From contig NC_073377.1 in the NCBI RefSeq assembly GCF_028641065.1, positions 169,959,752 through 170,006,000 of the forward strand: a stretch of 46,249 bases of DNA, read 5' to 3'. This document shows, piece after piece, positions 1 to 46,249 of the stretch. Under the pieces are notes generated by a model. The model did no database searches, was not told the DNA's origin, and worked only from the letters and a program-made list of their open reading frames with translations. Position 1 is the first letter of the stretch. Each line of letters starts with the position of its first letter. Source of the stretch: Leucoraja erinacea. Lineage: Eukaryota. Both the position numbers and the translations under genes were made by a program.

Positions 1-12544: not shown

Positions 12545-13433
12545 GTATTGGATAATTATTGTCATGTGCTGAGATGCAGTAAAAAGCTTTATTTGTGTGT
12601 TATCCAGTCAAATCACATTATACATGTCAAGTCAATCACAAATATAATCGGTACCTTATAGAATGATACAAGGGTACAGAATATAGTGTAATAGCATGAT
12701 TGCATTACAGATACTGAAGTAAGTGCATGGGCCACTGTGAGGTAGATTGGAAGATCCTAACTTGAGGGAGGATCCTATTATCATTAGTCTGATAATAGCA
12801 GGGAATGTGTTATTCCTCAACCTAGTGTAATGTGCTTTCAAGCTTTTGTATTATCTGCCTGATGGGAGGAAGTGGGAATGACCAGGGGGAGAGAGATCCT
12901 TGATTATATTGGCAGCTTTCATGAGGCAGTGTGAAGTGCAGACACAGTCAGTGGTGGGATGTTGCTCTGTGTGATGGACTGGCCTACATCCACAACTTTC
13001 TGCTGTTATTTGCATTCTTGGGCAGAGCTGTTTCTAAACCTAGCTGGGATCTATACCGATAGGGGCTCTCTGTACATCTGTAGACGTCAATACGAGTCGT
13101 TGGAGTCATGCCAAATGTCCGTAGTCTTCTGAGGAACCAGAGACATTGGTGAATTCTCTTGGCCTTATCTTCAATGTGGTTGGTCCAGGACATATTGTTG
13201 GTGATATTTACAGCTAGGGACTCAAAGCTCATGACCATCTACTTTGGCACCGTTGACACTGACTGGGTTGTGATCTCGAGGTCAATAACTAGTTTCTTCA
13301 TTTTGCTTACAATGAGGGAGAAGATTGGTGTCCCCAATGTTACTAATCTCTCTATCTCCTTCCTGTATTCTGTCTTGTCATTGTTCAAGACCCTGGCCCT
13401 AATGGCGGTGTCATCTGCAAACTTGTAAATGGA
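12545..13433 (-). mobile_element. Rex1/Babar-type LINE remnant including the RT motif
   Basis: Minus strand gives KFADDTAI near 13400-13425 and SWTNHIEDKAKRIHQCLWFLRRLRTFG. Confidence 0.75.
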
Positions 13434-13888
13434 GTTTTGAGTTGCTGTGCTTTCACTGAAGAGCGAACCATTGTGTTTGTGTTAACATTTAGTTTCAAAT
13501 GTCCAACTGAATCTGTTATCATGCTGTTATCCTTTGAATGCTACACTAATATTTGATTGTACCACCATTGCACCAATGCTAATGTAACATTGAGTAAGAG
13601 TTGCCGGGGGGGGGGGGGGATGTCTTAGCACTGTGTCTGATATTGAATATTACATCAGGGTGCTTGATGTTAACTTGTTTTACCAAAACAAGTTCCCATC
13701 ACTGGGGACTCTCAGAGATTCATCCCATGTGCTCCCCTTGATCTTCGTAATTTGTGAACAAATCATTTCACATATGGGATTTGCCAGAGCATTCAGATGG
13801 ATTAGCGGAGAACTGTGAAACTAAATGTTAACACTAACCCAATGATTCACTCATCAGAAAAATCAGTGAAATCGCAGCAACTGAAAAC
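13434..13888. mobile_element. Old MITE-like element with ~60-bp imperfect terminal inverted repeats
   Basis: GTTTTGAGTTGCTGTGCTTTCACTGA...GTGTTAACATTTAGTTTCA is mirrored by TGAAACTAAATGTTAACAC...TCAGTGAAATCGCAGCAACTGAAAAC. No TSD is visible. Confidence 0.6.
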
Positions 13889-14194
13889 AGCAAGTATTCC
13901 ATTCCCACTAAGGGCCTTTTATGAAAGATGCTTCACCAGTCACATTTCTCAGTTGTGAGGGATACTTTGCATAAGTTTAAGGGAAAGATATCCTTTAAAC
14001 TGAAGAGAAAATTGTAATACTGTTTAACATGTAATTATCCACAAACTTAAGTTGCCTGTTGGATCCTTTAAGTACTGTCTGCGTTGGAGTATCTTCACTA
14101 TAAGTATGGGGCTGTGTGCTATGTAGATCTGTAAAGACCCAAATTCAATCCACGTTCTTACAAAAGACAAATAGTTGATTTGTTTCAATTGGAT

Positions 14195-14575
14195 TGGGAC
14201 CTCATTGAAACTTACCGAATAGTGAAAGGCCTGGATACAGTGAATGTGGAGAGGATGTTTCCACTAGTGGGAGAGTCTAGGACCAGAGGTCACAGCCTCA
14301 GAATTAAAGGATGTTCCTTTAGGAAGGAGATGAGGAGGAATTTCTTTAGTCAGAGGGTGGTGAATCTGTGGAATTCATTGCCACAGAAGGCTGTGGAAGC
14401 CAAGTCATTTGACATTTTTAAGGCAGAGATAGATAGATTATTGGGTGTCAGGGATTATGGGGATAAGGCAAAAGAATTGGGTTAAGAGGGAAAGAAAGAT
14501 CATCTATGATTGAATGGCAGAGTAGACTTGATGGGCCGAATGGCCTAATTCTACTCCTATCACATGAACTTATGA
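14195..14575 (+). mobile_element. CR1 LINE 3' end
   Basis: DLIETYRIVKGLD...[11 protein letters not shown]...RRNFFSQRVVNLWNSLP plus the GGGCCGAATGGCCT tail. Confidence 0.9.
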
Positions 14576-14626
14576 AGGGAATGTGAAGTTCCTGTTCAGA
14601 TCTGAAGTTCATGGTTGATGGAGAGA

Positions 14627-15049
14627 TGATAGTTCTCCCCATGATAGCTCTCCCCTCTCCCCATGATAGCTCTCCCCATGATAGATAGCTCTCCCCATGA
14701 TAGATAGCTCTCCCCATGATAGATATCTCTCCCCATGATAGATATCTCTCCCCATGATATCTCTCCCCATGATATCTCTCCCCATGATAGATATCTCTCC
14801 CCACGATATCTCTCCCCACGATATCTCTCCCCACGATATCTCTCCCCACGATAGATAGCTCTCCCCACGATAGATAGCTCTCCCCACGATAGATAGCTCT
14901 CCCCACGATATCTCTCCCCATGATAGATAGCTCTCCCCATGATAGCTCTCCCCATGATGATAGCTCTCCCCATGATAGCTCTCCCCATGATAGATCTCTC
15001 CCCATGATAGCTCTCCCCATGATATCTCTCCCCATGATATCTCTCCCCT
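14627..15049. repeat. Minisatellite of ~15/19-bp units CTCTCCCCAYGATA(GATA)K
   Basis: Seen directly; it is the source of the three overlapping repetitive minus-strand ORFs. Confidence 0.95.
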
Positions 15050-15585
15050 ACTCTCTGCCAGTGAAGTATAAAGCGATCCCAGATCATTTTGGCTCACACA
15101 TCACCTTCACCTCTCACCACCACCACCATCTCCAGAGCCGTTAGCAACGGGCAATAAATGCTGCATGGTACACGACACCCACATCACACAGAAGGGGTAG
15201 TCATTTATATATTACTTTTAATGAAATGAAGCATTCTCAGTGTTCATGAGGGCTATCACTAAACAAACTATGACACTGAAGATTTGGTCTGACAAACCCC
15301 TTGGAATGGAAACGTTAGCTGTGTTTCTCTTTCCTCTAATGCTACCTGACCTGTTGCATATTTCTAGTATTTAGATTTTGTTTTGGACTTCCATCATTGA
15401 CAGTTTTGATTTTCACAATAGATTAGTTGGTGTCTGTAACACAACATGACAACATAGGCCATTATTTCTATGAGAGAAAATCAAAGTGGATTAATTTGCC
15501 ATGAGCTTAAATGCCTGCAAGAAGCAACAACATACACCTGCCGTGTTCCACTATTTAAACTTGAGTATACCTGAGTTGTTATAGG

Positions 15586-16040
15586 TTAAGAAAGAACTTC
15601 AGATGCTGGAAAAATCGAGGTAGACAAAAATGCTGGAGAAACTCAGCGGGTAAGACTATGGAGCAAAGGAATAGGTGACGTTTCGGGTCGAGACCATTCT
15701 TCAGACTGATGTGGGGGGGGGGGGGGGGGGGCGGTGGGGGGGCGGGAAGAAGAAATGAAGAGGTGGAGACAGTAGGCTGTCGGAGAGCTGGGGAGGGGAG
15801 GGGAAGGATGGAGAAAGCAAGGACTACCTGAAATTGGAGAAGTCAATGTTCATTCTGGCCATGAGTGAGTCCCACCGCAAATTGGAGCAGCAGCACCTCG
15901 TATTTCGCTTTGGTAGTTTATGACCCCAGCGATATGAACATTGACTTCTCCAATTTCAGGTAGTCCCTGCTTTCTCCATCCTTCCCTTCCCCTTCCCAGC
16001 TCTCCCACAGCCCACTGTCTCCAGCCTTCCCTTTCTTCTG
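15586..16040. mobile_element. Penelope-like element remnant with inverted arrangement, GIY-YIG C-terminus and hammerhead-like core
   Basis: Plus strand 15864-15960 encodes SESHRKLEQQHLVFRFGSL...MNIDFSNFR. About 15770-15853 is an inverted copy of about 15934-16023. Minus-strand CTGAAGA-ATGGTCTCGACCC-GAAACGTC at 15677-15704. Confidence 0.8.
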
Positions 16041-16711
16041 AAATTCACACGATGCAAAGCCAAGGTGATATAGACACACACCGCGATGAACAGGAAGGTT
16101 AAAGATGGCTAGCTTAGTGTATGGTAAGTCCTTTAAAAGAGCGGGGCGGGGGGAGAGGGGAGAGGGGGGAAGGATGGGGGGGGGGGGGGAGAGGGGGAGA
16201 ATGGGGGGGAAGAATGGGGGGGGAGGGGGGGAAGAATGGGGTGGGTGGGGGGGGGGGGGAAGGGGGGGGGGGGGGGGGAGAAGGCGGAAGAAGGAGTGGA
16301 GATACTTTTAAAAAGCCAGACAACCTTTAATAAGCCAGAGATACACCGCTGTGAAGTTTGGCGGCATTCAACATTACCAGTCAGTTTTCCTTGGTTCCCA
16401 ATGAGCCAATGAAAGTGCCCGGTCAGCAAAGGAGATGAACTAAAACTACCTCCGGCCACCTTGACCACCTCCAACGACACGGTGACCCCACTATTAGCGG
16501 CGACCACACTGAGGCCGCGATTAATTCCCAGAATGTGGGAACTCCTCGCGACCATGAAGGAGACTCACCAGAGACCACCAGAGACCACCAGAGACCACCA
16601 GCGAACACGTGGCGAACACGTGGCGAACACGTGGCCACCATGTGGTGATCATGAGGCGAGCGCAGAGTCTCCTGCACGCGCCTAAAAAGTCGTCTAAGTA
16701 GAACAGGCCCT
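16040..16711. mobile_element. One-ended Harbinger-type non-autonomous element with a G-rich tract
   Basis: Right end AAGTAGAACAGGCCCT|TTA resembles the TIR of the 9424-9601 MITE. Internal repeats (GAGACCACCA)x3 and (GCGAACACGTG)x3. Left TIR not found. Confidence 0.55.
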
Positions 16712-17509
16712 TTAATAGTTTTAGAAATAATGTATTAAGAAACTGCAAAAGGATGAAGTTATTCATCCTAACAAACATCACATTTAACACACATTTTGCA
16801 AAGAACTTTTACAATTTGTTTTTTTTTCCATTGACGTTTGCTCCTCCTAAAGACTGTCTCACTTACACACTGTACTATGGCTATTGATACAGTCTCTGTT
16901 CATGAGGGCTGTGACAGTGATTCGCAGCAAGCTACCCGATGATACGAGACAGTAAAAGTGGGCCCAGAACAACCCCCTACAAGGTTTGACACAGATTTTC
17001 CGACAGGGACTGCTGGATGGAGCAGAGTCGCAGAGGTTCTCATGATCTCCTGCTGTAACTTCAGTGGGAATCTCAGAGAAATGGAGTGAGTTGCTGCTGC
17101 CTGTGCCTTCTGCCCAGCATCTCCACTTAGCTTATGACAGGACGTCAGCCAATCTCCATCACCATTCAAATCTCAGATCTTTTTGAGTGGAACGGCACTG
17201 GTTCTGTTTCCATTTTTCAAGTCAGTGAACACAATATTATGCCCTGACAAAGTAACATAGCACATACCAAGAGTGAAAACCTCAAAAGACTTTCACAAAT
17301 ATATTAGATGAAAGAGGATGTCTGGGAGTAATGTGATACATTACCGGTAGATGCAAGAGTTGCTCCAAATGACAGAAATGGCAGACAAATCTCTTGAATT
17401 GATTCTCATAAATCACAGAAAACTTAAAATCAAAAGGAGGAATGAACTTACTTACTGAAGTAAGTAACTTAACTGAACTGTATGCAAAAAAAGAATTTTA
17501 CTGTACAGT

Positions 17510-17723
17510 GTATAGGAAGGAACTGCAGACACTGGCTTAAAATGAAAATTGACACAAAATGCTGGAGTAACTCAGCGGGCCAGGCAGCATCTCTGGAGAA
17601 GGAAGGGGTGACTGGAGAAGGAAGGTACACAAGACTGAAGAAGGGTCCCGACCTAAACTGTCACCCATTCCTTCTCTCCAGAGATGCTGCCTGTCCCGCT
17701 GAGTTACTCCAGCATTTTGTGTC
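17510..17723. mobile_element. Penelope-derived fold-back unit
   Basis: 17551-17599 is a near-perfect inverted repeat of 17675-17723. Degenerate CTGAAGAAGGGTCCCGACCTAAAC. ACTGTACA on both flanks. Confidence 0.75.
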
Positions 17724-18204
17724 ACTGTACATGTAAACATGTGATACTAATGAACCATTGAAACATTGAAGTGAATTTGATTCAAGTACAAAACATAGCA
17801 ATACTAAATTAAGTCTAAGGGCGAGGTTTGCAATGTTCTTCACCCCAAGGTATCTGACAATTCAGGTAAAAAGGTTTTTTGATGCATTTACCATTTCTAA
17901 AGTTGCAGATACCACTGGGGTGTAGATGGAAGCGGACATTCTGCAGAATGATGTTGATGGATTTAAGTGGGTGAGCAACATTTTGGCAGAGGATCTAATA
18001 CAGGAAAGTGTAAGCTCTTTGATGAATTCAAACATTCAGATGGCCAGATACAGCGATCACTAAAGTAGACAGATTCAGTTAGACTGGTGCAGAAACAAAT
18101 TATAAACGCTGATGCATTTTTGACCTGGATCTTGAGTGAGCTGGAATACTCATTGGTGGAATTTACAGGTACATAAAGCTCGTAATATAGCAGGAATTCT
18201 GAGG

Positions 18205-18505
18205 CTATGACCTCTGGTCTTAGACTCTCCCAGTAATAGAAACATCCTCTCCACATCCACTTTATCCAGGCCTTTCAATGAGGTTCCCCTTCATCATAAT
18301 AAACTGCTGTGAGCAGAGTCCTAGTGTTTCCAAATGCTCATCGTATGTTTCCCATTCATTCCTGGGATCATTCTCGTAAATCTCCTCTGGACCTTCTCCA
18401 ATGCCAGCACATCCTTCCTCAGATATGGGGCACAAAACTGCTCACAATGCTGCAAATGTGGTCTGACCAGCCCCTTATAAAATCTCAGCAGTACATCCCT
18501 GTATT
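18205..18505 (-). mobile_element. CR1 LINE fragment
   Basis: The reverse complement resembles the [14 protein letters not shown] region of CR1 ORF2. Confidence 0.7.
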
Positions 18506-18774
18506 CATGGTCTGATGTACTTTATACACATTATATTGGTGGTGGCATCTCATCAATGGTAATACTATTTTGATCAATACTATTGATCATCTAGGATAGG
18601 TGGTGAGACTTTCTGGTTGGAGATGCTCATAGCTGGAATGTCACAGAACAGTCTTTTACTGAATGCTATTATCTGGGATGGCTTATTCAACATATGGCCT
18701 TGGACTATGAGTGTCACTTTGACACTGGGATGCTATACTCCTGAGTTTGCTATACTTCTGAGAGGCACTCAGCA

Positions 18775-18926
18775 GGGCCGGTTCAGAGCAGCTATAGCTC
18801 TGGGAATGAAGCTGTTCCTGAGTCTGGAGGTTCAGGCGTAGAAGGCCTTGTAACGTTTGCCGGAGGGAAGTAGTTCGAACAGTACATTACAAGGGTGTGA
18901 AGAGTCTTTATGGATGCTGATGGCTG
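18775..18926 (-). mobile_element. Rex1/Babar fragment
   Basis: Minus strand reads AISIHKDSSHPCNVLFELLPSGKRYKAF...RLRNSFIPRAI. Confidence 0.75.
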
Positions 18927-19189
18927 CAGCTGTAAACATATTGGTGCAAGTCAATAACAACATTTATAAGACACATGAGCAGGTGTATGGTTAAGAAAGA
19001 TTTATTGGGATATTCCAAATGTGGGCAAATGGGACTGGCTTAGATGGGACATCTTGGTCGTCATGGAGGAGTTGTACAGAAGGGCCTGTTTCTGTGCTGT
19101 ATGCCTCTATGCCTCCCAAGTCTTTGGAGAGAAGGACATTTACCTGAATGTACCCCCAATGTTTACCTGAATGTACCTGAATGTACCCC

Positions 19190-19735
19190 CATACGGCATC
19201 ACTTCCTGGTACGGGAGCTGCAAGGCGTACGAACGGCACCAACTGGACAGGATAGTGAAGACCGCAAGCAGGATTATTGGTGCTCCACTCCCCTTCCTGC
19301 TGGACATATACAAGAAGAGATGTATCAGCAGAGCCATCTCCATCATCAAAGACCCTTACCACCCATCGCATGACATTTTCTCCATCCTGCCATCTGGGAA
19401 GAGGTACAGGAGCATTAACTGCAAAACCAGCAGGATGCTCCTCAGCTTCTTCCCACAGGCTATAAAACTGTTAAATGGACTTTGCCCCCTGCCAAGTATC
19501 GCGCACAAACCCCCACACTGCAGCAGAGCCACTGTTGTGCCGCTGCCGGTCGGAACGGCTGTTGAATGTTTAGTAGAGTGTTAAATTTGTTCATGACATG
19601 TATTTTTTAATTTTAATTCCTATTTATTTTTTAATGCAAACTGAATGGACACTGGTTGAGCAACGTTTTTTTGTTTCCTCTGGGTATGCGAATACTAAGG
19701 AAATGACAATAAAGATTTACAATTACAATTACAAT
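19190..19735 (+). mobile_element. Rex1/Babar LINE 3' end
   Basis: GITSWYGSC...KDPYHPSHDIFSILPSGKRYRS...SFFPQAIKLLN, then AATAAA and a (TTACAA)n tail. Confidence 0.85.
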
Positions 19736-20369
19736 GTAAGAACTTAAAATTCAGTTATGGCAGTTAGGTTCAGCGTTGAGCCTAATGCGATTGGTGACTG
19801 CAAATGTGCCATCTATGAACTAATTAAGATGTATGGGCATAGGACATGTTGGCATCATTATATTATGTATATAATATAAACATCCATTGGAGACACAAGA
19901 GATTGAAGATGCTGAAATCTTGAACAAAAAAAACAAAATGTTGGGGGAACTCAGGGGGTCAGGCAGCAACTGTGGAGGGAAGGGCCAAACGGCAAAAGTC
20001 TGAAGAAGGGTCCTGTCCCGAAACATTATCTGTCTATTTCTCTCCACAAAACCACCCTTTGTTCCCCTTGGGTTGCCTTTAAGTCACAATAAGATATGTA
20101 CGATCCATGTCTTGAAGATCCTAGTGTCTCACAAATATTCTACTAGTTGGAACTTATCCAACATTCTCAGAATTATTCACTTATCCTCGAACACATGACA
20201 GATGGTGATGGTGATAGTTATCAGTCCTGATTGGGATCAGTAGCTGAAGGAAAGGTCAGGGAAAACATCATTGTGGCATTTGATTGCCCTTGATTGCTAG
20301 AGGCTGACTTGCAGTCAAAAAGCAGCGGCCAAGATTCCCTCTGAAACATGAGCGGCATCAGGTTTAAAA

Positions 20370-20725
20370 TCATCAGAGGAATAGACGGGTAGATGCACAG
20401 AATCTCTCACCCAGAGTTGAGGAATCGAGGACCAGAGGAGATAGGTTCAAGGTGAAGGGGAAAAGATTTAATAGGAATCTGAGGGGTAACTTTTTCACAC
20501 AAAGGGTTGTGGATGTATGGAACAAGTTGTCAGAAGATGTAGTTGAGGCTGGAACTATCCCAACATTTAAGAAACAGTTAGACAGGTACATGAATAGGAC
20601 AAGTTTGGAGGGATATGGACCAAGCGCAGGCAGGTGAGACTAGTGTACTGGGACATGTTGGCCGGTGTGGGCAAGTTGGGCCGAAGGGCCTGTTTCCACA
20701 CTGTATCACTCTACAACTCTATGAC
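20370..20725 (+). mobile_element. CR1 (HER1-like) LINE 3' end
   Basis: RGNFFTQRVVDVWNKL...FKKQLDRYM. The tail GGGCCGAAGGGCCTGTTTCC is shared with the V-SINEs. Confidence 0.88.
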
Positions 20726-21442
20726 TGCACGTGCCAACAGTACGACTTACTGTTGCAATGAAAGTCATTCTTCATGTCTTTGTTCCTTTTATGAAACCAT
20801 GTGTGCCACTTATGTCAGAGGAAAGGGGCATATTGCAGCAGCTTGCAAACCTAAGCACAAGGCAGCAGATGGTAACAATGTTTTCAAAAGCAATATCAGC
20901 ACAAAGAGAGAAGTTCTCATAAGTAACAAAGAAGAGATCTCATACAATATTATATTCAACGCAGGTGAAGCAGAATTTAATCTGTACAGCATTCATTCTA
21001 CTGATGGTCATAGCCCTGATTGATAGCATGTCACTAGTAATATATTTTGATACAATAGCAGGTTGTCCCATTAAGGATAATGACACAAATAAGAACAAAT
21101 AAAGTTCAGTCAAGTGCCTTTTGTGAGGAGCACAGGCAGTCTGCAAATTTATTTAGGAGAAGTTTTAAAAGTATTAAACCATGTACAATACAATAAAAGA
21201 TCCAGTACCTAACCTTGCCGAAGCTCACCAGAGTGGACATCCTCCTTTATTGAACGTTCAGAAAGATGTATTCAGTTTCCAAACAAATACTCTAAGATCA
21301 TACTTGGAGACACTGTTGTCCAGGTAAGGTGACATCTTCAAACAAGCATATATAGGAATCACCAGATATAAGGCATGAATATGGATTAAACCTTGTGTCA
21401 AAGCAGAGTATCGCAAGCAAGCAACGCTTCCTTATTCTTAGT

Positions 21443-21629
21443 ATGTAGGAAGGAACTGCAGTTGCTGGTTTAAACAGAAGATAGACACAAAATGCTGGAG
21501 TAACTCAGGCAACATCTCTGGAGAGAAGGAATGGGTGATGTTTCGGGTCTAGAAGCAGGGTCGTGAGCACAAACGTCACCCATTCCTTCTGTCCAGAGAT
21601 GATGCCTTTACCGCTGAGTTACTCCAGCA
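21443..21629. mobile_element. Penelope-derived fold-back unit with a 15-bp target-site duplication
   Basis: TTCCTTATTCTTAGT at 21428-21442 and 21630-21644. Internal inverted repeat TGCTGGAGTAACTCAG...CTGAGTTACTCCAGCA. Confidence 0.8.
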
Positions 21630-21640
21630 TTCCTTATTCT

Positions 21641-21947
21641 TAGTTCAGTTCAGGGAAACAGCATGGATACAGGCCCTTCAGCCCACCAGGTCCATGCTAA
21701 CCATTGATCACCTGTTCACACTAGTTCTACATTAGCCCACATTCACTCTATACACACTGGGGACAATTTACAGAGGCCAATTAACCTGCCTGCCTTTGGA
21801 ATATGGGAGAAAACCAGAGCACCTGTAGGAAATCCACTTGGTCACCAGGAGGACTTACACACTCCACACAGACAGCAGCCGGGGCTCGGATCAAACCAGG
21901 TCACTGGTGCAGTGAGGTGGCTGTGAACCAGCTGCACCACTGTGACA
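21641..21947 (-). mobile_element. HE1-like V-SINE
   Basis: Same family as 1486-1790. Confidence 0.82.
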
Positions 21948-22385
21948 CTCTCGAAGAGCCACGAGGAAAAGCAATTTGATGAACTAGAAAGGAATGGAAT
22001 TTTGGTGGAAGTAATTCATAAATAAGTAGTTACATCTAAGCTGGATAAACAATGTAATTGTGTGGCATCTACAATACAAAGTAACAAAGGCAGTCGTTAA
22101 CTCTGCTGCTTTGCAGCTTCAAAGGCTCGAGTGTAATCCTGACTTTGGGTGTTGAATGTTTTCCCACTGACAAGCAGATTTCTCCTTGTTCAATGGTTTT
22201 TTCTTACATGCCATGATGTATTGGGTGGTAAGTTATCTAATTCTTTGTAAGTTGCCCCTAATGTACAGTGCCCTCCATAATGTTTGGGACAAAGACCCAT
22301 CATTTATTTATTTGCCTCTGTACTCCACAATTTGAGACTTGTAATAGAAAAAAAAATCACATGTGTGTGGGAGTGATCAGTGTGT

Positions 22386-22562
22386 NNNNNNNNNNNNNNN
22401 NNNNNNNNNNNNNNNNNNNNNNNNNNNNNNNNNNNNNNNNNNNNNNNNNNNNNNNNNNNNNNNNNNNNNNNNNNNNNNNNNNNNNNNNNNNNNNNNNNNN
22501 NNNNNNNNNNNNNNNNNNNNNNNNNNNNNNNNNNNNNNNNNNNNNNNNNNNNNNNNNNNNNN
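22386..22562. other. Assembly gap (177 N)
   Basis: Run of N. Confidence 1.
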
Positions 22563-23566
22563 AGACCCAACGGGTCTGCACTTGGTCTAGTTATAATATA
22601 AAACTCTGATCTTGGATGTTTACTTGTGGGGATGTTTGTTTCCTTGAGCTTTCTCTTTGATTCGCATCTCTTCAAAAACCCGTTGAAATGTTTACATATT
22701 CCGGTAGAGATTTACCTCATGATTTCAAAAATCACCTAATCTGTAAATTTGATTCATTATTTCCCGAGTTTTTTTTACACAAAATTGTGCACCAATCTGA
22801 CATTTTTTTTAATTTAATGCACTGAAGCCAGCTGGATAACGTCACAATGCCTTTGCTCCTCGCACAGAGAGTTTTCAACGCACAGCCATGAGCTGTGACT
22901 TACATGGCCAAGCCTCCCCTCACTGCCCCCCCCTCCCTCTCCTTCCCCCCCCCTCCCTCTCTTCCCCCCCTCTCTCCCCCCTCCCTCTCTCCGCCCCCCC
23001 TCCCTCTCTCTGCCCCCCCTCCCCTCTCTGCCCCCCTCCCCTCACTCCCCCCCCCCCTCACTGCCCCCCCTCACCGCCCCCCCCTCCCCCCTCTCGGCCC
23101 CCCCCTCCCCTCTCTGCCCCCTCCCCTCTCTGCCCCCCTCCCCTCTCTCTGCCCCCCCCCCTCCCTCTCTCCCCCCCCTCCCCCCCCCCCCCCCCCCCCT
23201 CCCCTCCCTCCCCTCCCTCGGCCCCCCCCCCCCCTGCCCTCTCGGCCCCCCCCCCCTCCTGCCCCCCTCCCCTCTCTGCCTCCTCTCGCCTCTCTGCCCC
23301 CCTCCCCTCTCTGCCCCCCCCCCCCTCCCCTCTCCCCCCCCCCCCCCCCCTCTGGCCTGCCCCCCCCCTCCCCTCTCTGCCCCCCCCCCCCCCCTCTCTC
23401 CTGCCCCCCCTCTGCCTCCGCTCCCCCCCCCTCCTCCCCTCCCTCCCCCCCTCCCCTCTCCCCCCCTCCCTCTCTAGGGAGTGGTGAATATTGGGACCTA
23501 TGGATGAGCGGTGGAGTATTGCATTCAGGAACCAGTTCTCTCCTGTGACGCTCCCCCCACCCAAAG
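22563..23566 (+). mobile_element. Probable non-autonomous Helitron sequence nested in the Tc1 element, with a C-rich minisatellite (22913-23475)
   Basis: Hairpin AGACCC-AAC-GGGTCT followed 9 nt later by CTAG|T (22587-22591), the Helitron 3' signature. The sequence that follows is unrelated to Tc1. Confidence 0.5.
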
Positions 23567-25058
23567 GTCTTGTGGACAAATGAGATGAAGATTAACTTAT
23601 ATCAGAGTGATGGCAAGAGCAAAGTATAGAGGAGAGAAGGAGCTGCCCAAGATCCAAAGCATGCCACCTCATCTGTGAAACACAGTGGTGGGGGTGTTAT
23701 GGCCTGGGCATGTATGGCTGCTGAAGGTACTGACTCACTTATCTTCATTGATGATACAACTGCTGATGGTAGTAGGATAATGAATTCTGAAGTGTACAGA
23801 CACATCCTATCTGCTCAAGTTCAAACAAATGCCTCAAAACCCATTGGCCAGCGGTTCATTCTACAACAAGACAATGATCCCAAACATACTGCTAAAGCAA
23901 CAAAGGAGTTTTTCAAAGCTAAAAAATGGTAAATTCTTGAGTGGCCAAGTCAACCTGACCTGAACCCAATTGAGCATGCCTTTCATATGCTGAAGAGAAA
24001 ACTGAAAGGGACTAGCCCCCAAAACAAACATAAACTAAAGATGGCTGCAATACAGGCCTGGTAGAGCATCACCAGAGAAGACACCCAGCAACTGGTGATG
24101 TCCATGAATCGCAGACTTCAAGCAGTCATTGCATGCAAAGGATATGTAACACAATACTAAACATGATCACTTTCATTTACATGACATTGCTGTGTCCCAA
24201 ACATTATGGTGCCCTGAAATGGAGGGGACTATGTATAAACACTGCTGTAATTTCTACATGGTGAAACCAAAATGTATAAAAATGACCTTTATTAACATCT
24301 GACAATGTACACTTTAACCACATGTGATTATTTATATTACAAATTTCAAATTGTGGAGTTCAGAGGTAAATAAATAAATGATGGGTCTTTGTCCCAAACA
24401 TTATGGAGGGCACTGTACGTGTGTTTGGAGAATATGTGGTGCAGGGAAGGAGTGGATTGGGGTAAAAGACGAGATATAAGATTGATGTAGGATTCATAGG
24501 GGTAGGTACTTGATCATCGGCATAGAAGCAATGGCTTGATATTGGAGACACAAGGAACATAAGGGAAGGAGGAAGTGGGTGATGAGAGCTGAGAGTGTTT
24601 AGATGGAGAACATGGAAAGTGGCCCTTTCTCCCAATGGAAATCAAGGAGTAACAAATCCTTATTAATCTCAGAATCTCTGCCACCTGTACTCACATCCTG
24701 CCAAGAGATGAGGTGTTAGGGTTTGTGAGAGTCACTCCTGGTGAGATACATCTAAAACCTCAGTTTGCACAAAAGGTATGTCTTTATAAACATTCACAAT
24801 GTGTCAGTAGTCGCATCTTTTGAGTAATTCTCACTTAACCAAGACACCAAAGAGAATCAGACCATTAAGTGTACCTTGACACAAATCTTTATTGTCAAGT
24901 CCCTAATGGAACTGTTACTGTGAAATATGGGAAATACTTAATGACAAATTATTAATGTAAGACTAACAAAGTCTGATCACAATCTGAAAGAATATAATTT
25001 AAACTGTTTTAACACAATGCAGTAAAATTATGCGTCTGTTTATTTCTTTGCATTACAG

Positions 25059-26029
25059 GGACAGCCCAGGAACTGGCAACCGCGAGGAGTCAAGCTCTCC
25101 AGAACGTGAGAAGTCCCAGAATGATGGCACAGAATCCGGGCATGATGCCGATGTCATCGGTCCAGAACACCAGTGCGATACCAGTCACCACTGGGCAGTC
25201 AGAGATTAGCATTGTGCCCTACAATAATGCCCAGAGCAATCAACAAGGAATGTACAGTATCAGTCCAGGCATGAACCAAATTCTTCAGCATTCAAACCAA
25301 AGTAATGCAACCATGGCACGTAACGTGAGCCAGATGCAGAAACAGCCTGTTGCAGGACAAGGGGTTGGAATGGCACCTGGTTATGGACAAAACTTACTTG
25401 GAAACCCTGTGTTGGCCCAACAGCAGCAAGTGAAAGGACCAGTAGGGCAGCAGATGTCCAAGGCTCAAGTTCAAAGACTACAACTAATGGCAAGTTCTGG
25501 TTCTCCTGCTCAGAGTTGGCAGCAACACAGTTCACAGAGCCTGCCCAATAGAACTCAGGCTAACAATGAGCTCAATCCATTCAACAACAAATCAGTTTAT
25601 CCATTGCAACCTGGTCAACCCAAGATGACCAAGCAACATTTTTCCCAGGCAATGGGTCAGCCAATTCTAGAGTCTGCTGCTGCTGTTGGAGGACAAATGA
25701 TGCCTCATTTTGGAGGACAGCCAAGGACCAACCAGTCGAGACAAATAGTTATGTCTGGCATGACCCAGACAGTCCACAATATGGCTGGTTTTAACCAGGC
25801 CACAGGCCAACAATTGGCAGGAGGCTGCTATGCACAAAGTAACCCAAGTCAAGTGTATCATACAAGAACCACAGGTCAGGACTTGTCCTTCAATTATGCC
25901 GGTCAATCAGGGGCTGGCTCCTTCTCTAATTTATCAGACAGTGTCGCTCTGATGGACTCTCTAATCAAAAGTGGATCAACGGAAGGCTGGATACAAGAGT
26001 TTGATGAAATATTTGGCAGCCAGCAGTAG
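25059..26029 (+). CDS. MAML3: Mastermind-like protein 3, terminal coding exon with the C-terminal acidic activation domain
   Basis: Acceptor tttatttctttgcattacag|GG is phase 1 and completes G|GG from the previous exon. Reads TAQELATARSQALQNVRSPRMMAQN... to DSLIKSGSTEGWIQEFDEIFGSQQ-TAG, colinear with recalled human MAML3 (SPQDIAAVRSQAALQSMRTSRLMAQN...DSIIKGGPGDEWMQELDELFGNP). Confidence 0.95.
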
Positions 26030-26700
26030 ATGAATTTTTAAATATTAAAAGGCTGTTAAATAAAGTGTTTAGGGACCAAGTAAAGTAGACCTAGTTTTGT
26101 AGTTGCACTGCTGTTGCATTACGGTGCTGATGTACATGTAGATGTATACAAACTGTAATGGTTTCATGTAAATAGGTTTTTATATAAGTCCAAATATAAG
26201 GCTTACCATTGGGTCTACTTCCTGTAAAGAATGGCTCTTTGTTTAACAGAATATTGAAGTATTTTTATTTCATTTTACAGTTTTCAATTCATCAACAAAA
26301 CAATGATATTGCACCAGACAATATCTGACTAATTATTTGTACTGTCAACTCTAAACAGATGTGTTCATTGGATACAATTTTTTTCTAGATTTAATTTTTA
26401 CTCTGTACCTTAAGCAGTGCTTGGAACCTGAGCTCCGTTCTTTTTAAACCTGTACAGAATCCTCTACTGTGTAAAAGTGTGATGTTGGATTTTTTTTTTT
26501 TGAGTGGGGGTTGGTTGGGGGTGGCAAATGTTATGTCAATGAATCATGAGATCTTATTAAAAAAGAATTTTAATGTGACCCATGGCTAGTGGAGGTTTTG
26601 TTTCTCCAAAGCAGATTTCAAGTGTATATTAATACCAAAACCCAGGCATATAAGCTGCTAGCATTTGAGTAAGATCCTTCTCCTTGATCAAGAGAATAAA
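26030..26700 (+). promoter_or_regulatory. Proximal MAML3 3' UTR with candidate polyadenylation signals (true end unknown, may extend to about 28.4 kb)
   Basis: AU-rich sequence after the stop. AATAAA at 26059-26064 and 26695-26700. Pumilio-type TGTAAATA at 26167-26174. Confidence 0.5.
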
Positions 26701-27249
26701 AAACACAGAGCATTTAACAAAATGGGAAGTCTTCAGATTTACAAATAGACTTGTCAAAACTCACAATTTGCATTGTATGTCCTTGTAAACAATGAGCTCA
26801 TCTACAACATTACTTTATCTTTGAAAGACTCTGTGTATTCTCTCCTAAATACATACCCAAAATTCTTACAACCTCATGTTTGAACTCCTTAAATTATTGA
26901 AATTAGATGTTCTCCCCTGCCACAGCGATGAAATGGCCCTGATGAAAATCACTTATCAAAATCTTTGTGACTGTGACATTGGTAAACTATCCTGCCTCAC
27001 TTTCCCAAGCTGTCTACAACCCTTGACTTGGTCTACAATGTGACGTTTCTCCTGCAGGTCTTCACTGTTATCCAGATCCATGAGCTGTTCTCACCAGTTC
27101 TCTCTTATCTAAGCAGTCAGGGTCAGAAAAACATCTGCGATGGATTTTCACTTCTACTTTGCATCCCCAAATCTATCCTATTTATTACCCCAAGGCTGCT
27201 CTTTGACAATATTATCAATAACTGCAACATAAAGGATTAATCTGCATAT

Positions 27250-28035
27250 CAGTGACATTTTTATGATTCCTCAACCATCTGTAATTTGTGACATTGCTTG
27301 TTCAACATCCAGTAATGGTTAAGCACAAAGATCTTTGAACTAAATATTGGGAAAACTGAAACCACTGTGTTTGATGCAGTTGGGGACTCAAGAATGCCAC
27401 AAACTCCATTGTCCACCTCCCAACTCCATCCTCTCCCTGGAAAGTGAAACAGACCACTTGCAACAATGATCTTCAGATGAACCTCTAACCACATAAACAC
27501 TGCATCAATGGATCTCCCTACTTTCACCACTGGAACATCACCCTTGATGCTGCCAGTATCTCTTCTCCTTTGGTATTGCAAACCTATTGTGCCACATCCA
27601 ATGCTCCCCTCACACCATAAATCAGAGTGCATCCAAAACTTTGCTGCCAGTCACTTGTAACACACCCTGACTATAAATCCTCGACGTACATTGTTTCCTC
27701 AGTTTTAAAATACTTATTCTAATTTTTGAATCCTTCAGTGACTTTATCCCTCCATATCCTAGTGTCTCCTCCAACTCTGGAAATGTTTGGGATTTCTACT
27801 CTCCTCATACCTCTTGCAAATCATCATCCTAATCACTCTTATCAGTTATGTGCAGTCATGCAATGCCATCATTTGGAAATCTACCCTAAAACCCTTACAC
27901 TTTGTGACATCCATCCAACACAATCAGGCTTTGGTGCATCTGTTCAAATACAATAATATTTGTTGATTAATTTCACCATGCAGGTTAAGAAGTTTTGCTT
28001 TATTAAAACAACTATGTAAATGCAAATTGTTATTT
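27250..28035 (+). mobile_element. Ancient L2-like LINE remnant, possibly inside the MAML3 3' UTR
   Basis: WLSTKIFELNIGKTETTVF resembles the L2 ORF2 LQLNxxKTE motif. The tail CTATGTAAATGCAAATTGTT resembles the L2/DeuSINE 3' end. Confidence 0.5.
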
Positions 28036-28632
28036 GTAATTTATCTCCATTTTGTTGCCAATTCCTGTGTATACAATTTTGACTATTCATTTATTTGGAA
28101 TGTTCAGTTTATCGTGCTAAGAAATATGCAAGTGATTCTTCACACATGTATTCAATGGGTATTTCTACATGCACTAACAATGTTTGAAACGTACATTGTA
28201 ATATAAAAAAAATCGTTAATTTGGAAAACCACTTTATACAATATTTCCAGCTGATATATAATGGAATGATGTTGCATACTGATTTTGTTAAGTGTATTTT
28301 TTTATTTATTAGTTACCTCCTGTTACAATCAAAGCAATCCAGGTATCCTGCTCTATGTTTTTCAGTATTTGCAGGTATGAAAATAGAAATTAGTTGTTAC
28401 AATTCATTTGATTCGCTGTATTGGAATTGCATCTTGCGGATAATTGAATAAGGTTAATTTGATTTTTCTTGTCAGAAATCTCGAAGTGGCTGTAAGAGGC
28501 GAATTTTTGGAAAGTTAGAAATGGGAGTAGTTTGTGTTTGTATTAATGACATGCTCGTGATTCTAATTCGTCGTCTGCTAAACTCATCTCAACGGTGGCA
28601 ACAACTAACAGAAGAAAACGAAGGGGAGGGTA

Positions 28633-28851
28633 TACACAAAAAGCTGGAGTAACTCAACGGAACAGCTGGTATCTCTGGAGAGAAGAATGGGTGACATTTC
28701 AGGCCGAGACACTTCAGACAGGAGAAGAAGGGTCTCGCCCCGAAACGTCACCCATTCCTTCTCTCCAGAGATGCTGCCTGTCCCGCTGAGTTACTCCAGC
28801 ATTTTGTGTCTCTCTTCGGTTTAAACCAGCATCTGCAGTTCCTTTCTACAC
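28633..28851. mobile_element. Penelope-derived fold-back unit
   Basis: Inverted pair around two back-to-back degenerate hammerhead-like cores (GAAGAAGGGTCTCGCCCCGAAACGTCACCC on +). Confidence 0.78.
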
Positions 28852-28863
28852 AAAAAGGAAAGG

Positions 28864-29072
28864 GAGTTTGTGCGTTCTCCCTGTGACTGAGAGGGTTTTC
28901 TCCGGGTGCTCCGGTTTCTTCCCGCGCTCCAAATATGTGCAGGTTTGTTGGTCAATGACTTGTGTAAATTGTCCCTAGCGTGCAGAACAGAACTAGTATA
29001 TAGGCGATCGTGGTCGGTGTGGACTCGGTTGGCCGAAGGATCTATTTCCACACTATATCTCTAAAACTAAAA
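28864..29072 (+). mobile_element. 5'-truncated V-SINE
   Basis: V-domain and tail present, head absent. Confidence 0.8.
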
Positions 29073-29759
29073 CCTCTTCAATTATAAATGCCCTGTAGAT
29101 CAGACAGTGCCTGTGGAGAGTGAAAAAATGAGCAATTACTAAGAGATGACAGCAACAAACAATCTGCTGGAGGAATTCACCAGGTTGAGCAGCATCTGGG
29201 AGTGGGGTGAAACTGTTAATGTTGTGGGTTAGAATCCTGAATCAGGATTACAGATGGATAACCCCACAGTAAAAATGGCCAGTTCTGACACACTTACAGT
29301 TGTCGATTGTATTATTGGGTTTACAAATGCTGCATTGTGCCCAGACAGAAGACATGCTGATCTGCCAGAAATCACAGTTGCTACTCCACCTCTCTTTTCC
29401 TTTTTTCTAATCCTCTGGGAATGAAGGACATGCCTATCCTGACCTGCTGGGCAAGTCTTCCTGCTCTGCCACACCCCCTATTCTGTTTTATCTATGTGCT
29501 TTTGTCCAGGCTCTCACTCTGGAACTGCTCCCATTCATTCATTGACCAGGTGTTTATCCTCATGGCCAGAGCCATCCCCTCTCCTATTTACCCCACCTAT
29601 ATAGAATGGATGTGGAGAGGACTCTTGCAGTAGTGGGTAAGTCTGTAATTATATATAGTTTTTCCGCTGATTAACTTGGGACAAAAGCTTTTCTCTGTAC
29701 CTCGGTACATGTGACAATAAACTATACTAGACTCAACTAAAATTAACAAAACTAATATA

Positions 29760-30045
29760 GGACCAGAAGGCACAGCCTCAGAATAAAAGGATATGCCTTT
29801 AGAATGAAGATGAGGAGGGATTTCTTTAGCCAGAGGGTGGTGAATCTGTAGAATTAATTGTCACAGAGGCGGTGGAGGCTGTCATTGGATGTTTTTAAAC
29901 CAGAGATTGATAGGTTCTAGATTAGTAAGGGTGTCTCAAAGGTTATGTAGAGAAGGCAGGAGAATGGGGTTGAGAGGGAAGTAGATGAGCCATATTGAGT
30001 GGCAGAGCAGACTCAATGGACTGAATGGATCCATGGTCTTATGGT
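29760..30045 (+). mobile_element. CR1 LINE 3' end
   Basis: Homologous to 14280-14560. Confidence 0.82.
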
Positions 30046-30396
30046 CAGTTTGCCAAGTCTCCTTTTCAGTTCTGAAACGATAACTTTGCTTCCATTCCCA
30101 GAGATATGGCCTGATCTGCTGAATATAATCAAGGCCATTAATAAGACAACAATAAATCAAGCCAAACATTTGGGTTTATTTCAAGGGAGAAGGATTCGAA
30201 TGAATGGAGATGTTAAACATGCAACAACTTTATTTAAATCACATTTGGAATATTATTTACAGTTTTAATTACAAGATCCTAGATTAGATATATTGGTATC
30301 TTCAGCCGAGACATGATGAAACATGTTCAAGAAACAAAGGAGAAAAGATTTTACGACGTCCTATGCTGAAGGAATATTTTACAGCCATCCCTCACC

Positions 30397-30434
<38 letters not shown>

Positions 30435-30515
30435 ACCAACCCAGGTATGGGTGGTCCCTTACATACTGCTCCCCAACTTGATCCCATCCAAGCCTATACT
30501 GTCCACTCACTCGTA

Positions 30516-30624
30516 ACACCAGAGTTGTCATCCATGGTTTGTTTCTGTTTGACCCTCCAAGGCAACTTACACCAGAGTTGTCATGCATGGTTTGTTTCTG
30601 TTCGACCCTCCAAGGCAACTTACA
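30516..30624. repeat. 53-bp tandem duplication
   Basis: ACACCAGAGTTGTCAT(C/G)CATGGTTTGTTTCTGTT(T/C)GACCCTCCAAGGCAACTT x2. Confidence 0.9.
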
Positions 30625-30896
30625 AGATGGTATCAGTGGAACAATGAACAGTTTGTGAACTCACTTCCCATGCCCCTGCGTTCCGTGATCGGTTCGGGAA
30701 GCGGGTCACGGCAGCCTCGCCACAAGGTAGCGGAAGGGTGAGAGCTGGAGGAGATAATGGTACGGTCATAGTTGTGGGTTGTGGCAATGGTGGAGGTTCT
30801 ACAGCAGTCAGGTGAGTGAGAGGCAACAGGGACAAACTATAGGCCAGGGAGCTGCATGGAGAAATTACTGGAGAAGATTTGTAGGGTCAGGAAAAG

Positions 30897-30995
30897 CATT
30901 GGGGAATGTTAGCATGGGTCTGTCTCACACAACAAGGAGTACACAACATTGGGGAATGTTAGCATGGGTCTGTCTCACACAACAAGGAGTACACA
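30897..30995. repeat. Perfect 50-bp-period tandem duplication
   Basis: CATTGGGGAATGTTAGCATGGGTCTGTCTCACACAACAAGGAGTACACA x2. Confidence 0.92.
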
Positions 30996-31376
30996 CATTG
31001 AACATTGAATTCTACATTTTTGGGTAACTCACGTCTGTCCTTTTTTCTCCTCCTATCCATCTTCACACACCCCCTTCTTCCCACCATAACTCCCTTGTCA
31101 TTCTGTTTCTTTCCCATCCTCCCACCTACATCTGCCCATCACCTCCCACACCCCACACCCCTCTCTCTCTCTCCCTCTCTCTCTGGTGTTACCACCTGCC
31201 ATCATTCCTCCCGGCTTGTTGCCACTTCACCTTCCCTTTTTATCAATGTGTTTTGCGTACTTTCGGGACAAAATCAACTAATGGACATCTGTAAAAAGGG
31301 AACACATTTGTTACCTGACGATAGCTCGTACACTTCAAGGAAAGATGAATACGTGCTGGAAAGGGCATGGAAATAA

Positions 31377-31572
31377 GGCACAGTAGGGTGGCACAACTTG
31401 TAGAGCTGCTGCCTCACAGTGCCAGAGACCTCAGTTCAATCCTGATCTCAGGTGTTGTTTACGTGTAGTTTGCATGTTCTCCCTGTGACCATGTGGCTTG
31501 GTATCTATGGTCGGCAAAGATACGGTGGGCCAAAGGGCCTGTTTCCATGCTGTAATTCTAAACTAAACTAAA
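31377..31572 (+). mobile_element. Internally deleted V-SINE
   Basis: Head, start of V-domain and (CTAAA)n tail. Confidence 0.78.
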
Positions 31573-31791
31573 GCGTCAATTAATTATATAAATTGGTTTG
31601 GAATGCATATTATTTTAATTCTCCATTGTGAACCTTAACAAAGGGCTAGGGTCTGGGTCTGTTTGGAAATGAGGAATTGAGAAGAGTTACTAATACAATG
31701 CTCAGATCTGTTATTCATGTACAGTCAAGAAGGAAGTGGGTGTCTGGGTAGCAACGTTGCCTTCCTTCCTCCCTTTATGGTTCTACTTAGT

Positions 31792-32790
31792 AGCAAAGAG
31801 TAGGAGTGAACGGGTCCTTTTCAGAATGGCTGGCAGTGGCGAGTGGAGTGCCGCAAGGCTCGGTGTTGGGGCCGCAACTGTTTACCGTATATATTAATGA
31901 TTTGGAAGAGGGAATTAGGAGCAACACTAGCAGGTTTGCGAATGACACAAAGCTGGGTGGCAGTGTGAACTGTGAAGAGATTGTTAGGAGGTTGCAGGGT
32001 GACCTGGACAGGTTGAGTGAGTCGGCAGATGCGTGGCAGATGCAGTATAATATAGATAAATGTGAGGTTATCCACTTTGGCGGCAAAAACAAGGGGGCAG
32101 ATTATTATCTCAATGGGGTTAGGTTAGGTAAGGTGGAGGTGCAGAGAGACCTGGGTGTCCTTGTACACCAGTCACTGTAAGTTGGCGTGCAGGTACAGCA
32201 GGCAGTGATGAAAGCTAATGGAATGTTGGCCTTCATAACAAGTGGATTTCAGTTATCGGAGTAAAGAGGTTCTTCTGCAGTTGTATAGGGCTCTGGTGAG
32301 ACCACATCTGGAGTATTGTGTACAGTTTTGGTCTCCTAATTTGAGGAAGGACATCCTTGTGATTGAGGCAGTGCAGCGTAGGTTCACAAGCTTGATCCCT
32401 GGGATGGCGGGACTGTCATACGAGGAAAGATTGAAAAGACTAGGCTTGTATTCACTGGAGTTTAGAAGGAGGGGGAATCTTATAGAAACATATAAAATTA
32501 TAAAAGGACTGGACAAGCTAGATGCAGGAAAATGTTCCCAATGTTGGGCGAGTCCAGAACCAGGGGCCACAGTCTTAGAATAAAGGGGAGGTCATTTAAG
32601 ACGAAGGTGAGAAAAAACTTTTTCACCCAGAGAGTTGTGAATTTATGGAATTCCCTGCCACAGAGGGCAGTGGAGACCAAGTCACTGGATGGATTTAAGA
32701 GAGAGTTAGATAGAGCTCTAGGGGCTAGTGGAATCAAGGGATATGGGGAGAAAGCAGGCACAGGTTATTGACAGGGGACGATCAGCCATT
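31792..32790 (+). mobile_element. CR1 LINE, 5'-truncated (RT C-terminal half to 3' UTR), pseudogenised
   Basis: SGVPQGSVLGP, FANDTKL (catalytic D to N), [15 protein letters not shown] and FFTQRVVNLWNSLP, spread over several frames. Confidence 0.93.
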
Positions 32791-32794
32791 ATCT

Positions 32795-33620
32795 CAATTA
32801 ATTTTTAAAAAGGGAGGGAGAGAGAAAACGGGGAATTACAGACCAGTCAGTCTAACGTCGGTAGTGGGGAAACTGCTAGAGTCGGTTATTAAAGATGGGA
32901 TAGCAGCACATTTGGAAAGTGGTGAAATCATTGGACAAAGTCAGCATGGATTTATGAAAGGTAAATCATGTCTGACGAATCTTATAGAATTCTTCGAGGA
33001 TGTAGCTAGTAGAGTGGATGAGGGAGAACCAGTGGATGTGTTATATCTAGACTTTCAGAAGGCTTTCGACAAGGTCCCACATAAGTGATTAGTATACAAA
33101 CTTAAAGCACACGGTATTGGGGGTTGAGTATTGATGTGGATAGAGAACTGGCTGGCAGACAGGAAGCAAAGAGTAGGAGTAAACGGGTCCTTTTCACAAT
33201 GGCAGGCAGTGACTAGTGGGGTACCGCAAGGATCAGTTCTGGGACCCCAGCTATTTACAATATATATTAATGATTTGGACGAGGGAATTGAATGCAACAT
33301 CTCCAAATTTGCGGATGACACGAAGCTGGGGGGCAGTGTTAGCTGTGAGGAGGATGTTAGGAGGCTGCAAGGTGACTTGGATAGGCTGGGTGAGTGGGCA
33401 AATGCATGGCAGATGCAGTATAATGTGGATAAATGTGAGGTTATCCATTTTGGTGGCAAAAACAGGAAAGTAGACTATTATCTAAATGGTGGCCGATTAG
33501 GAAAGGGGGAGATGCAACGAGACCTGGGTGTCATGGTACACCAGTCATTAAAAGTAGGCATGCAGGTGCAGCAGGATTTGAGTATAGGAGCAGGGAGGTT
33601 CTGCTGCAGTTGTACAGGGT
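32795..33620 (+). mobile_element. Second CR1 LINE RT fragment
   Basis: NYRPVSLTS, QHGF, YLDFQKAFDKVPH, GVPQGSVLGP and KFADDTKL, with in-frame stops. Confidence 0.93.
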
Positions 33621-33857
33621 CATCGCACCAAAGCTTCATTTGTTCTCCACAGATATCCTTGATCTGCTGAGGGCTCCTAGTTTATTTTCTGTCTTTGTTT
33701 CAGATTTCCAACATTTTCTTTGCTTTTCAATCCCTGTCTTATTTTAATGTAACTCATGTTTTTCTCTCTCTCCTCAGGTGTCGGGAGATTAACAGGATCC
33801 CCCACCATTTTAGATTCCCACCAGCTGTTCTCTTCCCCACCTCACAGTTCCTGCAGA

Positions 33858-34228
33858 AGCGCAAGGTATCTGAAAATAGACACAAAGTGCCGGTGTAAGT
33901 CAGCGGGTCAGGCAGCATCTCTGGAGAAAAAAGGTGGATGATGTTTCATGTCAGGATTCTTCTTCAGACTGAAAGTAAAAGGGAGGGAACTGGAGGAAGG
34001 AAAAGGCCAGAACAAACCTGGATGGGCAACAGATAACCAAGGAAGGGTTGAGCCCATTGTGGCTCTATGGAAGGGGTGGTAATGAAGGGATACAAGGATG
34101 CAAACAGTGCAACTAGTAGGCCAACTAGGGTGAGTTATATGAAGGGTCCCCATCCAAAGCATCACCTATCCACGTTCACCAGGGATGTTGCCTGACCTGC
34201 TGGGTAACTGCAGCATTTTGTGTGTGTC
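33858..34228. mobile_element. Penelope-derived remnant with an inverted terminal segment
   Basis: Homologous to 43022-43310; degenerate minus-strand CTGAAGAAG...GAAACATC. Confidence 0.7.
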
Positions 34229-34562
34229 TCCAGCAGAACTTTTGCCTTCCTTCCTCTGCCCTCACGCTATTCACAATTCCTTCAAACAAATTAGCTGCCA
34301 TTAACAATCCTTCAGCAGCTTTTGGTGCTATCCCCGTGAATCTACCAATCTGTGCCATGCATCAACACTGGGTTTCCACACAATTAAAGACGTTTGATTT
34401 TTTTCTCCACCTCTACAAATTAAAATATGTCTGCTTTCTAAATCTGTCACTGCTCTGAATTCACATGTCACTGATCTTATCGAACATAGAACAGTTCAGC
34501 GCAAGAACAGGCCCTTCCGTCCACAATGTCTATGCTGAACATTATGCAAGACCACCTCTTAT

Positions 34563-36418
34563 TAGCAATGTTACAACATTTTGAGATTTTAAAAATCAAG
34601 TCTGCAATTTATCCCATCAGATAAAGCATAAAAATAAGTTTAATTTGACACATAATTCACTTTCATATCTTCAGTATTAAAAAAGTTATGGCCATTTTCA
34701 TACTTGGAAATTAGCATCTTGTTCCCTATTGTTTTTCCATTGACTTTACACAAAAGCTGTGATCGAGGACAGTCAAAAGCCCATAACTTTCTTAAAAATT
34801 ACGAGAACCGAATGAAATTTTCAGTTATTATAGATTGAAGCATTCTGAAACAAATATGAAACATCTTACTTGGATGACCTGAAATTAAAGCACATAATTA
34901 GTTAATTACCTAATTGTAGTCAATTGACCGTTGTGACGAAATAGTAATAAACACCCAGACTGCCTTGAAAATTCAAAAATGTGATATTCTCAAGATCAGA
35001 ACTTTAATATTATTATATTATATGCTGTAAATCCGTAACAGGTAGGTAAATAAATTACAATTTCTAGCAATAGACCAAGTCTTTATGGAGAAGATCAGCT
35101 CCTAGCTGGTACATTGGTATATCATAATCAGTAGCATCATCATATTCCTCAGATTGTAACCAATAAACAACTCTGTACACCTTGTTTTTCCTCAACTTTT
35201 CAATTTTTGCTCTTCAAACCACGCATGACATGCTTTTCTGCCCACTACTTTCCCATTAACAATGTCCTGTAGATCATCACATTTGGAGTAGTCCAAATTT
35301 GGATAATCTCTGCGAATGCTGTCTAAATCAGTCTCTTTTGCTGGGCATTTGGATTGACAATTTTGCATTTCTTCTTCGGAGAAATCTGTTTAAAATGTAA
35401 AGGAAAAAAACCCTGAACAGCATTAACAGAAACAAGTTATTATTTGCAGTTTTAGAAAAAAGGTAGAAATTATAAAGTTAAACGCTAAAACAAATAGTAA
35501 ATACCCAACAAAAAATTCAGTTTCATCTAATCAATTAAATTCATCTAATCAATTAAATTCATCTAAATTCAATTACTAGATCTAAACATCTATTCATTTC
35601 TTAAGAAAAGGATATTTTTTTTTAAATAGCCAAAGTATCCAAATAACAAACAAATGCCATTCACACAAGAATTCACAATATAACATGACTTTTAAATCTC
35701 ACTGTCATGAATTTATATGCCAGATGGAAGGAATTTAATGTTTAATTTCCATAAATTAATCTGGAAACATCCACTCTCTATATAATCAAAATGACTATTT
35801 ATTGCACAATACATGTGACTAAAACAGTTGTGGTTATTTAGTATAAAATATTAATAATGGATAGGCAATAACACAAAATATAGACGATTTAGATCCTCAT
35901 GACATGATCGTCCAAATAAAATGAGGGTTTAAATCATCTTGCGAGTGGGCGTTTCTGGAATGTGATTGATTGGAACGTTGCTGTTGCCATGAATTTAAAC
36001 CCCATATCGGCAGGCAAAGACACTGCCGGTTCGTACGGGGCCCAAATAACATTTTTGCGTCGTAAAATTTGATTAAAGCCGCCCCAAGATCAAGATTATA
36101 TGTGAAATAAACGACTTACCTTTTATTTTGTCCTGATATTACGATCCATCACGTTGTAGGCGTTGAGGGCGTTCGAAGTCGCCTTTTATTTTAATCCAAC
36201 TATTAAATTGTCCAGCGATTTTTAAATTTTTTAAAACTGGGAACGGAAGTCCGATCGATTTTTCTTCATCGACTAGCAGCTGGAGGAAATCCCTCTCCGA
36301 CAAGCGATACAAACCTGCACTTTAATCCCCCCCCCCCCCCCCCTCAAAGGCGTCAAAGTCACGTACACGGCCATTGGCAGAACTGCAGCCGCTGAAGGTA
36401 GGTTTGGTAATGTCACTA
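34563..36418 (-). mobile_element. 1856-bp non-autonomous TIR DNA transposon (TAG...CTA termini, 7-bp TSD) inserted in a CR1 3' end
   Basis: CTCTTAT at 34556-34562 and 36419-36425. Imperfect TIRs: TAGCAATGTTACAA on the left versus TAGTGACATTACCA (reverse complement of the right end). Host CR1 tail (34482-34562) resumes at 36426. Confidence 0.8.
35064..35385 (-). pseudogene. Frameshifted terminal exon of a transposon-borne gene with a Tudor/Spindlin-like domain
   Basis: Acceptor tttttttcctttacattttaaacag|AT, then FSEEEMQNCQSKCPAKETDLDSIRRDYPNLDYSKCDDLQDIVNGKVVGRKACHAWFEEQK / frameshift / AKIEKLRKNKVYRVVYWLQSEEYDDATDYDIPMYQLGADLLHKDLVYC-TAG. The domain call is by pattern only. Confidence 0.6.
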
Positions 36419-36815
36419 CTCTTATCTACCTGTATTAATCCATATCTGCATATACATATACTTATCCAAAAGTCTCTTAAATGCCACTGTCGTATCTGTA
36501 TCAACCCCGGCAGCGTGTTCCAGGCGCTCATCACCTTCTGTGTTAAAAAGTTGCACTTCAGAACCTCTTTAAACTTTGCTCCTCTCACCTTAAAGGCTTG
36601 CCCTCTGGTATTTGATTTTTCCATCCTGAGAACAAGGTTCAGATTGTCTACCCAAACAATGTATCTCATAATTTTACATACTTCAATCAGGTCTCCCTGC
36701 AGCCTCTGGCGTTCCAGAGATGTAAATACTGTGTGTACTTAAGCTCCATTCCTGAATCTGACACTGACACTAAGAGAAAACAATCCAAGTCTGTCCAACC
36801 TCTTCTTGTAGCCAG
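36419..36815 (-). mobile_element. CR1 LINE 3' end (host of the 34563-36418 element)
   Basis: SNTRGQAFKVRGAKFK...FLTQKVMSAWNTLPG. Confidence 0.82.
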
Positions 36816-36819
36816 AAAT

Positions 36820-37592
36820 GTACTTCCCCCTGCATTATGTACATCTGGCAAAAACATTCTGGCCCAACGTGCCAAAAACCCACTCTACCTGTGATGCCCT
36901 TTCAAGGAACAAAGCCTTCGGTGTAACCGAAAAGCTCCGAAAACCGTCCATTTTTTCCAGATGTCGTCTGCGCACCAAAGCTCGCGTTTGGCGCCAAACT
37001 TGATGACGGTGCATGCAGTACTTCAAACCCAATGTTCTATAATGTTCCTCCCTGGAGACCGGGAGCATTATGTACATCTGTACTAAAAATCCTCCCCTAC
37101 TGAGGCGGGGGAGAATGCCAACGGGTCGCTGTGCAAAAACCTTCTGCGGGCGGCGCCAGTTGTACTCCGACCCCAGCAACTCCAAATCCAGCGCGGCCCG
37201 CGGCCCGGACGCCCCAGCTCCGCAAATGTCGGGAGTCTGGGAAACCAGCGGGGAGCAGGCAATGCTACCGGGTCGCCGTGCCGGAGCGCTGTTCAAGGAA
37301 CTCGCGGAGCGTATGGGATTTGTACTCCTGCCGGGGTTGGAGCTCCTCTGCTCAAATCTGACATCCGCGGTTGGGGTCGCCGACCAGGTGTAGGGGACTT
37401 GAATTAAAGTTTTCACCCCGACTCCACCACCACCACATTTCCCTCCATCTCTAACATTTATTTTCCCCTGCAGCAGCTCCAGACTTTTCAATACCTTTAA
37501 TCTACGCTAAAATCTTCCATTCTGAAATCCGAAAATGTCCGAAATCCGACAAGTGTCTGGTCCCAAGATACGGATAAAAGGTTGTGCACCTG
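36820..37592. mobile_element. One-ended Tc1/pogo(Tigger)-type non-autonomous element with a CpG-rich interior
   Basis: Terminus CGGATAAAAGGTTGTGCACCTG|TA with subterminal TCCGA(A) repeats. The partner TIR is absent. Confidence 0.5.
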
Positions 37593-37864
37593 TACTTGTA
37601 CTCCTAGAATCCTCTGCTCATCTGACATGGGGTATTCTGATTGTATTTGATATTTCCGCCATCTCCATTTTTCCCCTGCTTTTATACTTTAATGTAAAAT
37701 AAAATGTGTTCTGTTTAAACTTTATGAACAAATTAATACAAATTTCAGATGGAGGCAAATATGTATTTAAGCTACAATCCAGAATCTGAGCAAGTAATGG
37801 AAGGTTTAAGCACAGAATACAGCCAGACACTTCAACACGACAGATAAAAATGCAACAATATTAG

Positions 37865-38150
37865 AGGCGAGATGTTAAATTAAGCACTTGTTTGCCTGTT
37901 CGAGTTGATGTAAATAATCCCAAGGCACCATTCATCGAGGAAAGAAGCATTGTCCAGACCAATATTCTTTCCTCCATTAAATCCTAGGGGGAATAACAAA
38001 ACAAACCACATATTTCTATTGTCTATGCAATATTGCTCTGAGCAAAACTTGTGTGCAGCAGCAATGGGAGTGCTTCAGAAATAAATTAATTCATCTGAAG
38101 CACTTAGGGACATTCTGAGGATGCGGTAAACTGCTGTAAAATGCAACTTA
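37865..38150 (+). mobile_element. Ancient DeuSINE (SacSINE1/AmnSINE-like) remnant
   Basis: Resembles the recalled Deu-domain and tail (GATGTTAAA...GATGTAAATAATCCCAAGGCAC...GAAGCACTTAGGGACATTCTGAGG...AAATGCAA). Confidence 0.55.
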
Positions 38151-39103
38151 GTTTTCTTGCCCTCCTCTTATCCAAGTTTTCTTTTTGTTGATGGAACCAA
38201 GAGATTAGCATCTTAGAAGGACGTATCCAGCTGGGTACTTGCAGAGGGTAGAATAAGCAATGGTCTAGTGAGTAGGAGTAATGAGTGCCTGGCTTGGAAT
38301 AGCTCTGAGACAGAAGAATTCAAGAACACAGCACAAGACAATAGGAGCTTCAAGCCTGCCTAGTTGTTTAATATGATCATGGCTGATTAATGCTGGCCTT
38401 AACTTATCATCACAAGAAAACAAGCCCCACTCCAGGCAGCTGGTGGCAGGCAGAAACAGACCAGTTGGTATCCAGGGAGGAAATCAAAATCGACTTTGTT
38501 GCAACTCCTCTTGGAATAAAAGATTAGGAGGAAAATCATCAGGTCACAGCAGTGCCCTCCTTCCTCACAATAATCTCACGTGAGACGTGATCTATGACAG
38601 GACAATGGGCAGCACTGAAGATGGCAGAGACTCCAATCAGCACCTGGTCCAATGTGTGACAGAGAGAAATATATATTGTCTAAAAATCACAGCAAGGACA
38701 AAAGATATTGATCTGAAATATGTGTTTTTTTGGGGTAAGTTTAAGTTGAGTTTAGTTTGTTTGCACATGTACTACTGAGGTACAGGGAACATCTTTTGTA
38801 CTTGGTATATCGACAATAACAGAGAGATGTTTTCATGTAGTGAAGTTAAATTGATGCTAAATTACGTTACCCCAACCACCCAAATGCAAATAACAACATT
38901 CACAAGTGAAACAAGGCTAGGTAGCATTGGTGTAATGTGCCACAAGAAGTAGACAAAACAAAGAGATGATATTCAATAATTGACTGAATACTTGAGGCCA
39001 GTTTAAATGTTTTATTTTGCATATATGCAAATTACAGATATTCACAAAATACCGCATTGAATGTATGACATGCTGCAAGCCTTTTGGGTCAACTACGCAC
39101 ACA

Positions 39104-39239
39104 TTACAAAAACATTTTTATGATCTTTTTACCAAGGTTAAAATCAAAATAGTTGTCACACATGGAGTTTGTGATTCCCCCAATGCTCAGACTTGTTAAT
39201 ATCAGTAACATCGCTATACCAATCCTGAATCCAGGCAGC
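39104..39239 (-). CDS. MGST2: Microsomal glutathione S-transferase 2 (MAPEG family), terminal coding exon
   Basis: Minus-strand acceptor tttctatttctattttcag|G is phase 2. Encodes (R)LPGFRIGIAMLLILTSLSIGGITNSMCDNYFDFNLGKKIIKMFL-TAA versus recalled human RITGFRLSLGILALLTLLGALGIANSFLDEYLDLNIAKKLRRQF. AATAAA lies about 90 nt downstream (plus strand tttatt, 39011-39016). Confidence 0.9.
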
Positions 39240-39380
39240 CTGAAAATAGAAATAGAAATGAGAAGGAAATAACACAATTGTCTCATTCCAATTTAATTTT
39301 AAATATACTTTATCTTTTCAGAATCCATGTTTCCCTATTACCATCTGACATTGGCTCGGTGTACAAGTGTCCCATTTACT

Positions 39381-39506
39381 GTGTAGGAAGGAACTGCAGA
39401 TGCTGGTTTACACCGAAGAAAGACACAAAATGCTGGAGTAACTTAACGGGACAGGCAGTATCTCTGGATAGAAGGAATGGGTGACGTCGAGACCCTTCGC
39501 CAGTCT
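39381..39506 (-). mobile_element. Penelope-derived unit in the last MGST2 intron
   Basis: Same family as 21443-21629; hammerhead core partly deleted. Confidence 0.75.
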
Positions 39507-39885
39507 CTACACATTTACTGTTGTTTAGCTGAATACAACCTAATCTTCCTCACTGCTACAATGCAAACAACGAGCAAAAAACAACAAAGTTTCCCTTAAC
39601 ATTACTGACAACTGTTGCAACATTTATTCTATGGACATTCGGTGAGAATATCAGATTAGAAAAGTCGGCAGATAGTCTCTAGCCATGCAAAGTAAGTGAT
39701 ATTGTGCCAGAAAGGAGCACATTAATGTCAAATGTCAGCCTTGGTTAAAGGGTGGAAAGTTATGGCACTTTGGACCCTACCTGAGCCCTGAAGTCATAAA
39801 CTAGACTGACACTCCAGGGCAACACAGTACAAGTACTGCAGTCTAGGAAGTGCCATCTATCAGGTGAAATGCCAAGAACTACAGG

Positions 39886-40090
39886 ACCACAGTGACACAG
39901 CTGTAGGGTTTGATCATGACCACGTGAGCTTTCTCTGGGTGCTCGCCTTTCCTTCCACACTCCAAAGCTGTAAGCTTCTGTAAATTGTAAAGTTGTCCCT
40001 AGTGTGTAGGATATAATACTAACATACAGGGTTATTGTTGGTCGGTGCAGACTCGGTGGGAAGTAGGTCCTGTTTCCACACTGTCTAAAC
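39886..40090 (+). mobile_element. V-SINE nested in an older DeuSINE-like remnant (about 39736-40200)
   Basis: Deleted V-SINE body and tail; the flanks resemble the DeuSINE head and Deu-domain. Confidence 0.55.
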
Positions 40091-40932
40091 CCAACCAGCC
40101 ACTGAATTGGATGCAAAGAACCTACCGAATTATCCTAGCATCTTATCGACAAAGTAACTAAAAAATAAATAATCTGGTTATTAATTTCATTGCTTTATTT
40201 CTCACGTTATAATAGTGATCAATGGTCAGGAGTGTGATGGAATATTCTCTGCTTGCTTGGGCAAGTTTAATCAAGTAATTCAAAACCAGACAAAGCAATC
40301 TGCTTGATTGGCACCTCACCAATCACCTTAAACATTCACTACTTCCAGCTCACATTGGCTTCAGTGCCATTGACAAAATACATTGCAATTGCTTGCCAAC
40401 ATTTTCTCAACAGCAGCTATCAGATCCATGTGCGTTTCTACCAAGAAACATCCAGCCAGTAGGGAGATGTATTCACTGCCACCTCCAAATTCCCATGTCA
40501 CACCCTATCTATCTAGAATTGGAAACGTATCACTTCTTGATCCTTCATGATCACTGTCTTAAAGTCCCAGGGTTTTCCACCTACGAGCACTGTGAGAGTA
40601 TTTTATCCACAGTCTGTAGCAGATCAAAAAGATGCCTCACAATACTTTCCCAAGAGCATTTTCAGATGATACGATGCAATAGAACTTCATTCATCCCCAG
40701 AGGGAAATTGATCTGCCAACAGTCGTAACACACAAGGCACACAAAAACAAAATTAAAATTAAATTAAAAGTGAAAAAAAAGACAAATAAAAAGAACTGAA
40801 TGTAGGTTTTGCCAGCAATTCCCCCATCTCATGACTAAATAATATACAATATACCCGCCTTCTCAATTGGATAGTTGGTGTACAATATGGGGAGACCTTT
40901 GAGAGGGTGTGAGAAGTCTAGCATGTTCATAC

Positions 40933-41014
40933 CTTCTCTTTGTTGATTCTGCATACCCATTAAAGTACATCAGCCGACTAAATAGATAGGCAAGACCAAC
41001 CACTGAGGCAATTT
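40933..41014 (-). CDS. MGST2: Microsomal glutathione S-transferase 2, penultimate coding exon (missed by the ORF track)
   Basis: Acceptor ttttgtctttgcattcag|AA and donor AG|gtatga; 82 nt, phase 1/2. Encodes (E)IASVVGLAYLFSRLMYFNGYAESTKR(R), with the MAPEG R-x-x-Y-F-x-G-Y motif. Its phase joins the terminal exon. Confidence 0.9.
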
Positions 41015-41696
41015 CTGAATGCAAAGACAAAACATATTCATTTTATTTTACAAGAAAGTCATCCATTTAAAGTCAACATAAATGATCAATTATGAAAGAT
41101 GCATTGTTGGAATACATGAACAAAATTTATACTTTGCATTTTTGAGAAATATTTAATAATCTTGAAGGTAGATGACTTTTGATATCATTTGTTACAATTA
41201 TTGTCTCTTTATATGAGTAATTGGGATGTGACTAGTTTTAATGTCTTGACATGATATGGGACACTGTTGTGGAGAAACTTCACTCGGGGCCAATGTTTGC
41301 TTAGTTTTATCATGATACAGCAATGGATGAACACAAGGTAATGACTTTCTTCACTCCATTGTTTTGTTGTGTATGAATATGACAAATACCAGACTCTACC
41401 TGACCAAGATGCTTTCCACAGTCAAATAGCCTAATCTAAACCAAGCTCTCACCAGCTCCAGTGCGGTCCTGACCACCCATCCTCCTCCTCATTGGAGAAC
41501 TTCATCTTGCACTAAACGTTATACATCTTATCCTGTATCTATACACTGTGGACAGCTTGATTGAACCACGTACAGTCTTGTCACTGACTGGATGGCACAC
41601 AACTAAAAGTGTTCTGTTGTACCTCTGTACATGTGGCAATAATAAACTAAACTAAACTAATCTTTTACATATAGAATGGCAACTTATGCAGGTGAC

Positions 41697-41945
41697 CCAT
41701 AGAATATAGAACAATATAGCATTGGAACAAGACTTTTGTCCCACAATGTCTGTGGTGAACATGATGCAAAGGTAAACTAATTTCCTCTGCTAGCATGTGA
41801 TCCACATCTTTGTGCCAATCAAAAAGCCTTTTAAATGCTATGATTGTATCTGCCTCTAACACCACTCCCGGAAACACATTCCATGCACCCACCACTCTGT
41901 ATAAAAACCTGCCCCACACATATTCTTTAAACGTTGCCCCTCTTG
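41697..41945 (-). mobile_element. CR1 LINE 3' end
   Basis: RFLYRVVGAWNVFPG...AFKRLFD. Confidence 0.78.
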
Positions 41946-42369
41946 TAACAGTATGCATGTCAAAGCCCTACATAACTGTAGCCCAACCAAAGGAAGACAG
42001 TTTCTCCTCCTCGGTTGGGCTACAGTTACATTGGGCTTCATCATGCATTATGTTACAAGAGCGGCAATGTTTAAAGAAATAATTCCCCCTTCAAGTCAAG
42101 GAAGATTTAGTAAGAATACATGAAGATTATGGAGTACAATAGTTTAGTTATGTCACCTGGCAACAAAATGTTACTGTCCTACGGAATGTCTTTGTAGTAA
42201 TTTAGTGAAAATACTTTGTCAACACACACAGTTCATGGTCGACCAGACTCGCCTTAATATCTGAAGGTCTAGACAAGATCCTGTCTCTGAAACAAGATAG
42301 CCAGTTAAATGATTCTATGTCCATTCTGCCTATAGTCCTTCCAAGCTGATAATAACTTGAAGACAGAGT

Positions 42370-42667
42370 GGTACAGTGGCACAACTGGTAAAGCTGCTGC
42401 TTCACAGCACTGGAGACCCAGCTTCAATCCTGACCTCGGGTGCGGAGGCTGTACGTTCTCCCTGAGACCCCCTGGGTTTTGTCCAATGCTCCAGTTTTCT
42501 CCCACATCCCATAGACGTGCGGGTTTACAGGATAATTAGCCTTTGTACATTTTTCCCAATGTGTCAGGAGCAAATGAGAAAGTGGGATAAGATAGAACTG
42601 ATGTGAATGTGTGATCAGTGGTCAGTGTGGACTTGTTGTTTCCATGCTGAATCTCTAAATTTCTAAA
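42370..42667 (+). mobile_element. HE1-like V-SINE, diverged
   Basis: Head, V-domain and tail are recognisable. Confidence 0.75.
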
Positions 42668-43021
42668 GTACAGACCAACCCAGCGTGCTTGGCTGTGCAT
42701 TAAAGTGGCTGATCTCCGACCCACTTATCTCCATCTCACTGATTCCCTTAGAACACGTGCATTTGTGTCAGATCAACACTGTTTGAAGAGAAAGAGAGAG
42801 ATTCAGATTAGTTTATTGTCATATACACAAGGGTGCAATGAAATTCCTATTCTCATTAAATTCAAAGTAAATATGATGATAGATACAATGTACAACAACA
42901 AGTGCAAAACAGCAGAATGATGCAAAGATTCTAGTGCAATCTGAAGAAGTGCAATAAACTACAAGTGTATTAACGGGATTACTGAGCGAGGTTGAGTTAA
43001 GAATAAGAGTATATGGCAGAT

Positions 43022-43503
43022 AGGCAAAGTGCTGGAATAACTTAGTGGGTCAGGCAGCATTTTTGGAATGGGTGACATTTCAGCTCAGAACTCTTCTTCA
43101 GACTGAATGTAGATGTGGGGGGGAGGGGGAGGTAGGAAAAAGCCAAATGAAAACAGGGATGGCAACTGATGACCAAGGAAGGGTGTAGCCCATAGTGGCC
43201 CATTGTTGGCCCATAGTAGCCCATAGTGGCCCATTGTTGGCTGGGGATGAGGTAATAACGAAGGGATACAGGGATGCGAACAGTGGAACTAACCGGACGA
43301 CAAGGATAGAGGAGGGTAGGGGGAGAGTTACTTGAGTTACTTGAAGGAAATCAATGTTCATACTGCTGGGTTGTAAGCTGCCCAAGCGAAACATGAGGTG
43401 CTGTTCCTCCAACTTGTATGTGGCCTCACTCTGACAACGGATGAGGCCCAGGACAGAAAGGTCAGTGTGGGAATGGGAAGTTAAAATGTTTGGCAACCGG
43501 GAG
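43022..43503 (-). mobile_element. Penelope-like element 3' remnant with the GIY-YIG endonuclease C-terminus
   Basis: SHSHTDLSVLGLIRCQSEATYKLEEQHLMFRLGSLQPSSMNIDF, followed by a degenerate hammerhead-like core near 43070-43100. Confidence 0.82.
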
Positions 43504-44526
43504 ATGGTGTAAGTGAAGGAGTATATGGCAGCATCTCACATTGCATGGCCAGGACTTTCCCCTTCCCCTCTATTCTGTAGAAACGTTTACTTTTACAAAC
43601 CCACTTCAAACTAAGTTTACGTTAACCCCAATTAAAAATGTAATTTTTAGCCAAACAGAAACATCCCTATGACTAATATTTTATTATGGCATTCAATTCC
43701 TGCAATAAATTAAATTGAATTTCCTTTGTAGTCTTTCCTTCGTAGCTAGATTTACAAATGTGTTTGGCATTTATTTTAAAGCCCCAATGTGAATGTTATA
43801 ACTGGCAATCTAATGATAGATTTTAATTTACTGAAGTCTATTTATTCTTCTCAGTTTTGTACCATGTGTCCTGCTGATCAACTAGCTGTCACAAGCTGGC
43901 CTTGAATAGCACTTCCTCCCGTTCATCAGCCAAACTGTCGTGCAGTCACAAAATAAACCTACATTAGAGACATCAGCAGTCAAAGCTGCACAGTAGCTTG
44001 TGCAAAAGTCCACGATGTGACACGTTTGACTTTAATACCAAAGCTGTATTCAGAGCAAACGTGAACAGTTTATTTGTTCTCTCATCTCCTTTCCACTACT
44101 ACTAACTGAGTGGTGATGAATTCAATCAAGACGTGACAAATCTCAGATTCAAGCATTCACCTCTTGAAGATGAATTTCGGCATCCAAACAAATTAATTGG
44201 GCAAGATGTGGTGTCTCCTAGTTAGGTCGCAAGGGAGAGCACATTATTAATGAGAGGATGTCAGCTTGCCATATTAGATGTGCTTACATAACCTATAAAG
44301 TTTCCAACAGGTTTTGTACAAGAGCTGAATTAACATTCAATTGTCTGAGCCAAGAAAAAAGTTTTTAAAAAGCAAATTTACAAAAATTTGAATTAGTGAC
44401 GGCTTGATATTGAGCTGTACCGACTACAAAATTCCATGACGGCTTGATTGGTAAATACTCCACAAAGTGTTGTCCTGACTGTGTTGTATATTCTGTGAAG
44501 GCACCAGGTTCAAGAGATTGATCAAT

Positions 44527-44830
44527 TGAAGAGTGCAGCATGGAAACAGGCCCTTCTGCCCATCATTTTCATGCTGACCATCGAACACACTAGATCTACG
44601 TTATCTCAAATTCACACCCCCTTCATACTAAGGGGCAGTTTTACTGAGGCCAATTGACCTAAAACCCTGCATGTCTTTGGGATGTGGGAGGAAAGCGAGG
44701 CACTCAGAGGAGACCATGCAGTCACATGTTTAATGTGCACATTCCACACCAATGGCCACCAAGGTCAAGATAAAAGCTGGGTCTCTGATGCCATGAGGCA
44801 GCAGCTCTACCAGCTGTGCCACTGAGCTGT
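44527..44830 (-). mobile_element. HE1-like V-SINE
   Basis: Same family as 1486-1790. Confidence 0.8.
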
Positions 44831-45367
44831 CTCATGCCGATTCATGTAATCCATGTGCCAATCAAGACCGGCAAATACGTTCCACTGGTGAGTCTAGCTG
44901 CCCACACTTTGTGTTGGCTCAAGCATGAAACATAACCACTTAGATTGGTTCTTTGAATGTCCAAAACACAATGGAACTATGTCAGCATGCCCAGACCATT
45001 GGGAGAGGAGGGTTGAAAAGGTTAGAATGAGGTGGGAGCTGAAGACACGAGAGATGGATGCACTTTTATAACACCTGCCAAATGACACGGAACATTTCAT
45101 ATCAAAATGACATCTTGCTTAGTGAGGCTTTCTCCAACATTTCTCGAGTATAAAACCATCTTGTTGATGAATTATTACTCAAATAAGCAGGAATTTTCCA
45201 CAACTAAGTATTGAAAGATTGAAGCCATCCTGTAATTAAATTATTAATTATATCCAAAATTAAATGTTATTCTTCTTGTAGCAACTGTCTGAAATTGTTT
45301 GTTTTTCCCCAAGATGAGTGGAAAATGTCACCTCTGTAATATCACCGAGCCATTATTTGCCACCTAG

Positions 45368-45580
45368 TTGAGTTTGTACGTTCTCCCTGTGACCACATGG
45401 GTTTTCTCCAATTTCCTCCCACATTCCAAAGACGTACAGATTTGTAGGTGAATTGGCTTCGGTAAAAATTGTAAAATGTTCCTGGCGTGTAGGATACAAA
45501 AAATTCCTGGTGTTCAGGGATCATTGGTCGATGTGGGCGCGGTTGGCCAAAAGGCCTGTTTCTGTGCTGGATCTAAACTC
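45368..45580 (+). mobile_element. 5'-truncated V-SINE
   Basis: V-domain and tail. Confidence 0.8.
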
Positions 45581-46249
45581 AACAACCTGCCATTCGAACT
45601 TTCCCCGTTACCCTCAGAATTTCACACGGTCAATCCTTATCCTCTCTTACTAAAGATGATCCTCAAAACCTACTCCTTTAATCATCACATTTGCCTTTGT
45701 TAAATGTTGTTTAATAAACACACATGAAGTATGTGTCACTTTGAGTGCTATGCAAGTTGCAGTTGTACATACATTTTGTAATGTTCAGTTGGCAGATAAA
45801 ACAGGAAATCCATTGTTTTAATGCAAAAATATAATCAAATACATTTAGCATTTTTGTTTTTCACATTACTTAACTTCTAATGAAGATTTTGTACATTTAT
45901 AAAAACATTTCTCAGAATTAGACCTTCCCAGATAATCCATTACATTTGCATTAGTAGATCCTTAGGCTAAAGTTCTGCCATGTGATTATACTAATGAATA
46001 TTCTAATGTGTCTTATGAAATTTCTTGTCTTTTTGAAAGAAGAAAAATTCCTCATTTGTGTAAGATCCTCATTTAAACAAAGGTATCAATATATTACCCA
46101 GATACATTAACACTTTCGTCATTCATTTTGCTCAGCACAATTTGAAACCCATACATTTTTCAGACGTCCATCACCCATGAGAAGAGATTGAATTTTTTGT
46201 ATTGATGTTAGGGATATTGTTTCATTGAATGAAAGTTGCATTATAATAT

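Follow-up and report, generated by a model that had tools for sequence, protein, structure and literature searches.

The window, a 46,249-nt stretch of the Leucoraja erinacea genome, contains two exons of a mastermind-like (MAML) gene on the forward strand (6666-7094 and 25013-26029; Pfam PF20801, MAML1_3_TAD2 matching at 25013-26026) and, ~8.5 kb beyond its final coding stretch, a member of an abundant family of 1.86-kb non-autonomous transposons (34563-36418), whose insertion is not seen to interrupt any frame. A tandem array is situated near 14.4-15.1 kb (14448-15100), one N block is present (22386-22562), and fragments with the ORF appearance of LINE-type reverse transcriptases flank the element at 31794-33670 and 36420-36740.

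The ends of the element, which the initial annotation had placed at 34563 and 36418, are confirmed by a perfect 7-bp target-site duplication (CTCTTAT; 34556-34562 on the left and 36419-36425 on the right), 7 bp being the rule in this family, while the right end itself is too decayed to be recognized by the end motif. On the minus strand, the element comprises the 5' terminal inverted repeat (36403-36418), of which 10 of 16 positions match the other end and which is intact in sister copies, a non-coding first exon or 5' subterminal region (36120-36402), a GT-AG intron (35386-36119), transposase codons 1-15 (35341-35385), codons 880-977 with the stop codon (35064-35338), a 3' untranslated and subterminal region (34579-35063), and the 3' terminal inverted repeat (34563-34578; TAGCAATGTTACAACA on the plus strand), an end common to the full-length elements. 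Codons 1-15 begin with ATT in the window copy, where 42 of 54 sisters have ATG, and codons 880-977 are the remnant of a Spindlin/Tudor-like C-terminal domain, identified by tblastn and by its predicted fold. Between these two coding pieces (35339/35340) lies the founding breakpoint of the non-autonomous family, at which the ends were joined out of frame after the loss of codons 16-879, the whole catalytic core, amounting to ~2.6 kb of a 4.26-kb element.

When the window is aligned to the full-length element, residues 1-15 fall at 35385-35341 in one block and residues 880-977 at 35338-35067 in a second, and the stretch from 35338 down to 34563 shares 88% identity with the 3' end of the full-length locus L043. 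As aligned by tblastn with the full-length protein P0004, residues 880-925 are found at 35338-35201 (89%) and residues 926-977 at 35222-35067 (87%). A terminal exon of about 107 codons, broken by a frameshift near 35205, had been read from this region; its two halves do meet near 35207, but its first ~16 residues (DFSEEEMQNCQSKCPA) come from the wrong frame of the transposase start, whose correct translation is ISPKKKCKIVNPNAQ (residues 1-15), and homologues thus align only from about query residue 15. The small microhomology deletion suspected at the frameshift is borne out by the majority of copies, relative to which the window copy has lost 22 nt between two CAAAA words (35207/35208). This copy-specific deletion shifts the frame and takes out most of the second strand of the domain, including the conserved Tyr928, while the lost bases are present on a loose contig end of sequencing run X1. 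The window copy, 95.1% identical to the majority sequence of the short copies, makes no functional protein and is an ordinary dead deletion copy.

The splice signals proposed for the minus strand hold, with the consensus donor G|GTAAGT at 36120, the acceptor AG at 35386 and an AT-rich intron of 734 nt (~730 nt in the initial annotation). In the long copies the transposase ATG directly follows the acceptor AG, and the intron therefore sits in the 5' UTR of the transposase gene. Both donor and acceptor are kept in diverged full-length subfamilies, the donor across subfamilies ~70-80% alike. A coding upstream exon, as had been suggested, is ruled out, since, even in the majority sequence, the proposed frame lacks a Met and is interrupted by two stops, and in the full-length L043 no ATG-led frame reaches the donor. 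The joint 35385/36120 (CT..AC ends) is carried by one contig of run X4 (depth 5.6) and, with one base variant, by contigs of X2, X3 and X4 (depth 229, 154 and 101), all three runs being from one study whose RNA status is guessed, with two flagged as probably DNA. As the short side of the joint measures just 23-29 nt, these contigs could stem from long or short copies; none of the spliced contigs reaches the deletion joint. An intron-less (retro-processed) DNA copy was considered as the source of the joint and rejected, with 0 genome matches to one pattern at up to 2 mismatches. The junction, for which spanning reads had been suggested as a check, is seen in the contigs of three runs and in 0 of 1513 mapped raw poly(A) reads of X24 (6% of that run, from another organism), and in the first read mapping the joint was not among the best 15 of the 84 joints listed. 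A real, spliced 5'-UTR intron is moderately supported. Within the intron, a short tandem duplication (window 35525-35575; unit ~18 nt, GATGAATTTAATTGATTA on the minus strand) is missing in the young full-length subfamily.

The parent of the short element was reached through its protein. Among 31 candidates in a search for longer proteins, the only match was P0003 (486 aa), which carries the segment at its C-terminus, after transposase-like motifs. The first 370 residues of P0003 have 123 matches in the L. erinacea genome, of which 20 loci were fetched. Thirteen of these were taken as bounded by both ends, with lengths of 4.24-4.27 kb and, in one case, 4.87 kb, and the 7-bp duplication is perfect in 11 of them and 6/7 in the other 2. 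Longer copies with the same termini, for which the initial annotation had advised a search in their autonomous form, are thus found, at 4.26 kb. One of the 20 fetched loci, L043, contains a full-length element of 4259 bp with a perfect 7-bp duplication (L043:1939-6197; G000:C964) and an unbroken single-exon frame of 977 codons (P0004). Nine other long loci share 97.7-98.6% identity with L043, which indicates that the family was recently active. This young long subfamily has a shorter leader, diverged from that of the window copy, while two decayed long copies (L138 and L145; 87-88% over ~1 kb) carry the window-type leader, so that the direct parent type is present in the genome. At L046:190-1237, a short derivative of ~1 kb lies immediately upstream of a full-length copy.

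The absence of a DDE transposase noted earlier is true of the window copy, but the full-length copies of the family have one, and the segment once assigned to an accessory gene of a transposase-less family forms the C-terminal domain of the DDE transposase (977 residues) that the family itself encodes. Relatives of P0004 number 134 among 7995 scored candidates, and those with names come from Hydra (many proteins), sponge, molluscs, echinoderms, priapulid, sea spider and teleosts. In an alignment of 81 of the best 120 of these relatives, picked mostly for near-full coverage, D428 and D505 are each conserved in 81 of 82 rows, and E783, as well as C530 and H533 of a CxxH motif (x represents any amino acid) after the second aspartate, in 82 of 82. 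The model of residues 398-977 (pLDDT 93) is all-helical between D505 and E783, and its best 11 Foldseek matches listed are all Hermes (best E 1.5e-6; TM 0.40, 10% identity), followed by the P-element transposase (E 4e-4, TM 0.22). The C-terminal 580 residues are therefore predicted to fold like the hAT transposase Hermes, and the modelled enzyme would consist of a Hermes-like catalytic core (D428, D505, CxxH at 530-533, E783), a long helix and a Tudor barrel. L043 residues ~200-345 form a long basic coiled coil, and its N-terminal half has no BED finger match.

Full-length copies combine an RNase-H-fold DDE triad, the CxxH motif with a helical insertion, and short terminal inverted repeats, as hAT elements do. 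Pfam finds neither BED nor the hAT dimerisation domain in P0004 and 12 relatives, no THAP domain (a P element feature) in P0004, and nothing meaningful in P0003; P0004 has no informative match in Pfam or in the PDB sequence search, and when single proteins or the full alignment were used to search PDB sequences, noise and coiled coils came up. The canonical hAT duplication of 8 bp is perfect in 0 of 21 short and 0 of 13 long copies. The 7-bp duplication thus excludes the canonical 8-bp hAT groups, with the hAT superfamily still open to it. Crypton- or Kolobok-like ends, a first impression, were discarded, as the ends are inverted with a 7-bp duplication. The Repbase animal hAT group hATw, first named in Hydra, has 7-bp duplications, and the literature search for its definition yielded use of the label only. 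Given the 7-bp duplication and the many Hydra relatives, the transposase family is probably already catalogued under hATw. According to the available text of PMC12730594, hAT elements usually make 8-bp duplications, 5-, 6- and fungal 7-bp subgroups occur, and hAT7 is a fungal group with 7-bp duplications which clusters with Ac/Tam3; set side by side from this description alone, hAT7 and the present family are alike in duplication length. The family resembles the hAT enzymes represented by Hermes (6dwz, 4d1q, 2bw3, 8sjd, 8edg) in its short inverted repeats and in the DDE triad with CxxH in a helical insertion, but differs from them in its 7-bp rather than 8-bp duplication, the lack of Pfam hAT and BED matches, the long N-terminal coiled coil and the C-terminal Tudor-like domain.

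P0004 shares 63-74% identity with ENA proteins, 55% with a Lytechinus protein (659 residues) and 41-46% with teleost relatives, the partners in these comparisons being P0003, P0005, P0105, P0040 and P0041. Horizontal transfer of the transposase is possible, as far as sequence comparison goes.

In 83 of 84 alignment rows, no fewer than 70 of the 95 positions of the tail are covered (the rows were selected for coverage, and some other listed relatives end earlier), and the tail is present in Hydra, mollusc, priapulid and echinoderm relatives. Its model (pLDDT 93) starts with two helices, continues with a four-strand barrel and ends in a helix and one final strand. The resemblance to Spindlin/Tudor repeats that the initial annotation had read from the sequence pattern holds at the level of the predicted fold, by Foldseek, by VIA and by a profile against PDB. 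The best 3 Foldseek matches of the tail model are Spindlin1 (E 0.012, probability 1.0, TMq 0.53), with no E below 0.001. VIA ranks the RDM15 Tudor (7de9; Z 7.1, rmsd 1.8, 57 aligned) and Spindlin-4 (Z 7.0, rmsd 2.7, 64 aligned) first, all Z values being below 8 and non-histone folds being close, namely TraI TSA (6.8, tied), CarD (5.4) and the Tn7 TnsB N-terminal domain (5.1). In the search of PDB with a 55-sequence tail profile, Spindlins account for 10 of 16 rows (best E 0.041), while hhalign gives probabilities of 31 and 16, and Atlas places PTM/DIR17 Tudor and Spin/Ssty at 0.76-0.77, values below 0.9 and hence leads only. Against the genome's own Spindlin repeat 2 the tail profile scores 8.5 bits, which was equalled or exceeded by 5 of 2000 shuffles. 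Pfam assigns no family to the tail sequences P0001 and P0002; the PF02513 cut-off is passed neither by these two nor among the 25 families listed for the 55 members, where weak Agenet (5) and PTM/DIR17 Tudor (3) matches are all that was found. Each of these lines is weak alone, yet they agree with one another, those based on structure resting on one model. The tail is thus predicted to be a Tudor-like beta barrel with a C-terminal helix, Spindlin-like at the fold level. The circumstance that was to speak against a new gene, that the exon be the C-terminal exon of a described transposase, applies insofar as the segment is a transposase C-terminus, but no Pfam family and no paper on the domain was found.

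In Spindlin1, according to the available text of PMC3967050, the aromatic cage is formed by F141, W151, Y170 and Y177, and the H3 tail is anchored by D184, D189 and E142. As aligned by sequence, W919, Y928 and Y945 of the tail correspond to F141, W151 and Y170, and 83 of 84 rows have aromatic residues there, whereas the Y177 position falls in a gapped stretch, for which Y958, with an aromatic residue in 76 of 84 rows, is a candidate equivalent. D968 and D973 correspond to D184 and D189, with an acidic residue in 82 and 79 of 84 rows, respectively, and the second half of the tail is acidic. The domain is retained by 83 of 84 aligned relatives, which range from Hydra to fish, and its residues at the cage positions are near-invariant, which points to a function under selection. 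The tail shares with the second Spin/Ssty repeat of Spindlin1-4 (PF02513; 5jsg, 7bqz, 4uy4) the predicted barrel and a C-terminal helix ending in a DL motif, along with the conserved equivalents of F141/W151/Y170 and D184/D189, but it is a single repeat fused to a transposase, with 16-20% identity, a score below the Pfam threshold, extra N-terminal helices and a longer acidic loop before the last strand.

In its own genome (2.19 Gb), the short element has 6183 first-look candidates, of which at least 40 were scored, mostly near full length and 81-90% identical; in a comparison of short with long elements, first-look candidates numbered 2180 and 201. The terminal inverted repeats are ~16 bp long (TAG...CTA). 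Among the 21 short copies whose two ends could be located by motif, out of 30 loci, 9 show a perfect 7-bp duplication and 15 show one with no more than a single mismatch, while other lengths from 2 to 11 bp are perfect in 0 of 21. By eye, the target duplications often start with C and finish with G, a weak palindromic target preference. The founding joint is common to 54 of the 56 loci examined, and the catalytic core was lost in the one event that founded the short family. The short copies are a non-autonomous deletion derivative, with ends that match the autonomous element, the core gone, and many copies with duplications of their own.

As to whether other copies restore one ORF, as the initial annotation had asked, the 115-codon frame is open in 2 of the 25 sister copies in which both exon ends were located, and the frame that is restored in L043 is the 977-codon one. 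The tail is free of stops and frameshifts in 9 of 54 short copies and frameshifted in 35 of 54. The suggested dN/dS check did not reveal constraint on the short copies, the ratio against their own majority being 1.24 (bootstrap 0.90-1.96), and variants common to at least 4 short copies comprise 2 stops and 8 amino-acid changes versus 4 silent ones. Between the majorities of the short and the long subfamily, dN/dS is 0.42, on just 14 changes. Judged by these substitution patterns, the deleted copies decay neutrally, without constraint.

We consider the locus to be, with a probability of roughly 85%, a decayed deletion copy of a 4.26-kb hAT-type element, whose remnant is the predicted Spindlin-like Tudor tail of the transposase, likely a methyl-histone reader when the enzyme is intact. 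From the anatomy of the element, transcripts of full-length copies would include the non-coding exon, the leader intron would be spliced out, and a single hAT-type enzyme would be translated, which would cut at the element ends and make the 7-bp duplications. One deletion produced the 1.86-kb form, which would have been moved in trans by the full-length enzyme to many sites and has decayed by ~5%, and the window copy bears the additional 22-nt deletion and has lost its start codon. Mobilisation of short copies in trans via their ends is the behaviour of Ac/Ds, and the present copies are like Ac/Ds-type derivatives in that deletion copies keep both ends.

A separate spliced gene for an accessory chromatin reader, carried by a transposase-less family, would agree with an intron that appears spliced, with the Tudor-like fold and with the retention of the segment by thousands of candidate copies. 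As formulated, this reading is refuted, since the segment equals transposase residues 880-977, exon 1 has stops and no ATG, homologues begin aligning only at about query residue 15, and decay is neutral. Scarcely better placed, and still very improbable, is a founding deletion that made a stand-alone Tudor protein of 109 residues, a trans competitor of the transposase or of host SPIN1 that aided the spread of the short family. In its favour, 49 of 54 short copies retain a second ATG that encodes the Met of ..EEMQNC.. and shares the frame of the tail, many open-frame copies exist (selected by protein score), and short copies are far commoner than long ones by the first-look count above. Such a protein requires leaky scanning past the true start codon, though, and neither the dN/dS of the short copies nor their shared variants favour it; the deletion joint is reached by no spliced contig, and both ends would be kept after any single deletion anyway.

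What the tail does in the intact enzyme divides the remaining readings. We regard it as about as likely as not that methylated H3 tails are bound by the modelled barrel, which would tether the transposase to chosen chromatin; the tail may tether or shield the transposase complex via a methylated basic peptide, most plausibly the H3 tail. A Tudor/SH3-like barrel that binds DNA or protein, for oligomerisation or end binding, and does not read histones is a substantial though less than even possibility: TraI TSA, CarD and the TnsB N-terminal domain score similar Z values, insertions have no CpG-island bias and the fourth cage residue is uncertain, whereas methyl-histone readers are the best matches in three methods, the aromatics at cage positions hardly vary, nor do the acidic D968/D973, and the acidic second half fits a basic tail better than DNA. 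No difference in CpG ratio or GC content separates the sequences flanking 13 long and 30 short copies from 100 background 2-kb pieces, in a comparison of weak power that later selection may also have affected (for CpG, p 0.33 for long and 0.09 for short copies), and promoter-type (H3K4me3) targeting is thus not visible. Rather than choosing landing sites, the tail might read the marks of host SPIN1 and so occupy the element's own chromatin or shield it from silencing. This idea accords with the lack of target bias in the flanks examined, with the repression by SPIN1, in mouse cells, of young transposons marked by H3K4me3 and H3K9me3, as the available text of 10.64898/2026.08.20.746118 has it, and with reader capture as a means of evasion, proposed in the available text of 10.1101/2021.11.30.470311. 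It is nevertheless unlikely, since the domain occurs in Hydra, molluscs, priapulid and echinoderms, far from the mammalian pathway, and a single repeat is unable to read two marks as SPIN1 does.

With the tail taken as part of a hAT-type transposase, a broader proposal can be put forward tentatively, with the odds somewhat against it, namely that in an animal-wide 7-bp hAT clade a Spindlin-type reader binds methylated H3 and steers or protects transposition, as a counterpart, among DNA transposons, of the chromovirus integrases. Chromodomains tether chromovirus integrases to chosen chromatin, and chromatin-guided target choice is established for retroelement integrases; to our knowledge, it has been little shown for cut-and-paste transposases. 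If the proposal is true, a recently active, single-exon, intact copy in a vertebrate genome allows a direct assay. The intact 977-codon copy and its 98%-identical sisters lend themselves to such a test, and might also be developed into a gene-delivery tool whose targeting module can be exchanged.

Mobile elements fused to readers are known, mostly with Chromo and PHD domains, and hAT-Chromo fusions occur in the sponge Ephydatia, according to the available text of 10.1101/2021.11.30.470311; the word 'spindlin' occurs 0 times in the main text of that paper, whose Supplementary Table 6 lists reader-TE fusions. The present transposase is like the chromovirus integrases and the Ephydatia hAT-Chromo proteins of the same source in having a histone-reader fold attached to an integration enzyme, but differs from those Chromo/PHD fusions in that the attached domain is a predicted Spindlin-type Tudor, which is a constant component of the enzymes of an entire clade spanning many animal phyla. 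No description of a Spindlin/Tudor domain on a transposase was found in the literature outside subscription journals, Repbase Reports and bioRxiv supplements, and the family's Spindlin-like tail, a genuine feature of a hAT branch that is probably already catalogued, appears to be undescribed.

Two further observations concern relatives of the element. P0074, a sea-spider protein named 'bric-a-brac 2', consists of this transposase and a BTB match, which may be a capture or a gene-model artefact. Other deletion joints (34919/35565, 35274/35595 and 35760/35928), seen in runs of related organisms and in the L. erinacea genome, represent several further deletion subfamilies, and the joint 35760/35928 fits the shorter leader of the young full-length subfamily.
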